Assembly (NCBI GenBank): GCA_001800245.1
Contig: MGVA01000043.1
Location: forward strand, 93,098-157,097
DNA length: 64,000 nt
From: Elusimicrobia bacterium RIFOXYA12_FULL_51_18
GTDB lineage: Bacteria > Elusimicrobiota > Elusimicrobia > Elusimicrobiales > UBA9959
Reading direction: 5' to 3'
How positions within the stretch are numbered: the first letter of the stretch is position 1; every line of letters begins with the position of its first letter. The notes below the pieces were generated by a model. That model was given only the letters and a program-made list of their open reading frames with translations. It made no database searches and was not told the origin of the DNA. Below are positions 1 through 64,000 of the stretch, piece after piece. A program made the translations under genes and the position numbers.

Positions 1-36
1 GATAATCTGGTCGTTTCAAATGCCTATGCCGCGGAG

Positions 37-744
37 ATGATTGATAAGGATCAAAGCCGAGAGGGGATTCATTTCTCTATCAGCAGAACCACGATGGGAC
101 GGATCCTGTCTGTTATTCATAAACCTATTGGATCATTGCGCGTTTTGGAAATCGGTGCGGGTGCGGGTTGTTTGGCTTCACGATTTGTCGAAAGTGGCGT
201 TGAGTATACAGGTGTCGAACCATCAAAGGAGCTTTATAGGCAGATTATCGCCGGGAAGCCTTATTTGGAGAAAAGAGTGTTGAATGGCCATATCGATGCG
301 GTTCCGTTGCCGCAAAAAAAGTATGACTTATTAGTCATGATCGATACTCTTGAGCATATCCCCAATCCGGTGGAATATTTGAGGAAGTTGAAATCATTTT
401 TATCAAATGATGGGGTTATGTATATAGAAGTGCCGAACGAGGCATTGTTGAGCCTCAAAGGAGCAATGCGGCGCGTTTTGAATGTGTATTCGGGTTATAT
501 AACGCATCCGGGGCATGTGAATTTGTTTAATGCAAATACGCTGCATATGGCGTTATCCGGAGCCGGATACAGGGCAATTTCTGTTTCTCAATATAGCGTG
601 TTTGGCGATTATAACCGGATGCAAGTCGCCTTAAAGGGACGATGGGCTGCGGGATGTAAAATTGCCTGCACAATTTTCAAATATTCAAAGATAGATTTAC
701 TTATGCAGCAAGGGAATCTCAGCGCATGCGCAAAGTGCGGCTGA
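37..744 (+). CDS. class I SAM-dependent methyltransferase
   Basis: 235-aa ORF with SAM-binding motif I 'VLEIGAGAGCLA' and post-I 'DLLVMIDTLEHI', typical of Methyltransf_11/23-type enzymes. Confidence 0.7.
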   Translation: MIDKDQSREGIHFSISRTTMGRILSVIHKPIGSLRVLEIGAGAGCLASRFVESGVEYTGVEPSKELYRQIIAGKPYLEKRVLNGHIDAVPLPQKKYDLLVMIDTLEHIPNPVEYLRKLKSFLSNDGVMYIEVPNEALLSLKGAMRRVLNVYSGYITHPGHVNLFNANTLHMALSGAGYRAISVSQYSVFGDYNRMQVALKGRWAAGCKIACTIFKYSKIDLLMQQGNLSACAKCG

Positions 745-781
745 CCCCTTAAATTGTTAGGAGTGAAAGCGTTTAAAATAA

Positions 782-2302
782 ATGAAAAGAATCAGGTCAT
801 TCTTCAAAGACCACTGGGGGATGCTACTGATTGTCTATTGCATTTCCTGCCTGTTTAACTCGATTGTTAATTTTAAGACGATCATGAACCCGTATTATAT
901 TTACGGAGATATTTCATTTTATGCTGTTTTTCATCGTTTGTGTTCGGCGCAGCCTCTTTTTACCAATGATTTATTCCTGTCCGTTTTTGACATGAAGCAG
1001 GTCTTGTTGCGCGTAGACATCCCAATCGTAAAATGGCTGCTGCCGGTCACTATTTTATTAATGAAAGCGATGTCTTTATCGCAGGTTCTTGTTGTCCAAT
1101 CAATTATTTTTTGTGTAATAGCGTCTGTTTTAATGTACTTGATCGGTGCCAGTATGGGTTCTAAAAAAGAAGCCCTCTTGTTGGTTGTTCTTTTTCTAAT
1201 CTATACCGGTTCCATGGATTCGTTCTATGGAGGTGCGGCGCGAGGATCCGGTATGGCGATAACTTGCGCTGGGTTCTATTGTTTGCACAGAAAATTTACC
1301 TATGCGATAATTATGCTGATACCGGTCGCCTGGTTATCATATCCGCCGATATTACCGCTGGTCGCAGCCTTTGCCGGTTACTCTATAATCCATAGAGGGG
1401 GCAAGATCAGGGATAAAATGGTATTAATTGGCCTGACGGGGCTGATGTTGTGCTTTTTTGCAGTCTGGTTGTTCCAAGTTGAAAAACAGGCCCTCTGGAA
1501 ACTCAGTTCTTTAATGGAATGGAAAAACAGGGCTGGGATCTTCGACCTAAGGAATAACTTATTGTTGGTATATGTTTTAAATATTAATGAACACTCGGCC
1601 CTGTATGTGATATTTACCGGAATAATGATCGGCGCCAGTTTAGTTTATGCTTTGCATGCGCGGAGGAATTCCGGTTTTGTCGGCAGGGAATTTATTTTAA
1701 TTTCCGCCGGTGTTTTTATAGCGGTGTTTTTTGTTAAAAAAGAAGTCGCCTCTCGAGAGGTTATTTTCTCGATCCCTGTTTTTTTAACAATTGCCTTTTG
1801 GCGCATCTTGCTGTCGTTTAAGAGCGGCGTGGTGCGATACGGGGCTTGTATGATTTTCGCTTTATTATTTTTACTGGTGCCTCCTAATGACGGGGATATT
1901 GATTTCAGCCGTTACAGGGAACTTTTTACGGATTTATCACATACGCCTTCCGATTTGTTGATTGCCGGTCCTCTGAAATCTTTAGATTTTGTCCCTTTTT
2001 TTACGCGTCAATCGGTTTTTTTTGCGCCTTTTTGGGAAGAGGCTAAGCATTGTGTCCCCTCGATGCAAACTGAACTAAAAAATAGAAAGCAAGAATTGGA
2101 AAAGATATTATATTCGAAAAATGAGCAAGAGATTGTGCGGTTTGCGGGACGCAACCACATTACGCATTTTATTGTTGATGATTATCTATACGCCGGGTAT
2201 AACTCTAACGGCGGGAGGCCGTTCGCATTGCAGGAGTTGGCGCATCGGCATGGGGTGGCGTATGGCAATGGCCTTTATCTTATTAATGTAAACCAGTTCT
2301 GA
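782..2302 (+). CDS. polytopic membrane protein of unknown function, many TM helices plus a soluble C-terminal domain of about 130 aa (GT-C/polymerase-like by topology only)
   Basis: 506-aa ORF with long hydrophobic segments throughout; starts 38 nt after the methyltransferase; no motif I can name. Confidence 0.5.
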   Translation: MKRIRSFFKDHWGMLLIVYCISCLFNSIVNFKTIMNPYYIYGDISFYAVFHRLCSAQPLFTNDLFLSVFDMKQVLLRVDIPIVKWLLPVTILLMKAMSLSQVLVVQSIIFCVIASVLMYLIGASMGSKKEALLLVVLFLIYTGSMDSFYGGAARGSGMAITCAGFYCLHRKFTYAIIMLIPVAWLSYPPILPLVAAFAGYSIIHRGGKIRDKMVLIGLTGLMLCFFAVWLFQVEKQALWKLSSLMEWKNRAGIFDLRNNLLLVYVLNINEHSALYVIFTGIMIGASLVYALHARRNSGFVGREFILISAGVFIAVFFVKKEVASREVIFSIPVFLTIAFWRILLSFKSGVVRYGACMIFALLFLLVPPNDGDIDFSRYRELFTDLSHTPSDLLIAGPLKSLDFVPFFTRQSVFFAPFWEEAKHCVPSMQTELKNRKQELEKILYSKNEQEIVRFAGRNHITHFIVDDYLYAGYNSNGGRPFALQELAHRHGVAYGNGLYLINVNQF

Positions 2303-2392
2303 GGTTTTTATTGATTCCCGGACGCATCCCTCGGGGAATATTAAAAGAACCTGTCTCCTTCGTTAACCAGACAATCGTGATCGGAATAAACT

Positions 2393-3841
2393 TCATCCCT
2401 CTCGCCTAAGCTTTGCAACGATAAAATGCGGATAGAGACGCAGGAAGCGTCCGGTGTGGAAATCTCCGCTAGATCTGCTGAGTACTCTGGCCGCCACACG
2501 GAGGAAGATATCTCCGACCGGCAGCGAGAACAGTCCGGGCCTGTGCGCTAGAAAGCGCCTGAGACTGCGCGGCAGGCGCGGCAACAGCGTTAGCAGTGAG
2601 AAATATGCCGCCTGCCTTCGCCTGGGGAGCTGCGAGTAGCCTGCCGGGCGCATCAGGCCGCCAGGTACGTTATGTTTCCCCGGCCGGGCCGTGGCCAGCG
2701 GGGTGTTTGGATATATGCGCAGAAAAAAAATTTCGTTGTGGTCGGGAGTGTTTTCCGCGTAGAAAGAGGCTAAGGCTGAAAGTTCTTCCTCGCTTTCATC
2801 GGGCAGGTCAAGGATGTTGTCACAGGTGACGTATACTCCCTCCGATCGCAGCGCGTTTATGGCCGCCCCTATGTCGGCGTTCGCCGCGCGCCTGCCCAGC
2901 AGCGTGCGGCGCCGGGCCTCGTCGAAGCGCTGTACTCCAAGCTGAACTTTCATGCACCCGGCGGCAGCCAGCGCAGGCGCCGCTTCAGCCAGGTGGTGGT
3001 CCGGGAACACGTAGCAGGAAAAAGGCAGGCCTATTTTTTTTCGGTAAAGAGGCAGGAATGTGTTTAGCCAGGCATAGTCCGAGTTAAATACTTCGTCGGT
3101 GAAATGTATAAAGTGTGGGTTCCTCTTACTTAGTGTTTCCACAAGTTCGGCCAGCATGTTCTCCGGGGAGCGGCGGCGCAACGGAGGTGTTTTGGAGGCT
3201 GCGTAGAGTTCCCTGTAAACGCTGTTGCAGCAATAGGTGCAGGAGTGTGGGCAGCCGCGTGAAGAGGATGCGAGGTATCCTTCGGAAAAACAGGGGTACG
3301 CTCCGGCGAATAGGTTCTTGTCTGGGAACGGCAGGGAGTTTATATCAGCCGGCGGCGCCGCAGGAGGGCCTTTTAATATCTCACCGTCTTTTTTTCCCCA
3401 GATGCCGGCAGGCAGGCTGCCGCCTGATGCGATGACTTTGGCCAGGGCCGGTAGAGCCAGGTCTCCTTCTCCGAGACATACGAAATCCACGCAGTCCTCC
3501 GCCAGGACGGTTTCAGGCGTTGAGGAAGCGTGTATTCCGCCAAAAACTATTTTAGCCCCCGTTCTTTTTTTTATTTCTCGTGCCATCGAAATGGCCCAGG
3601 GGAAGGTGTCGGTGAACACCGAAAAAGCCACTATGTCCGGCCTGTGCTTTTCAGTCAGGCGCAGAGCCTGTTCCCGAAAACTCAAGAATCCGGCCAGTAT
3701 TGTGGAACGCCAGAATCCGGCCTCGTCGAAAAGGCAGGGGTCTATAACCAGAGCGGTCTCAAAACCTGCCGCTTTGAGCGAAGCTGAAAGGTATTCGATC
3801 CCGAGACTTTCATAACCGTTATGGAGAAAGAGTATCTTCAT
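2393..3841 (-). CDS. B12-binding-domain radical SAM protein
   Basis: N-terminal Rossmann-like 'MKILFLHNGYESLGIEYLSASLKAAGF' (B12-binding type) and radical-SAM cluster 'CPHSCTYCC'. Start chosen at MKILF because its ATG overlaps the upstream stop (ATGA); the ORF track begins 18 codons earlier. Confidence 0.8.
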   Translation of the reverse strand: MKILFLHNGYESLGIEYLSASLKAAGFETALVIDPCLFDEAGFWRSTILAGFLSFREQALRLTEKHRPDIVAFSVFTDTFPWAISMAREIKKRTGAKIVFGGIHASSTPETVLAEDCVDFVCLGEGDLALPALAKVIASGGSLPAGIWGKKDGEILKGPPAAPPADINSLPFPDKNLFAGAYPCFSEGYLASSSRGCPHSCTYCCNSVYRELYAASKTPPLRRRSPENMLAELVETLSKRNPHFIHFTDEVFNSDYAWLNTFLPLYRKKIGLPFSCYVFPDHHLAEAAPALAAAGCMKVQLGVQRFDEARRRTLLGRRAANADIGAAINALRSEGVYVTCDNILDLPDESEEELSALASFYAENTPDHNEIFFLRIYPNTPLATARPGKHNVPGGLMRPAGYSQLPRRRQAAYFSLLTLLPRLPRSLRRFLAHRPGLFSLPVGDIFLRVAARVLSRSSGDFHTGRFLRLYPHFIVAKLRREG

Positions 3842-5172
3842 CCCGCCGGTTTCCCGGCCGCTGAGGCGGCGGCTCTGTCGGCGTCCAGAAGGCATTCTTC
3901 CATGTCGTAGTATGAATGAGCCCCGCTTCTGCCGCAGAGTTCCAGGTTTGCGTAGCGGCCCAAAGCCCCGGTCACCGTGTTAAGAGATTTTTCATAGCCC
4001 AGATACAGGAGAGGGTAGGCGAAAGGCAGCCTTTCCACTTTAAAGTCCAAAAGCTCAGATCCCTTGAATATTTTTATGGCCGAAAGGGCGTTGAACGTTG
4101 CCGCCGCTATGTCCGCATCCGGCTTGCGCCAGGTTTTGTCGTCCTCTTGGCAGAATATTTCCAGGGTAACCGGAAAGAAACCTTCTGGAACCAGGCCGCG
4201 GCTCCAGTTGAGCAGCTCGGATGCCCTGGAAAAGGGGACATCCGGGTCCTGGAAATAGACCCAGTGGTCCTTCAAGGGCGTGCGATTTTTGAGAGCCAGG
4301 AACACTATTATCAGGGAGCGGTAGCGCAGGTCCCGAGCCGCGCAGGCCAATTCGGGGTTGTCCCGGATAAGCGCGGAAAATTCTTTTAACGGGATGGTGG
4401 AAATAAGCTGCCTGAACTTTAAGGTCCCGCGGCATCCGTTTTGTTCAAATTCGAGAGCGGTCAGGCGGCCGCCCTCGGCCGTAAGTTTTAAAGGTATTGC
4501 GCCGGTAAGTATTTCTCCCCGGTCAGTGAGTTTTTTTCGCAGGGCGCCTGTAAGGCTTCCTATGCCGTCCTTCGGGTATAGGAAATGCCCGGCATTTTCC
4601 TTGGCGCCAGAGATGGGCAGGAAGATGTCGAAGAAAAGTTTTTTTAAGTCCAGGCTGCCTATGCGCCTCTCGGCCCAGATGGAGGAGATCTCTTCCGTAG
4701 GAAGGCCCCAGGCTTTTAATGAGTAATCCTTGAAATAGGCGTCATGTATTCGGGGCCCGAAGTTGCGGCCCAGCCAATCCTTGAGCGAGGCCGATTTCTC
4801 GTCCGCTTTCCGGGTGCCGTGCGTTTTGAAGCGCAGGGTTGGGAGGGCGTAAAAGATCCCATTCAGCAGCGTGGGGGGATATTGAAGGAACCGGCCGCGG
4901 GTGTAGATGCTGCTTTTCCTTTTATGGTATAACGTTCGTCCGGCCCCCAGGAGTTTTTCCACACGGCCTTTCACGTCGGCATCCTTGAAATAAAGCCTGT
5001 GGCCGCCCAGGTCGAATTTGAAATTCTTATGGGAAACGGTGGCCGCCAGGCCGCCTTCGCGCTCCGCTTTCTCCAGGATGAAAATTTTTTTCCCGCCTTC
5101 TTTAAGCCGGTCGGCGGCCGCCAGGCCGCTTAATCCCGCGCCGAGAATGGCGATGTCCGTGTTGATTTCCAT
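3838..5172 (-). CDS. FAD/NAD(P)-binding oxidoreductase (amine-oxidase / protoporphyrinogen-oxidase-like fold)
   Basis: 444-aa ORF with N-terminal dinucleotide-binding motif 'DIAILGAGLSGLAAADRL...ILEK'; translationally coupled to the B12-rSAM gene. Confidence 0.75.
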   Translation of the reverse strand: MEINTDIAILGAGLSGLAAADRLKEGGKKIFILEKAEREGGLAATVSHKNFKFDLGGHRLYFKDADVKGRVEKLLGAGRTLYHKRKSSIYTRGRFLQYPPTLLNGIFYALPTLRFKTHGTRKADEKSASLKDWLGRNFGPRIHDAYFKDYSLKAWGLPTEEISSIWAERRIGSLDLKKLFFDIFLPISGAKENAGHFLYPKDGIGSLTGALRKKLTDRGEILTGAIPLKLTAEGGRLTALEFEQNGCRGTLKFRQLISTIPLKEFSALIRDNPELACAARDLRYRSLIIVFLALKNRTPLKDHWVYFQDPDVPFSRASELLNWSRGLVPEGFFPVTLEIFCQEDDKTWRKPDADIAAATFNALSAIKIFKGSELLDFKVERLPFAYPLLYLGYEKSLNTVTGALGRYANLELCGRSGAHSYYDMEECLLDADRAAASAAGKPAG

Positions 5173-5182
5173 TGTAAGGTCC

Positions 5183-5296
5183 GGCTTATGACCATGCCGT
5201 AACTGCCCTGTGGGAGTGCCGCAGCAAGAGCTGTGCTCATCAAGCGGCCCGGCGCTATACGCACCAAACGGTCAAGCGCTATACGTTCAGACGGCC
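5183..5296 (-). repeat. dispersed repeat core (copy A)
   Basis: Reverse complement aligns with 19839-19930 from GGCCGTCTGA to CATAGGTC, with an internal 'CGTATAGCGC' duplication. Confidence 0.75.
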
Positions 5297-5452
5297 TTTT
5301 TATTCTACATAATTTGACCGCAGGGGAAATCGTTCCCACGTTCCCGTTCCCATGTTCCCGCGTTTGCCTGTGGCTCTATCCGGCTGAAGGTGTGCCGCCG
5401 CGGATTTAATGAGAAAAGCGCGAAAAAAGTCCCATAATGCTAAAATTATGTC

Positions 5453-6352
5453 ATGCCGGATATACCGGTCTGGAATAAATGTGATAATCTCTGCGTGATG
5501 TGCGCCAACGAACCCGCGTTCGTACGCGCTCCATCAGGCCGGTATTTGCTGAAATCACAAATAAAAAGGTTTGAAAGTTATCTTTCAGGTTTTAAGGCGG
5601 CTTACGCCAAAAACGCGGATAACTGCGCGGCGCTTAATCTCACCGGCGGCGAACCTGCGCTCAACCCCGATTTTTTAAAGCTGCTGACCTATTTTAGGAA
5701 AAGAACTCCCGGAAGGGAGCTGACGCTTTTGTCCAATGGCCGTTGTTTCTCCGCCGCCGTCTTTGCCGCCGCCGCGCTTAAGGCCGGGAAAGCCCCGTTC
5801 GCCGTGGTTGTAGCCCTGCACGGCTCCACCGCCGCCAGGCATGACTCCATAAGTAGAGTTCCGGGGAGTTTCAGCGCTACGCTTGCCGGTCTGCGCAATA
5901 TTTGCATCCATAAAAGTCCGGGGCAGACGCTGGAGATACGCCTGGTCCTCCACCGGCGGAACGTAAAAGACTTTGAAAATATTCTTCTGCTCCTGTTGCG
6001 GGAGTTTTCCGGTTTTAAAGGATGGCGGGCGGTAGCGCTGCATTACGAACTGGAAGGCCGAGCGCTGAAAAATTTAAAAGCGCTGGCGCTTCGGCTTAAA
6101 ACTTCAGCCGGAGCCGTCAACTCCTGCGCGGCGCTTATACGCCGGTTCAAAGAGTTCCGGCTCTACCATTTTCCGCTTTGTCTTTTGAAGAAAGAGCTGC
6201 GGCCCCTGGCCTGGATTACTTTGCCTACGGAAGACCGGTTTTATGCCCGGAAGTGCGGCGGCTGCGTGCTGCGCGCGAGTTGTGTGGGGTTGATGGCACG
6301 CTACAGCATCCGTTTCGGCTCAGGAGAGCTCAGGCCGCTCAAAACAATATAA
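5453..6352 (+). CDS. radical SAM protein with C-terminal Cys cluster (SPASM-like?)
   Basis: 'CDNLCVMC' (CxxxCxxC) at residues 10-17, 'LNLTGGEPALNP' SAM-binding glycine motif, C-terminal 'CGGCVLRASC'. Confidence 0.7.
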   Translation: MPDIPVWNKCDNLCVMCANEPAFVRAPSGRYLLKSQIKRFESYLSGFKAAYAKNADNCAALNLTGGEPALNPDFLKLLTYFRKRTPGRELTLLSNGRCFSAAVFAAAALKAGKAPFAVVVALHGSTAARHDSISRVPGSFSATLAGLRNICIHKSPGQTLEIRLVLHRRNVKDFENILLLLLREFSGFKGWRAVALHYELEGRALKNLKALALRLKTSAGAVNSCAALIRRFKEFRLYHFPLCLLKKELRPLAWITLPTEDRFYARKCGGCVLRASCVGLMARYSIRFGSGELRPLKTI

Positions 6353-6534
6353 TGGCTCCGCTTTTAAACATCGGATCGGTTGAGCGCCTCTGTCAGGGTG
6401 GATGCGGCGGGCACGGGTTTTGTTGCGGCAGGTCTTAAGGGACGTGATCTGTAAGGCGGACGCTCTATGGCCGGCAGGAGCGGGAAAATGTGACGGAGCC
6501 TACTATAGTATTGTATTATTATCCTTAAATTAGC

Positions 6535-7224
6535 ATGAAAAATGCGTTAGTGGTGAAAAATATATTTACACTGTCGGCGCTGGCGTTAGCCTGCGCCTGT
6601 TCCAGTGATTACGCGGCCTTGAGGCTGGGGAAGGACGCCTATGCGGATTTTGCCGGTCTTAAGGCCGCTAACAAGGAGGGGCTGGATTATTCCATAGAGG
6701 CGTATGACAGGAATTATCCGGCTGTAATTTTCGCTATCCATGGAGGCGATATCGAGCCCGGTACGGCCAGGGTGGCAAGGCGGATAGCGGGTTCCGATTT
6801 CAACCTTTATGTCTTTCAAGATTGGACGGGGCCGATAAAAAGCAGCCTGCACCTTACCGCCACACATTTTGATGAGCCGGCGGCCGTCCGGCTGGCCACC
6901 TCCAGCGTGGTGGCGCTCTCGGTGCACGGCCAGTGGGATAAAGGGGATTGGGTGTGCGTGGGCGGGCGAAATAAGGAACTTGGCAGGGCGGTTTCGGATA
7001 ACCTGATTCTCGCCGGTTTTGCCGCGGTGATTCCCTGTTCCCGGCTGCCCGGGATCAAGGCAACGAACATCGTTAACCGGGCCAGGGACGGCGGAGTCCA
7101 GCTTGAAATAACCCTTCGGCTGCTGAGAAGACTTGAAAAGTCCCCCGAAGATTTATCAAAATTTAGCGTCGCTGTCCGGTCCGCTGTTTTGGAATATTTA
7201 CAAAAACAAGGAGCAGCCAGATGA
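6535..7224 (+). CDS. poly-gamma-glutamate hydrolase-like (PghP/UPF0714 family) lipoprotein
   Basis: Lipobox-like signal 'LSALALACACSS'; 'IFAIHGGDIEPGT' and 'ALSVHG' resemble the PghP zinc-hydrolase family (recalled motif, not searched). Confidence 0.55.
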   Translation: MKNALVVKNIFTLSALALACACSSDYAALRLGKDAYADFAGLKAANKEGLDYSIEAYDRNYPAVIFAIHGGDIEPGTARVARRIAGSDFNLYVFQDWTGPIKSSLHLTATHFDEPAAVRLATSSVVALSVHGQWDKGDWVCVGGRNKELGRAVSDNLILAGFAAVIPCSRLPGIKATNIVNRARDGGVQLEITLRLLRRLEKSPEDLSKFSVAVRSAVLEYLQKQGAAR

Positions 7225-8330
7225 AGAAAATAAGGATCTTCGCTTTCGGCGGGAATGAGGTATCTCCGGTGGGGATGAAGGACCCGAAGACCGGCAAGGG
7301 GATAAACCCCGATATCGCCATGCAGTGGCGCAAGACGGCCGAGACCGCTAAACTTGTGGCCGATATTTTTGAAAAATACCCGGACGATCTCTACGTCATG
7401 ACCCACGGCAACGGCCCGCAGGTGGGCAATGTGCTTATGCGCGCCGAGCTGTGCCGCGACACCCTGCCTCCGCTTCCTCTGGATGTCTGTGTGGCGGATA
7501 CGCAGGGCGCGATGGCTTATATGATAGCCCAGCTCAATAACGAGCTCAATATAAGGGGGATCGACAATATCGTCTCCGGTATAGTCACCCAGGTGGTGGT
7601 GGATAAGGACGATCCGGATTTTAAAAACCCCTCCAAGTACATAGGGCCCTCCTATTCCAAGGAGGAGGCGGATGACCGAACCGTCCATAACGGCTGGGTG
7701 ATGAAACTTTATAAGAAGGATGACAAAGGCGCCGAGATCTGGCGCCGCGTGGTGCCTTCCCCGGTTCCGTCCGATATAGTGGAAATTGACGCCATAGAGG
7801 CTATGCTTGCCCGGGGGATAGTGCCGGTGACCGTGGGCGGCGGCGGTATCCCGGTCCGCGAGGTCATGCCCGAGATCAAGGATGGCAAAGAAGTATACTC
7901 CTGTAATTACGGCGTACAATTCTCAAGGGCTCACAAGGCCGGCGCGAAACGGTTGAAAATGTACACCGGCGTGGAAGCCGTTATAGACAAGGATCTGGCC
8001 TCGGCGTTGCTGGGGAATATGCTTTTAAAGCGGGCGAAGGCGCGCGGCGAGGATGTGGAGGTCAGCCTTACCATTTTCACCGGCGAAGATGGGGCCAAGT
8101 TGAATTACCAGAAGCCCGATCAGGTGGACTTGCGCAAGCTGACATTGACTGAGCTGGAAGAAATATATAACCGCAAGCCCTGCCCGTTCCCGGCCGGAAG
8201 CATGGGGCCCAAGATCAAAGCTGTAATCGAGTTTCTCAAGGGAGGAGGCCAATCAGCCTTTATCACCAAAACCGACTTGTTCGATGAGACCCTGAAGGGC
8301 GGCGCCGGCACCACTGTGACCAGGGAATGA
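7221..8330 (+). CDS. arcC: carbamate kinase (with internal insertion)
   Basis: 'FGGNE', 'HGNGPQVGN', 'PLDVCVADTQGAM', 'WRRVVPSPVPSDIVE', 'GGGGIPV', 'GVEAVIDKDLAS', 'FPAGSMGPKI' line up with canonical carbamate kinases; ATGA overlap with the upstream gene. Confidence 0.8.
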   Translation: MKKIRIFAFGGNEVSPVGMKDPKTGKGINPDIAMQWRKTAETAKLVADIFEKYPDDLYVMTHGNGPQVGNVLMRAELCRDTLPPLPLDVCVADTQGAMAYMIAQLNNELNIRGIDNIVSGIVTQVVVDKDDPDFKNPSKYIGPSYSKEEADDRTVHNGWVMKLYKKDDKGAEIWRRVVPSPVPSDIVEIDAIEAMLARGIVPVTVGGGGIPVREVMPEIKDGKEVYSCNYGVQFSRAHKAGAKRLKMYTGVEAVIDKDLASALLGNMLLKRAKARGEDVEVSLTIFTGEDGAKLNYQKPDQVDLRKLTLTELEEIYNRKPCPFPAGSMGPKIKAVIEFLKGGGQSAFITKTDLFDETLKGGAGTTVTRE

Positions 8331-8409
8331 CAGCAAGGCGTGCCGGCTCCGGGGCAATAGGAATCTTCCGGCACGCTTCTACACCCGATACTCACCGACA
8401 CTTACAACT

Positions 8410-9648
8410 ATGAAAAAAATAAAGACTTTGCAGTGCATTAATTGCGGCCGCGATCATAAATTAGCTGAAGTGAAATATACCTGCGCTTCGTGCGGGGGGA
8501 ACCTTCAGGTCATCTACGACTACAATCTGATAAAAAAACGTCTTAACTACGAAGTCCTCAAGGATAATCACGACAGGACCCTCTGGCGGTACATGGATAT
8601 CCTGCCGCTGGCCGGTTTTAAGATGATCCCGCCGGTACAGGTGGGCTGGACGCCGCTTTACAAGGCCGAAAGGCTCGGCGCCGGAGCCGGAGTGCCGAAT
8701 CTTTACATAAAGGACGATGGCCGCAATCCCAGCGCGTCTTTCAAGGACCGGGCCAGCGCCGTGGTGATCGCGAGGGCGCGGGAGCTCAAGGAAAAAGTCA
8801 TAACATGCGCTTCCACCGGCAATGCGGCGTCATCCCTGGCCTGTCTGACCGGCAGTCTGGATATGAAGACGGTCATCTTTGTTCCGGAAACCGCGCCCGC
8901 GCCTAAAGTGGCGCAACTGCTGGTGTTCGGCGCCGTGGTTATTATGGTGAAGGGAACTTATGACGACGCTTTTGACCTTTGTCTCAAAGCCTCGGCGGAA
9001 TACGGCTGGTACAACCGCAGTACGGGTATAAATCCTTTTACCCGCGAAGGGAAAAAGACCTGCGCTTTTGAGATCTGCGAGCAGATGAAGTGGGAGACCC
9101 CGGACAAGGTGTTCGTGTCTGTGGGCGACGGTAATATTATAAGCGGCATGTGGAAAGGCTTCGTGGAATTCCACCGGCTTGGTATTATAGAAAAATTGCC
9201 CCAGCTTATAGCCGTTCAGGCCGAAAAATCGGACGCCGTAAAAAGGGCTTTTGAAGCCGGGGGAGACATACAGCCGGTGTCCGGGGAAACTATCGCCGAC
9301 AGTATATCGGTAAGCCTACCCAGAGACGGCATGGCCGCCGTAATGGCTATAAGGGATTCCCAGGGTTTCGCCGTTTCTGTTTCCGACACGGAGATCCTTT
9401 CCGCCATCCCGGAAATTGCCCGCGGGTCCAATGTTTTTGCCGAGCCGGCCGCGGCCGCCACATATGCCGGTTTAAGAAAAGCGGTTAAAGAAGGCAGGGT
9501 TAAAGATAATGAATCGGTGGTTCTTTTGATAAGCGGCAACGGGTTGAAAGATGTGCAGAGCGCCGTTAAGGCCTGCGGCCAGCCGTTCCATATTAATCCC
9601 AGAATGGAAGAGCTGAAAAAGCTGGTATTGGACAATAAACTGCCATAG
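8410..9648 (+). CDS. threonine synthase-like PLP-dependent (fold type II) enzyme with N-terminal zinc ribbon
   Basis: 'CINCG...CASCGG' four-Cys ribbon; PLP-lysine motif 'SFKDRAS'; 'CASTGNAA'; 412 aa. Confidence 0.7.
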   Translation: MKKIKTLQCINCGRDHKLAEVKYTCASCGGNLQVIYDYNLIKKRLNYEVLKDNHDRTLWRYMDILPLAGFKMIPPVQVGWTPLYKAERLGAGAGVPNLYIKDDGRNPSASFKDRASAVVIARARELKEKVITCASTGNAASSLACLTGSLDMKTVIFVPETAPAPKVAQLLVFGAVVIMVKGTYDDAFDLCLKASAEYGWYNRSTGINPFTREGKKTCAFEICEQMKWETPDKVFVSVGDGNIISGMWKGFVEFHRLGIIEKLPQLIAVQAEKSDAVKRAFEAGGDIQPVSGETIADSISVSLPRDGMAAVMAIRDSQGFAVSVSDTEILSAIPEIARGSNVFAEPAAAATYAGLRKAVKEGRVKDNESVVLLISGNGLKDVQSAVKACGQPFHINPRMEELKKLVLDNKLP

Positions 9649-9692
9649 GTTCATATCCTCCGGCCATAAAACTGATAGTGAATTTTTTTAAA

Positions 9693-9725
9693 AGCCCCGC
9701 AGAAGCGGTTTGCGGGGCTTTTTTA
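9693..9725. terminator. bidirectional intrinsic terminator between convergent genes
   Basis: Stem AGCCCCGCA (9693-9701) / TGCGGGGCT (9711-9719), flanked by an A-run upstream and a T-run downstream. Confidence 0.6.
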
Positions 9726-9785
9726 TCGCCTACGCGCGGGTTTTGGCGGTACTGGGAATATATGGTGACAGGCGGGGAATCAGGC

Positions 9786-11348
9786 TTAAAGCGGGAGGGC
9801 TATGGTGAACGCGGAGCCTTTTTGCAGTTGGGATTTGGCGTAGACCTGTCCGTTGTGTACTTCCGCCACTTTCTTGACCAGGGCCAGCCCTAGCCCCCAG
9901 CCTTCCACCTGGCCTGTGAACGAAGCTTCCACCTGATAGAATTTATTGAACACATTGGTCAACTCTTCGCCGGGGATACCGGGGCCGTTATCCCCCACGG
10001 ATAATAAGACTCTTCCGTCTTTTACCTGTGCGGAGAGTATTATAAGCTTGTTTTTGGCCGGATTGAACTTCACCGCGTTATCCAGCAGGCTCTTTAGGGC
10101 GTTCTTGACGAGCGTTTTGTCGGCCTTGAGCGTTATCGGTTCGGGGGCGACCACTTTAAAAGTCAGGCCGTCCATTTCCTTGAATTTATTCTTCACCAGT
10201 TCAACGGTTTCGTTGAAAACAGCGGAAACTTCGAACTCGGTTTTATTGATGGTGGTCTCGTCCAGGCTGTCTATAGTGACGAAATCCAGCAGGCTCCCCA
10301 CCAGATGGGTGAGCTTGCCGCCCTGCGAGAATATGGTTTCGGCCGATTTCTGCACGATCTCCGGCATGTTTTTGGCGGCGGCTTCTTCCTTTAATATTTG
10401 GGCAAAGCCGTTTATTGAGGCCAGCGGCGTTTTGAACTTGTGAGAGATCAGGGACAGGAAATTCCTGGCCATGTACTCTTCCAGCCTCTGGGCCGTTACG
10501 TCCGCGAGGATCCAAAGCCAGCCTTCCACTGTGGAATTGCCCGCCTTGTCTTCCTTGTAAAGTTTTATGGCGGAGCCGTCCAGATAGAATTTCTTGGGTT
10601 TCTCGCGCATGATCTCGAAACGGACGATGGGCGATTCTGACTTGATGATCTGTTCGAAAGGCGGTTTAACTGAAAAATTGCTCAGGGCCTGGCTGATGCC
10701 GGTGAATTTGTACTTCTCGTATTCAAGGTAAAGTTTGGCGGAATGATTGAGGATAATTATCTCCCCGTCGGGAGTTGTGAGTACGGCGCCCTCGTTGACG
10801 CGTTTGAAAACGATCTCGAGTTTTCGTTTTTCTTCTTTTACGGAGGAAAAGAGCCGGGAATTTTCTATGGCGATGGCGGCCTGAGAGGCGAACGCCTCAA
10901 AATTGTTTTTGTCTGACTCCACGAAATCGGAGTCCGTTTTGTTGATGGCCTGGACTACGCCGATCACCTTGCCCTTGATTATCATTGGGCAGGTCAGGAG
11001 CGACTGTGTCACAAAACCGCTTTTATTATCCACTTTTCTGGCGTGGCGCGGATCATTCGCCACGTTGTTGATTATGAGGGAGCGGCCTTCCTTTGCGCAG
11101 GCGCCGGCGATGCCTTCGCCAAGTTTGAAACGCATTTTCTGCACGTCCTCCGGAAGGCCCAGCGCCACGTCGAAATATAGTTCCTGAGTCTTTTCGTCCA
11201 GGAGGTAAAGCGAAGCCCTTTCGGCGCCGACTACGCGTGAAGCGAGACGCATGATGGTGGTCAAAAGTTCGCCGATATCCAGTTTGGAGGATAAGAGGCG
11301 GGAAACCATTACCAGCATCTCAAGGCTTTCCTGCGACTGCATTATCAT
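9786..11348 (-). CDS. GAF-domain sensor histidine kinase
   Basis: N-terminal GAF-like region; H-box 'LSLISHKFKTPL'; N/G boxes 'DNAVKF', 'DNGPGI', 'GWGLGL'. Confidence 0.8.
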   Translation of the reverse strand: MIMQSQESLEMLVMVSRLLSSKLDIGELLTTIMRLASRVVGAERASLYLLDEKTQELYFDVALGLPEDVQKMRFKLGEGIAGACAKEGRSLIINNVANDPRHARKVDNKSGFVTQSLLTCPMIIKGKVIGVVQAINKTDSDFVESDKNNFEAFASQAAIAIENSRLFSSVKEEKRKLEIVFKRVNEGAVLTTPDGEIIILNHSAKLYLEYEKYKFTGISQALSNFSVKPPFEQIIKSESPIVRFEIMREKPKKFYLDGSAIKLYKEDKAGNSTVEGWLWILADVTAQRLEEYMARNFLSLISHKFKTPLASINGFAQILKEEAAAKNMPEIVQKSAETIFSQGGKLTHLVGSLLDFVTIDSLDETTINKTEFEVSAVFNETVELVKNKFKEMDGLTFKVVAPEPITLKADKTLVKNALKSLLDNAVKFNPAKNKLIILSAQVKDGRVLLSVGDNGPGIPGEELTNVFNKFYQVEASFTGQVEGWGLGLALVKKVAEVHNGQVYAKSQLQKGSAFTIALPL

Positions 11349-11370
11349 ATATGTCCGGGTCCCTTAGCGC

Positions 11371-12255
11371 TCAAAAATATACCTGAATCAGAAGTTTATA
11401 ATAGTTTTTACCTGGTTCGCCATTGAATTTATAAAAATTGTAGGCGAAATCCAGTGTTGACTTTTCGTAGAGTTTCATCTTTATGCCGCCTAAAAGGGAA
11501 CTGGCGTCATTAGTACCCCTGAAAGATATTCTACTAAATCCGGCGTATAGATAACTATCGAAGTCCGGCGCCATGTTGCGTGCTAACTGCGCGGCTACCA
11601 CCCACTCCGGGAGGGCGGTCACGTGGCGGAAGGTGCCCAGGTAGGCCAGTTCGCCGTGATCCAGGACAGGGCTGACAAGGTTGGAGTTAAAGGCTTTTCC
11701 GGGTTTCTGGAACCCCGCGGCCGAGGCCAGGAAAAAGAACTGGTTGAAGTAGCTTTTTTCCACCTGGACTTCGAACGCGGACTCGGAGAAGGCCGTATCG
11801 GTCAGAACCGTCGCTGACGGGGAGTATGGCTGGCCGGTAAGGTTCAGCGGCGTTTTCTGCCGGGCCGCCGCCGCTGAAAGCATCAGGTGAATATAACTTT
11901 CGTCGCTGCTCTCGCTGACCGGAAACAGGGCGTAAGCCTTGGCGCCGCGCGCGCTAGATCCCGTTCCGGAAGCCTCAGGGTACAGAAATGGCTTAAATGA
12001 GAGGGCGAGATTGTTCACGGAGTACATAACCGGCGTGCGGAAGGCGTATACCTTGCCGCCATAAAAGCCGTTGTCCTTATAGAAAGACGCGTTTACGCCG
12101 CCAACTATACGGGGTGACAATTTGGAAAAAAGCGTCAGTGATTCCTTCTGAAACTTATTGGAGCCTATGGAGTAATCGTTCTCCATCCACCAGTCCGCCT
12201 GGGACGCGGCCGGCAGCCAGAGCAACACCGCAAGCGCGAGAATAATCTTCGCCAT
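11371..12255 (-). CDS. outer-membrane beta-barrel protein (hypothetical)
   Basis: Signal peptide 'MAKIILALAVLLWLPAASQA'; alternating-polarity strands; C-terminal aromatic 'LIQVYF'. Confidence 0.5.
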   Translation of the reverse strand: MAKIILALAVLLWLPAASQADWWMENDYSIGSNKFQKESLTLFSKLSPRIVGGVNASFYKDNGFYGGKVYAFRTPVMYSVNNLALSFKPFLYPEASGTGSSARGAKAYALFPVSESSDESYIHLMLSAAAARQKTPLNLTGQPYSPSATVLTDTAFSESAFEVQVEKSYFNQFFFLASAAGFQKPGKAFNSNLVSPVLDHGELAYLGTFRHVTALPEWVVAAQLARNMAPDFDSYLYAGFSRISFRGTNDASSLLGGIKMKLYEKSTLDFAYNFYKFNGEPGKNYYKLLIQVYF

Positions 12256-12510
12256 ATATTTCAGATTATATTATATATCTTCCGCCTTTGTGTATGGAAG
12301 GATCGGGAGAGGCGTGGATAAAAAACATCCGCCGCGCAATAGAGGGTTTGACCGGCCCTGGTTCACTTCTAACAAACGTGGTTGAAAATCTGATCGGAAT
12401 AGAAGCGCGTTCAAAGTGCTGAAGGGCCCAGTAAATAAGAGGCCTTATGGCCTTGAAGTTGACGGGCGAGTCGTATACACTGTCTTAAGGCAAAGTTTAC
12501 AGGAGGTACG

Positions 12511-13890
12511 ATGAAAGTATTATCCGCAGTGATAACCGCGGCTTTTGCCGCGACAATGTGGGCCGGCAATGCCCTGGCGCAGTTCGATTTTAATACGGGA
12601 GGCTCTATCTACGACATGATGTCCGCTGGCGCAGTGCCGCTTCCCGCAGGCCCTGCCGTTGCCGCCGCTAAGGACGGGACGGGCGCGGCCGCCGTAAAAA
12701 AATGGACCGTTATGGTTTTTATAAACGGCAAGAACAATCTGGAAATAGCCGGGTTATACAATGTCAATCAGATGGAAAAGGTCGGTTCCACCAAAAACAT
12801 GAACGTGGTGGTGGAAATGGGCCGCATGGCCGGGCAGACCGCGGCTGGCATGGACGGAGGCTGGACCGGATCGAAGAGGTTTTTTATCCAGAAAGACACG
12901 GATACCGAGAAGATAAATTCCCCGGTGGTGATGACCACCGAGAACGTGGACATGGGAGATTATAAGAGGGTGGTTGATTTCGTTGCCTGGGCGAAAACAA
13001 ATTATCCCGCCAAGCGCTATATGCTTATAATCTGGAACCATGGTTCCGGCTGGATGGATCCCAAGGGTTCTCCGAAGGGGATTTCTTTCGATGATGAAAC
13101 CGGCAACTATATAAGGACTCCCCAGATCGGTCTTATCCTTAAAGAAGCCGGCAAGGTGGACATCCTGGCGTTTGATGCCTGCCTCATGCAGATGGGCGAA
13201 GTGGCCTATGAGGTTAAGGACAACGCGGAGGTAGTGGTCGGTTCCGAAGAAACCGTCCCCGGCATGGGCTATCCTTACAACCTGTTCCTCGGCGCCATGG
13301 CCAGGAAGCCGAACCTGACCACTGAAGAAACGGGGGCCGTGATGGTGGAATCTTTTAAAAAGTTCTACGACGCGGTCAAACGGGGCGCACAGCTGTCCGC
13401 TATCCGCACCTCCAAGCTGGACGGCCTGGCGGTCCGCATCTCCGAATTCGCCAAGCTGGCTGAAGTCGTGGCCGATACCGAGTCCCTCAAAGCCGCTCGT
13501 GACGGGGTAATACGCTACGACTGCGTCGGGGCGGAATCCGACCCGAACATGACCATTTCTTTTTACGGCGACCTTTCTCAGTTCTCCCGGCTGGTTGCCT
13601 CAAACCTGAAGAAAGACGGTGAGAAGGCCGATGCCCTAAAGGCCGCCGCCGCCGCCTTGCAGGACTATATAGATAAGGAGCTGGTCATAGACAACAAAGC
13701 CTCGCTTAAGAACCGCGTCGGCCGCGAACTCTCCGAAAGCAAGGGCTTTTCAGTCTATCTGCCTCCAGTGGAGACCCGCATCGCGCAGGAAAGACTGGAG
13801 AATATTTTTGAGGGTAAATACACCGACTTCGTCTTCGACAAGGTCTCGGGCTGGCATGACTTCGTTACCTTCTTATACGGTGTGAAATAA
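12511..13890 (+). CDS. clostripain-family (peptidase C11) cysteine protease, secreted
   Basis: Signal peptide; 'WTVMVFINGKNNLE', catalytic-His region 'IIWNHGSGW', catalytic-Cys region 'FDACLMQ'. Confidence 0.75.
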   Translation: MKVLSAVITAAFAATMWAGNALAQFDFNTGGSIYDMMSAGAVPLPAGPAVAAAKDGTGAAAVKKWTVMVFINGKNNLEIAGLYNVNQMEKVGSTKNMNVVVEMGRMAGQTAAGMDGGWTGSKRFFIQKDTDTEKINSPVVMTTENVDMGDYKRVVDFVAWAKTNYPAKRYMLIIWNHGSGWMDPKGSPKGISFDDETGNYIRTPQIGLILKEAGKVDILAFDACLMQMGEVAYEVKDNAEVVVGSEETVPGMGYPYNLFLGAMARKPNLTTEETGAVMVESFKKFYDAVKRGAQLSAIRTSKLDGLAVRISEFAKLAEVVADTESLKAARDGVIRYDCVGAESDPNMTISFYGDLSQFSRLVASNLKKDGEKADALKAAAAALQDYIDKELVIDNKASLKNRVGRELSESKGFSVYLPPVETRIAQERLENIFEGKYTDFVFDKVSGWHDFVTFLYGVK

Positions 13891-13916
13891 ATATTGAAAC
13901 GAGGGGTTTATATAAA

Positions 13917-13950
13917 AGTCCCCCGGTCCTAAGCCGGGGGGCTTTGTTTT
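13917..13950 (+). terminator. intrinsic terminator after the C11 peptidase gene
   Basis: Stem CCCCCGG (13920-13926) / CCGGGGG (13934-13940) followed by TTTGTTTT. Confidence 0.6.
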
Positions 13951-14146
13951 ATGGCGCGCCGGCTGCGGGTACAAGCTGTGCCGCATTCCCCGTTCCCTGT
14001 TCCGTTCCAAAACCGGCCCGGGGCAGGCGCGGGCAGTATTTAAGGGGGTTTCGGGAGGCCTTTTGCGCCTATTATGATACAATTTAAAAATCGCGGCTTC
14101 GTGTCAAAGGCCGATGGGCCATGAATGGTTATTGTGCGGGAACCTT

Positions 14147-15193
14147 ATGAAGATACTCCTCGCTAATTTCGCCGAATGTCCGGAAAACCTGCACTTTGAA
14201 CAGGCTTTAATCCGTGCGTTTAACGGAGAAAAAGGCGCAAGCCTGGACATCGTCCACGATTTCCAGTTCCCTTATTCCTTTATAGAAAAACTGCCCCCTT
14301 CAGGAGGGGGGCGGCGTATAAAGTACTCAGGCTTGCCGGGCTTAAAGCGGGAATTGCGGAGTGGTTACGATATACTGCTGCTCCTGGACTTTCCGAAGAG
14401 AAAAGCCTGCGCCGCGCCCTTTTTATGGCTGCTTAAGGACGCCGCCTGCGTGAAAAAAATTTTCATAGCCAACCACCTGCTGCCGATGCCGGGCCATAAC
14501 CCCACCGCGGATATAGTAAGCAAGCTGGGTCTTTTGAGCGTTCTGGACCTTGCCTGTATATTTGAATTTGACGATCGGAGTTTGTGGTCTGAATTGGGGC
14601 TTCGGTACGGCAGGGCTGTTACGCGAGGCTATGCGGTGGATTGCTTGTATTATACACCTGTAGATGCTCCGTCCGGGGATTACATTTTCACCGCCGGCTC
14701 CGCCGGCCGGGATTTCGCTGGACTTGCCCGGGTCGTTGAAAAAGCGGGGCTAATGCTTAAGATCTTCACGGATCAGCAGGTCGCTTTCAAAGGAGACTTC
14801 CGGACCTCGGTCTCCGTGTTCCCGTTCGCGAAGAATCTGCACAATCTCCGGGAGGCCGTGCGGGAAGCTAAAGCCGTAGTCCTTCCCATAGCCGATAAAC
14901 ACATCAATGAAGCCGCCGGTAATTCCATCGCTTTTATCGCCATGGCCTGCGGCCGGCCCGTGATAACAAGATGGACTCGTTACATGGGCCGCTTTATAGA
15001 GTCCGGCGGCAATGGGTTCTTTTATAAAAGTCTTTCGCAGCTTAGCCTGGCGCGCCAGCTTAAAAGGGCGCTTTCGCTTAACGCCGCGGCTTCGCGCCGC
15101 CTGGCCAAGGCGGCCAGGGCCGTGGTCCTGAAAAAAGCTTCGCTGGACGTATTTGCGGCGCGGTTCGTACGTAAATTTATTTTTAGACGTTAA
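14147..15193 (+). CDS. glycosyltransferase (GT-B, GT1/GT4-like)
   Basis: C-terminal 'NEAAGNSIAFIAMACGRPVI...GGNGFFY' resembles the GT4 nucleotide-sugar-binding region. Start at MKILLANF chosen; an upstream ATG at 14114 is possible. Confidence 0.55.
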   Translation: MKILLANFAECPENLHFEQALIRAFNGEKGASLDIVHDFQFPYSFIEKLPPSGGGRRIKYSGLPGLKRELRSGYDILLLLDFPKRKACAAPFLWLLKDAACVKKIFIANHLLPMPGHNPTADIVSKLGLLSVLDLACIFEFDDRSLWSELGLRYGRAVTRGYAVDCLYYTPVDAPSGDYIFTAGSAGRDFAGLARVVEKAGLMLKIFTDQQVAFKGDFRTSVSVFPFAKNLHNLREAVREAKAVVLPIADKHINEAAGNSIAFIAMACGRPVITRWTRYMGRFIESGGNGFFYKSLSQLSLARQLKRALSLNAAASRRLAKAARAVVLKKASLDVFAARFVRKFIFRR

Positions 15194-15271
15194 TTTGTTA
15201 AAATTACACCGGTGCTTGTGATTCCCTCAGTTCAGCAAACGCTCACCTTGAGATTGATCCGGAGGCAGCTA

Positions 15272-16438
15272 ATGTCTTATTTTATCGGCCGCAATAGAGA
15301 AGCGAGGCAGACCTATGGTTTCGACGAAGTGGCCCTTGTTCCGGGCAACATCGGAGTGGACCCCGACGATACGGATATTTCCTTCAATATCGGCGACATA
15401 CAATTCAAAATGCCCTTCCTCGCCTCCGCCATGGACGGGGTGGTGAACACCAGGTTCGCCGCGGCTATGAATAAACTCGGCGGCCTGGCCGTGTTGAACC
15501 TTGACGGGATCAATACCCGCTACGAAAATCCGGAAGAAGCCGTGGAGATGATAGTTAACTGCGAGCCGGGCAAGACCACGGAAGTTTTTCAGAAGATCTA
15601 CAAAGAACCCGTAAAAACAAAGCTTATCGCCAGGCGTGTTGAGGAAATTAAAAAATCCAAGGTGCCCTGCGCCGTGTCCTGTATTCCGCAAAACGCCGGC
15701 GAGTTCGGTCCTATAGCCAAGGAAGCGGGCGCGGATATTTTCGTGGTTCAGGCCACCGTCATTACCATAAAGTTCGAATCCACCCGGCAGAAGACTCTTG
15801 ATATAGCCAAATTCGTCAAAGAGATGAAGATCCCGGTGGTGGTCGGCAACTGCGTGACCTACCGGGTGGCTCTTGAGCTTATAGATACTGGAGTGTCCGG
15901 CCTGTTGGTGGGGGTCGGCCCTGGAGCCGCCTGCACTACCCGCGGCGTCATCGGCATCGGAGTGCCGCAGGTCACCGCCACCGTGGATTGCGCGGCGGCC
16001 AGGGATTTTCACTACAAAAAGACCGGCAAGTACGTGCCCATCATAACCGACGGCGGCATGCACAACGGCGGCGACGTTTGCAAATCCATCGCTTCCGGCG
16101 CGGACGCGGTTATGATCGGTTCTCCTTTCGCCAAAGCCTCCGAGGCCCCGGGCAAGGGCTATCACTGGGGTATGGCCACGCCGCACGCCAATCTGCCGCG
16201 CGGCACCCGCGTGCATGTGGGCGTGACCGGCTCTATAGAGGAGATACTTTTCGGCCCGGCGCGCGTGGACGACGGCAGTCAGAATCTGGTGGGGGCCCTG
16301 CGCACCTCGATGGGAGCTTTGGGCTGCCACAATATCCGCGAGATGCAGCTGGCCCAGATCATCATCGCCCCATCCATCAAAAGCGAGGGTAAGCTTCTGC
16401 AGAGGGCGCAGACGGTCGGTATGGGGAAAACCAAGTAA
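15272..16438 (+). CDS. IMP dehydrogenase-family protein lacking the CBS (Bateman) insert
   Basis: GGAGG 7 nt upstream of the ATG; 'FDEVALVPG', catalytic loop '[23 protein letters not shown]', '[23 protein letters not shown]'; only 388 aa; directly upstream of guaA. Confidence 0.75.
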
Positions 16439-16561
16439 GCCGGATGCCGGCGCGTGCCGGTTTATAAGCGTTTGCGTAATGGAATCAGAGGCTTTCTGCT
16501 TACGCGCTAACAGTCTGCTGATTTCCGTTCGCTACGCGCAAGTTGTTTTAATTCCAACACT

Positions 16562-18094
16562 ATGAACCAAATCCTGATCTTGGATTTCGGCAGCCAGTAC
16601 ACACAACTTATAGCCAGGCGTCTGCGGAGCCTGCGCGTTTATTGCGAGATACTGCCTTTCCATGCGCCGGTGGAGAATATTCTTTCGCGGAATCCTAAAG
16701 GTATAATCCTTTCCGGCGGTCCCTCCAGTGTTTATGATAAAAGCGCCCCTGTTCCCGACCCGGCGATACTCAGCCTGGGAGTTCCGGTTCTGGGGATATG
16801 CTATGGGATGCAGTTTATGGCGCATCTGATGGGCGGGAAAGTCCGCAAGGCGTTGAAACGCGAATATGGGTTTTCCAAGTTGACCGTACGCGGCTCTTCC
16901 GACCTGTTCAGGGGCGTGCCTAAACATATCCGGGTCTGGATGAGCCATGGGGATGAAGTCAAAACCGCGCCTCGCGCCTTCAGGGTTACGGCGGGCACAC
17001 AGGATGTGCCCGTGTCTGCGATGGAGTGCCTGGATCGCGGTCTTTACGCAGTGCAGTTCCATCCGGAGGTGCACCACACGGATCACGGGGTGAAAATACT
17101 GGAGAATTTCGCGCGCCGCATCTGCGGCTACAAAGAATGCTGGACCCCTGCTTCGTTCCTGGATGAGACAATAGCCGGCATAAAAAAGCGGACGGGTAAA
17201 GCGGCGGTTATCTGCGCGCTGTCCGGAGGAGTGGATTCTTCCGTGGCGGCCGTTCTGGCGCACCGGGCCATAGGTAAAAAACTTTACTGTATCTTCGTGG
17301 ACACGGGGCTTCTGCGGATAGGCGATCGCGCCGGTATGAAAGAGACCTTTCAGAAGAAATTTCGCTTTAACCTGAAGATAGTGGATGCCTCAAAAATCTT
17401 CCTGTCCCGGCTGAAGGGAGTTGCTTCTCCCGAAAGGAAAAGGAAGATCATAGGGCATACCTTTATCGAGGTTTTTGAAAGAGAGGCAAAAAAAATAAAC
17501 GGCGCTAAATTTCTTGTTCAGGGTACGCTCTACCCGGACGTGATAGAATCCGTTTCCGTTAAAGGCCCTTCCGCCGTTATCAAAAGCCATCATAATGTGG
17601 GCGGTCTGCCGAAGAAGATGGGGCTGGCGCTGGTGGAGCCGCTGCGCTTTCTTTTTAAGGACGAGGTCCGTGAGCTGGGCCGGGCTTTGAAGATCCCGGA
17701 AGCGGTGCTGATGCGGCACCCTTTCCCCGGCCCCGGCCTGGCCATCAGGGTTCTGGGTGAAGTTACGGACGCGCGGCTGGCTGTTCTAGGCAGGGCCGAT
17801 CTCATCATGCGCGAAGAGATCCTGGCATACGGCTGGTACTCGAAGATCTGGCAGGCTTTTTGCGTGCTGTTGCCTATAAAGACAGTGGGAGTCATGGGCG
17901 ACGAACGTTCCTACGAGAACGTGATCGCGGTGCGGTGTGTGGGCTCGGTGGACGGCATGACCGCCGACTGGTCCAGGCTGCCTTATGAATTGATGCAGAA
18001 GATCTCTTCCCGCATAGTCGGCGAGGTTAAAGGCGTGAACAGGGTTGTGTACGATATTACCTCCAAGCCGCCCGCGACCATAGAGTGGGAGTAA
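16562..18094 (+). CDS. guaA: GMP synthase (glutamine-hydrolysing)
   Basis: GATase 'GICYGMQ', ATP-PPase 'SGGVDSS', C-terminal 'ATIEWE'. Confidence 0.95.
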   Translation: MNQILILDFGSQYTQLIARRLRSLRVYCEILPFHAPVENILSRNPKGIILSGGPSSVYDKSAPVPDPAILSLGVPVLGICYGMQFMAHLMGGKVRKALKREYGFSKLTVRGSSDLFRGVPKHIRVWMSHGDEVKTAPRAFRVTAGTQDVPVSAMECLDRGLYAVQFHPEVHHTDHGVKILENFARRICGYKECWTPASFLDETIAGIKKRTGKAAVICALSGGVDSSVAAVLAHRAIGKKLYCIFVDTGLLRIGDRAGMKETFQKKFRFNLKIVDASKIFLSRLKGVASPERKRKIIGHTFIEVFEREAKKINGAKFLVQGTLYPDVIESVSVKGPSAVIKSHHNVGGLPKKMGLALVEPLRFLFKDEVRELGRALKIPEAVLMRHPFPGPGLAIRVLGEVTDARLAVLGRADLIMREEILAYGWYSKIWQAFCVLLPIKTVGVMGDERSYENVIAVRCVGSVDGMTADWSRLPYELMQKISSRIVGEVKGVNRVVYDITSKPPATIEWE

Positions 18095-18267
18095 TATATG
18101 GGGGGCGGATTTGCTTCTAAGAGGGGCTTTCTCCTCTCGGGAGCGCCCGGCGGGGTAAATAAGCGAAGCGCATGGGCGCAACACGCGAAAGCGTGTGTCG
18201 CATAAATCAGTAATCAAGTTGAGCACGGTATGCGATAAGTGGTTGTGCGACAGAGAAGGAGAAAATA

Positions 18268-18720
18268 ATGATAGACGCTATTATCGGGTTGATAAAGAGA
18301 GCTGTGGAAAAAGACGAAAAAAGCAGGAAGTTCACCGTGAACCTCGCCGATAGTTACCTGCGGCGGATAAGCCGTTTTCAGGACCAGCTGGTGCTTATGG
18401 GGATAGCCATGAATTTTTTAGCAGTCGGGTACCTTTTAGGAGCCCCTACGGATTATGTGTATGAATTACGGCCTCTTTTTGCCGCGTCCGTAGTGGTTTT
18501 TCTGGCTAATATGCTTCTGGCGAAGCTTTATTCAAATGAGCATTTAACCACCAAGCTGCTATTCGCCAGGTATCCCGAACTTGAGTTGATAATGGCGGGT
18601 GATAAGAGCTGGAGTAATTTCAGGGTCCTGTCCGGCGCGTACAAGCTGATCCAGGCCGGCTGGATGCTCTATTCCGCCGTACTGTCTGGATTTTTGATAA
18701 ATTATTATTTGAACCGATAA
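18268..18720 (+). CDS. hypothetical membrane protein
   Basis: 150-aa ORF with AAGGAG RBS and 3-4 hydrophobic helices. Confidence 0.5.
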   Translation: MIDAIIGLIKRAVEKDEKSRKFTVNLADSYLRRISRFQDQLVLMGIAMNFLAVGYLLGAPTDYVYELRPLFAASVVVFLANMLLAKLYSNEHLTTKLLFARYPELELIMAGDKSWSNFRVLSGAYKLIQAGWMLYSAVLSGFLINYYLNR

Positions 18721-18786
18721 GATATCGGTATAGCGCTAAAGCTTGTTATGCCGCGTCCCCAAAGCTGCCGGCTATCCGGCACTACA

Positions 18787-19539
18787 CTAGGGTTTGTTCG
18801 TTCCGAACGTTGTTGGATTCCAGTCGTCGCTGATAAGATAATCGAAAAGAGCGTCCGAGGTGGTGGTGCCGGTCCAGTGGGTTATCCTGGTCCCGGCGGG
18901 AAAGCTGTATTTATTCACCATGACGTTGCTGTGGCACGCGCTTACTACTATCTGTTTTAAATTCGATCCGGCCCTTTCCGCGAACACACCTGTGGGTACG
19001 GCATTTTCGCCGGCGTCGTAGATATACCCGTCTTTGCTGCCGTGACTTGACCAGATTATCGCCTTGGTTTTCTGGTCCTGCACCGTGGCTTTGATATCGG
19101 TTATCATGGCTACCGGGTTTATGACGACCCTGAACCCTTTATTGACAAGCCATTTTGCCACTTCGTAATACCGGGTCCACTCGTCTTTTGTCCAGTCATT
19201 ATCAAGATTGCCTATAAGGAACGCCACATCTCCATATTTATAGGCGTCGGAATAGGCGTCTTTGAGGACGCTTTCTATGATTATGGTGCTGCCCGAGCGG
19301 CTTACGTTTATGCTGGCTGGCGTCTTCCGGTTTAAAGAGGAAAGGTGGCCGAAGATATCCGAAATGGAAACGCCGATTTCCCCGTCCGCACGCTGCGGAG
19401 CTGGCGCCGCGGCGATCGGCCCGGATTGCGGCTCATACGCTGAAATGGAATAATATCCGATCCGGGAACGCAGGTCTTCCGGCGTTTGGGCAAAATTAAG
19501 TCCGGGTAAACACAATAAGAAAACGAATAGTCTTTTCAT
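18787..19539 (-). CDS. secreted hypothetical protein with clan-CD (caspase-like) His/Cys dyad pattern
   Basis: Start taken at 'MKRLFVFLLCLPGLNFA' (signal peptide); 'AIIWSSHGSKDG' and, about 40 residues later, 'QIVVSACHS'. Confidence 0.5.
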   Translation of the reverse strand: MKRLFVFLLCLPGLNFAQTPEDLRSRIGYYSISAYEPQSGPIAAAPAPQRADGEIGVSISDIFGHLSSLNRKTPASINVSRSGSTIIIESVLKDAYSDAYKYGDVAFLIGNLDNDWTKDEWTRYYEVAKWLVNKGFRVVINPVAMITDIKATVQDQKTKAIIWSSHGSKDGYIYDAGENAVPTGVFAERAGSNLKQIVVSACHSNVMVNKYSFPAGTRITHWTGTTTSDALFDYLISDDWNPTTFGTNKP

Positions 19540-19572
19540 GCGCCTCTCCAATATTTTTAGCGTCCCGTATAT

Positions 19573-19601
19573 AATATAACACGCGTGGGTTGACATGTCA
19601 A
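19573..19601 (-). promoter_or_regulatory. sigma70-type promoter for the 18787-19539 gene
   Basis: Minus strand reads TTGACA-17 nt-TATATT; the -35 lies within the palindrome TTGACATGTCAA (19590-19601). Confidence 0.45.
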
Positions 19602-19838
19602 TGGGCTTGAGTCCCACCCGGTCTCTTCAATTGGCCCCGGAGTTATTGGGTCCAAAGACCCAGGACGATTTTTTCTTGGTGCGAAGTCGTTCCACGAGGG
19701 GTTCAAAATGATGTTTAACCTGAAAAATTCAGTTGAATTTTTCCCTTCGCGGAGTTCAGGTGCGCTTCGTGCGGCATACACCCCGAAAACCTGGCGCGCA
19801 TTGCGCTTGGTTTTCGACCCGCTGCTGCGGGGAATCCC

Positions 19839-19955
19839 GGCCGTCTGATGCGCATAGCGCTGGGCCGCGTTGATGAGCATAGCTCTTGATGCGGCACGCC
19901 CATAGGTCAGTTACGGCATGACCATAGGTCTAATACGGCACCTACGCAGGTATTG
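19839..19955 (+). repeat. dispersed repeat core (copy B) ending in three tandem 22-nt units
   Basis: Units at 19887-19908, 19909-19930 and 19931-19952, each 'nnAT/TACGGCAYnnCCATAGGTC'-like. Confidence 0.75.
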
Positions 19956-20114
19956 CTTTTTTGTTCACAGGATCTTCCAATGGAAACCAAGTTGAACTGC
20001 AGGATTAGGGTTAAGGCATGGGCTTGCCAATGGACACAACATTTGATAAAAGTTAAGTAAGGTTCAAGGCAGCAATTTATAATTATCTATACATCATTGC
20101 ACGAGGGGATATTA

Positions 20115-20756
20115 ATGGACAGCAATAAAAAATCGCGTTTCATTCTGGGGATCGCCGGCGGCTCCGGTTCCGGCAAGACGACGCTCGCCAGAAAACTTAT
20201 CGAGGAATGCCGCAAAATAAACATAGACGGACAGCTGTTTTCTCTGGATAATTATTACCAGCCGCTGGACCATCTGCCTTTTGAAGAAAGAAAGGCCTAT
20301 AATTTCGACCATCCCGATGCCCTCGATTCCTCCCTGGCCGTCAGGCATTTGATGGAGCTTTGCGCCGGAAAAACGATCCAGCAGCCAGTTTATGACTTCA
20401 AGATCCATACGCGCGAAAAAGAAACCGTTCCGTGCAAGCCCACGCAGCTGATAGTGATCGAAGGGCTTTATACGCTTTACTTCCCGAAACTGCTGGCTTT
20501 GTGCGATTACAAAATATTCGTTTCCACGGGAATGGTCACAGCCGTGCTGCGCCGCGTTCAGCGCGACATTACGGAGAGAGGCCGCGATATAGAGGGGACA
20601 AAGCATCAGATACTCGCCACCGTGCTGCCTATGTACGAAACTTATGTCAAGCCTACCCAGCGGAACGCCCACTTTTCTATAAACTGGGAGGGAGAGGAAA
20701 TTCCCGGCAAAGCCACCGAAGGCCTTGTGAGGATGATGCGGGACCATTTCCGATAA
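20115..20756 (+). CDS. udk: uridine kinase
   Basis: P-loop 'GIAGGSGSGKTT'; GAGGGG RBS before the ATG at 20115; about 213 aa. Confidence 0.85.
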   Translation: MDSNKKSRFILGIAGGSGSGKTTLARKLIEECRKINIDGQLFSLDNYYQPLDHLPFEERKAYNFDHPDALDSSLAVRHLMELCAGKTIQQPVYDFKIHTREKETVPCKPTQLIVIEGLYTLYFPKLLALCDYKIFVSTGMVTAVLRRVQRDITERGRDIEGTKHQILATVLPMYETYVKPTQRNAHFSINWEGEEIPGKATEGLVRMMRDHFR

Positions 20757-20888
20757 CCCATAAATTGCCTTTGCAATCGTTCGCCTCAAGCGGATATTTA
20801 TGGTAAGTATCCGAGCTATAAAGGACGAAAATAATTTCGCGTTTTCCCGGCTCCGTTCCCTAACTTCTTATCCTTCAGCCCTGTATTT

Positions 20889-23432
20889 ATGCCCCAGCTG
20901 CCTATCCTCCAGTGCGCGGAACAAATACTGCGCGCGGCGGCGCTCAGCCGCCGGCTTATAATTTCCTCTCCGCCAGGTTCCGGCAAATCCACAAAAGTTC
21001 CGCAGTTGCTGCTTGACAGCGGCGCGCTGAAAGGCCGGATCGCCGTGCTGGAGCCCCGCCGCCTGGCCGCCAGGATGCTCGCCGGGCGTGTCGCCGCTGA
21101 GCGGGGAGGCGTAGCGGGAGGAGAAATCGGCTACCGCGTACGTTTTGAGGACAGGACCGGGCCAAAGACGCGGATAGTTTTCGAGACCGAGGGGATCATG
21201 CTGCGCGAACTGGTGTCTGATCCCGGTCTGCGCAACTATTCCGCCGTCATCCTGGACGAATTTCACGAGCGCCATATCTACGGCGACCTGACCCTGGCCG
21301 CTTGTCTGGCGCTTCAGCGCGGGCCACGGCCCGATCTGCTTGTGGCGGTAATGTCTGCCACTCTGGAGGAAAAGGCGCTTGCGGCCTACCTGGCGCCCTG
21401 CAAAACAGTTTCAGCCGACGGAAGGTCCTATCCGGTGCGGGTCGCCTACTGCGGCGACGCCCTTATGAAACTCCCGCCGTGGGAGGCTGCGGCAAAAACC
21501 TGCGCCGGCTTGCTGCCCGCCATAAAAGAGGGACACGCCCTGGTGTTCATGCCGGGGGTGTTTGAAATCCACAGGACCGCCGCCGCGTTGTGCGCTATCC
21601 CCGCCCTTTCGGAATTCGCCGTTATGCCGTTGCATGGCGAGCTTGGCCCGCGCGAACAGGACGCGGCGCTCGCGCCCTCGGCCCGGCGCAAAATAATAGT
21701 CACAACGAATATCGCCGAAACCTCCCTGACCATAGATGGGGTTACCGCGGTTATAGACAGCGGTCTGGCCAAAATAGCGCGCTTCGACGGCGCGCGCGGC
21801 ATTAACACCCTGTTTACGGAGAACATCTCCGCCGCCTCGGCCGAACAAAGAGCCGGCCGCGCCGGCAGGACCCGGCCCGGCATCTGCGCGCGTCTGTGGA
21901 CGGAAAGGGAAAATCAGGGCCGCACGCGGTCGCTGGCGCCGGAGATCCTCCGCCTGGATGTCAGCGAGGCTTTGCTCACGCTAAAGGCCTGCGGCTTTGT
22001 TAATTTTGACGCCCTGGATTGGCTCGATCTTCCGGACCAGCGGGAGGCGGAGCGGGCGGAGCGGTTGCTGCGCGAACTCGGCGCTACTGACGCGCAGGGC
22101 GCGCTGACCCCGGAAGGCCGGGCCATGGCGCAGTACCCGTTGCATCCGCGCTATTCCCGTATGCTGGTCGAAGCCGGGCGCCTTGGCTGCGTCTATGAGT
22201 GCGCCATCATAGCGGCCGCGGCCCAGGGGCGGGGCTTGTGGCTGGCGGAGAGGAAAATGGAGATATCGCGTGAGACGGACCTGGGCTCCGACCTGGCCGC
22301 GGTGATAGCTGTGCTGGAATCATGCGCCGCGGAAGACTTTGAGTCCTATGCCTGTCTGCGCGCGGGTCTTAAGCATGCGGTGGCCAGGGAAACATGGAGG
22401 ACCGCCAAACGTCTGGCGGCGCCGCGTCCGGGGGATCGGGCCGCAGGTGAATACCGCCGGAGCGGTTTTCCCTGCGGCAACGCGGCGCCCGGCGGGACTG
22501 CGGCGTTTGAGCTTGCGTCAAAATGTTTTCTGCGCGCTTTCCCCGACCGCGTGGCGGCTCTCATCTCCGCGCAAAGCGGACGCTACCGGCTGCCGGGCGG
22601 TAAGAGCGCGAAGCTGGATCCCAAGAGCGCGGCCGCGGGAGCCGGGCTGATATGCGCGGGGGAAGCGCTTGAAAGCCCGGGGCGCAAGGGCGCGGATATA
22701 ACCCTTTCGTTCGCCGCAGGCATCCGGGAAGAGTGGCTTAAGGAGGCTTTTCCCGGAGACGTTAAAATCATTGCCCGGCCGGCGCTGGATAAAGATATGC
22801 GCAGCCCGGTCACAGAAACACTGACATTGTACCGCGATATCGTTATCCATAGTGAAATATCTTCGGCGGCGCCGGGTAAATCTTCCTCCGATCTTATAGC
22901 CGGGGAATTCATCAGCGGCCGGCAGAAATTTACCGCCTGGAACGAAGAGGTGGAGGAGTGGCTGGCGCGCGTGGATTTTCTGGCAAAAGCCTGCCCCGAT
23001 CTGGGACTTGAGCCGCTGAGCGAAGAGGATATTAAGCTGGTTATGGCCGATATCTGCACCGGGGCTAAAAGCGTGGCCTGGGCCAAGGCCCGGCCGGTGC
23101 TGCCGGCTTTACAGGACTGGTTCGGCTGGGAGAAGAACCGCAGAATAGAACAGTATGCCCCTACAAGACTTGCAATGCCTGGGGGGCGCAAAGCCAGGAT
23201 AAACTATCCCCGCGGTCGGGAACCTTATCTTGAAGCAAAGATACAGGATCTGTTCTCACTTGCGGAGACGCCTCGCATCGCCGCCGGGCGCGTGCCGTTG
23301 GTTGTTCATATACTGGCGCCCTCCATGCGGCCTGTGCAGGTTACAAAAGACCTTAAAAATTTCTGGGCTGAGATCTATCCCAAATTGAAACCCCAGCTTG
23401 CCCGCCGCTATCCAAAGCACAAGTGGCCCTAA
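20889..23432 (+). CDS. hrpB: ATP-dependent RNA helicase HrpB
   Basis: 847 aa; motif I 'SPPGSGKST', motif II 'DEFHER', 'TNIAETSLTIDG', 'QRAGRAGR', HrpB-type C-terminal domain. Confidence 0.9.
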   Translation: MPQLPILQCAEQILRAAALSRRLIISSPPGSGKSTKVPQLLLDSGALKGRIAVLEPRRLAARMLAGRVAAERGGVAGGEIGYRVRFEDRTGPKTRIVFETEGIMLRELVSDPGLRNYSAVILDEFHERHIYGDLTLAACLALQRGPRPDLLVAVMSATLEEKALAAYLAPCKTVSADGRSYPVRVAYCGDALMKLPPWEAAAKTCAGLLPAIKEGHALVFMPGVFEIHRTAAALCAIPALSEFAVMPLHGELGPREQDAALAPSARRKIIVTTNIAETSLTIDGVTAVIDSGLAKIARFDGARGINTLFTENISAASAEQRAGRAGRTRPGICARLWTERENQGRTRSLAPEILRLDVSEALLTLKACGFVNFDALDWLDLPDQREAERAERLLRELGATDAQGALTPEGRAMAQYPLHPRYSRMLVEAGRLGCVYECAIIAAAAQGRGLWLAERKMEISRETDLGSDLAAVIAVLESCAAEDFESYACLRAGLKHAVARETWRTAKRLAAPRPGDRAAGEYRRSGFPCGNAAPGGTAAFELASKCFLRAFPDRVAALISAQSGRYRLPGGKSAKLDPKSAAAGAGLICAGEALESPGRKGADITLSFAAGIREEWLKEAFPGDVKIIARPALDKDMRSPVTETLTLYRDIVIHSEISSAAPGKSSSDLIAGEFISGRQKFTAWNEEVEEWLARVDFLAKACPDLGLEPLSEEDIKLVMADICTGAKSVAWAKARPVLPALQDWFGWEKNRRIEQYAPTRLAMPGGRKARINYPRGREPYLEAKIQDLFSLAETPRIAAGRVPLVVHILAPSMRPVQVTKDLKNFWAEIYPKLKPQLARRYPKHKWP

Positions 23433-23530
23433 ACAAAAAAATAGCCCGCTTAAAGCGGACGATTTTTCAGGTGGCCGCCGGACAACCAGGCGTTAATTGC
23501 TGAACGCCTGACAATCTGATTCCCTTCGGT

Positions 23531-24310
23531 CTATTCCCCTCTGAAATTCGGTTTTCTCTTTTCAAAGAAAGCTTTGATGCCTTCCTCGTAGTCGTGGCTG
23601 TTGTAAACCTTCCGCCGCAATCCCTGGATGCGTTCGAAGGCGTCGGCCGTGAGCGGGTGGGCTTCCGACAACAGCCGGAACTGCTCTTTTATGACCGCGA
23701 CGGCCAAAGGCGAATTGGCGGCTATGGTCCCGGCCAGCGCCAGCGTGAACTGCTCTATTTCCCTGGAGGAGACCAGGTGGTTCAGGATGCCGAAATGGTA
23801 GGCCCGCTCGGCTTTGACCGGTTCCGCAGTGAAGAACATTTCTTTGGCGATACTTAGCCCCACACGGTTGATGAAATGCACGATCCCGGCGGCGTTGTAA
23901 GGCAGGCCTATTTTGACCGGGGTGATGGCGAAGGTTGAGGTTTCGTCTCCTATGGCCAGATCGCAGGTGACGATGATGTCGGAGGCGCCGCCCCATACCC
24001 CGCCCTGCACCATGGCGATGACCGCGCCCGGATATTCCTGGATGGAGCGCAGGACGCGCTCCATGGGGCTGTCATAGGCCAGGGGCTCATGCGAGACCTG
24101 CGGCAGCTGCCTGATATCGTGCCCCGCCGACCAGACTTTAACGTCCCGCTGCGCCCGGATGATCACCGCCGGCACCTTCCGGCTTTTGAAATCATCCAGC
24201 GCTTCGCGAAGTTCGTCGCAAAGTTCCAGGCTGAGGGCATTGCGCCTTTCGGGATTGTTTAAAGTGAGTATCCCCACCTTATCTTTCAGTTCGCTCAATA
24301 TAAGCGCCAT
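23531..24310 (-). CDS. scpB: crotonase-family enzyme, methylmalonyl-CoA decarboxylase-like
   Basis: 259 aa; aligns by eye along its length with my recollection of E. coli YgfG/ScpB ('VWSAGHDI', 'VQGGVWGGA', 'LAVAVIKEQ', 'FFEKRKPNF'). Subfamily call is from memory. Confidence 0.7.
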   Translation of the reverse strand: MALILSELKDKVGILTLNNPERRNALSLELCDELREALDDFKSRKVPAVIIRAQRDVKVWSAGHDIRQLPQVSHEPLAYDSPMERVLRSIQEYPGAVIAMVQGGVWGGASDIIVTCDLAIGDETSTFAITPVKIGLPYNAAGIVHFINRVGLSIAKEMFFTAEPVKAERAYHFGILNHLVSSREIEQFTLALAGTIAANSPLAVAVIKEQFRLLSEAHPLTADAFERIQGLRRKVYNSHDYEEGIKAFFEKRKPNFRGE

Positions 24311-24488
24311 AAAATCTCCTTAAATCGGATAGCTGGAAAGTATCACCGTGTGTCTTCAGCCCGCATAACCGACCATTGATACTGTTCCTACGCAGGTATT
24401 GTATAATTTTAACAGTATCGTATTAAAAAACTGTTAAATAATTAAAAATTTCCGATATATAGCGTGGGGTGCGACAGGTGGGGGAACC

Positions 24489-25832
24489 ATGCCGGTCTCT
24501 ATTATCAAGTTTGTAAACCTTAACACTAACCCCGTGAGATTCAAGATTTTCATCAGCCTTCTTTTCGCGTTTGCCGCCGGTTCTTTTGAACCGAAAGCCG
24601 CTTACTCAGGAGAGAATGAGGCCCCGGCGGTTACCCCCGCCGATAAAGAGAAACTACTGCATACGGCCGAACAGCTGGCCGCTCAGATAGGCGAGGATCC
24701 GCAGGTCAAGGATCTTTTCGACAGGTCTTTCTTTAAACAGCTCTCCCGTGAAAAATTAGAAGATCTCCTGCGTCAGAGCTACCGGACTAACGGCAAGGTC
24801 TCGGCGGTGAAGCTGGCTTACGCGGATTCCTCTTGCTCCGCCCGGTTCACTTTCGAGACCGAAAAAGATTTAGTGCTGCCGGCAGCTTTCACGGTCAACA
24901 GAGAGACGGGGCGGATTACGGCCCTGTTCTTTCAATCCGCATACCCTAAGAACTTGTCTCTGGAGGCGGTTAGGAGGCGGTTAGCGGCCCTGCCCGGCCG
25001 GACCGGCTTCCTTGCGATCAAGTTGAACGCTCCCAGACGCACGCTTGAGGCGCTTAACGAAGACGCCTATTTCGCCATCGGTTCCGCTTCCAAGCTTTAC
25101 CTGCTGGGGACCGTGGTGGAAGAAGGCTTCTCCTGGAAAAAAATATTCACCCTGAGGGAAGAGTCAAAGTCTCTGCCAACCGGCCGTCTGCGGAACTGGC
25201 CTGACGGTTCGTCCATGACCTTGCATACCCTGGCGGCGGCCATGATTTCCGAGAGCGACAACACGGCCTCCGACATACTGGCGGACGGCCTGGGGCGTGA
25301 AACTATTGAAGGCGCATTGCCCGCGCTGGGGCATTCCAACCCCGAACTTTTGAAGCCTTTCCTGAAGACTGCCGAGATGTTCCGCCTCAAAAGCGATACG
25401 GAGGAAAGCGTTAAATATCTGAACGCCCCATTGAATGAAAAATATAGAATGCTCTACGCTCTGGCGCGCAGGCCGCTTAATGCGGCCGAGCTCAAGCCCG
25501 CGCCGTTCGGAGTGGATAAGATAGAATGGCCGGCATCGCCCGCGGACCTTTGCCGACTGATGGAGTATTTTTACAGGAAAGGGGATAAAACCGCCAGGGC
25601 TATTATGGCCATCGAACCCGGTTTGGATATCCCGAGAAATAAGTTCCTTTACGCCGGCTACAAGGGCGGCGCCGAGGCGGGTGTTCTGAACATGACCTGG
25701 CTTCTGAAGACTTCCGGCGCGGACTGGTACTGCCTAACAGGTTCCTGGAACAACGACAGCGATAAGGAGAACCTGGCGGAAAATAAATTTTTTGAGCTGA
25801 TGCGGACGGCTATCAATGTGATCGGGCAATAA
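24489..25832 (+). CDS. class-A-beta-lactamase-like serine hydrolase with extra N-terminal domain
   Basis: 'GSASK' (SxxK), 'SESDN' (SDN), 'YKGGAEAG' (KTG-like) in canonical order; signal/anchor at the N-terminus. Confidence 0.6.
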   Translation: MPVSIIKFVNLNTNPVRFKIFISLLFAFAAGSFEPKAAYSGENEAPAVTPADKEKLLHTAEQLAAQIGEDPQVKDLFDRSFFKQLSREKLEDLLRQSYRTNGKVSAVKLAYADSSCSARFTFETEKDLVLPAAFTVNRETGRITALFFQSAYPKNLSLEAVRRRLAALPGRTGFLAIKLNAPRRTLEALNEDAYFAIGSASKLYLLGTVVEEGFSWKKIFTLREESKSLPTGRLRNWPDGSSMTLHTLAAAMISESDNTASDILADGLGRETIEGALPALGHSNPELLKPFLKTAEMFRLKSDTEESVKYLNAPLNEKYRMLYALARRPLNAAELKPAPFGVDKIEWPASPADLCRLMEYFYRKGDKTARAIMAIEPGLDIPRNKFLYAGYKGGAEAGVLNMTWLLKTSGADWYCLTGSWNNDSDKENLAENKFFELMRTAINVIGQ

Positions 25833-25961
25833 AGGCGGCGGGTCACCGCATAGCGATGGCGATGCCCGGAGTAAGCCATTTCAGGCATTGACCGTCATAT
25901 TGTTATAATAGTGAATTACCAATGAGCTTTGTGAAAAACAGCATATTTAAAGGAACGAACT

Positions 25962-27443
25962 ATGCCGGCTAAAAAAGCGGAACTTCAGGCGCCTGAGACG
26001 GCGGCGATATCGGAAGATAATCTTAAGGCTTTATTTAAAAAGACTTTCAGCGAGGAGATCGCGGACTTTACACCGCTCAAGGGCGACGCTTCCGCCCGGC
26101 GGCTGTTCAGGATAAAAAGCGCCGGGCGTTCCGTTATCGGCGCCGTGGGGCCGGATAGGCTGGAAAATACGGCCTTTGTGGAGTTCTCAAGGCATTTTAA
26201 GAAGGAAGGGCTGCCGGTGCCGGCGATCTACTCCGCGGACCTTTCAAAGAACATCTATCTGGAAGAGGACCTGGGCGACATGACCCTGTTCCAGTTCATG
26301 CTCAAGGAGCGCACCGGCCCCGATATCCCGGAATCCGTGCTGGCGGCCTATAAAAAGACCATCGACTGGCTGCCCGCTTTCCAGATGAGAGCCGGCAAGA
26401 CCCTGGATTATAAGTACTGCCATCCCCGCGACAGTTTCGATCGGCAGTCTATAATGTGGGACCTGAACTATTTCAAGTATTATTTTCTGCGCCTCTCTAA
26501 GATCCCGTTCAGCGAGCAGAAGCTGGAGGACGATTTCAACGCCCTTACCGCCTTTCTGCTGGAAGCCGACACCTCTTATTTCATTTACCGGGATTTTCAG
26601 TCCAGAAATATCATGCTCCGCGATGGTGAGCCCTCTTTTATAGATTACCAGGGAGGTCGTAAAGGGGCCTTACAGTATGACGTCGCCTCCCTGCTTTATG
26701 ACGCGAAAGCAGACTTGCCGCCGGAGACGCGGCGCGAGCTGCTGGCGCATTACCTGAAGGGCGCGGGCGCATCCGGCGTGGATAAAGCCGTTTTTATGAA
26801 GTATTTCCACGCTTACGTTTATATAAGGATAATGCAGGCGCTGGGCGCCTACGGCTTGCGCGGCTTCTATGAGGGCAAGGCGCATTTCCTTCAGAGCGTG
26901 CCTTACGCCGTCAGGAACATCGAATGGCTGCTCAGGCGGGGCGACGTGCCGGTGAAGATGCCGGAACTGACCAGGATATTTAAAAGCATGGCCGCGTCCT
27001 CTTATCTGCGTCAGTTCGGTTCCACCAAACTGGGGCTGACGGCGCGCTTGACAAGTTTTTCCTACCGCAACGGCCTACCGTCCGACGATAAAGGCCACGG
27101 CGGCGGTTTTATTTTCGACTGCCGCTTTCTCCCCAATCCCGGCCGGGAGGAAAAGTATGCCCCCTTGACCGGCAGGGACGCCGAAGTTATTTCATATCTG
27201 GCCGCCGCGCCGCAGGTCGGAGCGTTTTTGGAGAACGTGTTCAGCATCGTGGATCCGGCGGTGGAGAATTATATGTCGCGGAACTTTACGGACCTGATGA
27301 TTTCGTTCGGCTGCACCGGCGGCAGGCACCGCTCGGTTTACTGCGCCGAGCAGCTTAAAAAACATCTCGCTGAAAAATACAAAATGAGAGTGGAGCTCCA
27401 GCACCGGGAGCTTGAACCCCTCGCCAAAGAAACCCGCTTATGA
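25962..27443 (+). CDS. fusion protein: AmgK-like (APH-fold) sugar kinase + RapZ C-terminal domain
   Basis: N-terminal 'FIYRDFQSRNIML...FIDYQGG...YDVASLLYDA'; C-terminal 'FIFDCRFLPNPGRE...GCTGGRHRSVYCAEQL' matches the RapZ C-terminal domain. Confidence 0.7.
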   Translation: MPAKKAELQAPETAAISEDNLKALFKKTFSEEIADFTPLKGDASARRLFRIKSAGRSVIGAVGPDRLENTAFVEFSRHFKKEGLPVPAIYSADLSKNIYLEEDLGDMTLFQFMLKERTGPDIPESVLAAYKKTIDWLPAFQMRAGKTLDYKYCHPRDSFDRQSIMWDLNYFKYYFLRLSKIPFSEQKLEDDFNALTAFLLEADTSYFIYRDFQSRNIMLRDGEPSFIDYQGGRKGALQYDVASLLYDAKADLPPETRRELLAHYLKGAGASGVDKAVFMKYFHAYVYIRIMQALGAYGLRGFYEGKAHFLQSVPYAVRNIEWLLRRGDVPVKMPELTRIFKSMAASSYLRQFGSTKLGLTARLTSFSYRNGLPSDDKGHGGGFIFDCRFLPNPGREEKYAPLTGRDAEVISYLAAAPQVGAFLENVFSIVDPAVENYMSRNFTDLMISFGCTGGRHRSVYCAEQLKKHLAEKYKMRVELQHRELEPLAKETRL

Positions 27444-28180
27444 AAGCTATGATCCTGGCCGCCGGCCTCGGCAAACGGCTGCGGCCCCTGACCGACGCTA
27501 CGCCAAAAGCGCTGGCGGATATAGGCGGCGTGACCTTGCTTGAAGTCATCCTGCAGCGGCTTGCAAAAGCCGGCGTCACGGAAGCCATAATAAACACCCA
27601 TCATCTGGCCGAAAAATTAACCGATTTCCTGGAGAACAAACAGCGCTTAGGGCTGAAAGTCGAAATTTCCCGAGAAACGTTTTTCCCGTTGGAAACCGGC
27701 GGCGGCTTAAAAAAGGCCGCCTGGTTCTTCGGCGATGGGAAACCGTTCTTCCTGCATAATTGCGATATTTTCACCGAGCTGGACCTTTCGGCGCTGTACC
27801 AAGCCCATCTGAACGGCTGCGCCCTGGCCACTTTGGCGGTAAAGGAGCGTCCTTCAAAAAGGCAGTTGCTGTTCGCCCCGGAACTTGATCTTAAAGGCCG
27901 GTTCCTGGCGGATGGGAATATGACGGAGTGGTGCGGCGAACCAGTAAAGGACCCGCTGAAACTCGCGTTCAGCGGAGTGCAGGTCGTTTCCCCGGAAATT
28001 TTCCCGCTCATGACGGAGACCGGCGTGTTCTCTATAATGGATGTTTATCTGCGGTTGGCCGGGGCCGGTTCTAAAATAAAAGGTTTCCGCATGGACGAAT
28101 CCTACTGGCAGGACATAGGTAGCCTTGCGAAGCTGGAAGTCCTGCGCAAGTATGTCGCGGAAAAAGGAATAAGGATTTAG
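27440..28180 (+). CDS. sugar-1-phosphate nucleotidyltransferase (MurU-like)
   Basis: 'MKAMILAAGLGKRLRPLTD'; ATGA overlap with the upstream kinase fusion. Confidence 0.7.
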   Translation: MKAMILAAGLGKRLRPLTDATPKALADIGGVTLLEVILQRLAKAGVTEAIINTHHLAEKLTDFLENKQRLGLKVEISRETFFPLETGGGLKKAAWFFGDGKPFFLHNCDIFTELDLSALYQAHLNGCALATLAVKERPSKRQLLFAPELDLKGRFLADGNMTEWCGEPVKDPLKLAFSGVQVVSPEIFPLMTETGVFSIMDVYLRLAGAGSKIKGFRMDESYWQDIGSLAKLEVLRKYVAEKGIRI

Positions 28181-28288
28181 TTTGAGTGGAGGACCCCTAC
28201 CCGGTTGCGCTTTTGGGTATCTTTTGTGACAAAAGGGTCAGGTCATGAAATTTATTAAAATACAATGGGATGGTTTTTGAGAGGTAAT

Positions 28289-28672
28289 ATGGTTAAACAA
28301 TTGTTTATTTTGATCTTGATCGGGATTTCGATATGCCTTTCAGGCGGCACTTATGGTTTAGGGCCTTTCCTGCACGCTGAAGCAGTGTTGCTGGTGTTCG
28401 GCGGAACTTTTCTGCTTACGTGGGCGGCTTATCCGCTCAAAGAGATTCTACATCCATCCGGCCCTGCCCCGCTCGTATATGCCGGCGGATCTGCTATAGG
28501 CCTGGGGGTACTGGTCACACTGCTGGATTTGATGGTTGAGTTTTGGGTCGGCCCTGGAACCGCAGAACTTACGCGTCGTTTCGCGGCAGCGCTGGCCGGT
28601 CTGTTCTACGGGTTCCTGCTCTCAAAAGTCATCATAGCTCCTATTGCCGCGCGCCTTGCCGTAAGGGAGTAG
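28289..28672 (+). CDS. small membrane protein with MotA/ExbB-like C-terminal helices
   Basis: 'LAGLFYGFLLSKVIIAPIAARL' resembles the last TM pair of MotA/TolQ/ExbB channels; no MotB/ExbD partner nearby. Confidence 0.4.
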   Translation: MVKQLFILILIGISICLSGGTYGLGPFLHAEAVLLVFGGTFLLTWAAYPLKEILHPSGPAPLVYAGGSAIGLGVLVTLLDLMVEFWVGPGTAELTRRFAAALAGLFYGFLLSKVIIAPIAARLAVRE

Positions 28673-28818
28673 GGGGAGGAGAAAAGGTAACAGGAACCTT
28701 TTGTGCCCAGTAGCGGAGAGCAAGCTCCACCGTCATTCTATAGTGGAGGAGGTACACGGGGCTGGGGCGGAGGGCAAATCCCGGACAGGCCATGGCGGGG
28801 CTTCTCGCGGCGCTACCC

Positions 28819-28843
28819 CCAAAGCCAACCAGTTGCCGTTACA
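28819..28843 (+). repeat. copy of module 'CCAAAGCCAACCAGYYGCC-GTTAC'
   Basis: 17/19 identical to 35490-35508 and to the reverse complement of 33618-33636. Confidence 0.7.
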
Positions 28844-28992
28844 TAATAACTCTAAATCTGTATTTCTTTTTCTGCCATCTTTCTTTCTTCCGAATAATCC
28901 ATATTGCCGATGCTTCCCGCCAGGGAGGTCGAAAGCTGGGTTGCAAAACGGGGGTTGGCACTTTTAGGGGGGGATTTTGTAAACTTACGCTA

Positions 28993-30399
28993 ATGACTCA
29001 GCCTCGCAAAACACTCAATAAACTGCTGAAACCTTCACAGGCTATTCATGCGCTTCATCCGGAGGTTCCGAAGAACGAGGTTATCCACGCGTTGCGTGAG
29101 CGCGTCAAGGAATTGACGGCGCTTCACTCCACGGTATGCGTGCTGCAGGATGACAATCTTTCGACAAAAGAGGTGCTTGACCGCATAGTCAAGCTTATCC
29201 CGCCGGCATGGCAGTACCCGGAAATTACCTCGGGGCGCATAATCGTCGGAGACTGTGAAGGCCGGAACCGCGGCTTCAGGCGCACGCGCTGGCTGCAGGC
29301 TTGCGATTTCCGGATAAGTCCGTCCCTCTCCGGCCGTATCGAGGTTTACTACCTTAAAAAAATGCCGAAAGAGGCGGAGGGCCCGTTCCTCGCAGAGGAA
29401 CGCAATCTTATTAATTCCCTGGCCGATATGCTTCGGGTTTATTTTGAGCGCAAGTCGGCTTCGAAGGAATTGCTGGACGCGCACAACGACCTGGAACGGC
29501 GTGTGAAAGACCGCACGGCCGAACTGGAGAAGCTTAACTCCGCCCTGAAAGCCGAGATCAGAGAACGTGAGCTGCGCCAGAAGGAAATACTCTCTTATCA
29601 GGAAAAACTGCGGGGCCTCTCGGCGGAGCTCATTCTGACGGAGGAGCGCGAACGCAGGGAGATAGCCACGGACCTGCACGATATAATAGGCCAGACGCTG
29701 GCCATGGCTAAAATGAAGGCCGGCGCCCTTCGCGGCTACTGCTCCGTCCCTGAAGCGTCTTCCGAACTGAAGAATCTTTCGGGTTTTATAGACGAAGCGA
29801 TACTCGCGAGCCGTAACCTGACTTTCCAGCTGGCTTCTCCCATACTTTACGAGTTGGGCCTTGAGAGCGCGCTTGAACGCCTGGCTGCGGATACGCGCAA
29901 ACGTCAGGGTCTTGCGGTGGATTTTCACGGCGACGGCAGACGCACTTCTTTGCCTACTGAGACCAGTGTTCTGATCTTCAAGGCGGTGCGCGAACTTCTG
30001 ATGAATGCCGTGAAACACTCGAAGGCCTCGGAAGTAAAGGTGAGGATGCGCAGCGGCGGTGGCAAGATAGCTGTAACTGTGCGTGATAACGGCTGCGGTT
30101 TTAACGCCGCGGCGGCTTCGGTCTATGACGGCGATAAGGGGGGCTTCGGGCTTTTCTCCATCAGGGAAAAAGTTTCCCGCCTGGGCGGGGCCTTCCGGCT
30201 GAGTTCGCGCCGGGGTTCGGGCACGCTGGCGGTAATAACGGCGCCTCTGGAGCCTGTCCGACATAAGGCGTTCATGGCGAAACTGCCGATTTTGAAGCCG
30301 AGCCGACGCGACGCGAAACTAGCATCCTCGACTAGAGGATGTAAGTTGAGCGGCGCTAAGGCGCAGGCAAAAAGCGGCAGTTGCAGACGAAATCGCTAA
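28993..30399 (+). CDS. cytoplasmic sensor histidine kinase (HisKA_3 / NarL-partner type)
   Basis: Start at 'MTQPRK'; coiled coil; H-box 'DLHDIIGQTLA'; 'LLMNAVKHS', 'DNGCGF', 'GGFGLFS'. The last 40 or so codons are encoded by a dispersed repeat. Confidence 0.8.
   Translation: MTQPRKTLNKLLKPSQAIHALHPEVPKNEVIHALRERVKELTALHSTVCVLQDDNLSTKEVLDRIVKLIPPAWQYPEITSGRIIVGDCEGRNRGFRRTRWLQACDFRISPSLSGRIEVYYLKKMPKEAEGPFLAEERNLINSLADMLRVYFERKSASKELLDAHNDLERRVKDRTAELEKLNSALKAEIRERELRQKEILSYQEKLRGLSAELILTEERERREIATDLHDIIGQTLAMAKMKAGALRGYCSVPEASSELKNLSGFIDEAILASRNLTFQLASPILYELGLESALERLAADTRKRQGLAVDFHGDGRRTSLPTETSVLIFKAVRELLMNAVKHSKASEVKVRMRSGGGKIAVTVRDNGCGFNAAAASVYDGDKGGFGLFSIREKVSRLGGAFRLSSRRGSGTLAVITAPLEPVRHKAFMAKLPILKPSRRDAKLASSTRGCKLSGAKAQAKSGSCRRNR
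30290..30368 (+). repeat. dispersed repeat copy (modules M1-hairpin-M2) at the HK/RR junction
   Basis: 28-nt block 26/28 identical to the reverse complement of 33870-33897; central hairpin CATCCTC/GAGGATG (30323-30341). Confidence 0.7.
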
Positions 30400-30432
30400 T
30401 GTCGGACATGCTCCCAAGCAAGGATAAACGAA

Positions 30433-31080
30433 ATGGAAAAAAAGATACTGATCTGCGACGATCATAAGATATTCCGTGAAGGCCTGCGCGCCCTGCTTGA
30501 AAAACAGCCCGGCATTAAAGTGATCGGCGAGGCCAGGGACGGCATAGAGTCGGTGCGTCTGGCCAAAGAACTTTCTCCGGACATCGTCATAATGGATATT
30601 TCAATGCCCGGCCTGAACGGCATAGAGGCTTCCCGCAAACTCGCCAAAACGCGGAAAGCGGCGCGTATAATCGCTCTCTCAATGCACAACGACCGTAAGT
30701 ACGTGACGGAGATTTTCAAGGCCGGCGCGCGCGCCTACCTGTTAAAAGATTCGGCTTTTGAAGAGCTTTTGGACGCTATCAAGGCGGTGAATTGCGGCCG
30801 GTTCTTTCTGAGCGCCGGCATCACAAGCCTGGTGCTGAGCGATTATATAAAGGGGCCCGCCGGAGACCCCCGCAGTCCGTTCACTATACTTTCCGCGCGC
30901 GAAAGGGAAGTGCTGCAACTCCTGGCCGAGGGGCTGCGTACCAAGGAGATATCTCACAAATTGGACTTAAGCGTCAAGACGGTGGAAACCCACCGCAAAA
31001 AAATAATGGAAAAAATAGGGATTACTAGCATTGCCGGCCTCACCCGTTACGCGGTAAAGGAGGGTCTGGTAAGTCTGTAA
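30433..31080 (+). CDS. NarL/LuxR-family response regulator
   Basis: Receiver domain 'ILICDDH...DIVIMDISMPGLNG'; LuxR HTH 'LSAREREVLQLLAEGLRTKEISHKLDLSVKTVETHR'. Confidence 0.9.
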   Translation: MEKKILICDDHKIFREGLRALLEKQPGIKVIGEARDGIESVRLAKELSPDIVIMDISMPGLNGIEASRKLAKTRKAARIIALSMHNDRKYVTEIFKAGARAYLLKDSAFEELLDAIKAVNCGRFFLSAGITSLVLSDYIKGPAGDPRSPFTILSAREREVLQLLAEGLRTKEISHKLDLSVKTVETHRKKIMEKIGITSIAGLTRYAVKEGLVSL

Positions 31081-31160
31081 GCATAGCGTCTTTGTCCTTA
31101 TTTCTCAGGGTTCTTTGTTTTGGCCCTGTAGTCGTTCGTAAGGTTTTTCCACCATGCCGC

Positions 31161-31204
31161 TCAGGGAATCCCTGATACCCGCCATCCTCCGCAATCCCTA
31201 TAAT
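31161..31204 (+). promoter_or_regulatory. 15-bp perfect palindrome plus TATAAT box upstream of amt
   Basis: TCAGGGAATCCCTGA at 31161-31175; TATAAT at 31199-31204; no good -35, suggesting activator dependence. Confidence 0.3.
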
Positions 31205-31256
31205 TGATTAAGCGCAAAGTTGCAGCGTCAATAATCAATACGGAGGGAAATCATAT

Positions 31257-32468
31257 ATGTTCGATACCGGAAATACGGGTTTCATGCTCGTTTCGACCAG
31301 CCTCGTTATGCTCATGACCCCGGGACTTGCTTTTTTCTACGGCGGGCTTGTGGGCCGCAAGAACGTGCTGGCGATAATGATACAGAGCTTCGTTTCCATG
31401 GGCGTCACCACGGTGCTTTGGTACGCTTTCGGCTACTCACTGTGCTTCAGCGGCGGGGAGGGTGCTGTGATAGGCAACCTGGACATGGCTTTTATGCACG
31501 GCATCACGCCTACAACGGCCTTCGCCGGCTCCACCAGCATCCCGTTGCTGGTGTTCTTCGGCTACCAGATGATGTTCGCCCAAATCACCCCGGCGCTCAT
31601 CACCGGCGCGTTTACCAACCGAATTAACTTTAAGGCCTACCTGATCTTTCTGGTAGCCTGGCTGATCTTCGTTTACTTCCCCCTCTGCCACATGGTCTGG
31701 GGCGGCGGCCTTATGGCCGCGCACGGCGTGCTTGACTTCGCCGGTGGCATAGTGGTACACGCGACGGCGGGCTTCGCAGCCCTGGCCTCGGTGTTCTTCG
31801 TAGGTAAACGCAAGGTGAAAGACCAGGGCGCGCACAGCATACCGCTGGTGGCGCTTGGCACCGGCCTGCTCTGGTTCGGGTGGTACGGCTTCAATGCCGG
31901 CAGTGAATTGAAGGTGGATTCGGTGACTGCGCTCGCGTTCATCAACACCGACGTGGCGGCTTCCTTCGCCGCCATCACCTGGCTGGCCATCGCCTGGGTG
32001 CTTGAGAAGAAGCCCAAGTTCGTCGGCTTGCTGACCGGCTCCATCGCCGGTCTCGCCACCATTACCCCGGCGGCCGGCTACGTTACCACCAAGTCCGCGG
32101 TGTTCATCGGCATTCTCTCCAGCGTGGTTTGCTATATGGCGGTAAACATGAAGAACAAGATGGGCTGGGATGACGCTCTTGATGTATGGGGCGTGCACGG
32201 AGTGGGTGGAGTCCTGGGCGTGGTAATGCTCGGCGTCCTCGGCACTACAGCGGTCAACGCCGCCGGCGCCAACGGCCTGTACCATGGCGACGCCGCGTTC
32301 TTCGGCAAGCAGGTGGCGGCGGTGTTCTGCACCGCGCTTTACGCATTCCTGTTCTCTTACGCCGCTCTCTACGTCATCAATATCTTTACTCCGGTAAAGA
32401 CCGCGGAGAAGGAAGAAGAGACCGGTCTCGACGAGGCGCAGCATGGGGAAACCGCCTACCTTGCATGA
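31257..32468 (+). CDS. amt: ammonium transporter
   Basis: 'AFFYGGLV', 'DFAGGIVVHATAG', 'GWYGFNAGS', 'WGVHGVGG'. Confidence 0.9.
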   Translation: MFDTGNTGFMLVSTSLVMLMTPGLAFFYGGLVGRKNVLAIMIQSFVSMGVTTVLWYAFGYSLCFSGGEGAVIGNLDMAFMHGITPTTAFAGSTSIPLLVFFGYQMMFAQITPALITGAFTNRINFKAYLIFLVAWLIFVYFPLCHMVWGGGLMAAHGVLDFAGGIVVHATAGFAALASVFFVGKRKVKDQGAHSIPLVALGTGLLWFGWYGFNAGSELKVDSVTALAFINTDVAASFAAITWLAIAWVLEKKPKFVGLLTGSIAGLATITPAAGYVTTKSAVFIGILSSVVCYMAVNMKNKMGWDDALDVWGVHGVGGVLGVVMLGVLGTTAVNAAGANGLYHGDAAFFGKQVAAVFCTALYAFLFSYAALYVINIFTPVKTAEKEEETGLDEAQHGETAYLA

Positions 32469-32541
32469 CTAGGAGAGTCTCTAAAAGCCCGCCCGTGGGC
32501 AACTGGCGGGCTTTTGTCGGCTATTATTGAGGAGAAATATA

Positions 32542-33282
32542 ATGAAAAAATTACATATGCTGGCGTTAGTTCTTATATTCCTGGCCCCGCTGACGGCGAA
32601 TGCCACTCCTTCCACGCAGATCTGGATACCATCTACCGACATACAAAAGTATAAAACTCCGCACCTGAATGTTGATAATTACGCGGCGGTCAAAAAAGAA
32701 CCGGGTGGCCTGTGGAAAGCTCCTGTTTTTATGGCGGGACCCACCATTGGAGTGCTGCCTTACGAAAAAGTTCAGGCGGAGGCCGGGTTTGATGTGATGA
32801 GGGCGGGTTTAGCTTCGGACAGCTATCCGTTCTATTTACATGCCAAGGTCGGCACTCCGGAAAGGACTATGTTTGCCGGCTCTCCGGCGCTGGCTGTCGG
32901 CGGCTATAATTTCGGCATGAAACAAGGGGTTACCAACCAGAATATTGTTTATGGCTTGGCGGCGAAGAATCTGGCTAAGATCGGAAGGCTGTCCGCGGGT
33001 TATTACTCCGGTAACGACAATGTGCTTCTGGATGATAACGGCGACAAAGCCAACACCGGCGTGCTGCTTTCCTGGGACAGGAGCATTAGTGAAGTTTCCG
33101 ATAAGCTTTGGGCGGCGCTTGATTATCAGGGAGGGGATTCAGCTATGGGCGCCCTCAGTTTCGGCGTTTCCTGGGCATTTGCTTCCAACACGAGCGTGGT
33201 ACTCGGCTACGACGTGTATAATAACCACAAAATGTCCGGAGCCGATACTTTCACGGTTCAGTTCGATATCAATCTCTGGTAA
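32542..33282 (+). CDS. porin-like outer-membrane beta-barrel protein
   Basis: Signal peptide 'MKKLHMLALVLIFLAPLTANA'; beta-strand periodicity; C-terminal 'QFDINLW'. Confidence 0.5.
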   Translation: MKKLHMLALVLIFLAPLTANATPSTQIWIPSTDIQKYKTPHLNVDNYAAVKKEPGGLWKAPVFMAGPTIGVLPYEKVQAEAGFDVMRAGLASDSYPFYLHAKVGTPERTMFAGSPALAVGGYNFGMKQGVTNQNIVYGLAAKNLAKIGRLSAGYYSGNDNVLLDDNGDKANTGVLLSWDRSISEVSDKLWAALDYQGGDSAMGALSFGVSWAFASNTSVVLGYDVYNNHKMSGADTFTVQFDINLW

Positions 33283-33352
33283 GAAAAATATTGCCAGCGG
33301 AATGTTTGAATGAAGAATGCGGTTAAAAGTTGACGACACAAAGGAGAATGCG

Positions 33353-33538
33353 ATGAATACCAATAACACAAACAACAACCGGAATAAGAACAAGCAACAG
33401 AATCGGAACAATCAGCAGCCCCAGAACCAACAGCAGAATCAAAACCAGCGGCAGAATCCTAACCAGCAACAGGATCAGGCCCGGCAGCAAAATCAGCCGC
33501 AGCCCCAGCAGCCGAAGAAAAAGTCCTGCTGTTGCTAA
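33353..33538 (+). CDS. Gln/Asn-rich micro-protein ending in SCCC
   Basis: AAAGGAG RBS 6 nt before the ATG; 61 codons dominated by N/Q/R/K; terminator immediately downstream. Confidence 0.45.
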   Translation: MNTNNTNNNRNKNKQQNRNNQQPQNQQQNQNQRQNPNQQQDQARQQNQPQPQQPKKKSCCC

Positions 33539-33560
33539 GCTGCCAAGTTGTTTTAAATTC

Positions 33561-33592
33561 AAAAGGCCCCGCCTATAAAGCGGGGCCTTTTT
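33561..33592. terminator. bidirectional intrinsic terminator
   Basis: GGCCCCGC (33565-33572) / GCGGGGCC (33580-33587), A-run before and T-run after. Confidence 0.7.
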
Positions 33593-33599
33593 CACTTCC

Positions 33600-33930
33600 A
33601 AGTAAACAAAATATAGTGGCGGCTGGTTGGCTTTGGCGCGAGAGCCGCATGATCGCGCAGTCGGGCCGCCGGCGGGTTTTCTGCGCGCTTCGGGACCGGG
33701 TTTATGGGAATGAAAACCGGAGTCTCCCGCCGGCTTCGCAACTCGGGCAAAAGACAAGCCTATGGCAGTGCCGTATCAGGGACTGTGTCTATCAGACGGC
33801 CACCGCACTGCGGTTTCCCCTGCTGCGCCATCGCGCTGCTCAACTTACAGGTTCATTGGAGCCTGTTCGTTTCGCATCGCTTCGGCTCGGCTTCAAAAAA
33901 TAAATTCAGTTTTGGGGTATGTTGACAACC
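33600..33930 (-). ncRNA. longest copy of the modular intergenic repeat family; candidate structured RNA
   Basis: No credible ORF; contains all repeat modules in one array, nested helices (33668-33676 pairs with 33726-33734), and runs into the 33561-33592 terminator on the minus strand. Confidence 0.35.
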
Positions 33931-34394
33931 AGAACAATGGAGGCAAAACTGAAGGTTTTAAAGCAAAACACCAACCCGAAGTGAGTTGGTGAATTGCCTG
34001 TAAATTGGCGCGGTCAATGGGGGCCCCAACATAACTTTTTTGTGTTCGGCCTTCATTGGGGAAACCAGTTTTATCCCATCCTTTTCTCTTACTTTGGATC
34101 TATTTCAAATAATTGGATTTGAGCAAGGGCGAAAGGTTCCTGTCAGCCGTACCTGAAGCCGTATAAACCCATAAATTTAGAATCCGTTTAACTTAAGGGG
34201 CAAGGGGATTCGGACTGCGCGCAAAATTTATAAAACAGCCACTCTTTTTGTATCATACCGGTAAGGGGATATTTCTGCTACTTTCCGCGAAAAAATTGGG
34301 ATAAAGAAACGACTGCGCTGAAACTCCACAAAAAATATCAAAACGTACATCCAGTTGTTCTGGTAAGCTGTTGGTGAGGATTCAGGATAAGAAT

Positions 34395-35279
34395 ATGGAT
34401 TATCTAGAGCGTATTCAAAGATCGTTGGATTGGATGGAGGCCAATCTCCATGAAGATATCGGTTCGCACGAAGGAGCCCGGGAGGCATTCATGTCCCCTT
34501 GGCATTTCCACTGGGTGTTTAAGGCCATGGTGGGGGAAACTCCTGGCGATTATCTTCGCAAGCGACGATTAACAAACGCCGCGCAGGAACTCGCACACGG
34601 TGATAAAAGGATAATTGAGATAGCTATGGATCACCAGTTCGAATCCCAGGAATCCTTCAGCCGGGCTTTCAAAAAGCATGTTGGAGCGACACCTGGTCAA
34701 TACCGTATAAGCAGGCCGCTCCTTACGGTATTGTCCAAACGAATGCGTCTGACCGAACGGGAGCTCAGACACCGTACAGGAGGAATGACAATGAAACCAA
34801 AAATAGTTTCAAAAGAAGAATTCAATGTGGTCGGCATGGTGATAAAAACCACTGTAAAGGAGAATGCTGAAGGCAAGACTATCCCGAGATTGTGGGCCAG
34901 GTTCAATCCACGCGTGAAAGAGATATCTAATGTGTCCGAACGCATTTCTTACGGTATATGTCTCAACGAAAAAGGTTTTGACCCCAAAACCTTTGATGAT
35001 GTTGCGAAGTTCAATTATATGGCCGCCGTACCGGTGAAGAAACTTGCCGGGATTCCTAAAGGCATGGCACTGCGTACGATCCCGGCTCAGAAATATGCCG
35101 TATTTACCCACAAAGGTTCGCTTGATAACTTGCGGTTTACGCTGGAGTATATTTACGGAACCTGGGTAGCGAAGTGCGGATATGAACTGGCGCAGGGACC
35201 CGATTTAGAGTTGTACGACCATAGATTTAAATTCGGACAGCAGGATAGTGAGTTGGATATTTATGTCCCGGTAAAATAA
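34395..35279 (+). CDS. AraC-family transcriptional regulator with GyrI-like effector-binding domain
   Basis: AraC HTH 'FMSPWHFHWVFKAMVGETPGDYLRKRRL...SQESFSRAFKKHVGATPGQYR'; C-terminal GyrI-like half; ATG at 34395 preceded by AGGA. Confidence 0.85.
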   Translation: MDYLERIQRSLDWMEANLHEDIGSHEGAREAFMSPWHFHWVFKAMVGETPGDYLRKRRLTNAAQELAHGDKRIIEIAMDHQFESQESFSRAFKKHVGATPGQYRISRPLLTVLSKRMRLTERELRHRTGGMTMKPKIVSKEEFNVVGMVIKTTVKENAEGKTIPRLWARFNPRVKEISNVSERISYGICLNEKGFDPKTFDDVAKFNYMAAVPVKKLAGIPKGMALRTIPAQKYAVFTHKGSLDNLRFTLEYIYGTWVAKCGYELAQGPDLELYDHRFKFGQQDSELDIYVPVK

Positions 35280-35489
35280 CCCCGGCCCCGGAAGAGATCA
35301 CCCGGCGGACCCCGCGAGCCTCACAAGTAAAACGTCAGACTTCTATCGAAAGATAGATGTGTCTTAAATATGGGCGGGATTGTTGTTAACAATTTAAGGA
35401 AGTGGCGAGTAACGGGCTAAAGGACCATCAAGTGCGTAAGTTTTACGCGGGGTGACAGGCCCTCGCTTTGCTATCCTGCGATGCTCAAG

Positions 35490-35513
35490 CCAAAGCCAAC
35501 CAGCCGCCGTTAC
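35490..35513 (+). repeat. copy of module 'CCAAAGCCAACCAGCCGCC-GTTAC'
   Basis: Exact reverse complement of 33618-33636; overlaps the stop codon of the minus-strand TPR gene. Confidence 0.75.
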
Positions 35514-37252
35514 TTATTTTTTTTCTGCAGGGTTTCTAATCTTTCAAGGTTTAGGGCGGCGTTGCGGGAATCTGGGGATAGCTTTAGTGCCCTTTCAAAT
35601 AATCCTTTAGCCTCGGGGTAGCGGCCGTTATTGGCATAAATAATGCCGGTGTCGTTCATGGCTTGCGGATTATAAGGGTCTAGGCGCAGCAAAGTTTCAT
35701 ATACGGCCAGCGCTTCGATTTCTTTTTTCTGCCGCAGATAAAGCCCGGCCAGCGTAGTGTGGGCCGGCTCATTGCCAGGCGCGGACTCAATGGCGCGCTT
35801 CAGATCGCGTTCCGCCCCGGTAAGATCGCCCCCTTCTATAAGGAAGCACGCCTTGTTCACCAGAGCCTCGGAATTATCAGGATGCCGGGTAAGCAGGCGG
35901 TCCAATACCGCCTCTGCCCCGGTCTTGTCTCCGGTCTTCCAGAGGCTCAGCGCCAGGCCGTTCAGGTAAAGCGGGTTGTCGGGGTCCAGGCTTGAGACGC
36001 GCGTCAGGATGGCCCGGCTCTTTTCAAACTGCCCGGCCAGATAATACTCCCGCGCCAGATTGTAGAGCATGGGCTTTGAGCTGGAATAGCGTGCGGCGTG
36101 TTCGTAGATCCTGAGGTCCGTTGAGCGCAAACGGATGTTCGCATTGGCGGCCGCCAGCCAGAAAACAACCAGTCCCCCGGCGCAAACACCGGCCGCCGCT
36201 TTTTTGAGGTTGCCGCCTTCAAACAGGCGCGCGGCTATAACCGCCGCGGCCGCGTAAAGCCCTAGGTTTGAGAGATATGTCCAGTGTTCCAGCATCAGGT
36301 CGCCTCCGGCCAGGAGCGGAAACTTCGGCGCGAGGCTGAGAACATACCAGCCGAAAGCGAGAATTATAGCGCGCGGATTGTATTTCAGCAGGCCGAACAG
36401 GAAGGCGGCCCAAAGGGCATAGACCGCGTAAAACCATGGCGCGAAATCGGGCTGCATACGGTGGGAGTGCATATTGAGCGGGAGAAAAGCGTTCTTAATA
36501 TAGACGATTATTGCAGGCGGGATTTTTTTGCCGGCCTGGAACAAAAATGCCGCCGCGCCGGTATCAAAAGGCCCCGCGCCGGTCGCGGCGTGCCTGAGCC
36601 AGAGATAAAAAGGAATGGGTAAAAGAAAAGGCAGCAGTTTCAGATATTCCCGTTTGTCCTTCCCAAGGAACCAGAGTGAGAGCGCCGTCAGCAACGGCGT
36701 AATGATCCCGTTCTCCTTGAAACCCAAAGCCATCAGGAACGTCGTAAACGAAAGCGCGTAGCTCCGCCTTAAAAAAAACAGCACGGAAGCCAGCGTGAAA
36801 GCGGAAGAAGCCAGTTCCGCCCTGCCCGCCACTATTATCAGCTGCTCTATGCCTGTCGGGTTGACGGCGAAGAATAGCGCCGTCAGCGAAGCGGCGGCCG
36901 AGCCCAGTCCCAATTCCGCCATAAGCAGGAACGCCAGCAGCGTTGCGGCGGAGTGGAATAGCAGATTGGTCAGGTGATAGCCGAAAGGGTTCAGCCGCCA
37001 GACGGAAAAATCCGCCATATTGCTCAAGGTCTGGAAGGGGCGGTAATAATTAAGGGCCTGGTTGAACGGGTCGGAAAAAAAAGCGTGCCGGAGGTTGGCA
37101 AGGGTCCAGGCTTTTACATAAGGATTAGCTTCTATGAACTGGTGGTCGTCCCAGATGAAGCCCAGTCCCAGAGTGGCGCCGTACGCCGCCGCGGCGGTCA
37201 GTGCGAGGCACGCCGCCAGGATCTTTTTTTTATGCTTGGCCGGTATTTCCAT
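35510..37252 (-). CDS. polytopic membrane protein with C-terminal TPR repeats (PMT/GT-C-like + TPR)
   Basis: N-terminal 'FIWDDHQFIEANPYV' and about 10 TM helices; C-terminal TPR units ('YLAGQFEKSRAIL...', 'ALKLSPDSRNA'). Confidence 0.7.
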   Translation of the reverse strand: MEIPAKHKKKILAACLALTAAAAYGATLGLGFIWDDHQFIEANPYVKAWTLANLRHAFFSDPFNQALNYYRPFQTLSNMADFSVWRLNPFGYHLTNLLFHSAATLLAFLLMAELGLGSAAASLTALFFAVNPTGIEQLIIVAGRAELASSAFTLASVLFFLRRSYALSFTTFLMALGFKENGIITPLLTALSLWFLGKDKREYLKLLPFLLPIPFYLWLRHAATGAGPFDTGAAAFLFQAGKKIPPAIIVYIKNAFLPLNMHSHRMQPDFAPWFYAVYALWAAFLFGLLKYNPRAIILAFGWYVLSLAPKFPLLAGGDLMLEHWTYLSNLGLYAAAAVIAARLFEGGNLKKAAAGVCAGGLVVFWLAAANANIRLRSTDLRIYEHAARYSSSKPMLYNLAREYYLAGQFEKSRAILTRVSSLDPDNPLYLNGLALSLWKTGDKTGAEAVLDRLLTRHPDNSEALVNKACFLIEGGDLTGAERDLKRAIESAPGNEPAHTTLAGLYLRQKKEIEALAVYETLLRLDPYNPQAMNDTGIIYANNGRYPEAKGLFERALKLSPDSRNAALNLERLETLQKKNK

Positions 37253-37383
37253 AAAGAGTTTCCCGCGTACGCTGTGCCTTGGCCTGGTGTTTGAAGCGCG
37301 GGATAATAATCAAGTATACTTTAAGGATAGCCGTATTATCAATAAAACCATTTATTGGTTGCCGGGCGAGGCCGCTTGATCCC

Positions 37384-38151
37384 ATGAATAATTATAAGAT
37401 CCCCGATGGCACCGAAGTTTATTGGGACGCTGTTCTTTACGATGCGGAAGACAAGCAATCGCAGAACGATCTGTCATTTTATCTTGCCGCGGCTAAAAAA
37501 GCCCGCGGCCCGGTACTGGAACTTGCCTGCGGCACCGGCCGGCTGACCCTTGCGCTTGCCCGCGCCGGTATAAATATTGCCGGCCTTGATGTTTCCCAAG
37601 CCATGCTTGAGCAGGCCCGCAAAAAGGCCGTTAAAGAGGGTCTTAAGGCGGATCTTATCCGTGGGGACGCCAGATCATTCCGCTTGAAAAGAAAATTTAA
37701 GCTCATTTTTATACCTTTCAATTCCATGCAGCACCTCTCCGATCTGAGTTCGCTGGAACGTTTCTTCGCCTCGGTCCGCGCGCATCTGGCGCCGGGCGGG
37801 CGGTTTATGCTGGACGTATTCAATCCCCATCCGCATTATCTTGTGCGGGATAGCGAAGAGCGCCTGCCGGTGTCCTGCTATAAAGATCCCCGCGGCAAGG
37901 AACAGATACTGGTGGAAGAACAATATTCCTATGACAGAGCCGCTCAGGTTTCGCGCATTACCTGGCATTATATCCGCGGCCGGAAGCGGTTCGCTTCCAA
38001 AAGACTCAATATGCGGTGTTTCTTCCCGCAGGAATTGGACGCTCTCCTGCGTTACAACGGTTTTAAAATCCTCAAAAAGTACGGCGATTTTAATCTTGAG
38101 CCATTTACGGGCGCCAGCTCTAAACAGATAGTGATCTGCCGGAAAACCTGA
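37384..38151 (+). CDS. class I SAM-dependent methyltransferase
   Basis: Start at 'MNNYKIPDG'; motif I 'VLELACGTGRLT'; 'FIPFNSMQHL'. Confidence 0.7.
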   Translation: MNNYKIPDGTEVYWDAVLYDAEDKQSQNDLSFYLAAAKKARGPVLELACGTGRLTLALARAGINIAGLDVSQAMLEQARKKAVKEGLKADLIRGDARSFRLKRKFKLIFIPFNSMQHLSDLSSLERFFASVRAHLAPGGRFMLDVFNPHPHYLVRDSEERLPVSCYKDPRGKEQILVEEQYSYDRAAQVSRITWHYIRGRKRFASKRLNMRCFFPQELDALLRYNGFKILKKYGDFNLEPFTGASSKQIVICRKT

Positions 38152-38194
38152 AATTATTGAAAAAAGGCCCACAATTTGGTATCCTTAACCTACT

Positions 38195-38500
38195 ATGATC
38201 ACATATGAATTAATGCTTATTATAAATCCACAGGTTTCCGATGCTGAAGCCGCTGAGATTGTGGAAAAGGCCAAGAAGATCTTGACCGATGAAAAAGCCG
38301 AGATACTCAATGAAGACAGGCTCGGCAGGAAAAAGTTTTCCCATCCGATCGGCAAGAACAGGGACGGCTTTTATGTCTATATGAAAGTCAAGGCCGCGCC
38401 CGGGTCTGTGAAGAATATCAATCATAATCTCAAACTGCAGGAATCCATCCTTAGAGCTATGATGCTCAAGACGGTTCTTGAACCCGTTAAAAAAGCCTGA
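38195..38500 (+). CDS. rpsF: 30S ribosomal protein S6
   Basis: 'YELMLIINP...' and position before ssb-rpsR. Confidence 0.9.
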   Translation: MITYELMLIINPQVSDAEAAEIVEKAKKILTDEKAEILNEDRLGRKKFSHPIGKNRDGFYVYMKVKAAPGSVKNINHNLKLQESILRAMMLKTVLEPVKKA

Positions 38501-38523
38501 TAGGGGGCTGAAGCGGGGGACTT

Positions 38524-38967
38524 ATGAATATCAGGATTCCTGAACAGAATTATGTTCTGATCGCCGGGCGTCTTACCCGCGATCCGGAACTGCGGTTCAC
38601 CCAGAAAGGGCTGCCCGTATGCAGCTTTGACGTAGCCGTCAACCGGCGCTATAAAGACCAAGCCACCGGCGAATGGAAGGATGACACGACTTATGTGCCG
38701 GTCACCGTCTGGGGCCCGATGGGTGAGAAATGCAAGGAAAGAGTAAAAAAAGGCAGCCCTGTCCATGTGGAAGGGAGATTGTCCAGTTCCGATTACGTGG
38801 ATAAGACCGGCCAGAAACGCAAGGTGATCCGTCTCGTGGCCAAAAGGGTGCAGTTCCTGGCCGTCGCAACGCCCGGAGAAACTTCCGGCGCGCCGGAAAC
38901 CGCCGAGACCGAAGCCGCAACCGACAAGGCCTCGGATTCGTCCGGCATAGAAGAAGTGCCGTTTTAG
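38524..38967 (+). CDS. ssb: single-stranded DNA-binding protein
   Basis: OB-fold 'NYVLIAGRLTRDPELRFT', acidic tail ending 'IEEVPF'. Confidence 0.9.
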   Translation: MNIRIPEQNYVLIAGRLTRDPELRFTQKGLPVCSFDVAVNRRYKDQATGEWKDDTTYVPVTVWGPMGEKCKERVKKGSPVHVEGRLSSSDYVDKTGQKRKVIRLVAKRVQFLAVATPGETSGAPETAETEAATDKASDSSGIEEVPF

Positions 38968-39054
38968 AGAACACACTGAATATCACAGATAGTGCCCGGG
39001 TTGATCTTGCGATTCTCGCTCCGCTCAAATCTGTGTTTTAAAGAGGAATAAATT

Positions 39055-39369
39055 ATGATCAATGAACCTAAGAAGGAATTTAACAGCCCGGATTCTTCCG
39101 CCCAGCGGCCTGCCGCAAGGGAAGACGGGCCGCGGCGCCCATTCGGCCCCCGGAAGCATTTCGCCCCCAGGAGGAAGTCCTGCCGGCTCTGCGCCGAGAA
39201 GATCCCTCATGTGGATTATAAGCAGCTTCAGATAGTGAAGAGTTTCTGCACCGATGGCGGAAAGATCCTTTCCAGAAGGATAACCGGCGCGTGCTGCAAG
39301 CATCAGCGCCAGTTGGCCAAGGCGGTTAAAGTCAACAGGAATCTTGCCATACTGCCTTATTCCGGCTGA
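39055..39369 (+). CDS. rpsR: 30S ribosomal protein S18
   Basis: 'CRLCAEKIPHVDYKQLQIVKSF...KILSRRITGACCKHQRQLAKAVK'. Confidence 0.9.
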   Translation: MINEPKKEFNSPDSSAQRPAAREDGPRRPFGPRKHFAPRRKSCRLCAEKIPHVDYKQLQIVKSFCTDGGKILSRRITGACCKHQRQLAKAVKVNRNLAILPYSG

Positions 39370-39455
39370 TAAGGGGCGGTCACGGGTCGAAGGAAACGGT
39401 TTGCGGACTTGAAATACCGTGACTTGCGATCTATCTAATATCATTATGGAATCCG

Positions 39456-39491
39456 CCCGCCGGTCCGGCGGACGCCCGTTGAAATAGCGGG
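39456..39491 (+). repeat. 36-nt twin-hairpin repeat (copy 1)
   Basis: 35/36 identical to 61607-61642; CCGCC-GGTCC-GGCGG and CGCCCG-TTGAAATAG-CGGG hairpins. Confidence 0.8.
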
Positions 39492-39517
39492 AGAATTCCA
39501 GTTAAGGGAGCCCTCAA

Positions 39518-39967
39518 ATGAAAGTAATTCTCAAAAAAGACATCGCCAGCCTCGGTAAAACCGGCGAGATCAAAACAGTGCGCGACGGCTATGGGCGGAA
39601 CTTCCTGATGCCGCGCGGCCTGGCCGAAACCGCCACTCCCGGAGCCATGAAAGCCTGGAAGAACAGCGAAACCAGAAGAAACAAGAGGATCTCGGTGGAG
39701 AACTCCGGCCTTCAGGCCCTTGCCGTAAAGATCTCCGCTATCACGCTTTCCTTCTCCAGGCCCGTTTCCGAAGAGGGCGCTATGTTCGGGTCGGTCGCCA
39801 AGAGCGATATCATAAAGAACCTGGCCGCCGCCGACATAAAGGTGCACAAGGACATGATCAAACTGCCGGCTTCCATAAAAGCCGTGGGCAGTTTTGAAGT
39901 GGATATCGCGCTAAAGCCGGAGATCCTGGCTAAAGTCAAGATTTCCGTCACCGCCCAGAAGAAATAG
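39518..39967 (+). CDS. rplI: 50S ribosomal protein L9
   Basis: '[30 protein letters not shown]'. Confidence 0.9.
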
Positions 39968-40068
39968 CGGTAAAGGGAAATAGCGAAATAGTGATCGGGG
40001 TAAGAGTTCCAAGCTTGATAACCTGATTCGGATTGCGTGGTTTCGCGCCGCTGTTCTTTTTCAAGCCT

Positions 40069-41463
40069 ATGACCTATACAAAGGTTCCGCCGCATTCTAT
40101 TGAGGCTGAAATGGCCGTTTTGGGGGCCATGCTTATAGAGAAAGAAGTCATAAGCACGGTCACCGAGATCATCCAGCCCAAACATTTCTACAGCGAGATA
40201 CATCGCAGGATCTACGAAGCCATCACCGACCTGTACAACCGCAACCAGCCGGTTGATATCGTCACGCTTTCCGACGAACTTAAAAAGAACAATAAGCTTG
40301 AGGAACTGGGCGGCCAAAAATATCTTTCCGACCTCATGGAAAAAGTTTCCACCGCGGCCCATACTCAGGCCTACGCCCAGTTGGTCAAAGAGAAGGCCCT
40401 GCTCCGTGAGCTTATCCGCGTCTCCACCACCGTCATAGAAAAATCTTTCGAGAATGTGGACGAGGTGGAGAACATCCTGGACTATGCCCAGGAGCAGATC
40501 ATAGACGTCGCCCAGACAAATACAGACCACGGCTTCTACTCGGCGCACGATCTGGCCCACGAGGTGCTTGAGCGGCTTGAAAAAGCGCACGGCGAGCACA
40601 ATAACGTGACCGGCGTGCCTACCGGCTTTCACAAGTTTGATGATATGACCGCCGGCCTGCAGAAATCCGACCTGGTCATACTGGCGGCCCGTCCCAGTCA
40701 GGGCAAGACCGCTATGGCCCTTAACATGGCCTATCACGCGGCCGTGGACGATACGAACAAGCCGCAGATCCCGGTGGCTGTTTTTTCGCTTGAAATGGAC
40801 AAACACGCCATTTTCCAGCGCATGCTCTGCTCGGCGGCCGGGGCGGACCTTGGTAAGATACGCAAGGGGTATTTTGCCAGGGAAGTATGGAGCGATCTGA
40901 CCAGATTCTCAGGCAAGATCGCCGGCGCTCCGCTTTGGATAGACGATACGCCCGGCCTGAATATCCTGGATATCCGTTCCCGGACCAGGAAACTGCAGAG
41001 CCTGCTTAAAAATCAGAACAAAACACTGGGCCTGATCATAATAGACTACATACAGCTGATACGCGGCACAGGCCGGCTGGAGAGCCGCCAGCAGGAAGTT
41101 TCGGAGATATCCCGGCTTTTAAAAGATCTGGCCAGATCGCTTCATGTCCCCGTGCTGGCGCTTTCCCAGCTTAACCGCCGCAGTGAAGATAAGGGGCGCG
41201 AAGGCAACCGGCCGCAGCTCTCCGATCTGCGCGAGTCGGGCTCGCTTGAACAGGACGCCGATGTTGTGGCTTTGATACATCGGCCTGAATATTATAACCG
41301 GGAAGATCCGACCCTCAAGAACCAGGCTTCTTTGATCATAGCCAAACAGCGCAACGGCCCCGTCGGTGACGTGCCGCTCTATTTCAGGCCGGAATTGACC
41401 AGATTTGAAAATCCGCAAATGCCCGGTACCGAGATCGTAGCGGAAGAAGAAGCTATTCTTTAA
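40069..41463 (+). CDS. dnaB: replicative DNA helicase
   Basis: 'PPHSIEAEMAVLGAML', Walker A 'ARPSQGKTA', 'IIIDYIQL', 'LSQLNR'. Confidence 0.95.
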   Translation: MTYTKVPPHSIEAEMAVLGAMLIEKEVISTVTEIIQPKHFYSEIHRRIYEAITDLYNRNQPVDIVTLSDELKKNNKLEELGGQKYLSDLMEKVSTAAHTQAYAQLVKEKALLRELIRVSTTVIEKSFENVDEVENILDYAQEQIIDVAQTNTDHGFYSAHDLAHEVLERLEKAHGEHNNVTGVPTGFHKFDDMTAGLQKSDLVILAARPSQGKTAMALNMAYHAAVDDTNKPQIPVAVFSLEMDKHAIFQRMLCSAAGADLGKIRKGYFAREVWSDLTRFSGKIAGAPLWIDDTPGLNILDIRSRTRKLQSLLKNQNKTLGLIIIDYIQLIRGTGRLESRQQEVSEISRLLKDLARSLHVPVLALSQLNRRSEDKGREGNRPQLSDLRESGSLEQDADVVALIHRPEYYNREDPTLKNQASLIIAKQRNGPVGDVPLYFRPELTRFENPQMPGTEIVAEEEAIL

Positions 41464-41612
41464 ACCCCGCTCCGGAGCGCTGGGGTTAAAGTGCTTAGCA
41501 AAAGCGGTGTTCGCTCCTTTTGCTGTCACAAGTCACAGTCACCAGTAACTGGAAATATCAAGAAAACTTCTTAAGAATTTGTGACTTGTGACCGGTGTCT
41601 TGTGACTTTCTT

Positions 41613-42719
41613 ATGCCGAACAAGAATTTCCTTCGTCCGACCTGGGCGGAGATCAAACTCCCCGCGCTTAGAAGTAATCTCCTTAAAATACAGGATATCA
41701 TAGGCCCCCGCGCGAAATTGATGTTCGTGGTAAAGGCCGACGCCTACGGCCATGGGGCGGTGAAAGCCGCCGGCTTTGCGGAACGCGAGAAGCTGGCGTG
41801 GGGTTTCGGCGTCTCCTCCGTGGAGGAAGGGGCGGTCCTGCGCGGTGCCGGAATTGTTTCCCCGATCCTGATCCTTGGCGGTCTTTACCCCTTTAATAGT
41901 TTCGTGGAAGCCATAAATCTGGACCTGATGGTGACTATTTCCAGCCTTGACGCCGCGCGGCAGGTCATAGAGGCCTCGCGCTCGCTGGGGAAAAAAGCCG
42001 CCTGTCATATAAAGCTTGAAACCGGAATGGGCCGCATAGGCGCCAGGAAACCTTCGGTAATAAAAATATTCGAAGAGTTGTCCGGCTCCCGGAATGTGGT
42101 GATAGGCGGCCTTTATACCCATCTGGCATGCGCGGACAGCGACCCGGAATTCACCGCCAAACAGCTGGGGTATTTCGCGGAAACGGCGGGCGAACTCGCC
42201 AAGTATGGCGTCAACGGTGTGATCAGGCATGCCGCCAATTCGGCCGGTCTGGTGGCCTACCCCGGCAGCCGCTGGGAGATGGTCCGCGCGGGGCTGGCCG
42301 CCTACGGCTTGATGGAGGGCTTTGAACCGGTGCTGTCCTGGAAGACCAAAATAATATTTATAAAGACAGTGCGCGAAGGCGCCTATGTAAGTTACGGCAA
42401 ATCTTTTAAAGCGCCCCGCCCCATGAAGGTCGCCACCATTCCTGTCGGTTATGGCGACGGTTATGTGCGGAGGTTATCCAATAAAGCCTCCGTGCTGGTC
42501 GCGGGGCGGAAATGCCCGGTGATAGGCAATGTGACCATGGATATGACCATGATAGACGTCACCGACATCGGCGACGCCGGGGTCGGGTCCGATGTCGTTC
42601 TTATCGGGCGCCAGGGCGGCGATGAGGTCGGCGCCCGCGAATTGGCGGAGCTGGCCGGCACCATTCCTTACGAGGTTGTGACCCTTATAACCTCCAGGGT
42701 GCCCAGGATCCACATATGA
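41613..42719 (+). CDS. alr: alanine racemase
   Basis: PLP-lysine 'VVKADAYGHG', 'PVGYGDGY', C-terminal 'RVPR'. Confidence 0.9.
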   Translation: MPNKNFLRPTWAEIKLPALRSNLLKIQDIIGPRAKLMFVVKADAYGHGAVKAAGFAEREKLAWGFGVSSVEEGAVLRGAGIVSPILILGGLYPFNSFVEAINLDLMVTISSLDAARQVIEASRSLGKKAACHIKLETGMGRIGARKPSVIKIFEELSGSRNVVIGGLYTHLACADSDPEFTAKQLGYFAETAGELAKYGVNGVIRHAANSAGLVAYPGSRWEMVRAGLAAYGLMEGFEPVLSWKTKIIFIKTVREGAYVSYGKSFKAPRPMKVATIPVGYGDGYVRRLSNKASVLVAGRKCPVIGNVTMDMTMIDVTDIGDAGVGSDVVLIGRQGGDEVGARELAELAGTIPYEVVTLITSRVPRIHI

Positions 42720-43507
42720 GACATTATATTTCAGAAGGCGTAGGCCGCCGCATGATGTCGCTGGCCCAGAAGATGGGCGCCGTCTCTCTGATGATAAAAT
42801 CGCTTATTGTCTGGTCTTTCAGGGCGAAACCGGAAACCCGAGAGATCGTGAAACAATCCGTGCGCATAGGCGTGGACTCGCTTTCCGTTACGATCCTGAC
42901 CAGTTTTTTCACCGGCATGGTGCTTGCTCTTCAGATGGGTTACACTTCAAAATATCTGTTCAATGAGCCGCTCTACATCGGTACCATGGTCGCGTTTTCT
43001 CTGGTCAAGGAGCTGGCCCCGGTTTTGACGTCCATCGTGGTGGCGGGCCGCGTGGGCGCGTCCGTTACGGCCGAGATAGGCACCATGAAGGTAACCGAGC
43101 AGATAGACGCCCTCTACACTTTAGGGACCAACCCCACCCGGTATCTCCTTATCCCCAGGTATGCCGCCTTCCTGATAACCATCCCTCTTTTGACGGTCTT
43201 CGCCGATTTTATGGGTATTTTCGGCGGCTTTCTGGTGAGTAATATAAAATTCAGCGTTCCCAGCTCGGTGTATTGGAACGATATCTTCACCTTTATGGAA
43301 ATAAAAAATTTCATGCACGGGTTCGTTAAAACTTTCGCGTTCGCTTTTATGATAGTCACCGTTTCCTGTTATAAGGGCCTTACCTGCGAAGAGGGGGCTG
43401 AAGGAGTGGGCAAAGCCACCACGGAATCCGTGGTTACGAGCATGGTGTTGGTGATGGTGCTGGACTATTTTATAAGCGCCGCGCTGGTCGCGGTCGGGCT
43501 GATATGA
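42716..43507 (+). CDS. mlaE: phospholipid ABC transporter permease MlaE
   Basis: 263 aa, MlaE-type TM pattern; ATGA overlap with alr and with mlaF. Confidence 0.85.
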   Translation: MRHYISEGVGRRMMSLAQKMGAVSLMIKSLIVWSFRAKPETREIVKQSVRIGVDSLSVTILTSFFTGMVLALQMGYTSKYLFNEPLYIGTMVAFSLVKELAPVLTSIVVAGRVGASVTAEIGTMKVTEQIDALYTLGTNPTRYLLIPRYAAFLITIPLLTVFADFMGIFGGFLVSNIKFSVPSSVYWNDIFTFMEIKNFMHGFVKTFAFAFMIVTVSCYKGLTCEEGAEGVGKATTESVVTSMVLVMVLDYFISAALVAVGLI

Positions 43508-44286
43508 TAGAAATTAAAAATCTAACCAAGATCTATTCCGGGAGGAAGGTGCTGGATGATGCCTGCATCTCCATAAACAGCGGAGAGATCTTCAGCGTCA
43601 TCGGCCCTTCTGGCTGCGGCAAAAGCACGCTTTTAAAATGCATCGTGAGGCTCATAAAACCGGAGTCGGGGCGGATCCTGGTGGACGGCAAAAACGTCGT
43701 GGATATAGACGACGAGTTCGAACTGGCAAAAATACGCAAGGATTTCGGCTACCTGTTCCAGGGCGGGGCGCTTTTTGACTCGCTTACGGTAATGGAGAAT
43801 ATAACTTTTGGGTTGAAATATCTGACCGATATCCCCAAAAGCGAATATCCCCGCATAGCCAGGGAAAAACTCGCCCTTGTGGGGCTTGAGAAAGCGGAGA
43901 ATATCAAACCCGCCGAACTTTCCGGCGGCATGAAAAAACGGGCCGCGCTGGCCCGCGCCATAGCGGCGGAACCTAAATACATCTTATATGATGAACCGAC
44001 CACGGGTCTGGACCCCATAACCTCCGACATGATCCTGGGCCTTATCAGCGACATGGCCGCCAAGCTTAAGATAACCTCTATCATAGTCACGCACGACATA
44101 AAGCTGGCGTTCACCATTTCAAACAGGATCGCCATGCTGGATAAAGGAAATTTTGAGATCTCCGGAACCCCGGAAGAACTGCGGAGATCTTCAAGTCCGG
44201 TTTTTAAAAAATTCACGGATGACGCGCTCTCTTCGGATGTCCAGGGGCGCCGGCACGATCTTGAGGTAAAACACAAGCAGTATTAA
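43504..44286 (+). CDS. mlaF: phospholipid ABC transporter ATPase MlaF
   Basis: Walker A 'GPSGCGKST', signature 'LSGGMKKR', Walker B 'ILYDEP'. Confidence 0.85.
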   Translation: MIEIKNLTKIYSGRKVLDDACISINSGEIFSVIGPSGCGKSTLLKCIVRLIKPESGRILVDGKNVVDIDDEFELAKIRKDFGYLFQGGALFDSLTVMENITFGLKYLTDIPKSEYPRIAREKLALVGLEKAENIKPAELSGGMKKRAALARAIAAEPKYILYDEPTTGLDPITSDMILGLISDMAAKLKITSIIVTHDIKLAFTISNRIAMLDKGNFEISGTPEELRRSSSPVFKKFTDDALSSDVQGRRHDLEVKHKQY

Positions 44287-44328
44287 TGACTGCTCTTTAT
44301 TATTTATAATATTAAGGCGAGCATATAT

Positions 44329-45639
44329 ATGAACGACGAGGCGAAAGTTGGGGTATTCGTTTTAATAGGATTGGCCCTGTTCGGGACGGCCATATTCCTC
44401 CTGGGGGATTATTCCTTCCGGACCTATTATACGCTGTATGTCGAATTTAAGGACGTCGCAGGCCTGCCGGATAAATCCGTGGTCAAGCTTTCCGGAGTGG
44501 CGGTGGGAAAGATCAAAAAGATCTATCTTAAAGACGATCATGTCCGTGTTCAGATAGACGTGCAGGACGGAGTAAGGATCTACAGGGATTCAAGATTTCT
44601 GATCGGTTCAACCAGTCTTATAGGTTCCAAATTTCTGGAGATAGATCAGGGCGGTTCGGCCTCCGGAGTCATAGAGCCGGGCGATGTGGTAAAAGGTTCG
44701 GACGTCCTCCCCATAGACCGGGCTATGGCCAAAGCGGTGGAGGAGGTACAGGGGCTTATCAGGGACCTCAGAGGCGACGGCAGCATGACAAAGGACCTGA
44801 AAAGCATCCTCTCAAATCTTAGGGAAGTGACCGACGGCCTGAGTAAGGTGGTTACCACTTCGCAGCCGCATGCCGAGAAGGCTATGGCGCGTCTGGACGG
44901 CATCACCGAGAAGCTCGACAGCATCCTGGCCAAAGCCGATACGCTGATGATTAAACTAAACAACGAAGAAGGCGTGGCCGGCGCGCTGGTGTCGGATAAA
45001 CAGATGAAGGAGAATGTTGCCGCCACCCTGAATAATCTCAAGGACGCCACCGCCTCCGCAAAGGACGTTCTGGGGCACATCAACGGCTTTAAAACTTACT
45101 GGAACATTCAGACCAAATACGAACCGCTCGCGCACGGCTCCAAGAGCGACCTGGGAGTGAAGATCTATCCCCGCGAAGGCCGCTATTACTATTTAGGCGG
45201 GTCCAATATCATGAATACGAAGGATCAGTCGCGGGGCGTCAGCTACGAAACCCCCAACACTATCGACGCCCATCTGGGCTGGGATGTGAAGGGTTTTGAG
45301 TTCTATGGCGGCGCTTTGCGCGGTACCGGCGGCGTCGGAGTTAAGTACCGGCCTTTTCATTACGATCCGAAATGGGACAAGGTCCGGTTTCTCCTGGAAG
45401 CTTCGGATTTTTCGCGGCGCCGCGACGTCAGGGGGCGTTTCTTCGACGAACCCCGTTATGATCTGGGCGTGGAATTTATCCTCAACCGCTATGTCGCCGC
45501 CGGCATGCGCGTGAACGACCTGCGGGAAGTAAAGCGGGTGAACTATACCGCTCATGTAATGTTCGAGGATAAGGATATCTCTTATCTTTTGGGCCTGGCG
45601 TCATTAAGTTCGGTCGGCTCCAAGGGCTCGTCTAAGTAA
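44329..45639 (+). CDS. mlaD: extended MlaD (MCE domain + helical region + beta-rich C-terminal domain)
   Basis: N-terminal TM + MCE 'VKLSGVAVGKIKKIYL'; coiled-coil-like middle; C-terminal 190 or so aa of alternating-pattern strands. Confidence 0.7.
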   Translation: MNDEAKVGVFVLIGLALFGTAIFLLGDYSFRTYYTLYVEFKDVAGLPDKSVVKLSGVAVGKIKKIYLKDDHVRVQIDVQDGVRIYRDSRFLIGSTSLIGSKFLEIDQGGSASGVIEPGDVVKGSDVLPIDRAMAKAVEEVQGLIRDLRGDGSMTKDLKSILSNLREVTDGLSKVVTTSQPHAEKAMARLDGITEKLDSILAKADTLMIKLNNEEGVAGALVSDKQMKENVAATLNNLKDATASAKDVLGHINGFKTYWNIQTKYEPLAHGSKSDLGVKIYPREGRYYYLGGSNIMNTKDQSRGVSYETPNTIDAHLGWDVKGFEFYGGALRGTGGVGVKYRPFHYDPKWDKVRFLLEASDFSRRRDVRGRFFDEPRYDLGVEFILNRYVAAGMRVNDLREVKRVNYTAHVMFEDKDISYLLGLASLSSVGSKGSSK

Positions 45640-45724
45640 GAATGCGAAGAGATGTGAAGTAATAGAGCAGGCAACCCGGTATATTTTTATCGTCTAAACT
45701 CCTGATATCCGAGCCGCGCGCATT

Positions 45725-47128
45725 ATGCCCAGATTGAAAACAATTTACCGGTGCCAGGAATGCGGGCAAGCTTCGTCTAAATGGATAGGGCAATGTCCGG
45801 CCTGCGGCCAATGGAACACTTTTGTGGAGGAAGCTGAAGAAGCGTCGTCCAGGGCGTCTTCCAAGTCCAAGGCTCTCACCGAATTTACCTCGGAGCCCGT
45901 ACGGCTCTCGGATTCGGAGAGTATCGAGCCCCGCTATATTTCCACCGGCATCGAGGAATTCGACCGGGCGCTGGGAGGCGGGATCATAGAGGGGCAGGTG
46001 CTGCTGCTGGCGGGCCCGCCCGGCATAGGCAAGTCCACCATTATGATGGAAGTGTCCAAGGCCATGGCCTCTGCGGCGCTGAAAGATTCCAAAGTGCTTT
46101 ATGTTTCCGGAGAGGAATCTCTGGCGCAGGTGGGCTCCAGGGCCCGCAGGCTGGGCGCCAGAGACGCCAATATTTATTTGCTTTCGGAGAACAACCTGGC
46201 TAAAGTCATAGACGCGTTCAATAAGATAAAGCCGGGACTGCTGGTTATAGACTCCATCCAGACCGCTTATCATCCCGAGTTCATGGGCAGCCCCGGTTCG
46301 GTGGGACAGATCCGGGAGTGCGCTTCTGAGCTGCTTAAGATCGCCAAGTCAAAAGGCGTGCCGCTGTTCCTGCTGGGGCATATTACCAAGGACGGCGCGC
46401 TTGCCGGCCCCAAGGTGCTGGAACATATCGTGGATACGGTGCTCTATTTCGACGCCGAGAAGAACAATATTTACCGGATCCTCCGGCCGCACAAGAACAG
46501 GTTCGGGCCTGTCAGCGAGATCGGGATCTTTGAGATGACGGAAAAAGGACTTGTCTCGGTAAAGGATTCAAGCGAGATCATGGCCAATACCGACCGCGGG
46601 CGCGCGCTGGCCGGCAGGGCTTTCTCCATAGCTTTCGAGGGATCCCGTCCGATGCTGGCCGAGATCCAGGTCCTGGTGTCCAGGTCTTATTATCCTTACC
46701 CCCGCCGCACGGTGACCGGGCTGGACCTGAACCGCACCCAGGTATTGATAGCCGCCGTGGAAAAGAACGCCGGTCTGCGGCTGGACACCATGGACGTTTT
46801 CGCCAGCCTTCAGGGCGGCATAAAGTTAAAGGATCCGGCGCTGGACCTGGCGTTCTGCGCGGCGCTCATCAGTTCCGCCAAAGACCTGGAACTCGCGCCG
46901 GATACGATCTTTCTGGGAGAGGTCGGGATCCTGGCCCAAACTTCGTCCACCGCTTTTATGGCGCGCCGGCTTTTGGAAGCCGAACGTCTTGGATTCAGGA
47001 GGGCTTATACTCCGCGCGCGGCTGTCAAGAAAGAACCGCTTAAGCTCAAAGAACTGGAAGTTGTGCCGGTGGCGGATATAGCCGAACTGTGTTCCGCCCT
47101 GGTTAAAACAAAAATGGCGAAAAAATAA
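45725..47128 (+). CDS. radA: DNA repair protein RadA
   Basis: Zinc finger 'CQECGQ...CPACGQW', Walker A 'GPPGIGKST', 'KNRFGPV', Lon-like C-terminus. Confidence 0.95.
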   Translation: MPRLKTIYRCQECGQASSKWIGQCPACGQWNTFVEEAEEASSRASSKSKALTEFTSEPVRLSDSESIEPRYISTGIEEFDRALGGGIIEGQVLLLAGPPGIGKSTIMMEVSKAMASAALKDSKVLYVSGEESLAQVGSRARRLGARDANIYLLSENNLAKVIDAFNKIKPGLLVIDSIQTAYHPEFMGSPGSVGQIRECASELLKIAKSKGVPLFLLGHITKDGALAGPKVLEHIVDTVLYFDAEKNNIYRILRPHKNRFGPVSEIGIFEMTEKGLVSVKDSSEIMANTDRGRALAGRAFSIAFEGSRPMLAEIQVLVSRSYYPYPRRTVTGLDLNRTQVLIAAVEKNAGLRLDTMDVFASLQGGIKLKDPALDLAFCAALISSAKDLELAPDTIFLGEVGILAQTSSTAFMARRLLEAERLGFRRAYTPRAAVKKEPLKLKELEVVPVADIAELCSALVKTKMAKK

Positions 47129-47192
47129 AATTGCGATGCGGAAATCCGCCCAGCGCATTCAGCGCTGGGTGCGACAAAGAAGGAGAAATACA

Positions 47193-48185
47193 ATGATAGG
47201 ATGGATCTTCAGAACTATAGCCGTGCTGGGTACTCCGGCGCTTACTTACTACACCGTCTCAAGAGATATGAAAGGTCTGGCGCTCGGGTTTATAATCGGG
47301 TTGGTCATAATAGGAGTGGAATACGTGCTTGAAAGCGTGAGCCTGTTTTCGCTCATAGTGGGCATTATAGGCGCGGTGGTCGGCATCATAGTTTCCAAGC
47401 TCCTGGATTATACCGTCTTTCAGGTGGGGGACGCTAACTTCAGCGACATGTGGCTTAAATACAATATCATCATCCGCTATGCCCTGGCGCTTTTGGGCGT
47501 GATGATAAGCGTCAAGAAGATTCCGGAGCTGGACGATCTGGATAAAAATATACTGTCGGTCGGCAAGCGGCAGGGCAGGAACATGAAGGTGCTGGACCTC
47601 TCGGTCATAGTTGACGGCCGCATTATGGATATCTGCGAGACCCACTTCATAAACGGCAGCGTGGTCACGCCCCGTTTCATCGTCCAGGAACTTCATAATC
47701 TTGCCGAGTCTCCGGAGCATATCCAGCGCGCCAAAGGGCGCAGAGGGCTGGATATCCTGGCCCGCCTGCAGGAATCAAAAGTCGTATCTTTCAAGGTTCT
47801 GGACCGCGATATCGCGGATATTAAAGAGAACACCGCCAAACTGGTCCGTATCGCCAAGGAACTGGGCGCCTGTATCGTCACTACGGATTTTAATATCAAC
47901 AAACTGGCCGCGCTTGAGAACGTCACGGCCCTTAACATCCATGACCTGTCGATAGCGCTCAAACCCGTGGTGCTGCCCGGCGAGGATATGCCTATTTTTA
48001 TTATGAAGGACGGCAAGGAAAAGGAGCAGGGGGTCGGGTATCTGGACGACGGAACCATGATCGTTGTGGAGGATGGGCGCGAATTTATCGGGAAAAAAGT
48101 GGACGCAGTGGTCCAATCAATTCTGCAAACTTCGCAGGGCCGGATCATTTTCACGCGCGTAAAGAATGTAAAACCGGTTCAGTAA
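47193..48185 (+). CDS. PIN/TRAM-domain membrane-anchored protein (YacL-like)
   Basis: N-terminal TM helices, PIN core 'VLDLSVIVDGRI', C-terminal TRAM 'GKKVDAVVQSILQTSQGRIIF'. Confidence 0.8.
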   Translation: MIGWIFRTIAVLGTPALTYYTVSRDMKGLALGFIIGLVIIGVEYVLESVSLFSLIVGIIGAVVGIIVSKLLDYTVFQVGDANFSDMWLKYNIIIRYALALLGVMISVKKIPELDDLDKNILSVGKRQGRNMKVLDLSVIVDGRIMDICETHFINGSVVTPRFIVQELHNLAESPEHIQRAKGRRGLDILARLQESKVVSFKVLDRDIADIKENTAKLVRIAKELGACIVTTDFNINKLAALENVTALNIHDLSIALKPVVLPGEDMPIFIMKDGKEKEQGVGYLDDGTMIVVEDGREFIGKKVDAVVQSILQTSQGRIIFTRVKNVKPVQ

Positions 48186-48198
48186 CACGGCAACTCCT

Positions 48199-49386
48199 AT
48201 GGGTGTTAAAGAGATCGGGATCCCGAAACACAGCGCCGCAATTATCCTGGCCGGAGGGCGGGGTAAGAGAATGGGGCGGGAAAAACAATATCTGGAGCTG
48301 GCCGGAAGGCCGATGCTGGAATGGGCCGCCGAAGCTTTTTCCGGCCCGGGCGGGTTCGAGGAGCTGGTCGTGGTCCTGAACCCGGAAAATCTGGCCCGGC
48401 ACGGCCGCGAGTGGAAAGCCCGCGGCTTTAAAACCGCGCCGGCGGGCCCGACCAGGATGGCTTCTTTGAGGAACGGTTTTAAGACCCTGTCCCGCGCGAT
48501 AGAGCTGGTGGCGGTTCATGACGGGGCCAGGCCCCTGGTCAGCGCGCGCGTGGTGGCCGGGACCTTGAGGAGGGCGGGGGTGTCCGGAGCCGCCGTGCCC
48601 GCCGTACCCCTTAAGGATACGATTAAACGGGTCTCGGCGGACGGCGCTTTTTTTGAAGAGACGCTGGACCGCTCCCGCCTGATGGCGGCGCAGACTCCCC
48701 AGTGCTACAGAAAGGAAACCCTCGCGCGTGTTCTGCGTACGGCCCGCGCCGGGACGGATTACAGCGATGAGTCGCAGGTGCTTGAGAAACTCGGGATCAG
48801 GCCCGCGGTGGTGTTGTCGGACTATCGGAACATAAAGGTTACCACTCCCGAAGACCTTGTTATAGCAGAGGCGTTTATGAAAGAAAATAAAAACAATAAA
48901 GCGGCCGTGCCGAAGATACGGTTCGGTTTCGGGTACGACATTCACCGGCTGGTGGAAGGGCGGCCCCTGATACTTGGGGGGATAAAGATAGAACATCCCA
49001 AAGGGCTGCTGGGGCATTCCGACGGCGACGTTGTACTGCACGCTATCTGTGACGCCCTGCTGGGTTCGGTGGCCGCCGGTGAAATAGGCATATATTTCCC
49101 GCCCACAGACCTTACCATCATGGGGCTTTCAAGCTCCACCATCGCCGAAAAAGTTTTGGACATACTGAAGCAGAAAAAAGCCTCCATAGTGAATCTGGAC
49201 GCCACCATTGTGGCGGAAGAGCCGAAGCTTAAACCCCATTACGAGAACATCCGCAGATCCGTGGCCCGCATCTTGAATTTGGACCTCGATACCGTGAGCG
49301 TCAAGGCTAAAAGCCGCGAGGGGTTGGGCGAAGTCGGCCGCGGCGACGCCATAGTCTGCTATGCCGTGGTCGGCGTGGCGCAGTAA
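48199..49386 (+). CDS. ispDF: bifunctional IspD/IspF (MEP cytidylyltransferase / MEcPP synthase)
   Basis: 'AIILAGGRGKRMG' (IspD) and 'GYDIHRL...HSDGDVVLHA' (IspF). Confidence 0.9.
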   Translation: MGVKEIGIPKHSAAIILAGGRGKRMGREKQYLELAGRPMLEWAAEAFSGPGGFEELVVVLNPENLARHGREWKARGFKTAPAGPTRMASLRNGFKTLSRAIELVAVHDGARPLVSARVVAGTLRRAGVSGAAVPAVPLKDTIKRVSADGAFFEETLDRSRLMAAQTPQCYRKETLARVLRTARAGTDYSDESQVLEKLGIRPAVVLSDYRNIKVTTPEDLVIAEAFMKENKNNKAAVPKIRFGFGYDIHRLVEGRPLILGGIKIEHPKGLLGHSDGDVVLHAICDALLGSVAAGEIGIYFPPTDLTIMGLSSSTIAEKVLDILKQKKASIVNLDATIVAEEPKLKPHYENIRRSVARILNLDLDTVSVKAKSREGLGEVGRGDAIVCYAVVGVAQ

Positions 49387-49397
49387 ATAAACCTTTA

Positions 49398-49790
49398 ATG
49401 AAAAAAATATTTTTTACCGCCGCCGCGCTTATCTTTCTTTGGGGCTGCGCCGGTCCGAAAGGCCCCGGCGCGCCTTCCACGCGCCGTGGGGCGGTGGTGT
49501 ATTCCAGCCGGACTTACGCTCTGGGTAAGATCCCGGACCAGGAGCGCGAGCAGGCTTTTCAGGACCTCCTGGCTGCGGCCCAGGCGGTGGCACTCAGTAA
49601 ACACGGCGGCGCTTCGGAGATAGGCTTTTCCTATTCTCTGGCGCCCAAAGGCGCGGTCTATCCTTTTTCGGAAGTGGAAGTTTCCTGCCTGATGCAGAAG
49701 GCCGACGCTTCACAGGGCGAAAAACTCTGCTCTGATTTTTTTAACGCGGTAAGTTCGGGACTTAAGAGCGTTATCACCGAGTCTAAATAA
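49398..49790 (+). CDS. small lipoprotein, unknown function
   Basis: Lipobox 'LIFLWGCAG'. Confidence 0.5.
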   Translation: MKKIFFTAAALIFLWGCAGPKGPGAPSTRRGAVVYSSRTYALGKIPDQEREQAFQDLLAAAQAVALSKHGGASEIGFSYSLAPKGAVYPFSEVEVSCLMQKADASQGEKLCSDFFNAVSSGLKSVITESK

Positions 49791-49805
49791 TTAAGGACGA
49801 TTGAA

Positions 49806-51215
49806 ATGCGACTCCAGCTTTATAACACTCTAGGTGGAAAAAAAGAAGAATTTCATCCGCTTGAAGCCGGCAAGGCGGGCGTTTATACCTGCGGCCCCAC
49901 GGTTTATCATTACGCGCATATCGGCAATATGCGCACCTATATCGTAGAGGACGGACTGGTCCGCGCCTTGAAATTTTTCGGTTTCAGCGTAAAACGCGTC
50001 ATGAATATTACCGATGTCGGGCACCTTACTTCCGACGCCGACACCGGCGAGGACAAGATGGAGATCGGGGCCAGGCGCGAAGGCAAATCCGCATGGGATA
50101 TAGCCAGGTTTTACACCGAGGCTTTTTTTAAGGATTATAAGGCGCTTAACTGCCTGATGCCGGATGTCCTGTGCCCCGCAACCGGATATATAAAAGAAAT
50201 GATAGACCTGGTGCTGGTGCTTGATAAAAAAGGCTTCACCTACCGCATAGGCGACGGAATATATTTCGACACCGCCAAATTTCCGGAGTATGGTAAGCTG
50301 GCCGGCAAAAGCCATGTGGAGGGGCTGAGGGAAGGCGCGCGCGTTGAGGCCAATCCCGAAAAGCGCAACCCGGCCGACTTCGCGCTATGGAAATTATCCG
50401 CGTCCGGAGAGAAACGTCAGATGGAATGGGATTCCCCCTGGGGCGTCGGTTTCCCGGGCTGGCATCTGGAATGCTCGGCTATGGCGATGAAACATTTGGG
50501 CGAGACGATAGACATCCACTGCGGAGGGGAAGACCATGTGGCCATCCATCATACCAACGAGATAGCACAGTCGGAAGGCGCCACCGGCAAACCATTCGCC
50601 AATTATTGGCTGCACGCCAGGTTCCTTGTGATGGGCGACGCCGGTAAAATGTCCAAGTCCGCCGGCGGATTTATAACCACCTCCACTCTGCCGGAGAAAG
50701 GGTACGATCCGCTGGCCTACCGCTATTACTGCCTGCTCACGCATTACCGTAAACAACTGGAATTCACCTGGGATGGTGTTGCCGCCGCGGCCCGCGGGTT
50801 GGACGGATTGCGTTCCATGATCGCCCGGCTTTTGGAAGAGTCGGCTCTTAAGAAGGCGCACCGGCCGGATAAGAACGCGGCCTATTACCTCAAGTTCTCG
50901 GAAGCGCTGGCGGATGACCTTAATATGCCCCAGGCTCTGGCGACTATCTGGGAAGTCCTGCGCGATACCGCGCTCCCTTCTGAAGAGAAACTTGGTTTCG
51001 TTCTGGCCGCCGACGAGGTGCTGGGGCTGGATCTTAAACGGGCCCCGGCCGAGGACGTTCTGCCGCCGGAACTGATGTCCATGGTGGAGGAGCGCCAGCA
51101 GGCGCGGACGAACAGGGATTTTAAAAAATCCGACGAACTGCGCAAGGCCCTTCTTGAAAAAGGGGTATCGGTGGAAGATACGCCTAAAGGCGTACGCTGG
51201 AAACTTGTAAAGTGA
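49806..51215 (+). CDS. cysS: cysteine--tRNA ligase
   Basis: 'HIGNMRTY' (HIGH), 'GKMSKSAGG' (KMSKS), 'GWHLECS'. Confidence 0.95.
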
Positions 51216-51247
51216 AATTTTTGTAAATATCTCGAAAGGAGATCCCT

Positions 51248-52312
51248 ATGAAAAGGACACTGGAGATGACCAGGGTGAACGCGAATTGGGGGGAGTTTTA
51301 CAAAAAAGATATTTCGGAAAAGCTGCCGTTCTTCACCAAAGAGGGCCGCCTTTACGATTGCCTGTTCGCGCAGCAGTTCAACCGGCGGCTCCTGACTCAT
51401 CTTTTTAAGACCGCCGACGCCTTGAGAGACATCACACAGAACAAAGAGGGCATGGATTATGCCGGCGGCCTGCTGTCCCATATAAGGGCCATGCTTTATT
51501 TCGTTCAGCCGTCCACCAGAACCTTCCTTTCCTTTCTGAACGCCTGTCACATCCTTGGCATCAGGACTTCCGAGATCCGCGACACCTCCACCTCTTCAGA
51601 AGTTAAAGGAGAAAGTCCGGAAGACACCGTGCGCACTTTCTCAAGCTATGTGGACATGATCATCATGCGCCACCCGACCCCCGGTTTCGTTGAAAAAACA
51701 GCCTGGCTTATGAACCGCACCGACCGCCCAGTCCCCATTATAAACGGCGGTTCGGGCAAGGACCAGCATCCCACCCAGGCGCTGCTGGACACTTATACGC
51801 TTTACCGCAGTTTCAACGGAGACATGGATAATAAAAAAATAGTAATGGTGGGGGATCTGAAACGGGGCAGGACCGTGCGTTCGCTGACCTATCTGATGAG
51901 AAATTTTAAGAACATCTCGCTGGTTTTTGTTTCGCCCGAACAGTTCCGCATGGAACCGGACATCCTGGAATTTTTGAAACGCCACAACATGCCTTTCATG
52001 GAAACCGCGGATTTTATGTCCGTTATGGGCGAGGCCGACGCCATCTATATGACCCGCATCCAGGACGAACACGACAATGCCGGTGAGTCGAAAAAAGTGG
52101 ATTATTCGCCTTTTCACTTCAAGGCGGAGCACCTGAAACTGATAAAGAAGACCTGCGTGATCATGCATCCCCTGCCGCGGCGGCACGAAATAGAAGTTAC
52201 AGTTGACGAAGATCCGCGCGCCGTCTTCTGGCGCCAGGAGCGCAACGGCATGTGGGCCAGGGCCGCGCTCATGGCCTATATATTCGACGTGGATAAGAAG
52301 ATAAAATATTGA
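51248..52312 (+). CDS. aspartate carbamoyltransferase-like protein with N-terminal extension
   Basis: 'PSTRTFLSF', 'IIMRHP', 'HPTQALLD', 'VGDLKRGRTVRS', 'MHPLPRRHEI'. Confidence 0.65.
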   Translation: MKRTLEMTRVNANWGEFYKKDISEKLPFFTKEGRLYDCLFAQQFNRRLLTHLFKTADALRDITQNKEGMDYAGGLLSHIRAMLYFVQPSTRTFLSFLNACHILGIRTSEIRDTSTSSEVKGESPEDTVRTFSSYVDMIIMRHPTPGFVEKTAWLMNRTDRPVPIINGGSGKDQHPTQALLDTYTLYRSFNGDMDNKKIVMVGDLKRGRTVRSLTYLMRNFKNISLVFVSPEQFRMEPDILEFLKRHNMPFMETADFMSVMGEADAIYMTRIQDEHDNAGESKKVDYSPFHFKAEHLKLIKKTCVIMHPLPRRHEIEVTVDEDPRAVFWRQERNGMWARAALMAYIFDVDKKIKY

Positions 52313-52428
52313 AGTTAAATCTCCTTTCACGCAGCAGGTTTAGGAATTTTGCGGAGGGGACAGGTCCCTTGACAACTAGTGGTTGGGGGGATATACTTTC
52401 ATTAGAAGGGAAACGGTAAGGGGGAGTT

Positions 52429-53175
52429 ATGGCCAACTCTAAAAAATATATGCTCGCCGCCGTAATAGTAACAGCGGTGGGATTTGCTTATACCACGAGT
52501 TCGCGCCGGAATATTCCTTCGGATTTTAGGGATTCGGTATTTGGCGAACTTGGGGGCACTTCGGATGCCCAGGTACCTATACCGTCACCGTCTCCGGTTC
52601 CCGAACGCTCGGTATCGGCGCGTGTGTCAAAAACTGAGTATGCCAATGCATCCTCTATAGCCCTTAAGATGGCAAATTATGTGCGCGGGGTATATCTCTC
52701 CAAAGGTGAAGATGTTTTGAGAAAGGGGAAGGTGGTCCACCAAAAGGCTATCTTTGACGATTATGATGCGGCCCGGGATTTTGCACAGGGGCATTCCGAA
52801 TTGATTCAATGGGCTCTTGACGCCAATTGGGAAAAAGGGATCTTTACTAAAGAAGATACTGTGACGGATGCGATGTCGTTAGTGGGTCTGACATATGATC
52901 CGCAAAAAAGAGGCGTGCGTGCGGCGGGAGCTGCTACAGAACGGGAACGTGCCTGTACCATAGCATTAAAACTTGCAAACTATGCCAAAGGTGTATATGT
53001 GGAGAAATTCTTTGATAATTATGATCAAGCCGGAAAATTCACATTTGGAACCACAAATGAAAATTACAGCCTTGTACGGGACAGGTTATTCCAATATTTG
53101 AAGCAGGATCAAATAGCTGTTGACCGAGCTCTTAAATATCTTGAGGGGCGGTCAAAGTCAGGCAATCGGTTCTAA
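52429..53175 (+). CDS. membrane-anchored hypothetical protein with two internal repeats
   Basis: N-terminal TM 'YMLAAVIVTAVGFAY'; repeated 'IALK[ML]ANY[VA][RK]GVY...F[DF]D[NY]YD[AQ]A' blocks. Confidence 0.5.
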   Translation: MANSKKYMLAAVIVTAVGFAYTTSSRRNIPSDFRDSVFGELGGTSDAQVPIPSPSPVPERSVSARVSKTEYANASSIALKMANYVRGVYLSKGEDVLRKGKVVHQKAIFDDYDAARDFAQGHSELIQWALDANWEKGIFTKEDTVTDAMSLVGLTYDPQKRGVRAAGAATERERACTIALKLANYAKGVYVEKFFDNYDQAGKFTFGTTNENYSLVRDRLFQYLKQDQIAVDRALKYLEGRSKSGNRF

Positions 53176-53494
53176 AGATTATCCGTTTCCGCCAAGACCC
53201 TCTGGACTCTCTTGTTATGTGGGGGAAACAGAATCCTGTACTTTATTATCCGCCGATTTCCCAATAAAAATCGGCTTTAACCATAGGACTTAGACTAATT
53301 TTCACTATAATTCCAGACAAGCAAATCCTCTCCCGGCGCTAACCGCCCTCGCTCCCACCGCCCAAGGAATAAAAAGCCGGCCTTTTCAGCCGGTTTTTAA
53401 CTCTGGAGCGGGCGACGTAAGAGCATAAGGAGTAATTCCCATCGCCCGCATAAATATAAAATGGCTATCCTTTTGGATAGCCTTAAATTTAAAA

Positions 53495-53565
53495 AGCGGG
53501 CGATGGGAATCGAACCCACATCTCAACCTTGGCAAGGTCGTGTACTACCACTGTACGACGCCCGC
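53495..53565 (-). tRNA. tRNA-Gly (anticodon GCC)
   Basis: Minus strand GCGGGCG...CTTGCCAAG...GGTTCGATTCCCAT-CGCCCGC-T; cloverleaf arms present, CCA not encoded. Confidence 0.9.
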
Positions 53566-53724
53566 ATTATTGCCTATGAACCCTTATACTTTATATTTTA
53601 GCAAAGAAATCCGGATTTTTCCAATACATAGGTTTTAATTTTATAAAATTAAAATCGTAATCCGAAAAACTCGCCTGTCAGTTAAGCGTAATTTCGCCGG
53701 ACGGGCTAAGGATAAAAATTTGAA

Positions 53725-54969
53725 ATGAAGCTCACGTCCGACAGACTGAAAAACCATCCGCTGGCCCTTTTTTCCGATTTTAGGAGGCTTTTTGCCGGTC
53801 GTCTGATTTCAGCCGTGGGGGATAAGTTTTTCTCCATTGCCATCGCCTGGTGGGTTATAAGCAAAAGCGGTGGAGACTCCAAGTTCCAGCTGGGATTGGT
53901 GATGGCCGTGACCGTCATTCCGGTGGTTCTGTTCGGGCCCGTGCTGGGCACTTTAGTGGACCGTTCCGATAAACGCCGGGTAATGCTGCTGGCCGATGCC
54001 GCTCGGGCCTTATGCGTATTCATCCTGGCCTGGCTGCTTTACGCGGACAGGCTGAGTCTGCCCGCGCTCTATGCGCTGTGTTTTCTTATTTCGGCTTTCG
54101 GCCCGCTTTTCGAATCCGCAGTTTCAAGCTCCATAGTCCGCCTGACCTCCCCGGAAAAGCTGGCCGGCGCCACCGCCACCGACGCCTCCGTCATGCAGCT
54201 TTCGAGCGTGGCCGGCTCGGCCCTCGGCAGCGTGCTGATGGCCGTGGTGGGTGTTGCCGGCGCTTTCTTGTTCAACGCGCTCTCATACCTGGCGTCTTTT
54301 TTTGCCGTTTTACTCATCCGTACCGATCTGCGGCCGGCCGGGCGCGACGCCCCTTCGGCCTACATGACGGAGCTTCGCGACGGCCTGAACTATGTGTTAA
54401 AGAGCCCTCCGCTCCTGGCGCTGCTGTCCGTCTTCGCCGCATTTAATTTTTTTATCGGCCCGTTGCTGATCCTCATTCCCATGATCGTGCAGTTTACGCT
54501 GAAGGAATCGGTAACCTGGCTGGCGGTATTCGAGACTTTTTTCGCTCTGGGATCCGCGGTAACTTCGGTCGCGGCCAGTTTTAGGAAAACTTATGTCAGC
54601 GTATATGGTACATTTTTTAGGTCGGTGCTGTTCCTGGGGCTTTCTTTCGGCGGGCTTTATTTTACCTCGGATAAATACGTGGTCTGCGCCCTGCTTTTCG
54701 CCGCCGGCGCGGCTCTAGGAACCGGGAACACCGCCGCGCTTACCCTTTTTCAGCACGCCGTGCCCGAGGAGATGAAGGGGCGGTTCTTCGCCGTTCTGAC
54801 CACCATCTGTTACGCCGTTCTGCCGCTGACCTTTATGATCAACGGGATCCTGGCAGAGAAATTTTCGGTGGGATTCTGCATCGCGTTCAATTCCGCGGCC
54901 GTGCTTGCCATCTCATGCGTAATACTTCTCATTCCGAGGCTTGAGGTCCGGTTCGGCGCGGGAAATTAA
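53725..54969 (+). CDS. MFS transporter
   Basis: 12 predicted TM helices; 'GTLVDRSDKRRVM' loop 2-3 motif. Confidence 0.8.
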   Translation: MKLTSDRLKNHPLALFSDFRRLFAGRLISAVGDKFFSIAIAWWVISKSGGDSKFQLGLVMAVTVIPVVLFGPVLGTLVDRSDKRRVMLLADAARALCVFILAWLLYADRLSLPALYALCFLISAFGPLFESAVSSSIVRLTSPEKLAGATATDASVMQLSSVAGSALGSVLMAVVGVAGAFLFNALSYLASFFAVLLIRTDLRPAGRDAPSAYMTELRDGLNYVLKSPPLLALLSVFAAFNFFIGPLLILIPMIVQFTLKESVTWLAVFETFFALGSAVTSVAASFRKTYVSVYGTFFRSVLFLGLSFGGLYFTSDKYVVCALLFAAGAALGTGNTAALTLFQHAVPEEMKGRFFAVLTTICYAVLPLTFMINGILAEKFSVGFCIAFNSAAVLAISCVILLIPRLEVRFGAGN

Positions 54970-55002
54970 ACGGTTTGATCTTACATGTTTTTGGCCTGGG
55001 GG

Positions 55003-56211
55003 TCAGATCTTTATCACGCGCGTCTGGGCTATGATGTCATGCCACGTGCGTCCTTCTTTTTCCCATAATGCCCAGGCGTAACCGAGCAGGCCCGTGAGGG
55101 ACACGAGCGAGAAAAATGCCCGGAGGAAAGCTTTGTCCGCCGCCGTATTTACTCCGGTGGCCGCGTCCACCACTTTTAACTTTAGGATCATTTTGCCGGG
55201 AGTGGCGCCAAAACGCCAGACCATGACCGCGCCGTAAAGCGCCCATAGGAGCATGGTAACCGGGAGGCTCTTGCCGTGTTCTTTGGCCTCGCCGAGCCCG
55301 GTCTTGAACCCGATATCAAGCTTTTTGGTCCGTTCCAATTTGCCGCCGGGCTGAGCAGGCCTGGTGATTTTAACCCCGTCCTTCCGGTTGTAGGAGATAG
55401 TTTCGCCGTTATCGCCTTTAATGTTCAAACCGTCGGGACCGATGTGGACCTTCTCGGCCCGGATTTCCTGGCGGCCATATTTATCCTTTCTTTCAATCTT
55501 CGCATCCGGCCCGCAGGCGCGCAGACCGAGCGCGTTGAGAACCACCAGAAAAACAGTTACATCCACTAAAAGAGCGCCCAGTCTGCGCCAGAAACCGGCC
55601 CGGACTCCGGTTGCCGCAACTACCGGTCCGGGAACTGTTCCGGTTGCCTGGCTTTCAGCGGCGCCGGCGGAGGCTAGCTGCTCGGGCCGGCCTATGGGCG
55701 TCTCCCGCAGTACGCGGTAAACCTTGATCTTTTCCGGCACGTTCTTGAACTGGCGGTAGCCGATCTCGCTGGACGGAACCTCTTTTTTGTTCATGGCCAG
55801 GTACACGGCTTCCGTAAAGAACACCTGGCCGGCTTCGGCTATGCCGCCTATGCGCGCGGTGATATTAACGGCGTCCCCGTAAATATCATTATCCGCCAGG
55901 GTCACTTCGCCCGAATTGATGGCGATGCGGATCTCTATTTTATCGTCGGTGCCCCTGTCGGTGTTGTGCGCTTTGAGCACGTTCTGTATTTCCACGCCGC
56001 AAAGGACGGCGTCGGTAGGGCTGTCGAAGGTGACCAGGAACGCGTCGCCTATTGTCTTGACCAGTTTGCCTTCGAATTTTTGAATAACCGGCAGGACCAG
56101 CTCTTCATGTTTCTTGATCATTTCCAGCACCTGGGTCCGCGAAAAGCTGGCGGTTTTGGATGTGAACCCTTTTATATCGGTAAGCATTATGGTCAAATGT
56201 TTTGTCTGCAT
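55003..56211 (-). CDS. class III adenylate/guanylate cyclase fused to a C-terminal RDD membrane domain
   Basis: 'IMLTDIKGFTS', 'KTIGDAFLVTF', 'YGDAVNITARI'; C-terminal 'AGFWRRLGALLVDVTVFLVV' RDD-type region. Confidence 0.8.
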   Translation of the reverse strand: MQTKHLTIMLTDIKGFTSKTASFSRTQVLEMIKKHEELVLPVIQKFEGKLVKTIGDAFLVTFDSPTDAVLCGVEIQNVLKAHNTDRGTDDKIEIRIAINSGEVTLADNDIYGDAVNITARIGGIAEAGQVFFTEAVYLAMNKKEVPSSEIGYRQFKNVPEKIKVYRVLRETPIGRPEQLASAGAAESQATGTVPGPVVAATGVRAGFWRRLGALLVDVTVFLVVLNALGLRACGPDAKIERKDKYGRQEIRAEKVHIGPDGLNIKGDNGETISYNRKDGVKITRPAQPGGKLERTKKLDIGFKTGLGEAKEHGKSLPVTMLLWALYGAVMVWRFGATPGKMILKLKVVDAATGVNTAADKAFLRAFFSLVSLTGLLGYAWALWEKEGRTWHDIIAQTRVIKI

Positions 56212-56305
56212 TGAGCCTCTCTTCCGGTTTTCGATTACTTCAATTCTAATAAACTGCCGCCGGTCCGGAGTAACTGTGGTTCGGTCGGGGTGCGGTGCGA
56301 TGATC

Positions 56306-57058
56306 TCAGACCGGGTTGGGAACGTCTATGAATTCCGTTTTTATTCCGAACTTGGAACGTAACAGCCGCTCCAGCGCCCAGACGCCGGCTTTTTCGGTAT
56401 TATAATGCCCGGCCGATAAAAAATTAGCCTTATTCTCTCTCGCGGTTTCCTGTACGAACTCCGATATCTCCCCGGTGATATAAAGGTCCAGTCCGGCCGC
56501 TATCGCCTGGTCGAACATCCGCTGTCCGCCTCCAGATACTACGCCCAGGGTCCGGATCTTCTTCGGGCCGAAATTCAGCGGGCGGATTTCCGCGGAAAGC
56601 TTGTGCTTCAGGATTGTCGCTATTTCGGAGAGGGGCCGGGGCCGGCGGAAAACCCCTTTAAATCCGATAGTCTCTCCGTCATAAGTTCCGAAGGGTTTCA
56701 GGTGCCCCGCTCCAAGGAATTTAAGGATCTGGGCGTTGTTGCCTGCGACCGGATGTTTATCCAGCGGCAGATGCCACGCGGCGAGGGTGATGCCGTTGTT
56801 TAAGAGCATTTCAAGTTTTCTGCGAAAAGAGCCCTGTATCGGGAAAGAACGGCCCCAAAGCAGGCCGTGATGAACCACTATCATGTCGGCGCTGGATGAT
56901 ACCGCGCGCCGGAAGAGCTCAAGCGAAGCGGAAACTCCGAAAACCACTTTTTTTATTTCAGCCCGGCCTTCCACTTGAAGGCCGTTCTGCGAAGCATCTT
57001 TTATGTTTTTACCGTCCAGATATTCATTTATGAAATTTATTATCTTGTCCCTGTCCAT
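56306..57058 (-). CDS. Nif3-family dinuclear metal centre protein
   Basis: Start at 'MDRDKIINFINEYL'; 'NGLQVEG', 'MIVVHHGLLW', 'AWHLPLD', 'SAGHYNTE'. The ORF-track N-terminal 100 aa overlaps the upstream gene and is discounted. Confidence 0.85.
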   Translation of the reverse strand: MDRDKIINFINEYLDGKNIKDASQNGLQVEGRAEIKKVVFGVSASLELFRRAVSSSADMIVVHHGLLWGRSFPIQGSFRRKLEMLLNNGITLAAWHLPLDKHPVAGNNAQILKFLGAGHLKPFGTYDGETIGFKGVFRRPRPLSEIATILKHKLSAEIRPLNFGPKKIRTLGVVSGGGQRMFDQAIAAGLDLYITGEISEFVQETARENKANFLSAGHYNTEKAGVWALERLLRSKFGIKTEFIDVPNPV

Positions 57059-57083
57059 TTTTATTCCCCTCCGGGGCTCAATA

Positions 57084-58859
57084 TTAACGGCCCCGTGCGG
57101 CATAATAATATCCGTTTGAGAAGTCCTCCGCCAGGAAGTCGGTGATCTCAAAAGTTTTGTCATCCGTCGTGTACAGCATGAAAGCGGTGTAACTCCAGAG
57201 CCCGGGATTGCCAGGGAGGGAGGTTCTGGGAACGCGCACGGTGAATGAGCCGTTCTCGAAACCGGGTTTGAAGGTTCCAATTTCCCGGGGGCCCTTGGTG
57301 GTGGCGGTGTAGAGCGAGGCTTTTTTAGCGGACGTCCCCAGCGCATATTCCCAGGCATTATCGGGGAAGATCCTTCCCGCGCGGTAATCCAATAGCTTGG
57401 TGGACCCCGCCCGCGGGCGGTTGTTTATATCTATGTAAAGGTCAAACCTAGCGCCGGAAAAGGTTCCGTCCAAGACGGTTTCGGGGGGGGCCGATGGAGA
57501 GAAAACGAAAATGATGTCGTTGTCCGTCCAGGAAATATCCATTTTTGCAAGCTTCCAGATTTTTTGCGGGTTCTGGTTTTTAGGGTATGCCTTAACCCCG
57601 GCGGGAGGCAGCGGCGCGCGTGTGGCATTGATGAAAATTAAACCGTCAGAGCTTTTTGTTACGGTCAGCTTATCCGAGTCTTCCGTTTCTTCTTTCATGT
57701 CGGCGAGAGTGGAGAACAGCCAGCCCGGCGGAGTCTTATCCATGAGCCTATAGGTATTGGCTAAAGCGTTCTGCAGCTCTATTTCGGTTTCCTTTGCCGC
57801 TTCGGGGTCTGGATCGGAAAGTTTAAGGAGCTTGGGTCCAGATTCCACGGAAAAATACTCCGTAAAAGCGGCTTTGGCGGCTTTGTAATCTCCCTGTTTA
57901 GAGTTCAGGTGGGCCATAAGTTCACTTCGGGTCCGGGTAAAGGCGGTCAGAGCTCCTGACTGCATAGGAGCGCCGGCCCACGACGAATAATCCCCGCTCC
58001 AGGGCGCGGTGATCTGCGTTGCCAGTGACGGGGGAAGGGCGGTTGAAACGGCGATTTTAATCGCTTCGGAGACCGTCATGTAAGGAGAAGAATGTTCGGT
58101 TGAGAGGAATGACAGGAGTGCGGCTCTTGAATCGTATCCGGGCCCGTCGGAGGTCTCGTCAAAGACCAGGAAATACGGCTGGGCGGCGGGATAGCCGGGC
58201 AGCTGGGAGGCCGGACAGTCGGGTAACCGGGTAACGGCGGTTTCGCCGTAGGCGGGGGGGAGGGAAAAGGGGACAATGCTGACGCCTTCGGCGTTAATAA
58301 AACTGAAAGGCCCTGTTGAGGTGAGCGGGCCGGCCGCCAGCCATTTGAACCCCAGCGCTTTGGCCAGGGGGATATACTCCGATATGGTTCCGCCCGGCGC
58401 GCTGACTAAACCGTCCGGCGGATGTGTGAAGTTCCTGGTGTGCGCGTCGCGCGCGTCGCTCATTCTGAGCGCGATAAAAAAAGGGTCGTTAGTGAAAGCG
58501 GCGCTGGAGGGCTTGTTCCTCCATTGCACGGCGTCCTCGCGCGGGTAGTAGAAAAGCGGGATAATGGGATCGCCGTCCGGCCTTGCGGCTAATTCTATGC
58601 GGCCCTCGGCGGCCAGGCCTTTTATCTTTTCCATCGATTGCGATGGGATCTCGCCCGGCGCCGCGCTTAATTTCAGACTTTTGTCTTTTTCAAGACGCGC
58701 GATAACGTCGTCCAGAGGGGCGTGTTCGCGAGGGATCCATAAAATCGCCGTGCCGGCGCTCAGCGGCGCGGTGGAAATGAAAAAATATAGTATTGACAAA
58801 GTTGAGGTTTTCAATAATATCGCCATTCTTCGCATCCCGTAACTTTTTCTGAATTCCAA
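57084..58859 (-). CDS. large secreted protein, unknown function (possible glycan-active; glucodextranase-C-like tail)
   Basis: Signal peptide; C-terminal 'FDLYIDINNRPRAGS...DNAWEYAL' resembles carbohydrate-binding tail domains (weak, from memory). Confidence 0.45.
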   Translation of the reverse strand: MEFRKSYGMRRMAILLKTSTLSILYFFISTAPLSAGTAILWIPREHAPLDDVIARLEKDKSLKLSAAPGEIPSQSMEKIKGLAAEGRIELAARPDGDPIIPLFYYPREDAVQWRNKPSSAAFTNDPFFIALRMSDARDAHTRNFTHPPDGLVSAPGGTISEYIPLAKALGFKWLAAGPLTSTGPFSFINAEGVSIVPFSLPPAYGETAVTRLPDCPASQLPGYPAAQPYFLVFDETSDGPGYDSRAALLSFLSTEHSSPYMTVSEAIKIAVSTALPPSLATQITAPWSGDYSSWAGAPMQSGALTAFTRTRSELMAHLNSKQGDYKAAKAAFTEYFSVESGPKLLKLSDPDPEAAKETEIELQNALANTYRLMDKTPPGWLFSTLADMKEETEDSDKLTVTKSSDGLIFINATRAPLPPAGVKAYPKNQNPQKIWKLAKMDISWTDNDIIFVFSPSAPPETVLDGTFSGARFDLYIDINNRPRAGSTKLLDYRAGRIFPDNAWEYALGTSAKKASLYTATTKGPREIGTFKPGFENGSFTVRVPRTSLPGNPGLWSYTAFMLYTTDDKTFEITDFLAEDFSNGYYYAARGR

Positions 58860-58876
58860 CTTTTAAACGCGCCGGC

Positions 58877-59344
58877 TTACTTCACCGTCATTACCGAGAC
58901 TTTTTTTTCACCAGCCATGGCCGTTTCAGGGTTAAGAGGGTCCAGCATAAGCTGTCCGTCTATGCTGTAAAGGTACTGATATGCTCCCGGCGGCAGTGGA
59001 ATGACTGTCCCCCAGGTGTTTTTTCCGTGTTTAACAAGCGTAAGAGAATCCTGGTTCCATTTATTAAAATCACCCGCGAGCTTTACCGTTTTGGCGTTGG
59101 CGATCTTTATTGTAAATTTAACGAAGCGTATTTCCGGCTGTGCCAGATCCGCCCGCTGATCGGCCGGCCTGGGATGCATGGGTGGGAGCTGGGCGAAGCG
59201 CGACGGCTTTGTGCTGGCCACGCTCCAGTGGCCCATGAAGCTGAAATATTTCTTCAGGGCATTATGGAAGAGCACGCTGGGCACGCTGACGAACGCCAGT
59301 GCGAAGACCGCTATAAACAGCAGCATGGATTTTCTTTCCAGCAT
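58877..59344 (-). CDS. membrane-anchored glycogen-binding (CBM48/AMPK-beta-like) domain protein
   Basis: N-terminal TM; 'VKLAGDFNKWNQDSLTLVKHGKNTWGTVIPLPPGAYQYLYSIDGQLMLDP'. Confidence 0.65.
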   Translation of the reverse strand: MLERKSMLLFIAVFALAFVSVPSVLFHNALKKYFSFMGHWSVASTKPSRFAQLPPMHPRPADQRADLAQPEIRFVKFTIKIANAKTVKLAGDFNKWNQDSLTLVKHGKNTWGTVIPLPPGAYQYLYSIDGQLMLDPLNPETAMAGEKKVSVMTVK

Positions 59345-59415
59345 GATTATTGCTCTCTACCCGTAGTATGCGTCTTAGGCGGACGGATACCCTTGCGGGC
59401 TTTCACCGTTAGTTC

Positions 59416-60060
59416 TCATTCTTCCAGCCTGGCCCGTATCCTGGGCCTGGCGCCAAGTTCTTTAACCAGAGCGGTAAATTTTTCAAGGTCCACTCCGTTG
59501 TCTTTTATGGCCGTGGCCACGGTTTCGGGAATGACCCGGGCTGCGTCGCGTATAAAGTCAAGCACGCATTTAAAACCTGTTTGCGCATATTCCGGCCTTG
59601 GCCGCATAAGGGTAAGCCATTGCGCGGGATCCGCGGTGTTAAGGCTGACGTGCACGGAGTCTACAAGGTCTTTGAGTTTTGGGACGATGTTTCCCCCGTT
59701 CACGAGCCCGCCCAGGCCGTTGGTATTCAGGCGTACGCGCAGTCCCGCCGGTACAGGGGCCAATGCGCCGCTCTTGACGGCGCCTGCGGCGGCCAGGAGT
59801 ACGTCCAGGCGCATGGTCGGTTCTCCATAGCCGCAAAAAACAAGTTCATCAAAAGGGGCTTGCGTCCACTCCGCCTTTATCAGCGCAAAAAGAGTTTTAG
59901 TGTCCGGCTCCGCGCCGCCCAAATCCAAGTTGCTGCCGCGATAATCCATCTTCCACTTGTTTTTGATGCAGAAAACGCAGGTCGTGGGGCAGCGGTTGGT
60001 AATATTCAAATAAAGGCCCGTGTGATACCTGTAAGCGGCCGCCGGCTTGGTAGCGTTCAT
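59416..60060 (-). CDS. small radical SAM protein (TatD-associated type)
   Basis: 'LYLNITNRCPTTCVFC', 'CGYGEPT'. Start chosen at MNATK (60060); the longer track ORF (to 60159) would read into an inverted-repeat element. Confidence 0.65.
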   Translation of the reverse strand: MNATKPAAAYRYHTGLYLNITNRCPTTCVFCIKNKWKMDYRGSNLDLGGAEPDTKTLFALIKAEWTQAPFDELVFCGYGEPTMRLDVLLAAAGAVKSGALAPVPAGLRVRLNTNGLGGLVNGGNIVPKLKDLVDSVHVSLNTADPAQWLTLMRPRPEYAQTGFKCVLDFIRDAARVIPETVATAIKDNGVDLEKFTALVKELGARPRIRARLEE

Positions 60061-60115
60061 TAAGTTTATTCTATCATTTATGCCCAGTTCGTAAAATGCC
60101 GTCGCCCCGCCAGTA

Positions 60116-60295
60116 CCTCTCCACCCATACCCGCCGGCAAAAAAGAAAAACAGCGGCATATTCTACCGTGCAAGTCTGCTACGGATTTAATAGAATTAAC
60201 CAAAGGGTGTTGTAAGCTGACAGAAGCTGACCAAGTGAAGCCCACTACCGTCCAAAAGTTAATCAGGTGGTTGCCGGCGGGTATCAGTGGAGGGG
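60116..60295. repeat. 25-bp imperfect (14-bp perfect core) inverted repeats flanking 130 nt
   Basis: ATACCCGCCGGCAA (60127-60140) is the exact reverse complement of TTGCCGGCGGGTAT (60271-60284); the arms extend to 22/25 matches. Confidence 0.7.
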
Positions 60296-60462
60296 TGACG
60301 GGTGTCAGGCTTTTTCGACCCCGAAGGTGAGGACTGGCTTTAGAGCGGAACATAATTATGTTCCGCGCCCGGTCCGCAAGGAGGGAACGCGAAAAAGACT
60401 GACCCCGGCAGGACCCCGAACTGGCAGCCGCCGGAGCAAGGAACTCAATAATTCGGATTTAC

Positions 60463-61638
60463 ATGAAAATTTTAATAGCTCCTAATGCGTTTAAAGGCAC
60501 TCTTGGCCCGCTGGCGGCGGGGCGGGCCATAGCGCGCGCGCTTAAGAAGCTCGCGCCAGGCGCGAAGCTTGAGTTATTGCCGGTTTCGGACGGCGGGGAT
60601 GGGCTGTTGGAAACGTTCCTGTTCGAATACAAAGGCCGGGGCCGCAGGGTGCTTTCTGTGCCCGGTCCGCTGTCCAAGCCTGTGCGCGCCCGCTGGGTCA
60701 TGGCCGGGGACACGGCCGTTATAGAGATGGCCGAGGCCGCGGGCTTGAAATACCTTTTAAAAAAAGAGCTTGCGCCTCTTGACGCCACCACTTTCGGCGT
60801 CGGGAAGCTGATCGGGGCCGCGGTTGCGGCCGGAGCGCGTTTGGTGATAGTGGGGCTGGGGGGCAGCGCCTCAAATGACGGTGGGGCGGGTTGCGCTGCG
60901 GGTTTCGGCTTCAGGCTGCTGGATAAGCGCGGCCGCCCGGTGCCTCCCGGCGCCCGAGGACTGCTTAGGCTTGAAAGGATACTTCCGCCGGCTTCTGCGG
61001 CCAGTTTGCCGCGTATCAGGATCATAGCTCTTACCGATGTTGATAATCCGCTGACTGGCCCGCGCGGTTCGGCCCGGGTCTATGGTCCTCAGAAGGGAGC
61101 GGATCCGGCGGATGTCGTAGTTATGGAAAAAGCGTTGCTTCATTACGCCCGCGTAATTAAACGCGAACTTGGCATAGATATAAAGGATCTGAAGGGCGGG
61201 GCGGCGGCGGGAGGACTTGGAGCCGGTCTTTACGCTTTTTTCGGAGCCAGGCTGACCGGAGGTTCTGATTTTGTGCTCAAGCGGATGAATTTTGAGGCCG
61301 CAGTGAAGAGATGCGACCTTGTTATCACCGGCGAAGGCCGTTTCGACGAGCAAAGTTTCAGCGGGAAGGCGCCGTTTATGGTCGCGCGGCTCGCCCGTAG
61401 TTATAAAAAACCGGCGCTTATGGTTTGCGGCTCCTGCGCAGTGGAAGATCTTAGCAGCCTCAAAGGCTGCGGCATAAGCGGGGTAATTGCTTTGGACACG
61501 GTTCTCCCGCTTTCCGAACTTCTCGGTAGCCCCGCTTCGGCTATGACCAAAGGGATTCTGCTTTCCAGTGATATCGTGGCCCGGTTTCTCCAACCCATAA
61601 AACTCCCCCGCCGGTCCGGCGGGCGCCCGTTGAAATAG
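60463..61638 (+). CDS. glxK: glycerate kinase
   Basis: 'MKILIAPNAFKGTL', 'LPVSDGGDG', 'VITGEGRFDEQS'. Confidence 0.9.
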   Translation: MKILIAPNAFKGTLGPLAAGRAIARALKKLAPGAKLELLPVSDGGDGLLETFLFEYKGRGRRVLSVPGPLSKPVRARWVMAGDTAVIEMAEAAGLKYLLKKELAPLDATTFGVGKLIGAAVAAGARLVIVGLGGSASNDGGAGCAAGFGFRLLDKRGRPVPPGARGLLRLERILPPASAASLPRIRIIALTDVDNPLTGPRGSARVYGPQKGADPADVVVMEKALLHYARVIKRELGIDIKDLKGGAAAGGLGAGLYAFFGARLTGGSDFVLKRMNFEAAVKRCDLVITGEGRFDEQSFSGKAPFMVARLARSYKKPALMVCGSCAVEDLSSLKGCGISGVIALDTVLPLSELLGSPASAMTKGILLSSDIVARFLQPIKLPRRSGGRPLK

Positions 61639-61642
61639 CGGG
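61607..61642 (+). repeat. 36-nt twin-hairpin repeat (copy 2)
   Basis: 35/36 identical to 39456-39491; supplies the last codons and the TAG stop of glycerate kinase. Confidence 0.8.
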
Positions 61643-61835
61643 CGGTTGTTTAGGGTTGATGTCCCGACTCGCTTGATATACTATCCCCGGATTGCCCGTC
61701 ATTGGACTAAATGGTTTATTTTTAATAATATATACCTTCGTTAAAAATTGCGCCTTGTCTTGGCGCTAAGTTGTGTTTACATTTTTCACAAGGATATTGA
61801 ATGTCCATATCATACCGCCTGGTTGGTTTTAGCCT

Positions 61836-63248
61836 ATGAGTCCCCATCCGAACCAGATAACTTTCGGCACGGACGGGTTTCGCGGCGTTATCGCCAGGGA
61901 CTTTACTTATGAGGCCGTGCGTAAGATAGCCCAGGGCCTGGCCGATTATATCGCGTATAAAAATATGCGCGTCGCGGAGAAGCCCAGCGTGTTCATCGGC
62001 TATGACAGGCGCTTCATGTCGGACCGCTTCGCGGCCGCGGTAGCCGATGTCCTTACGGCCAATGGGGTTGTGTGCGTGGTTTCCGAAGGCCCGTTGCCCA
62101 CGCAGGCCGTGAGTTATCTCACGGTGTCAAAATTCGGGTTGGGCGTCATGATCACCGCGAGCCATAATCCGTATTGCTATAACGGCGTCAAAATAAAGCA
62201 GAACGGCCGCTCCGCCCCGCCTTCGGTCACGGCGGAACTTGAAAATTATATCTCTAAAGCGGTGCCTATGCGCAATGCCGTCGCCCCCGCGCCCAGAAAG
62301 TCTTTCAAGAAGGACTATATTGACTATCTGGGCTCCAAGATCAATATCAGCCAGATCCTTTCCAAACTGCCGGGGCCTGTGGTGGTGGATTTTATGTATG
62401 GCGCCGGAGCAGAGGTCGCCGACGAGGTGTTCGACTCAAAGAATATCATAAAACTCCGCGCGATTCCCGATCCGTTGTTCGGCGGCATCACTCCGGAGCC
62501 GGTGGAGAAAAACCTGGCTGAACTCATAGACACGGTAAAGAAGAAAAAGGCCGTCATGGGGATAGCGCTGGACGGAGACGCTGACCGCTTCGCGCTGGTC
62601 AGCGACAAAGGGGTCTATATGACTCCCTGCCAGATAGCGCCTATGCTGCTGGATTATCTCCTGAAGCGCAACAGCCTCAGAGGAAAGGTGGCCCAGGCTG
62701 TTTCCATGGGCTATCTTACCAAGCGCATAGCCAAAACGGCGGGCCTTCAGTTTGAAGAGACTCCCGTGGGTTTTAAGTACATAGCGGAGAAAATGATCTC
62801 GGAGGATGTTTCCTTCGGCGTGGAAGAATCCGGCGGCTACGCCTGGAAGGGCAATATCCCGGAACGCGACGGCGTGCTTACCGCGCTGATGTTCCTGGAG
62901 ATGGCGGTTAAAACCAAAAAAACCGTTTCCGAAAACTATAAGGACATCGAAACGCGTTACGGCAGGTCCGTATTGATCCGCCGGGATGTGAAGCTTGAAA
63001 AAACGATCCCCAATAAACACTCTTTCGCGGTAAAGCTCAAAAAGAAGCTGCCCAAGACGATCCTTGGCAGGAAGGTGCTGGATACGAATACCATAGACGG
63101 CCTCAAGATAATTCTTGAGGATGACTGCTGGCTGCTTATACGTCCTTCCGGCACCGAACCTTTATTGAGGACTTACGCCGAAACCGAATCCCAGGAAAAC
63201 ACAAAGAAGTTCCTTGAATTCGCGGCCAGGATTATGGAGCAGAAGTAG
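61836..63248 (+). CDS. phosphoglucomutase/phosphomannomutase-family phosphohexomutase
   Basis: 'FGTDGFRG', phosphoserine loop '[13 protein letters not shown]', Mg loop 'DGDADR', 'EESGG'. Confidence 0.85.
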
Positions 63249-63327
63249 ACGGGAAACCGGTGTGGGGTATCAACCTGTGGCTAGACCCCCGGCAACGGGC
63301 GTAGCCAAATTAAATGGAGGAAATGTT

Positions 63328-64000
63328 ATGAACTTTACGGGTAAGAGATTCGTATCTTCGGAGTCGGTGACCGAGGGGCACCCCGACAAGGTTTGCGATC
63401 AGATTTCGGACGCGGTGCTTGACGAGATCATGAGAAAAGATCCCACCGGCCGCGTGGCCTGTGAGACTTTCATCACCCGCGGCATGGTGGTCGTGGGCGG
63501 AGAGATCACCACCAAGACCTACGTGGATATCGACACGCTGGCCCGCCAGGTGATAAAGGATATCGGCTACACCCACACCAAATACGGTTTTAACTACGAG
63601 ACTTGCGCGGTCATCAACGTTATAGGCCGCCAGTCCCCCGATATCGCCCAGGGAGTGGATACCGGCGGCGCCGGAGATCAGGGGCTGATGGTCGGATACG
63701 CTTCCGACGAAACCCCGGAGCTTATGCCCCTCCCCCTGATGCTTGCGCAGAAACTGTCCATGCGGCTTGCGGAAGTTCGCAAGAAGAATATTCTCCCCTA
63801 TCTTGGCCCCGACGGCAAATCGCAGGTCACCGTGGAATATCACGACGGCCGGCCCGTGCGCATCGAGACCATAGTTATCTCCTCCCAGCATACCGAGGAG
63901 ATCCTTGATAAAACCGGCCACCAGATCACCGAGAAGTCCAGAAAAGAGATCATAGAGGCGGTCATCATGCCCGTTATAGACAAGAGGATGATAGACAAAA
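63328..64000 (+). CDS. metK: S-adenosylmethionine synthase (3'-truncated by window end)
   Basis: Not in the ORF track because no stop is reached. My translation reads '[22 protein letters not shown]', '[12 protein letters not shown]'; GGAGG RBS at 63317. Confidence 0.95.

What the first reader, a model, noticed from the sequence alone, without database searches (positions are those of the whole stretch)
37..6352. Compact cluster: methyltransferase, polytopic membrane protein, B12-radical SAM, flavoprotein, second radical SAM, with no recognisable pathway
Five adjacent genes combine chemistry typical of difficult C-H functionalisation.
- A class-B (B12-binding) radical SAM, 'CPHSCTYCC'.
- An FAD/NAD(P) oxidoreductase translationally coupled to it (ATGA overlap).
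- A second, small radical SAM with N-terminal 'CDNLCVMC' and a C-terminal Cys cluster.
- A class I SAM methyltransferase.
- A 506-aa many-TM protein with a soluble tail.

I found no precursor-peptide-like small ORF in the flanking intergenic DNA, so a RiPP role is not supported. The membrane protein and flavoprotein make lipid or cell-envelope glycan tailoring a plausible alternative, such as methylation, desaturation or cross-linking. That is inference from family-level knowledge only. The window starts inside or just upstream of the cluster, so it may extend leftwards.
Basis: partly seen in the sequence, partly recalled or inferred. Interest (0 to 1): 0.6.

Follow-up and report, generated by a model that had tools for sequence, protein, structure and literature searches.

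The report
Radical-SAM-rich surface glycan gene island
The five genes are the right-hand edge of a roughly 25 kb island in an uncultured groundwater Elusimicrobia genome; four of them most likely build and attach unusual radical-modified sugars to the cell envelope, and the fifth belongs to a neighbouring operon.

Summary
All five genes exist as described, and their sequence motifs are confirmed. Three details need correction.

- **Methyltransferase:** it is cut by the window edge. The true gene is 288 aa with a Zn ribbon and starts 123 nt upstream.
- **"Oxidoreductase":** it is a UDP-galactopyranose-mutase-like enzyme.
- **Membrane protein:** the 506-aa protein is a GT-C-fold glycosyltransferase from a rare family that Pfam and NCBIfam do not cover.

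The cluster continues at least 18 kb to the left. That stretch adds ten more radical SAM genes, six of them B12-type, plus a sugar aminotransferase and two U32 pairs.

In related Elusimicrobia and Omnitrophota loci, the mutase-like gene and the B12-radical SAM stay translationally coupled. The GT-C family and the methyltransferase recur beside them. One natural protein fuses this B12-radical SAM family to this methyltransferase family. Neighbours in those loci are GT2, PMT_2, GT9, sugar epimerase, polysaccharide deacetylase and acetyltransferases.

The small HxsC-like radical SAM stays with the downstream operon (PGA-hydrolase-like, carbamate-kinase-like, threonine-synthase-like) even where the glycan genes are absent. 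It is therefore not part of the module.

Verdict: this is a mosaic, variable envelope-glycan biosynthesis island with unusually many radical SAM genes. The exact chemistry is unknown. I found no precursor peptide, no lipid-pathway genes and no NifH-like gene.

The parts
1..744 (+). 3' 744 nt (residues 42-288) of a 288-aa class I SAM methyltransferase (Zn ribbon plus Methyltransf_23). The gene starts 123 nt upstream of the window.
   Evidence: - Pfam PF13489, 81 bits.
- Full-length gene on L001 9097-9963.
- Homologues at 33-39% identity sit next to GT-C family members in L012, L095 and L010.
- Fused to a B12-radical SAM of the window's family in P0064.
782..2302 (+). 506-aa GT-C-fold glycosyltransferase of a rare, uncurated family. 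It has about 10-12 TM helices plus a 140-aa C-terminal globular domain, and is the last gene of the long plus-strand radical SAM operon.
   Evidence: - No Pfam or NCBIfam hit for it, and no Pfam hit for any of 44 relatives.
- Only 88 clusters (at 50% identity) among 1.84 billion representatives.
- AF2 model: pLDDT 88.7, pTM 0.91.
- Foldseek top 22 hits are all GT-C enzymes: DPY19, STT3/PglB/AglB, ALG12, AftA/B/D, ArnT. The tail resembles the AglB C-terminal domain.
- D43 is invariant and D63 nearly invariant in the first external loop.
2393..3841 (-). 482-aa class B (B12-binding domain) radical SAM enzyme, translationally coupled to the upstream mutase-like gene.
   Evidence: - PF02310 at 72.7 bits and PF04055 at 58.5 bits.
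- No NCBIfam equivalog reached; best is 73 bits against a cut-off of 360.
- AF2 model pLDDT 89.3. Top Foldseek hits are TsrM, MgmA, CysS and TokK, then AprD4 and OxsB.
- Orthologues at 38-93% identity in Elusimicrobia and Omnitrophota.
3838..5172 (-). 444-aa FAD enzyme of the eukaryote-type UDP-galactopyranose mutase kind (PRK07208 group). Probably a nucleotide-sugar pyranose/furanose mutase.
   Evidence: - PDB: A. fumigatus and T. cruzi UGMs at E 6e-23 with the single sequence and 5e-39 with a profile. Protoporphyrinogen oxidase scores only 1e-15.
- Invariant H58 (GGH loop), R170, W304, R316, Y386, R415 and Y421 align with AfUGM H63, R182, W315, R327, Y419, R447 and Y453. The AfUGM residue numbers and roles are from my own knowledge.
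- Sits directly upstream of the B12-radical SAM with a 4-nt overlap in the window, L006, L012 and L013.
5453..6352 (+). 299-aa HxsC-like radical SAM with a C-terminal Cys cluster. It is not part of the glycan module; it is the first gene of the conserved backbone gene set to its right.
   Evidence: - TIGR03977 HxsC scores 142 bits against a cut-off of 268.
- No HxsA, HxsB or HxsD nearby.
- Its orthologue in L099 (66% identity) keeps the downstream TPR / PGA-hydrolase / carbamate-kinase / ThrC / GAF-kinase genes. On its other side it has sulfatases instead of the mutase and B12 pair.
- Absent from L012, L010, L096 and L008, which do carry the module.
6535..9648 (+). Backbone genes that travel with the HxsC-like gene: poly-gamma-glutamate-hydrolase-like (6535-7224), carbamate-kinase-like (7221-8330, 4-nt overlap) and threonine-synthase-like with a Zn ribbon (8410-9648).
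   Evidence: - PF05908 at 147 bits.
- TIGR00746 at 250 bits, below its 358 cut-off. PRK08197 threonine synthase at 305 bits against a 303 cut-off.
- Synteny is kept in L006, L013 and L099.

Best explanation
Window 1-5172 is the right-hand end of a mosaic island of about 25 kb, probably assembled by horizontal transfer. Its most likely job is to make and attach unusual sugars to an envelope glycoconjugate of an anaerobic groundwater Elusimicrobia bacterium (RIFOXYA12_FULL_51_18).

**Proposed mechanism**
1. In the cytoplasm, a UGM-like flavoenzyme converts a nucleotide-diphospho-sugar from the pyranose to the furanose form. This is inferred from conserved active-site residues.
2. Its translationally coupled partner, a cobalamin-type radical SAM enzyme, modifies an unactivated carbon of that sugar or of its lipid-linked form. 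C-methylation is most likely, because the nearest solved folds are Cbl-dependent methylases. Deoxygenation or ring rearrangement, as in AprD4, OxsB or HpnJ, is not excluded.
3. The leftward operons carry out further edits. They hold one SPASM radical SAM and five more B12-radical SAMs in one operon, and a divergent operon of radical SAM, B12-radical SAM, DegT aminotransferase and radical SAM. The Zn-ribbon class I methyltransferase adds an O- or N-methyl group.
4. The sugar is loaded onto polyprenyl phosphate. The GT2 for this step is present in related loci but not in this one.
5. The 506-aa GT-C enzyme then transfers the sugar on the periplasmic face to a glycan, lipid A-core or protein acceptor.

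**What is shown:** gene content, protein folds, conserved residues, co-conservation and gene fusions.

**What is inferred:** the substrates, the order of steps and every reaction.

The HxsC-like radical SAM at 5453-6352 is a neighbour that belongs to a separate conserved operon.
For: **Folds and active sites**
- GT-C fold of the 506-aa protein, with an invariant Asp in the first external loop.
- The flavoprotein matches UGMs far better than any oxidase, and keeps the diphosphate-binding Arg and Tyr residues.
- The B12-radical SAM has the class B fold. Its nearest structures are TsrM, MgmA, CysS and TokK. Its nearest solved sequence relative is the sugar-acting AprD4.

**Co-conservation**
- The mutase-like gene lies directly upstream of the B12-radical SAM, with a 4-nt overlap, in the window, L006, L012 and L013.
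- In L012 one operon reads mutase, B12-radical SAM, GT-C family, MT.
- GT-C family members occur in 5 of 6 independent loci whose B12-radical SAM is at least 38% identical, and in 0 of 78 loci with more distant ones.
- Starting instead from the GT-C family recovers the same gene set. L095 has GT-C, MT, deacetylase, GT2, radical SAM, a second GT-C, GT2 and PMT_2. L096 has U32, UGM-like, epimerase, two radical SAMs (one SPASM), GNAT, B12, deacetylase, GT-C, a B12-radical SAM of the window's family, a further SPASM and radical SAM, GT9 and PMT_2.

**Gene fusions**
- P0064 fuses the window's B12-radical SAM family to a full-length MT homologue, E 1e-34.
- A 585-aa protein in L006 fuses a SPASM radical SAM to an MT, next to a GT-C family gene.

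**Other context**
- A DegT/PseC-type sugar aminotransferase lies in the leftward extension.
- Mosaic GC of 0.40-0.65 per gene is typical of variable glycan loci.
Against: - No reaction, substrate or product is known for any of these proteins, and none reaches an NCBIfam equivalog cut-off.
- This genome's island has no polyprenyl-phosphate GT2, flippase, Wzx/Wzy or ABC exporter within the 83 kb examined.
- In this genome the GT-C and MT genes are convergent to the mutase and B12 pair, not co-transcribed with it. They also have a different GC, so their link here rests on other genomes.
- All comparison loci are MAG or metagenome contigs from a few related phyla, so synteny is partly shared ancestry.
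- The best NCBIfam matches of the B12-radical SAMs are to lipid or tetrapyrrole enzymes (ladderane-type, HpnJ, BchE), although far below cut-off.
- Cobalamin binding cannot be read from sequence. AprD4 has the same domain but no cobalamin (the latter from my own knowledge).
Confidence: 0.68

Rival explanations
1. This is a biosynthetic cluster for a diffusible glycosylated small molecule, such as an aminoglycoside-like, nucleoside-like or lipoglycopeptide natural product, rather than for an envelope glycan. The radical SAMs, aminotransferase, mutase and methyltransferase would tailor a sugar or cyclitol scaffold.
For: - The closest solved relatives of two of the radical SAMs are antibiotic sugar enzymes: AprD4 and BlsE.
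- The DegT aminotransferase, several radical SAMs and an MT resemble aminoglycoside logic.
- GT-C enzymes do occur in some natural-product pathways. One example is the ramoplanin mannosyltransferase Ram29, judged from the listing of PMC4635501.
Against: - No scaffold-forming enzyme (NRPS, PKS, 2-deoxy-scyllo-inosose synthase), resistance gene or exporter appears in the gene lists.
- Related loci carry GT9 (LPS heptosyltransferase family), PMT_2, polysaccharide deacetylase and TPR proteins, which are typical of envelope loci.
- Gene content varies from genome to genome at a conserved chromosomal site, as surface-glycan loci do.
Confidence: 0.1
2. The genes tailor a membrane lipid. The B12-radical SAMs would methylate or cross-link hopanoid, ether or polyprenyl lipids, with the flavoprotein acting as a desaturase and the membrane protein as a lipid-handling enzyme.
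For: - Top NCBIfam hits of the B12-radical SAMs include the ladderane-type lipid B12-radical SAM, HpnJ and HpnR.
- The membrane protein is polytopic.
- GT-C donors are lipid-linked, so some steps may well occur on a polyprenyl carrier.
Against: - All of those hits are 3-8 fold below the family cut-offs.
- The flavoprotein matches UGM at E 5e-39, against 1e-15 for protoporphyrinogen oxidase in the profile search. Phytoene desaturase appears only as a weak N-terminal hit in the single-sequence search.
- No squalene or hopene cyclase, fatty-acid, plasmalogen or isoprenoid genes occur in this locus or in the related loci examined.
- The membrane protein is a glycosyltransferase fold.
Confidence: 0.08
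3. The radical SAMs, including the SPASM-type ones and the HxsC-like enzyme, act on a ribosomal peptide. This would be a RiPP or peptide-maturation system.
For: - SPASM radical SAMs and B12-radical SAM arrays occur in proteusin-type RiPP clusters (my own knowledge).
- The small radical SAM is HxsC-like.
- NCBIfam lists weak RiPP methylase hits.
Against: - No credible small ORF lies in any intergenic stretch, and the gaps are mostly under 200 bp.
- No leader-peptide protease, RiPP recognition element protein or transporter is present.
- HxsA, HxsB and HxsD are absent, and the HxsC score is below cut-off.
- The context is dominated by sugar enzymes.
Confidence: 0.04
4. This is part of the radical SAM suites linked to nitrogenase-like (Nfl) paralogues in groundwater Elusimicrobia, which have been proposed to make a novel tetrapyrrole cofactor.
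For: - Meheust et al. (bioRxiv 10.1101/765248) report up to 13 radical SAM genes, some with B12 domains, next to NifH/D/K paralogues in related genomes.
- HxsC-like paralogues lie in giant radical SAM operons in other Elusimicrobia.
Against: - No NifH-type P-loop (KGG[IV]GK[ST]) occurs in any frame of the 83 kb covered by L011 plus the window.
- No tetrapyrrole genes are present.
- The co-conserved partners are a sugar mutase and a glycosyltransferase.
Confidence: 0.03
5. The adjacency has no functional meaning. Unrelated genes happen to lie side by side at a recombination hot spot.
For: - There are three transcription units with convergent and divergent orientations, and a GC step of 0.42 to 0.56 at 2302-2393.
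- The HxsC-like gene is indeed only a neighbour.
Against: - The rare GT-C family and the MT recur next to this B12-radical SAM family in separate phyla.
- They are in a single operon in L012.
- B12-radical SAM plus MT fusion proteins exist.
Confidence: 0.05

Closest known systems
Periplasmic glycan-modification systems built on a GT-C enzyme: GtrA/GtrB/GtrV O-antigen glucosylation, ArnC/ArnT, the mycobacterial DPA/Aft/Emb pathway, and the GT136 pentofuranose three-component system of Kelly et al. 2024 (PMC11127046)
   Same: - A polytopic GT-C glycosyltransferase with an extra C-terminal extracytoplasmic domain.
- Cytoplasmic enzymes that diversify the sugar before transfer.
- A furanose sugar is implied by the mutase.
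- Related loci carry a small GT2 next to GT-C or PMT_2 genes.
- Solved arabinofuranosyltransferases and ArnT are among the fold hits.
   Different: - The GT-C belongs to no Pfam family; its CAZy status was not checked.
- No polyprenyl-phosphate synthase or flippase lies in this locus.
- Diversification relies on up to a dozen radical SAM enzymes rather than epimerases. I found no precedent for that in the literature searches.
UDP-galactopyranose mutase, eukaryote-type (A. fumigatus 3UTE, T. cruzi 4DSG)
   Same: - FAD Rossmann motif and the GGH histidine loop.
- The Arg and Tyr residues that hold the UDP diphosphate align and are invariant in the family.
   Different: - Only about 20-25% identity.
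- PF03275 (GLF) and TIGR00031 are not reached.
- AfUGM N457 does not appear to be conserved, by eye only.
- The substrate is unknown.
- It is obligatorily paired with a B12-radical SAM, which no known UGM is.
Cobalamin-dependent (class B) radical SAM enzymes acting on sugars or small molecules: GenK, GenD1 and Fom3 methylases, the TokK/CysS/TsrM structures, AprD4 dehydratase, OxsB ring contraction
   Same: - N-terminal B12-type Rossmann domain plus a CxxxCxxC radical SAM barrel.
- High-confidence structural match.
- The sugar context matches GenK and AprD4 logic.
   Different: - No equivalog model is matched.
- It has a family-specific C-terminal helical domain of about 100 aa (residues ~400-480).
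- It sits in an envelope-glycan-type locus rather than an antibiotic cluster.
His-Xaa-Ser system maturase HxsC (TIGR03977)
   Same: The small radical SAM aligns over nearly the whole model (residues 7-281 against model positions 32-289 of 292), and both carry a C-terminal Cys cluster.
   Different: - The score is 142 bits against a cut-off of 268.
- There are no HxsA, HxsB or HxsD neighbours here.
- The paralogues at 47-54% identity that do sit beside HxsB-like or HxsD genes are in other loci.

Membership tests
GT-C glycosyltransferase superfamily | Polytopic membrane fold with the conserved GT-C transmembrane core | tested here: met
   AF2 model has pLDDT 88.7 and pTM 0.91. The top 22 Foldseek PDB hits are all GT-C enzymes at probability 1.00 and TM about 0.5.
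GT-C glycosyltransferase superfamily | Conserved acidic catalytic residue in the first extracytoplasmic loop, next to a juxtamembrane helix | tested here: met
   D43 is invariant and D63 is at least 90% conserved across 44 family members. D43 sits at the start of helix 42-54, just after TM1.
GT-C glycosyltransferase superfamily | Uses a polyprenyl-phosphate-linked sugar donor | not testable with these tools
   This needs biochemistry. The only indirect support is GT2 genes beside family members in L010, L012 and L095.
Curated GT-C sequence families (Pfam PMT_2, PMT, STT3, ArnT-type and others) | Significant match to a curated family profile | tested here: not met
   No Pfam or NCBIfam hit for the window protein, and no Pfam hit for any of 44 relatives at E up to 0.01.
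UDP-galactopyranose mutase | FAD-binding Rossmann motif and the flavin-contacting GGH loop | tested here: met
   ILGAGLSGL and DLGGH are present, and G56 and H58 are invariant in 7 orthologues.
UDP-galactopyranose mutase | Arg and Tyr residues that bind the UDP diphosphate (AfUGM R182, R327, Y419, R447, Y453; residue roles from my own knowledge) | tested here: met
   They align with R170, R316, Y386, R415 and Y421, all invariant. This rests on alignment only.
UDP-galactopyranose mutase | Reaches the curated family thresholds (TIGR00031, PF03275 GLF) | tested here: not met
   TIGR00031 scores 32.6 bits against a 303.75 cut-off, over the N-terminus only. PF03275 is not reported, and is only 'faint' in the L096 homologue.
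Class B (cobalamin-dependent) radical SAM methyltransferases | B12-binding domain plus a CxxxCxxC radical SAM core | tested here: met
   PF02310 scores 72.7 bits (cut-off 32.1) and PF04055 scores 58.5 bits. C197, C201 and C204 are invariant.
Class B (cobalamin-dependent) radical SAM methyltransferases | Overall fold closest to solved Cbl-dependent methylases | tested here: met
   TsrM, MgmA, CysS and TokK rank 1-10, at E 1e-17 to 9e-16 and TM 0.61-0.65. AprD4 and OxsB follow.
Class B (cobalamin-dependent) radical SAM methyltransferases | Binds cobalamin and transfers a methyl group | not testable with these tools
   No sequence motif decides this. AprD4 shares the domain without binding cobalamin (my own knowledge).
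His-Xaa-Ser system (HxsABCD) | HxsC equivalog score, and HxsA peptide, HxsB and HxsD encoded alongside | tested here: not met
   TIGR03977 scores 142.3 bits against a 267.9 cut-off. The neighbours are the mutase-like gene and a PGA-hydrolase-like gene.
RiPP biosynthetic cluster | A precursor-peptide gene next to the maturases | tested here: not met
   No credible short ORF lies in the intergenic DNA of the window or L011. The spacer around 5331-5386 is not even alignable with the 93% relative.
Three-component periplasmic glycosylation system (polyprenyl-P-sugar synthase, flippase, GT-C) | All three components encoded together | tested here: not met
   Only the GT-C is present in this locus. 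GT2 appears in related loci. No flippase was identified.
Nfl (nitrogenase-like) associated radical SAM suites of Elusimicrobia | Adjacent NifH/NifD-like genes | tested here: not met
   No NifH P-loop motif in six-frame translations of the window plus L011, 83 kb in all. The rest of the 189 kb scaffold was not examined.

The most novel reading that the evidence does not exclude
Anaerobic uncultured bacteria (Elusimicrobia, Omnitrophota) have a previously unrecognised way of diversifying surface sugars. A UGM-like mutase and a dedicated cobalamin radical SAM act as a coupled pair on a furanose nucleotide sugar. Arrays of further B12 and SPASM radical SAMs, possibly with U32-type anaerobic hydroxylases, build C-alkylated, branched or ring-rearranged sugars. 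A new GT-C family then installs these sugars on the envelope. This would be the first radical SAM-driven pathway for cell-surface glycan chemistry.
Probability: 0.3. Interest if true: 0.8.

Novelty: new variant of a known kind. Interest (0 to 1): 0.6.

Why it matters
- **New setting for known chemistry.** Cobalamin-dependent radical SAM enzymes acting on sugars are characterised almost only in antibiotic pathways (my own knowledge). A conserved, translationally coupled mutase and B12-radical SAM pair inside envelope-glycan-type loci would extend that chemistry to cell-surface glycans of anaerobes. It would also predict sugars not yet seen in any glycan database.
- **A new GT-C family.** The 506-aa protein defines a GT-C family with no curated profile. 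It has 88 clusters at 50% identity among 1.84 billion representatives.
- **A concrete experiment.** The pair, the methyltransferase fusion and the GT-C together form a small gene set that can be tested by heterologous expression.
- **Annotation.** OGS07530 to OGS07534 are all currently deposited as "hypothetical protein".

Tried and rejected
- **Word-index homologue search** for the membrane protein found only its own 94% relative. The exhaustive HMMER search was needed.
- **Metagenome scan** with the 44-sequence GT-C alignment failed because no block was conserved enough. With 8 sequences it returned only 2 loci, so co-occurrence statistics rest on about 9 independent loci.
It returned mostly distant B12-radical SAMs below 38% identity, which served only as negative controls.
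- **Rfam** found no riboswitch, and only one tRNA in the window.
- **Promoter and terminator scans** were at background level and uninformative.
- **Literature searches** for radical SAM with UGM, GT-C, O-antigen or polysaccharide, and for PRK07208, found nothing relevant.
- **Rejected:** RiPP; an Nfl cofactor suite; flavoprotein as a desaturase or amine oxidase; the HxsC-like gene as a module member.

Full report
**1. The observation**

Pfam confirms the following:
- 37-744: a class I methyltransferase (Methyltransf_23, 81 bits).
- 2393-3841 (minus strand): a B12-binding plus Radical_SAM protein.
- 3838-5172 (minus strand): an Amino_oxidase/NAD_binding_8 flavoprotein.
- 5453-6352: a Radical_SAM protein.

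The 506-aa protein at 782-2302 matches nothing in Pfam or NCBIfam. The motifs CPHSCTYCC and CDNLCVMC are present. The ATGA overlap is real: the flavoprotein's TGA overlaps the ATG of MKILF at 3838-3841.

Two anatomical corrections follow from longer contigs of the same organism, Elusimicrobia bacterium RIFOXYA12_FULL_51_18, where all five proteins are deposited as "hypothetical protein".
- First, the methyltransferase starts 123 nt before the window. It is 288 aa and has an N-terminal four-Cys Zn ribbon. The ATG at position 37 is internal.
- Second, the genes belong to three transcription units. MT and the membrane gene end a plus-strand operon. The flavoprotein and B12-radical SAM form a convergent bicistron. 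The small radical SAM is divergent from that bicistron.

**2. The cluster extends far to the left**

The membrane gene is the last of eight co-directional genes: one SPASM radical SAM, five B12-radical SAMs (paralogue sets a/b/c and d/e), the MT, and the membrane protein.

Further left lies a divergent operon of radical SAM, B12-radical SAM, DegT/PseC-type aminotransferase and radical SAM. The B12-radical SAM there is 39% identical to the window's. Beyond that come two tandem pairs, each a U32-family protein plus an unannotated partner, and then another radical SAM. That makes 12 radical SAM genes in about 25 kb.

Per-gene GC is mosaic:

| Genes | GC |
|---|---|
| B12d, B12e, MT, membrane gene | 0.40-0.445 |
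| B12a, B12b, B12c | 0.47-0.49 |
| One radical SAM (346 aa) | 0.645 |
| Flavoprotein, window B12-radical SAM, everything to the right | 0.53-0.565 |

To the right of about 6.4 kb the window is ordinary backbone: PGA-hydrolase-like, carbamate-kinase-like, threonine-synthase-like, a GAF histidine kinase, a C11 peptidase, GuaB, GuaA and HrpB.

**3. What the individual proteins are**

*Membrane protein.* An exhaustive HMMER search found only 88 clusters at 50% identity among 1.84 billion representatives, nearly all 500-560 aa. None of 44 members has a Pfam hit. An AlphaFold model built on that alignment is confident, with pLDDT 88.7 and pTM 0.91.

Its top 22 Foldseek matches in the PDB are all GT-C glycosyltransferases: DPY19, STT3/PglB/AglB, ALG12, AftA/AftB/AftD and ArnT. 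The C-terminal 140 aa resembles the AglB C-terminal globular domain. D43 is invariant and D63 is nearly invariant. Both lie in the first loop after TM1, at the start of a short helix, which is where GT-C enzymes carry their catalytic acid. I therefore call it a GT-C glycosyltransferase of an uncurated family.

*Flavoprotein.* Its best solved relatives are eukaryote-type UDP-galactopyranose mutases. The E-value is 6e-23 with the single sequence and 5e-39 with a seven-sequence profile. Bacterial UGMs come next, and protoporphyrinogen oxidase reaches only 1e-15. The GGH loop and the residues aligning with AfUGM R182, W315, R327, Y419, R447 and Y453 are invariant in the family. It does not reach the TIGR00031 or GLF thresholds. 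It falls in the unnamed PRK07208 group, again below cut-off. It is best described as a UGM-like nucleotide-sugar mutase, not a generic oxidoreductase.

*B12-radical SAM.* No NCBIfam equivalog comes close; the best is 73 bits against a cut-off of 360. The model (pLDDT 89.3) is closest to the cobalamin-dependent methylases TsrM, MgmA, CysS and TokK, then to AprD4 and OxsB. By sequence profile the nearest solved protein is the sugar-acting AprD4.

*Small radical SAM.* It is HxsC-like but below threshold, at 142 bits against 268, and has no HxsA, HxsB or HxsD nearby.

**4. Co-conservation**

Orthologues of the B12-radical SAM at 65-93% identity occur in many groundwater Elusimicrobia. More distant ones, at 38-50%, occur in other Elusimicrobiota and in Omnitrophota.

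| Locus | Arrangement |
|---|---|
| L006 (70% identity) | PMT_2-like, mutase-like, B12-radical SAM, NAD-epimerase, Acetyltransf_6. A convergent operon holds a GT-C family member followed by a SPASM-radical-SAM/methyltransferase fusion. |
| L013 (46%) | TPR, mutase-like, B12-radical SAM, Acetyltransf_6. Convergent to it: GT-C family, epimerase, two B12-radical SAMs, two SPASM radical SAMs and a further B12-radical SAM. |
| L012 (48%) | Mutase-like, B12-radical SAM, GT-C family and MT are consecutive on one strand with 14-70 nt gaps. U32 pairs lie upstream; GT2 and PMT_2-like genes lie downstream. |
| L010 (Omnitrophota, 41%) | Two B12-radical SAMs, MT (36% identity), two unknown genes, B12-radical SAM, GT-C family, GT2, B12-radical SAM. 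|

Anchoring on the GT-C family gives the same picture.
- L095 has GT-C, MT, polysaccharide deacetylase, GT2, radical SAM, a second GT-C, GT2 and PMT_2.
- L096 has U32, mutase-like, epimerase, two radical SAMs (one SPASM), GNAT, B12-radical SAM, deacetylase, GT-C, a B12-radical SAM of the window's family, a further SPASM radical SAM, GT9, another radical SAM and PMT_2.

An HMM of the GT-C family hits 5 of the 6 independent loci whose B12-radical SAM is at least 38% identical to the window's. It hits none of the 78 loci with more distant B12-radical SAMs.

Two natural fusions tie the parts together.
- P0064 (790 aa) joins a B12-radical SAM of this family to a full-length homologue of the window's methyltransferase, Zn ribbon included, at E 1e-34.
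- The L006 protein of 585 aa joins a SPASM radical SAM to an MT.

**5. The fifth gene**

The HxsC-like gene keeps its place next to the mutase and B12 pair in the window, L006, L013 and several other Elusimicrobia contigs. That is synteny within one lineage, however.

In L099 its 66% orthologue retains the whole right-hand backbone: TPR, PGA-hydrolase-like, carbamate-kinase-like, ThrC-like, GAF kinase and C11 peptidase. On its left it has sulfatases, a methyltransferase and a HemN-like radical SAM, with no mutase and B12 pair. Conversely, L012, L010, L096 and L008 carry the module without it.

It therefore belongs to the backbone. The glycan island is variable cargo inserted beside it. Paralogues at 47-54% identity sit in giant operons of ten or more radical SAM genes, some with HxsB-like or HxsD genes.

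**6. Mechanism proposed**

I commit to the following model.
1. The mutase-like enzyme makes a furanose nucleotide sugar.
2. The coupled B12-radical SAM functionalises an unactivated carbon of it. C-methylation is most likely.
3. The leftward radical SAMs, the aminotransferase and the methyltransferase add further edits.
4. The product is carried on polyprenyl phosphate and transferred by the GT-C enzyme on the periplasmic face to an envelope glycoconjugate.

Folds, conserved residues, co-conservation and fusions are shown. Substrates, step order and chemistry are inferred.

There are four weak points:
- No GT2, flippase or exporter lies in this genome's island.
- In this genome the GT-C and MT genes are convergent to the pair and have a different GC.
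- No family threshold is met by any enzyme.
- All comparisons use MAG contigs.

**7. Rivals**

- A diffusible glycosylated natural product is the strongest rival, because of the weak AprD4 and BlsE resemblances. No scaffold, resistance or export genes are present, and related loci carry GT9, PMT_2 and polysaccharide deacetylase.
- Lipid tailoring rests only on far-sub-threshold HpnJ and ladderane-type hits.
- RiPP lacks any precursor ORF.
- The Nfl-associated radical SAM suites described for groundwater Elusimicrobia (bioRxiv 10.1101/765248) are not supported here. No NifH-type P-loop occurs in the 83 kb examined.

**8. Comparison with known systems, and novelty**

The closest concept is periplasmic glycan modification by a GT-C enzyme fed by a lipid-linked sugar that is diversified in the cytoplasm. 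Examples are Gtr, Arn, the mycobacterial arabinan pathway, and the GT136 pentofuranose system of Kelly et al. 2024 (PMC11127046).

This locus differs in three ways. It has an uncurated GT-C family. It has a conserved UGM-like and B12-radical SAM pair. Its density of radical SAM enzymes has no description in any paper my searches found.

I rate it a new variant of a known kind, with interest 0.6. It is not an artefact and does not fall into a characterised pathway, but its chemistry is still unknown.

Noticed in passing
L011 1661-5099 (13-17 kb left of the window start); also L012 5194-8590, the L096 5' end, and L092 1380-4866: There are two tandem pairs, 62% identical to each other. Each pair is a weak Peptidase_U32-family protein (about 295 aa) overlapping a partner of about 280 aa that has no Pfam or NCBIfam hit. 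The same pairs, at 78-82% identity, lie directly upstream of the mutase and B12 operon in L012. U32 genes also adjoin radical SAM arrays in L092 and L096. U32 proteins include O2-independent hydroxylases such as UbiU/UbiV (my own knowledge), so these could be anaerobic hydroxylases in the same pathway.
   Followed up: partly
window 5453-9648: A gene set is conserved across Elusimicrobia: HxsC-like radical SAM, sometimes a TPR protein, poly-gamma-glutamate-hydrolase-like, carbamate-kinase-like (4-nt overlap, below the arcC cut-off), and a threonine-synthase-like protein with a Zn ribbon. It is kept in L006, L013 and L099. Its function is unknown, and it may be a pathway in its own right.
   Followed up: partly
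L092, L093, L094, L100 (other Elusimicrobia contigs): Paralogues of the small radical SAM (47-54% identity) sit in uninterrupted operons of about ten radical SAM genes. Each has a large HxsB-like (Fer4_12) radical SAM nearby and ends with Aminotran_5. HxsD (PF27806), U32 and HemN_C genes each appear in some of these operons. They may correspond to the radical SAM suites noted by Meheust et al. 2020.
   Followed up: no
P0064 (790 aa, Logan contig of 15.6 kb) and L006 16252-18009: Two natural gene fusions exist. One joins a B12-radical SAM of the window's family to a Zn-ribbon methyltransferase. The other joins a SPASM radical SAM to a methyltransferase.
   Followed up: yes
L011 7253-8773 (minus strand): A second copy of the window's B12-radical SAM family (39% identity, 506 aa) lies next to a DegT/PseC-type aminotransferase and two small radical SAMs. 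This recalls the DesI/DesII aminotransferase and radical SAM pairing in deoxysugar synthesis (my own knowledge).
   Followed up: no
L011 5197-6237 compared with L011 15500-20741 (the latter runs into window 1-2302): Per-gene GC ranges from 0.40 to 0.645 within 15 kb. The step from 0.42 to 0.565 falls exactly at the convergent gap at window 2302-2393. No integrase, transposase or tRNA was seen at these boundaries.
   Followed up: partly
L001 6280-9089: Public gene calls for the two B12-radical SAMs d and e disagree on the start codon between assemblies: 427, 441 or 464 aa, and 387, 421 or 463 aa. The longest ORFs restore a complete N-terminal B12 domain.
   Followed up: no
window 53495-53565: A single tRNA-Gly (GCC) is the only Rfam or ARAGORN hit in the 64 kb. 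No cobalamin or SAM riboswitch precedes any of the radical SAM operons.
   Followed up: yes

What the first reader, a model, noticed from the sequence alone, without database searches (positions are those of the whole stretch)
25962..28180. AmgK-like anomeric sugar kinase fused to the RapZ C-terminal domain, coupled to a MurU-like uridylyltransferase
The first 340 or so residues carry APH-fold kinase motifs of the AmgK type ('YRDFQSRNIML', 'IDYQGG', 'YDVASLLYD'). The last 150 or so residues match the RapZ C-terminal domain almost motif-for-motif ('FDCRFLPNPGRE', 'GCTGGRHRSVYCAEQL'). In established work RapZ pairs a P-loop N-domain with this C-domain. The C-domain binds the sRNA GlmZ and senses GlcN6P to control glmS. 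AmgK/MurU form the MurNAc salvage route to UDP-MurNAc. Here the RapZ P-loop half is replaced by a sugar kinase, and the gene overlaps (ATGA) a MurU-like gene. This suggests an amino-sugar-sensing or RNA-binding module attached to cell-wall sugar recycling. I cannot tell from memory whether this architecture has been characterised.
Basis: partly seen in the sequence, partly recalled or inferred. Interest (0 to 1): 0.6.

Follow-up and report, generated by a model that had tools for sequence, protein, structure and literature searches.

The report
Sugar kinase fused to RapZ sensor domain
A cell-wall-sugar recycling kinase in this Elusimicrobia genome carries the sugar-phosphate-binding half of the regulator RapZ; the fusion occurs in at least 600 species across several phyla, nobody appears to have studied it, and it may link recycling to sensing of cell-wall precursors.

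Summary
ORF1 (25962-27443, 493 aa) is an AmgK-like APH-fold kinase joined in one frame to a complete RapZ C-terminal domain (Pfam PF22740, E 8.9e-36; predicted fold matches E. coli RapZ-CTD at TM 0.93, rmsd 1.5 A). It overlaps by ATGA a MurU-like nucleotidyltransferase (27440-28180; best solved match is P. putida MurU, E 1.4e-32).

The fusion is a real, ancient family. It occurs in at least 600 species genomes (Elusimicrobia, Acidobacteriota, Bacteroidota, Calditrichia, Ignavibacteria, Lentisphaeria and others). The MurU-like gene lies directly downstream in 74 of 80 loci examined. Several lineages fuse all three domains into one protein.

RapZ_C is the most conserved part of the protein. It keeps the anion pocket (C-T-G-G-x-H-R-S) and the dimerisation strand (F-D). 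It lacks RapZ's P-loop half and its basic RNA-binding tail, and the pocket is remodelled (H190G, W191R, N236R, V183C).

My reading is a two-step salvage route to a UDP-amino sugar, probably UDP-MurNAc. I infer that the kinase carries a phosphosugar-binding, dimerising regulatory domain rather than an RNA adaptor. I found no published description, and databases often mislabel these proteins "RNase adapter RapZ". Function is untested. This is a new variant of a known kind, of moderate to high interest.

The parts
25833..25961 (+). Upstream intergenic region with a ribosome-binding site (AAAGGAA) 6-7 nt before the ATG. No Rfam element is present.
   Evidence: Sequence. The Rfam gathering scan found only a tRNA elsewhere in the window. 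The consensus scan called no convincing sigma-70 promoter here.
25962..27443 (+). ORF1, 493 aa: AmgK-like kinase fused to a RapZ C-terminal domain.
   Evidence: AF2 model has pLDDT 86.9.
26013..26936 (+). APH-fold (AmgK-like) kinase domain, aa 18-325.
   Evidence: Pfam APH covers aa 36-267. The AmgK NCBIfam models cover aa 19-324. PDB entry 3csv matches at E 3e-23 with the single sequence and 1.3e-30 with a profile. By Foldseek the best match is 3csv.
26586..26657 (+). Kinase catalytic loop YRDFQSRN (D211, N216) and metal-binding IDYQGG (D228).
   Evidence: Translation. These positions are at least 90% conserved across 130 representatives and align with the 3csv motifs hRDfhaqN and iDfqda.
26937..27035 (+). 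Variable helical linker, aa 326-358.
   Evidence: Highest entropy in the protein (3.34 bits) with no column at or above 90% conservation. Helices at aa 334-354 in the model. It aligns weakly with the RapZ interdomain segment, residues 126-157.
27036..27416 (+). RapZ C-terminal domain, aa 359-485.
   Evidence: PF22740 at E 8.9e-36. The domain-only AF2 model (pLDDT 90.2) matches E. coli RapZ-CTD 5o5s with TMt 0.93, rmsd 1.5 A and 36% identity. It has the lowest entropy in the protein.
27108..27146 (+). FIFDCRFLPNPGR. It contains the equivalent of the RapZ dimerisation strand (F385 and D386 correspond to F181 and D182), R388 (R184), the family-specific C387 (V183), and G394-R395 replacing H190-W191 of the pocket.
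   Evidence: Translation, alignment to RapZ, and family frequencies. The roles of F181, D182 and H190 come from PMC5737377 and PMC9841335.
27309..27335 (+). GCTGGRHRS anion-binding loop. C451, T452, G453, H456 and R457 correspond to RapZ C247, T248, G249, H252 and R253. The loop fits the C-X5-R-S pattern and lies between a beta-strand and a helix.
   Evidence: Translation. These residues are kept in 129-130 of 130 representatives. The model places a strand at aa 444-451 and a helix at aa 457-473. Pocket residues are from PMC9841335.
27440..27443 (+). ATGA start/stop overlap coupling ORF1 and ORF2.
   Evidence: The same 4-nt overlap occurs in most related loci.
27440..28180 (+). ORF2, 246 aa: MurU-like sugar-1-phosphate nucleotidyltransferase.
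   Evidence: Pfam NTP_transferase at E 7.6e-20. NCBIfam MurU NF045761 scores 145 bits against a cutoff of 250. P. putida MurU 4y7t matches at E 1.4e-32 and P. aeruginosa MurU 8hhd at 3e-25, both over the full length.

Best explanation
ORF1 and ORF2 form a self-contained, translationally coupled two-enzyme salvage module. The N-terminal APH-fold domain of ORF1 phosphorylates an N-acetyl amino sugar at the anomeric carbon, most probably MurNAc and possibly GlcNAc, as AmgK does. ORF2 converts the sugar-1-phosphate to the UDP-sugar, as MurU does, feeding peptidoglycan synthesis without MurA/MurB.

The C-terminal RapZ-type domain is not an RNase adaptor. It keeps RapZ's anion pocket and its dimerisation strand. 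It therefore most likely acts as a dimerising module that binds a phosphorylated cell-wall sugar, such as GlcN6P, MurNAc-phosphate or a UDP-sugar. Through that binding it would tune or couple the kinase, and the attached or adjacent uridylyltransferase, to the precursor pool.

Shown here: the domain identities, the conservation, the operon coupling and the distribution. Inferred: the substrate identity, ligand binding, and the regulatory role.
For: Domain identity comes from sequence and fold.

The kinase catalytic motifs are intact and at least 90% conserved.

The ORF1-ORF2 pair is the only conserved neighbourhood in 80 genomes from at least 8 lineages. A MurU-like gene lies directly downstream in 74 of 80 loci, mostly with a 4-nt overlap.

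Seven independent 50%-identity clusters fuse APH, RapZ_C and NTP_transferase into one polypeptide.

RapZ_C is the most conserved segment: entropy 1.84 against 2.24 for the kinase, with 34 of 127 columns at or above 90% conservation.
- Pocket residues C, T, G, H, R and S are kept in 129-130 of 130 representatives.
- Dimer-strand residues F and D are kept in 128-129 of 130.

In E. coli the isolated RapZ-CTD binds GlcN6P and dimerises on its own (PMC7073468; PMC5737377). The pocket is reported to be conserved in RapZ homologues generally, whereas the RNA-binding tail is restricted to Enterobacteriaceae.

Two Terriglobia genomes (L034, L077) have cleanly lost RapZ_C while keeping the kinase-MurU overlap. 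Proteobacterial AmgK lacks the domain as well. Both facts fit an accessory or regulatory role rather than an obligatory catalytic one.
Against: No biochemical data exist for any family member that I could find.

The AmgK and MurU equivalog cutoffs are not reached, so the sugar could differ.

H190, which is essential in E. coli RapZ, is replaced by an invariant Gly. Two new arginines and a cysteine line the pocket, so the ligand is probably not identical to that of RapZ.

Nothing here tests allostery. The interdomain geometry of the model is only moderately confident (pTM 0.69) and I could not inspect its coordinates.

An invariant Cys in a C-X5-R-S loop is also compatible with catalysis.
Confidence: 0.5

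Rival explanations
1. RapZ_C is a third catalytic domain. Its C-X5-R-S loop, with Cys at the end of a strand and Arg at the start of a helix, acts on a sugar phosphate. One possibility is a MurNAc-6-phosphate phosphatase replacing MupP. The protein would then carry out two consecutive steps: MurNAc-6P to MurNAc to MurNAc-1P.
For: The GC-TGGxH-RS loop is invariant, and its strand-loop-helix context is seen in the model. A second family-specific invariant cysteine, C387, is present. In E. coli RapZ the C247S variant is inactive. The authors report density suggesting a chemically transformed GlcN6P in the pocket and raise a catalytic role (PMC9841335). No mupP-like HAD gene lies next to the operon in any of the 80 loci.
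Against: Foldseek found no significant similarity to any phosphatase fold; the only such hit was DUSP26 at E 2.0 and TM 0.24. No enzymatic activity has been shown for any RapZ-CTD. The domain has been lost in L034 and L077 without loss of the operon. Absence of mupP nearby says nothing about the rest of each genome.
Confidence: 0.15
2. RapZ_C serves only as a structural dimerisation or scaffold module that holds the kinase and the uridylyltransferase together for channelling. No ligand sensing is involved.
For: The dimer-strand residues F385 and D386 are conserved. In E. coli F181A and D182A abolish CTD dimerisation (PMC5737377). In the triple fusions RapZ_C sits between the two enzymes.
Against: A pure scaffold would not need an invariant anion pocket (C, T, G, H, R and S in 129-130 of 130) or conserved new arginines beside it.
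Confidence: 0.15
3. The domain acts as in E. coli RapZ. It binds a small RNA and presents it to a ribonuclease, or otherwise riboregulates amino-sugar synthesis.
For: The E. coli RapZ-CTD contacts GlmZ mainly through this domain and this pocket (PMC9841335). K170, R184 and R196 equivalents stay mostly basic.
Against: The basic C-terminal tail is absent: the protein ends ...HRELEPLAKETRL, and the mean is 2.2 K/R in the last 15 residues across the family. Four of seven RNA-path basic residues are lost (K194, R211, R238, K251). The P-loop NTD needed for RNase E presentation is absent. GlmY and GlmZ are confined to Enterobacteriaceae, and no Rfam RNA lies near the locus.
Confidence: 0.05
4. The module salvages a different sugar, such as GlcNAc, GalNAc or another hexosamine used for LPS or exopolysaccharide, rather than MurNAc.
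For: Scores are far below the AmgK and MurU equivalog cutoffs. The second-best families for ORF2 are mannose-1-P guanylyltransferases. P. putida AmgK itself also accepts GlcNAc (the NCBIfam name is N-acetylmuramate/N-acetylglucosamine kinase).
Against: AmgK and MurU are clearly the closest characterised families for both genes. ORF2 matches MurU at 1e-32 against 5e-16 for GMPPB. The kinase/NTase gene order and coupling mirror amgK-murU.
Confidence: 0.25

Closest known systems
AmgK/MurU anabolic MurNAc recycling pathway (Pseudomonas putida and P. aeruginosa; also Caulobacter, Legionella and Tannerella forsythia)
   Same: An APH-fold anomeric kinase gene is immediately followed by a minimal NTP-transferase gene. 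AmgK and MurU are the best-matching characterised families for both ORFs.
   Different: Proteobacterial AmgK is about 38-39 kDa with no extra domain (PMC11957156). Here the kinase carries a 135-residue RapZ C-domain. Both enzymes fall well below the equivalog scores. The lineages concerned (Elusimicrobia, Acidobacteriota and others) have not been studied for this pathway (PMC13046382). I could not establish whether T. forsythia AmgK carries the domain.
RapZ (YhbJ) of E. coli, and YvcJ of Bacillus
   Same: The C-terminal domain is homologous: 36% identity, TM 0.93. It has the same anion-binding loop C-T-G-G-x-H-R-S, the same dimer strand F-D, and K170 and R184 equivalents. It is also linked to amino-sugar and cell-wall precursor metabolism.
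   Different: The P-loop/Walker A N-domain is replaced by a non-homologous APH kinase. There is no basic C-terminal RNA-binding tail. The pocket is changed (H190G, W191R, N236R, V183C). It is not found in an rpoN-ptsN or yvcJ-glmR-whiA context.
PDB 3csv, putative aminoglycoside phosphotransferase from Silicibacter sp. TM1040
   Same: It is the closest solved structure to the kinase domain (E 1.3e-30 with a profile; TMt 0.77) and shares the GDAS-R-R and hRDfxxxN motifs.
   Different: It is a single-domain protein of 333 aa with no RapZ_C, and its function has not been determined experimentally.
6-phosphofructokinase, fructose-6-phosphate-binding subdomain
   Different: Foldseek found only insignificant PFK and PFKFB hits (E 0.45-1.1). 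[quoted passage not shown]

Membership tests
AmgK (N-acetylmuramate/N-acetylglucosamine anomeric kinase) | APH/protein-kinase-like fold with the catalytic HxDxxxxN-type loop and a metal-binding Asp | tested here: met
   Pfam APH E 2.5e-12. YRDFQSRN and IDYQGG are conserved at or above 90%. Foldseek best match is 3csv.
AmgK (N-acetylmuramate/N-acetylglucosamine anomeric kinase) | Reaches the NCBIfam equivalog score (NF045759 cutoff 550 bits; NF045698 cutoff 500 bits) | tested here: not met
   74.2 and 61.2 bits. It is a homologue, not a demonstrated equivalog.
AmgK (N-acetylmuramate/N-acetylglucosamine anomeric kinase) | Encoded next to, and co-transcribed with, a MurU-type uridylyltransferase | tested here: met
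   ATGA overlap in the window. A MurU-like gene lies downstream in 74 of 80 related loci. Triple fusions exist.
AmgK (N-acetylmuramate/N-acetylglucosamine anomeric kinase) | ATP-dependent phosphorylation of MurNAc or GlcNAc at C1 | not testable with these tools
   Requires an enzyme assay.
RapZ / YvcJ (RNase adapter, PRK05416, NF003828) | N-terminal P-loop (Walker A/B) kinase-like domain | tested here: not met
   The RapZ model matches only at positions 156-278 of 278 (109 bits against a cutoff of 244). The N-terminal part is an APH fold.
RapZ / YvcJ (RNase adapter, PRK05416, NF003828) | C-terminal PFK-like domain (PF22740) | tested here: met
   E 8.9e-36 over the full profile. TMt 0.93 and rmsd 1.5 A to 5o5s.
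RapZ / YvcJ (RNase adapter, PRK05416, NF003828) | Sulphate/malonate (putative GlcN6P) pocket: H190, T248, G249, H252, R253, with C247 nearby | tested here: inconclusive
   C, T, G, H and R are kept in 129-130 of 130 representatives. H190 is replaced by Gly in 125 of 130, and new arginines appear at the W191 and N236 positions.
RapZ / YvcJ (RNase adapter, PRK05416, NF003828) | CTD dimerisation strand (F181, D182) | tested here: met
   F385 is kept in 128 of 130 and D386 in 129 of 130. Dimerisation itself was not tested.
RapZ / YvcJ (RNase adapter, PRK05416, NF003828) | Basic C-terminal tail and basic surface path for sRNA binding (enterobacterial RapZ) | tested here: not met
   No basic tail. 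K194, R211, R238 and K251 equivalents are basic in only 0-24% of the family.
MurU (MurNAc-alpha-1-phosphate uridylyltransferase) | Minimal single-domain sugar-1-P nucleotidyltransferase homologous to P. putida MurU over its full length | tested here: met
   4y7t at E 1.4e-32, residues 1-243 against 1-223. 8hhd at 3e-25.
MurU (MurNAc-alpha-1-phosphate uridylyltransferase) | Reaches the NCBIfam equivalog score (NF045761 cutoff 250 bits) | tested here: not met
   145.2 bits.
Cys-based phosphatases (C-X5-R-S/T P-loop) | C-X5-R-(S/T) loop between a beta-strand and an alpha-helix | tested here: met
   C451-TGGRH-R457-S458, with a strand at aa 444-451 and a helix at aa 457-473.
Cys-based phosphatases (C-X5-R-S/T P-loop) | PTP, LMW-PTP or rhodanese-type fold | tested here: not met

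The most novel reading that the evidence does not exclude
The RapZ C-domain is an ancient amino-sugar-phosphate module, either a sensor or an enzyme, whose natural partner is a kinase. In Elusimicrobia, Acidobacteriota, Bacteroidota and related phyla it is wired directly into peptidoglycan-sugar salvage. There it would either gate the AmgK/MurU shortcut according to the cell-wall precursor pool, or supply the missing MurNAc-6P phosphatase step. E. coli RapZ's RNA-adaptor role would then be a late enterobacterial specialisation of this module.
Probability: 0.25. Interest if true: 0.75.

Novelty: new variant of a known kind. Interest (0 to 1): 0.55.

Why it matters
The primordial function and true ligand of the RapZ/YvcJ C-domain remain open questions. 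The E. coli work itself speculates that metabolite binding, not RNA binding, is the ancestral role, and hints at chemistry in the pocket. This family offers a natural experiment:
- the same domain, more conserved than the enzyme it is attached to;
- RapZ's P-loop half and RNA-binding tail both absent;
- a direct physical link to a defined two-step pathway with easily assayed activities.

It also extends the AmgK/MurU bypass of MurA/MurB, which determines fosfomycin susceptibility, to abundant soil and gut phyla where it has not been studied. Finally, it flags a systematic misannotation ("RNase adapter RapZ") in public genomes.

Tried and rejected
1. Assembly or frameshift artefact: rejected. 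The fusion is in hundreds of clusters and in 75 of 80 genomes.

2. Wider operon or pathway context: none found. All-against-all clustering of ORFs in 80 loci shows only the kinase-RapZ_C and MurU-like genes conserved. The upstream beta-lactamase-like and enoyl-CoA hydratase genes are syntenic only in the two closest Elusimicrobia. The window holds no rapZ, glmS or yvcK/glmR.

3. Regulatory RNA upstream: none. Rfam found only a tRNA at 53495-53565. The promoter and terminator scans were not above background.

5. Whether the experimentally used T. forsythia AmgK belongs to this family: not resolved.
- The relevant papers are not held.
- Three homologue searches returned only uncultured relatives.
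- A cluster look-up returned only metagenome-assembled Bacteroidales and Chitinophagaceae.

6. Literature: no paper contains both 'AmgK' and 'RapZ'. Broader term combinations found only the standard RapZ, YvcJ and AmgK papers, none of which mentions this architecture.

Full report
OBSERVATION

The window carries two same-strand ORFs: 25962..27443 (493 aa) and 27440..28180 (246 aa). They overlap by ATGA.

Domain searches on ORF1:
- Pfam finds an APH domain at aa 36-267 (E 2.5e-12). It also finds a complete RapZ C-terminal domain, PF22740, at aa 361-485, covering profile positions 3-121 of 121 (E 8.9e-36).
- In NCBIfam the only kinase families matched are the two AmgK models (74 and 61 bits). 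The RapZ model is matched only through its C-terminal half, positions 156-278 of 278.
- Against solved structures, the N-terminal 320 residues match 3csv, an AmgK-like structural-genomics APH (E 3e-23, or 1.3e-30 with a family profile). Residues 323-485 match E. coli RapZ residues 126-280 (E 8e-19).

Structure prediction:
- An AlphaFold2 model of the whole protein (pLDDT 86.9, pTM 0.69) hits 3csv first and then RapZ by Foldseek.
- A model of the C-terminal 142 residues alone (pLDDT 90.2) superposes on the crystal structure of the RapZ C-domain, 5o5s. The fit is TM 0.93, rmsd 1.5 A and 36% identity, and nothing else is significant.

ORF2 is a single-domain NTP-transferase. Its best family is MurU (145 bits). 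Its best structures are P. putida and P. aeruginosa MurU over their full length (E 1.4e-32 and 3e-25). Mannose-1-P guanylyltransferases follow at about 1e-16.

SOURCE AND CONTEXT

The protein is identical to one annotated in 'Elusimicrobia bacterium RIFOXYA12_FULL_51_18' and occurs on 14 assembled contigs. The surrounding 64 kb is ordinary chromosome:
- guaB/guaA, an HrpB helicase and an enoyl-CoA hydratase;
- a class-A beta-lactamase-like protein;
- a HisKA_3/GerE two-component pair and an ammonium transporter;
- ribosomal proteins, DnaB, alanine racemase, Mla genes, IspDF and CysS.

There is no rapZ, glmS or yvcK/glmR. Rfam finds only one tRNA in the window. The promoter and terminator scans around the operon were not above background.

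A LARGE, OLD FAMILY

An exhaustive HMMER search of 1.84 billion cluster representatives gave 888 hits at E <= 1e-30. The best 150 representatives, each standing for a 50%-identity cluster, are almost all full-length matches of 465-500 aa, down to 37% identity.

I scanned one genome per bacterial species using only the kinase half as bait. The best 80 loci come from:
- Elusimicrobia;
- many Acidobacteriota (Terriglobia);
- Lentisphaeria, Calditrichia and KSB1;
- Ignavibacteriales;
- Bacteroidales and other Bacteroidia;
- Eremiobacteraceae.

In 75 of these 80 loci the same ORF continues into a RapZ_C domain with the GCTGGxHRS loop. Three of the other five are cut by contig ends. Two Terriglobia (L034, L077) have cleanly lost the domain: the kinase ends after about 335 homologous residues and the MurU-like gene follows with the usual overlap.

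A MurU-like gene lies immediately downstream in 74 of 80 loci, usually with a 4-nt overlap. All-against-all clustering of every ORF in the 80 loci found no other conserved neighbour. Seven independent clusters encode APH, RapZ_C and NTP_transferase as a single polypeptide of 714-816 aa. The kinase, the RapZ domain and the uridylyltransferase are thus a functional unit under long-term selection.

WHAT IS CONSERVED

Across 130 representatives, RapZ_C is the most conserved segment. Its mean column entropy is 1.84 bits, against 2.24 for the kinase and 3.34 for the linker. Thirty-four of its 127 columns are at least 90% conserved.

I mapped this onto the E. coli work (PMC9841335; PMC5737377; PMC7073468).

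Kept:
- The anion (sulphate/malonate, putative GlcN6P) pocket residues C247, T248, G249, H252 and R253, plus S254, are kept in 129-130 of 130.
- The dimerisation-strand residues F181 and D182 are kept in 128-129 of 130.
- R184 is invariant, and K170 stays basic in 86%.

Changed or lost:
- H190, which is essential in E. coli, is Gly in 125 of 130.
- The neighbouring W191 and N236 positions are Arg or Lys in 91% and 96%.
- V183 is an invariant Cys.
- The basic C-terminal tail that binds sRNA in E. coli is absent.
- Four of the seven basic residues along the GlmZ path (K194, R211, R238, K251) are basic in only 0-24% of the family.

The kinase catalytic loop (R210-D211-F-Q-x-R-N216) and the metal-binding D228 are at least 90% conserved, so the kinase should be active.

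MECHANISM

Shown: the architecture, the coupling, the conservation and the distribution.

Inferred:
1. ORF1's N-domain is an anomeric N-acetyl-amino-sugar kinase and ORF2 is the matching uridylyltransferase, giving a MurA/MurB-independent route to UDP-MurNAc. This rests on AmgK and MurU being the closest characterised families and on the identical gene order. Both proteins are below NCBI's equivalog cutoffs, so the sugar remains to be proven.
2. RapZ_C is a ligand-binding, dimerising accessory domain. The isolated E. coli domain binds GlcN6P and dimerises. Its pocket is reported to be conserved across RapZ homologues, whereas RNA binding is an enterobacterial addition.

In this family the pocket is intact but carries two extra arginines and loses His190. 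That suggests a related but more anionic ligand, for example a MurNAc phosphate (phosphate plus lactyl carboxylate) or a UDP-sugar. This last point is speculation.

Two facts favour an accessory or regulatory role over an indispensable catalytic one. The domain was lost in two lineages, and it is absent from the 38-39 kDa proteobacterial AmgK.

RIVALS

- Catalytic role. The loop C-T-G-G-x-H-R-S fits the C-X5-R-S/T pattern of cysteine phosphatases and sits between a strand and a helix. E. coli C247S is inactive, and the authors saw a possibly transformed GlcN6P in the pocket. A MupP-like MurNAc-6P phosphatase role is therefore conceivable. However, no phosphatase fold similarity was detected and no activity is known.
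- Pure scaffold. This role does not explain the invariant pocket.
- RNA adaptor. This role is disfavoured by the missing tail, the missing basic path, the missing P-loop domain and the absence of GlmY/Z-type RNAs.
- Different sugar. A substrate other than MurNAc cannot be excluded.

COMPARISON WITH WHAT IS KNOWN, AND NOVELTY

The protein works like AmgK/MurU but is not a demonstrated equivalog. It contains a genuine RapZ C-domain but is not a RapZ, because it has no P-loop half and no RNA tail.

Public annotation is inconsistent and often wrong. The names given include 'phosphotransferase', 'aminoglycoside/choline kinase family phosphotransferase' and 'RNase adapter RapZ'.

No paper in the searchable library mentions AmgK and RapZ together. 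The RapZ structural papers do not mention this architecture. A 2026 paper still lists the MurU pathway as observed only in a few Proteobacteria and Tannerella forsythia.

I could not determine whether T. forsythia AmgK, which is functional in E. coli, carries the domain. If it does, the kinase activity of the family is already validated while the extra domain has gone unremarked.

The domain combination is visible in precomputed Pfam annotations, so the architecture itself is not a discovery. Its biology is unexplored.

VERDICT

This is a real, well-supported finding and a new variant of a known kind. Interest is moderate to high because it offers a tractable handle on the unresolved ancestral function of the RapZ C-domain. 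It also extends the fosfomycin-relevant MurNAc shortcut to major environmental phyla.

Noticed in passing
Proteins P0010, P0016, P0031, P0294, P0354, P0447 and others: NCBI's pipeline names many APH+RapZ_C proteins 'RNase adapter RapZ' although they lack the P-loop half. IMG calls fragments of them 'RNase adaptor protein for sRNA GlmZ degradation'. This is a systematic misannotation.
   Followed up: partly
L034:7929-9778 and L077:7716-9787: Two Terriglobia genomes carry the same kinase without the RapZ_C domain, and the MurU-like gene still overlaps the kinase stop. This is a clean natural domain deletion.
   Followed up: partly
P0195, P0222, P0229, P0243, P0261, P0256, P0175; also P0269: Single polypeptides combine APH, RapZ_C and NTP_transferase (714-816 aa). 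P0269 instead has an N-terminal 3'-5' exonuclease domain before APH+RapZ_C, which may be a merged gene call.
   Followed up: partly
L081 and L082 (Bacteroidia): The fusion gene is present, but no MurU-like gene lies within the flanks held. The partner may be encoded elsewhere in these Bacteroidia.
   Followed up: no
window 24489-25832 (+): A 447-aa protein with a class-A beta-lactamase-like domain (PF13354) and a long N-terminal extension lies 129 bp upstream of the operon. It is syntenic only in the two closest Elusimicrobia (L004, L005).
   Followed up: partly
window 28265-28672 (+): A 135-aa predicted membrane protein sits directly downstream. It has only weak similarity to the C-terminal part of MotA/PomA stator proteins and no Pfam hit.
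   Followed up: no
window 1-2000 and 54001-56000: The first 2 kb has GC 0.425 against about 0.54 elsewhere. The 54-56 kb segment has a strongly negative AT skew (-0.246).
   Followed up: no
window ~1-6400: A cluster of B12-binding radical-SAM proteins, a methyltransferase and an amine oxidase-like gene. This may be a small natural-product or lipid-modification locus.
   Followed up: no
window 53495-53565 (-): A single tRNA gene, the only Rfam match in the window.
   Followed up: no

What the first reader, a model, noticed from the sequence alone, without database searches (positions are those of the whole stretch)
30290..30399. Repeat element inserted at the histidine-kinase/response-regulator junction donates a basic C-terminal tail; the central hairpin differs from its homologue while staying paired
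The kinase's catalytic domain ends near '...LAVITAPLEP'. The ORF nevertheless continues for about 40 codons ('...KLPILKPSRRDAKLASSTRGCKLSGAKAQAKSGSCRRNR') that are encoded by a repeat copy. The block TTGAAGCCGAGCCGACGCGACGCGAAAC is 26/28 identical to the long copy at 33870-33897 (reverse complement). The block AAGTTGAGCGGCGCTAAGGCGCAGG is also shared with that copy. Between the two conserved blocks the sequences are unrelated, yet both fold. Here the hairpin is CATCCTC-GACTA-GAGGATG (30323-30341); in the long copy it is ACAGG-10 nt-CCTGT. Conserved flanks around a variable but always paired centre are what I would expect for a selected RNA or DNA hairpin inside the operon's intercistronic region.
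Basis: seen in the sequence. Interest (0 to 1): 0.55.

Follow-up and report, generated by a model that had tools for sequence, protein, structure and literature searches.

The report
Transposon-derived repeat inside a kinase gene
The sequence is one copy of a small non-coding mobile element (a MITE, moved by an IS1182-family transposase) common in groundwater Elusimicrobia; it landed in the overlap between a sensor-kinase gene and its response-regulator gene, so the kinase now reads into it and carries an accidental 49-residue tail.

Summary
Window 30250-30413 is a complete 164-nt imperfect palindrome (RNA fold -87.7 kcal/mol, z = -8).

- **Family:** a 23-nt core pattern hit 24 places, all in Elusimicrobia MAGs. 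The terminal repeat hit at least 119 metagenome stretches.
- **Ends:** copies are about 162 nt, with 19-nt terminal inverted repeats (GAGCCTGTCCGACATAAGG), flanked by CTAG.
- **Autonomous partner:** the same repeats plus CTAG bound 1.66-kb insertion sequences encoding an IS1182-family transposase (NF033551, 379 bits). The element is therefore a MITE.
- **Kinase tail:** close orthologous kinases (up to 95% identical) lack it. They end ...APLGKDKRNGKKDTYLRRP* and overlap the regulator gene by 35 nt. The 49-residue basic tail is read-through into the element, not a domain.
- **Central hairpin:** the "variable but paired" centre is the apex of a family-wide hairpin. On 67 copies, 96% of cells pair and 35 of 54 pairs show compensatory changes.
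- **RNA role:** orientation relative to genes is unbiased, G-U and A-C mismatches are balanced outside three apex-proximal pairs, and there is no Rfam match. An operon-specific regulatory RNA is not supported.
- **Second copy:** the "long copy" at 33823-33904 is actually a fragment.

This is a new member of a known kind, of modest interest.

The parts
30250..30413 (+). Full-length MITE copy (164 nt), an imperfect palindrome. This is the feature behind the finding.
   Evidence: nhmmer with the family profile: 164 bits, profile positions 2-169 of 170. RNA fold z = -8. Absent from orthologous sites in L033, L034 and L035.
30250..30268 (+). Left terminal inverted repeat, GAGCCTGTCCGACATAAGG.
   Evidence: Identical to the left end of 1.66-kb IS1182-family insertion sequences in L077, L047, L144 and L149.
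30395..30413 (+). Right terminal inverted repeat, GCTAATGTCGGACATGCTC. It differs at 3 of 19 positions from the canonical CCTTATGTCGGACAGGCTC.
   Evidence: Alignments A4 and A5.
30247..30249 (+). Degenerate left flank: CTG where canonical copies have CTAG. Being one base shorter, it removes the TAG and sets the kinase reading frame into the element.
30414..30417 (+). Degenerate right flank: CCAA where canonical copies have CTAG.
30323..30341 (+). Apex hairpin CATCCTC-GACTA-GAGGATG, the most variable but still paired part of the family.
   Evidence: Alignment columns 80/93: CG 24, GC 24, UA 13 of 67 copies.
29092..30399 (+). Sensor histidine kinase gene (HisKA_3 + HATPase_c). The start is the one called on public contigs; the longest ORF starts at 28792. 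The last 49 codons (30250-30396) and the stop (30397-30399) are element sequence.
30420..30424 (+). AAGGA ribosome-binding site of the response regulator, 7 nt after the element. It is unpaired in the predicted fold.
   Evidence: Conserved in the empty-site orthologues.
30433..31080 (+). NarL/LuxR-type response regulator gene (Response_reg + GerE).
33823..33904 (-). Fragment of the same MITE family, holding the inner core only (profile positions 37-119). Both terminal repeats are missing.

Best explanation
Window 30250-30413 is a miniature inverted-repeat transposable element (MITE). It is a non-coding derivative, about 162 nt long, that carries the 19-nt terminal inverted repeats of a 1.66-kb IS1182-family insertion sequence found in the same group of groundwater Elusimicrobia. 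It is presumably moved in trans by that element's DDE transposase into CTAG-like sites, with a 4-bp duplication. In an ancestor shared with MAG UBA9634, one copy landed between the Leu and Gly codons of ...APL|GKDK.... That position is inside the 35-nt stretch where the kinase ORF normally overlaps the start of the regulator gene. Three consequences can be read directly from the sequence. The native 16-residue kinase end (GKDKRNGKKDTYLRRP) is cut off. The kinase ORF reads through 49 element-encoded codons to a TAA in the element's right arm. The two genes no longer overlap, and the regulator keeps its own ribosome-binding site and ATG 7 and 20 nt after the element. The basic tail is a by-product of this copy's private changes: the left CTAG is one base shorter, and the apex has one extra base. 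A canonical copy would stop the kinase after 6 codons. The 'variable but paired' central hairpin is the apex of the palindrome that every family member forms. Shown here: repeat family, terminal repeats shared with the insertion sequences, transposase family, filled versus empty site, absence of the tail in orthologues, and family-wide compensated pairing. Inferred: actual mobilisation by that transposase, the exact original target at this site, and that the tail and hairpin are tolerated rather than used.
For:: 24 of 24 genome hits to the core pattern are in Elusimicrobia MAGs; the terminal-repeat scan gave at least 119 metagenome stretches, with 177 profile hits, 85 of them full length (165-171 nt in 82 of 85). 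Many copies lie at contig ends; terminal repeats without the MITE interior lead into 1.66-kb elements bounded by CTAG + repeat ... repeat + CTAG. These encode 456-469-aa proteins that match NCBIfam NF033551 (IS1182 family transposase) at 378.7 bits (cutoff 270) and Pfam DDE_Tnp_1, DDE_Tnp_1_6 and DUF772. Only about 23 nt at each end are shared with the MITE; a second IS1182-family element (L061) carries the terminal repeats of MITE subfamily 2; flanks are CTAG/CTAG in 44 of 66 copies. Matching non-palindromic flanks occur as TTAG/TTAG once and CCAG/CCAG twice, and subfamily 3 has CTAA/CTAA. Together these indicate a 4-bp direct duplication. PMC3281130 reports 4-bp direct repeats for an experimentally captured 1653-bp IS1182-family element. 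PMC3852290 lists 160-bp MITEs with 4-bp repeats derived from the IS1182-family ISMac2; orthologous kinases lack the element and overlap the regulator gene; 96% of cells pair and 35 of 54 pairs carry compensatory changes (0 of 500 shuffles reach this; slid controls give 33-44% paired); copies are intergenic, next to ordinary genes, in either orientation. About 13 of 68 abut a TAG stop that lies inside the CTAG.
Against: The ends of this particular copy are degenerate (CTG ... CCAA), so no clean duplication can be shown at this site. The orthologous empty sites read CTCG, TTGG, CTGG or TTAG rather than CTAG. Because CTAG is a palindrome, most copies cannot distinguish a duplication from an extension of the inverted repeat. 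No transposase gene lies in the window, and transposition has not been observed. The interior of about 120 nt is unrelated to the insertion-sequence ends, yet it is conserved and compensated across subfamilies with different terminal repeats. A purely junk element does not obviously predict that.
Confidence: 0.88

Rival explanations
1. The hairpin is a selected cis-acting RNA (or DNA) structure of this operon. Placed between the kinase and regulator genes, it would set their relative expression through RNase processing, mRNA stabilisation or ribosome pausing.
For: The fold is very stable and sits directly upstream of the regulator's accessible ribosome-binding site. Pairing is maintained by compensatory changes across the family. 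The forward strand folds about 10 kcal/mol better than the reverse strand in 65 of 67 copies. The insertion has persisted since before the split from UBA9634. ERIC and REP elements are known to alter mRNA stability (my own knowledge).
Against: The element is absent from this junction in kinase orthologues 89-95% identical, which instead keep overlapping genes. UBA9634 deleted the 3' half and so lost the hairpin. There is no orientation bias relative to neighbouring genes across 68 copies. Outside three apex-proximal pairs, G-U cells (42) and A-C cells (47) are balanced. The forward-strand advantage comes from a few G-U pairs shared by most copies. There is no T-run terminator or promoter match in the element and no Rfam match.
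Confidence: 0.08
2. The extra 49 residues are a genuine C-terminal domain or targeting tail of the kinase.
For: The ORF is intact and identical on contigs from several samples. The tail is strongly basic.
Against: None of the 120 listed homologues has it. Close orthologues end GKDKRNGKKDTYLRRP*. The same DNA occurs at more than 80 non-coding sites. The reading frame depends on two private one-base changes in this copy. In UBA9634 the tail is 32 residues long (EPVRHK...KKKDK) and ends differently.
Confidence: 0.02
3. It is a REP/REPIN-type or ERIC-type palindromic element moved by a different mechanism, such as a RAYT tyrosine transposase. Under this view the match to the IS1182 ends would be secondary.
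For: It is a full-length imperfect palindrome with a conserved interior, intergenic and often just after stop codons. This resembles REPINs and ERIC (my own knowledge).
Against: The 19-nt ends are identical to those of transposase-bearing IS1182-family elements, for two separate subfamily/IS pairs. The 4-bp flanking repeats fit a DDE element (PMC3281130). No Y1 transposase was found next to any copy examined.
Confidence: 0.03

Closest known systems
MITEs derived from IS1182-family insertion sequences (for example the 160-bp and 169-bp MITEs related to ISMac2 in Methanosarcina acetivorans; PMC3852290)
   Same: Size about 160 bp. Terminal inverted repeats shared with an IS1182-family element. 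4-bp flanking direct repeats. Multiple copies and no coding capacity.
   Different: Different phylum (Elusimicrobia) and unrelated sequence. Here the interior is a near full-length compensated palindrome shared by subfamilies with different terminal repeats. The target is specifically CTAG-like.
ISPse1 and other IS1182-family insertion sequences (PMC3281130; NCBIfam NF033551)
   Same: The autonomous partners found here are 1.66 kb, against 1653 bp for ISPse1. They have a single transposase ORF, terminal inverted repeats and 4-bp duplications. The transposase scores above the family cutoff.
   Different: The window element has no transposase gene and shares only its 19-23 terminal bases with these insertion sequences.
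ERIC elements and Neisseria Correia elements (palindromic MITE-like repeats co-transcribed with genes; my own knowledge)
   Same: Imperfect palindromes of about 120-160 nt. Found within operons and after genes. Fold into long RNA hairpins when transcribed. Occur in either orientation.
   Different: No sequence relation. Effects on mRNA processing are documented for those families but are untested here. Correia elements duplicate TA rather than a 4-bp CTAG.
Rickettsia palindromic elements (RPE) inserted in protein-coding genes (my own knowledge)
   Same: A palindromic repeat becomes part of an ORF and adds residues to a protein.
   Different: RPEs are typically in-frame internal insertions that leave the rest of the protein intact. 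Here the element replaces the C-terminal end and supplies the stop codon, and canonical copies carry stops in all three forward frames.

Membership tests
MITE (miniature inverted-repeat transposable element) | Short (under about 300 bp) with no coding capacity | tested here: met
   Full copies are 165-171 nt including flanks in 82 of 85 cases. The consensus has stops in all three forward frames.
MITE (miniature inverted-repeat transposable element) | Terminal inverted repeats | tested here: met
   GAGCCTGTCCGACATAAGG / CCTTATGTCGGACAGGCTC. Helix 1 is 97.3% paired over 67 copies.
MITE (miniature inverted-repeat transposable element) | Flanking target-site duplication | tested here: met
   Family level: CTAG/CTAG in 44 of 66 copies. 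Matching non-palindromic flanks are TTAG/TTAG (1), CCAG/CCAG (2) and CTAA/CTAA in subfamily 3. At the window copy itself the flanks are degenerate (CTG / CCAA).
MITE (miniature inverted-repeat transposable element) | Many dispersed copies in a genome | tested here: met
   10 core-pattern hits in one MAG (JAVHRY01) and 24 in 9 MAGs. At least 119 metagenome stretches, with many contigs broken at the element.
MITE (miniature inverted-repeat transposable element) | Terminal repeats shared with an autonomous element that encodes a transposase | tested here: met
   1.66-kb elements in L077, L047, L144 and L149 have the same ends and CTAG flanks. A second pair exists for subfamily 2 (L061).
MITE (miniature inverted-repeat transposable element) | Presence/absence polymorphism at orthologous sites | tested here: met
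   Filled in the window and in 17 contigs. Half-deleted in UBA9634. Empty in L033-L035 and L155-L158. Only this one site could be compared.
MITE (miniature inverted-repeat transposable element) | Mobilisation by the partner transposase | not testable with these tools
   Needs a transposition assay.
IS1182 family (for the autonomous partner) | Transposase scores above the curated family threshold | tested here: met
   NF033551: 378.7 and 374.2 bits against a cutoff of 270. Pfam DDE_Tnp_1, DDE_Tnp_1_6 and DUF772 also match.
Structured cis-regulatory RNA / known RNA family | Match to a curated RNA family | tested here: not met
   No Rfam hit at the element with E up to 1, none in four loci with canonical copies, and none at gathering threshold over the whole window.
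Structured cis-regulatory RNA / known RNA family | Fixed orientation relative to the regulated transcript, with a strand-specific (G-U tolerant) substitution pattern | tested here: not met
   Orientation counts are 25:20 and 18:16. G-U occurs in 25 pair columns and A-C in 30. Outside three apex-proximal pairs there are 42 G-U cells versus 47 A-C cells.
Protein domain (kinase C-terminal extension) | Conserved at the protein level in orthologues | tested here: not met
   Absent from all 120 listed homologues.
REP/REPIN mobilised by a RAYT transposase | Associated Y1 (RAYT) transposase gene flanked by the repeats | tested here: inconclusive
   None was seen among the ORFs next to copies, but whole genomes could not be scanned.

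The most novel reading that the evidence does not exclude
The palindromic interior of about 120 nt is itself a selected module. It is unrelated to the insertion-sequence ends. It is over 90% conserved and kept paired by compensatory changes. It is shared by at least three subfamilies with different terminal repeats, two of which match different IS1182-family elements. That would mean MITEs in this lineage swap terminal repeats to ride different transposases while preserving a hairpin. The hairpin would then either be needed for mobilisation or give the host some orientation-independent benefit, such as transcript-end protection after stop codons.
Probability: 0.2. Interest if true: 0.5.

Novelty: new member of a known kind. 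Interest (0 to 1): 0.3.

Why it matters
The finding matters mainly for annotation. The 49-residue kinase tail, and similar short extensions at other genes, are read-through into a mobile repeat and should not be treated as protein features. The element also breaks assemblies of these uncultured Elusimicrobia, because many contigs end in it. It adds a defined MITE / IS1182 pair, with a CTAG target that often coincides with TAG stop codons, to a phylum with no described MITEs (none found in the one literature search). Biologically, it offers a natural experiment. An overlapping, translationally coupled kinase/regulator pair was uncoupled by a 164-nt hairpin in one lineage. A sister lineage then partly deleted the hairpin, and the kinase stop again overlaps an ATG there. 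This could be used to ask how much gene overlap matters for two-component stoichiometry. The conserved, compensated interior shared between subfamilies with different ends is a small open question about MITE evolution.

Tried and rejected
- **Known RNA families:** Rfam searches of 26-37 kb at E up to 1, of four loci with canonical copies, and of the whole window at gathering threshold gave nothing at the element.
- **Promoter or terminator in the element:** none found.
- **Viral contigs:** 0 hits for the core pattern, so there is no sign of a phage origin.
- **Further filled/empty pairs:** searching the 1.2 Mb of fetched loci with joined flanks recovered only the kinase site.
- **Clean 4-bp duplication at the window copy:** not possible. 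The flanks are CTG / CCAA, and orthologous empty sites read CTCG, TTGG, CTGG or TTAG.
- **Strand-specific RNA selection:** the forward strand does fold better, but this traces to three apex-proximal G-U pair positions shared by many copies. Elsewhere G-U and A-C are balanced, so I did not take it as evidence.
- **Transposase next to MITE copies or in the window:** neighbours are ordinary genes such as GGDEF, PfkB, MFS and phosphoesterase, and tblastn of the window gave nothing.
- **Partner for subfamily 3 (ends CAGTCYGCTGAAAAA, flanks CTAA):** none in the fetched loci.
- **Hammerhead ribozyme:** I considered whether CGAAAC in the core plus CTGATGAG in the R3 insert could form one. By eye, the order and spacing of the motifs do not fit any hammerhead topology, and Rfam has no hit.
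- **Covariance model:** not built, because nhmmer already recovered the family.

Full report
**1. What is in the sequence**

- 30292-30319 matches the reverse complement of 33870-33897 at 26 of 28 positions.
- 30340-30366 matches 33823-33849 at 89%.
- Neither block occurs in shuffled sequence.
- The 21-23 nt between the blocks differ but pair in both copies: CATCCTC-GACTA-GAGGATG at 30323-30341, and ACAGG...CCTGT in the other copy.

The reported interval is only the middle of a larger object. GAGCCTGTCCGACAT at 30250 pairs with ATGTCGGACATGCTC ending at 30413. The whole 164 nt folds into one long imperfect hairpin: -87.7 kcal/mol, z = -8.0, and none of 200 shuffles is as stable.

The Pfam HATPase_c match of the kinase ends at nt 30250-30252. 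The last 49 codons and the TAA at 30397-30399 are therefore repeat sequence. The regulator's AAGGA (30420-30424) and ATG (30433) follow 7 and 20 nt after the element and are unpaired in the predicted fold.

**2. It is a repeat family restricted to Elusimicrobia**

An exact scan of 185,579 species genomes with a 23-nt core pattern gave 24 hits. All were in Elusimicrobia MAGs, mostly from groundwater, with ten in a single MAG.

Contigs encoding the window's exact regulator protein come from Rifle aquifer metagenomes. The 8 shown have the identical junction sequence, in independent JGI, ENA and Logan assemblies.

Aligning the hits shows that the full unit is about 162 nt:

CTAG|GAGCCTGTCCGACATAAGG ... 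core ... CCTTATGTCGGACAGGCTC|CTAG

The kinase-junction copy is full length. The copy at 33823-33904(-) holds only profile positions 37-119.

**3. The autonomous partner**

- A profile search of all fetched DNA (1.2 Mb) found 177 copies, 85 of them full length.
- Many copies lie exactly at contig ends, as expected for a high-copy repeat.
- Fifteen terminal-repeat matches lacked the MITE interior.
- Nine of these lead into a different sequence that starts a gene, MTERTFRPYDRDQ..LLPPSL.EWLP.
- Four are complete: 1.66 kb, bounded by CTAG + repeat and repeat + CTAG, encoding 456-469 residues.

The protein matches NCBIfam NF033551 (IS1182 family transposase) at 378.7 bits against a cutoff of 270. 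It also matches Pfam DDE_Tnp_1, DDE_Tnp_1_6 and DUF772. Only about 23 nt at each end are shared with the short element.

A second IS1182-family element, in L061, has a 533-aa transposase scoring 374 bits. It carries the ends of MITE subfamily 2, GAGCCTGAGCAATTAGTCG. In that contig three elements are separated by single CTAGs.

The short element is therefore a MITE of IS1182-family insertion sequences. There is precedent. A functional 1653-bp IS1182-family element makes 4-bp direct repeats (PMC3281130). MITEs of 160 bp with 4-bp repeats derived from the IS1182-family ISMac2 have been catalogued (PMC3852290).

**4. Target and duplication**

Of 66 distinct full copies whose ends could be located, 44 have CTAG on both sides. 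CTAG is a palindrome, so these copies cannot separate a duplication from a longer inverted repeat.

Some copies have matching non-palindromic flanks, which argues for a 4-bp direct duplication:
- TTAG/TTAG, once.
- CCAG/CCAG, twice.
- CTAA/CTAA, in all three complete subfamily-3 copies.

About 13 of 68 copies abut an ORF of at least 120 residues whose TAG stop lies inside the flanking CTAG. The neighbouring genes are ordinary.

**5. What happened at the kinase/regulator junction**

The 52 closest full-length orthologues (73-95% identity) mostly end ...GTLAVITAPLGKDKRNGKKDTYLRRP* or a shorter ...APL(A)KDKR. None of the 120 listed proteins has the window's tail.

Their DNA reads GCGCCT-CTCG-GCAAGGATAAACGAAATGG. 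The kinase ORF runs 35 nt into the regulator gene (gene coordinates; alignment).

The window has 164 nt plus degenerate flanks between CCT CT. and GCAAGG. The insertion:
- replaced the native 16-residue end of the kinase;
- uncoupled the two overlapping genes;
- left the regulator's ribosome-binding site intact.

MAG UBA9634 has the same left junction but only the 5' half of the element. Its kinase tail is EPVRHKAFMAKSPILKPSRSDAKRAPLKKKDK*, and the TGA overlaps an ATG 6 nt before the regulator's conserved ATG. The insertion therefore predates the split of the two lineages and was later half-deleted in one.

The long basic tail (7 K, 7 R, 1 D, 1 E) is an accident of this copy. The left flank is CTG rather than CTAG, which removes the TAG and shifts the frame. 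One extra base in the apex moves reading into the only frame that stays open until 30397. A canonical copy would stop the kinase after 6 codons, since stops occur at nt 2, 19 and 39 of the three forward frames.

The original target cannot be reconstructed. The flanks are CTG / CCAA, and the empty sites read CTCG, TTGG, CTGG or TTAG.

**6. The "variable but paired" centre**

This is a property of the whole family, not of this operon.
- On 18 copies, RNAalifold predicts 54 pairs, 26 of them with compensatory changes.
- On 67 distinct copies, 96.0% of cells pair, against 89.6% in shuffles and 33-44% when partners are slid.
- 35 of 54 pairs change on both sides; no shuffle out of 500 reaches any measure.
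- The apex is the most variable part: pair 80/93 is CG in 24 copies, GC in 24 and UA in 13.
- The outer stem also switches wholesale between subfamilies while staying paired.

These counts are inflated by shared descent and by subfamily structure. They show that pairing is maintained, not why it is maintained.

Three observations argue against a strand-specific RNA role:
- Orientation relative to the upstream gene is 25 same versus 20 opposite, and relative to the downstream gene 18 versus 16.
- G-U occurs in 25 pair columns and A-C in 30. Outside three apex-proximal pair positions there are 42 G-U cells and 47 A-C cells.
- There is no Rfam match.

The better folding of the forward strand comes from those few G-U pair positions, which are shared by many copies.

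Two explanations for the maintained pairing remain possible, and I cannot choose between them. One is a requirement of the element itself. The other is templated correction between the arms of a palindrome, a known mutational process (my own knowledge).

**7. Comparison with known systems and verdict**

In kind, the element is a MITE with an identified IS1182-family partner. Every defining feature that can be tested in silico is met.

In behaviour it resembles two other groups (my own knowledge):
- ERIC and Correia elements: palindromes co-transcribed within operons.
- Rickettsia palindromic elements: repeats that become part of ORFs.

It is unrelated to these in sequence, and an effect on mRNA is untested here. 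One literature search for MITEs in Elusimicrobia found no description.

One feature goes beyond the ordinary. The interior of about 120 nt is unrelated to the insertion-sequence ends, is well conserved and compensated, and is shared by subfamilies whose terminal repeats match different IS1182-family elements. That leaves open a modestly interesting reading: swapping of terminal repeats around a selected hairpin. I put this at about 0.2.

Overall the finding is a correct observation with an over-specific interpretation. It is a new member of a known kind, useful for annotation and as a natural case of uncoupled two-component genes, but not surprising to a specialist.

Noticed in passing
window 28819-28841 (+), 33614-33636 (-), 35490-35512 (+): A second repeat, CCAAAGCCAACCAGYYGCCRYTA with about 15 further similar bases on each side, occurs three times in 7 kb. 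One copy lies inside the 5' end of the longest kinase ORF (28792...), which suggests the real start is 29092. Only one weak extra copy was found in 1.2 Mb of related DNA (L087). Its nature is unknown.
   Followed up: partly
window 5175-5295 (-) and 19838-19950 (+); also 33770-33795; L023, L050, L081, L069, L096: A third repeat is made of tandem units of about 22 nt (..TGATGMGCATAGCKC.., ..ACGGCAC..CATAGG). A module of about 45 nt from it (GGCCGTYNATGAGCATAGCTCYTGATACGGCACTGGCATAGCC) sits inside several MITE copies, always right after GTAAGTTG. A piece of it follows the MITE fragment at 33.8 kb. It has no Rfam match, and the CTGATGAG motif does not complete a hammerhead.
   Followed up: partly
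L061:1-1988 (metagenome contig Ga0208961_1010520): Three elements lie in a row, separated by single CTAGs: the right end of the 1.66-kb IS, a different 1.77-kb IS1182-family IS with subfamily-2 ends (533-aa transposase), and a subfamily-1 MITE. L009 and L029 also show elements abutting through a shared CTAG. The CTAG at an element's edge is evidently re-used as a target.
   Followed up: yes
L016, L018, L026, L044, L131, L027:1828-1995: MITE subfamily 3 has the same core but quite different, still complementary, outer arms (CAGTCYGCTGAAAAAC... / ...GTTTTTCAGCAGACTG) and CTAA (or TTAG) flanks. No transposase-bearing partner was found in the fetched DNA.
   Followed up: partly
L024:2005-2115 (-) (MAG UBA9634, contig DMES01000001.1): The orthologous kinase/regulator junction keeps only the 5' half of the MITE. 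The kinase stop TGA there overlaps an ATG (ATGA) 6 nt upstream of the regulator's conserved ATG. The deletion thus brought the two reading frames back into contact.
   Followed up: partly
window 33317-33538 (+) and 33560-33590: A small ORF encodes a Q/N-rich peptide (MRLKVDDTKENAMNTNNTNNNRNKNKQQNRNNQQPQNQQQNQ...KKKSCCC). It is followed by a strong symmetric GC-rich hairpin with A/T runs on both sides (AAAAAGGCCCCGCCTATAAAGCGGGGCCTTTTT), just before the 1.1-kb repeat-rich non-coding stretch that holds the MITE fragment.
   Followed up: no
window 39456-39491 and 61607-61642: A 36-nt direct repeat, CCCGCCGGTCCGGCGGRCGCCCGTTGAAATAGCGGG, is 97% identical between two sites 22 kb apart. It was not examined.
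   Followed up: no
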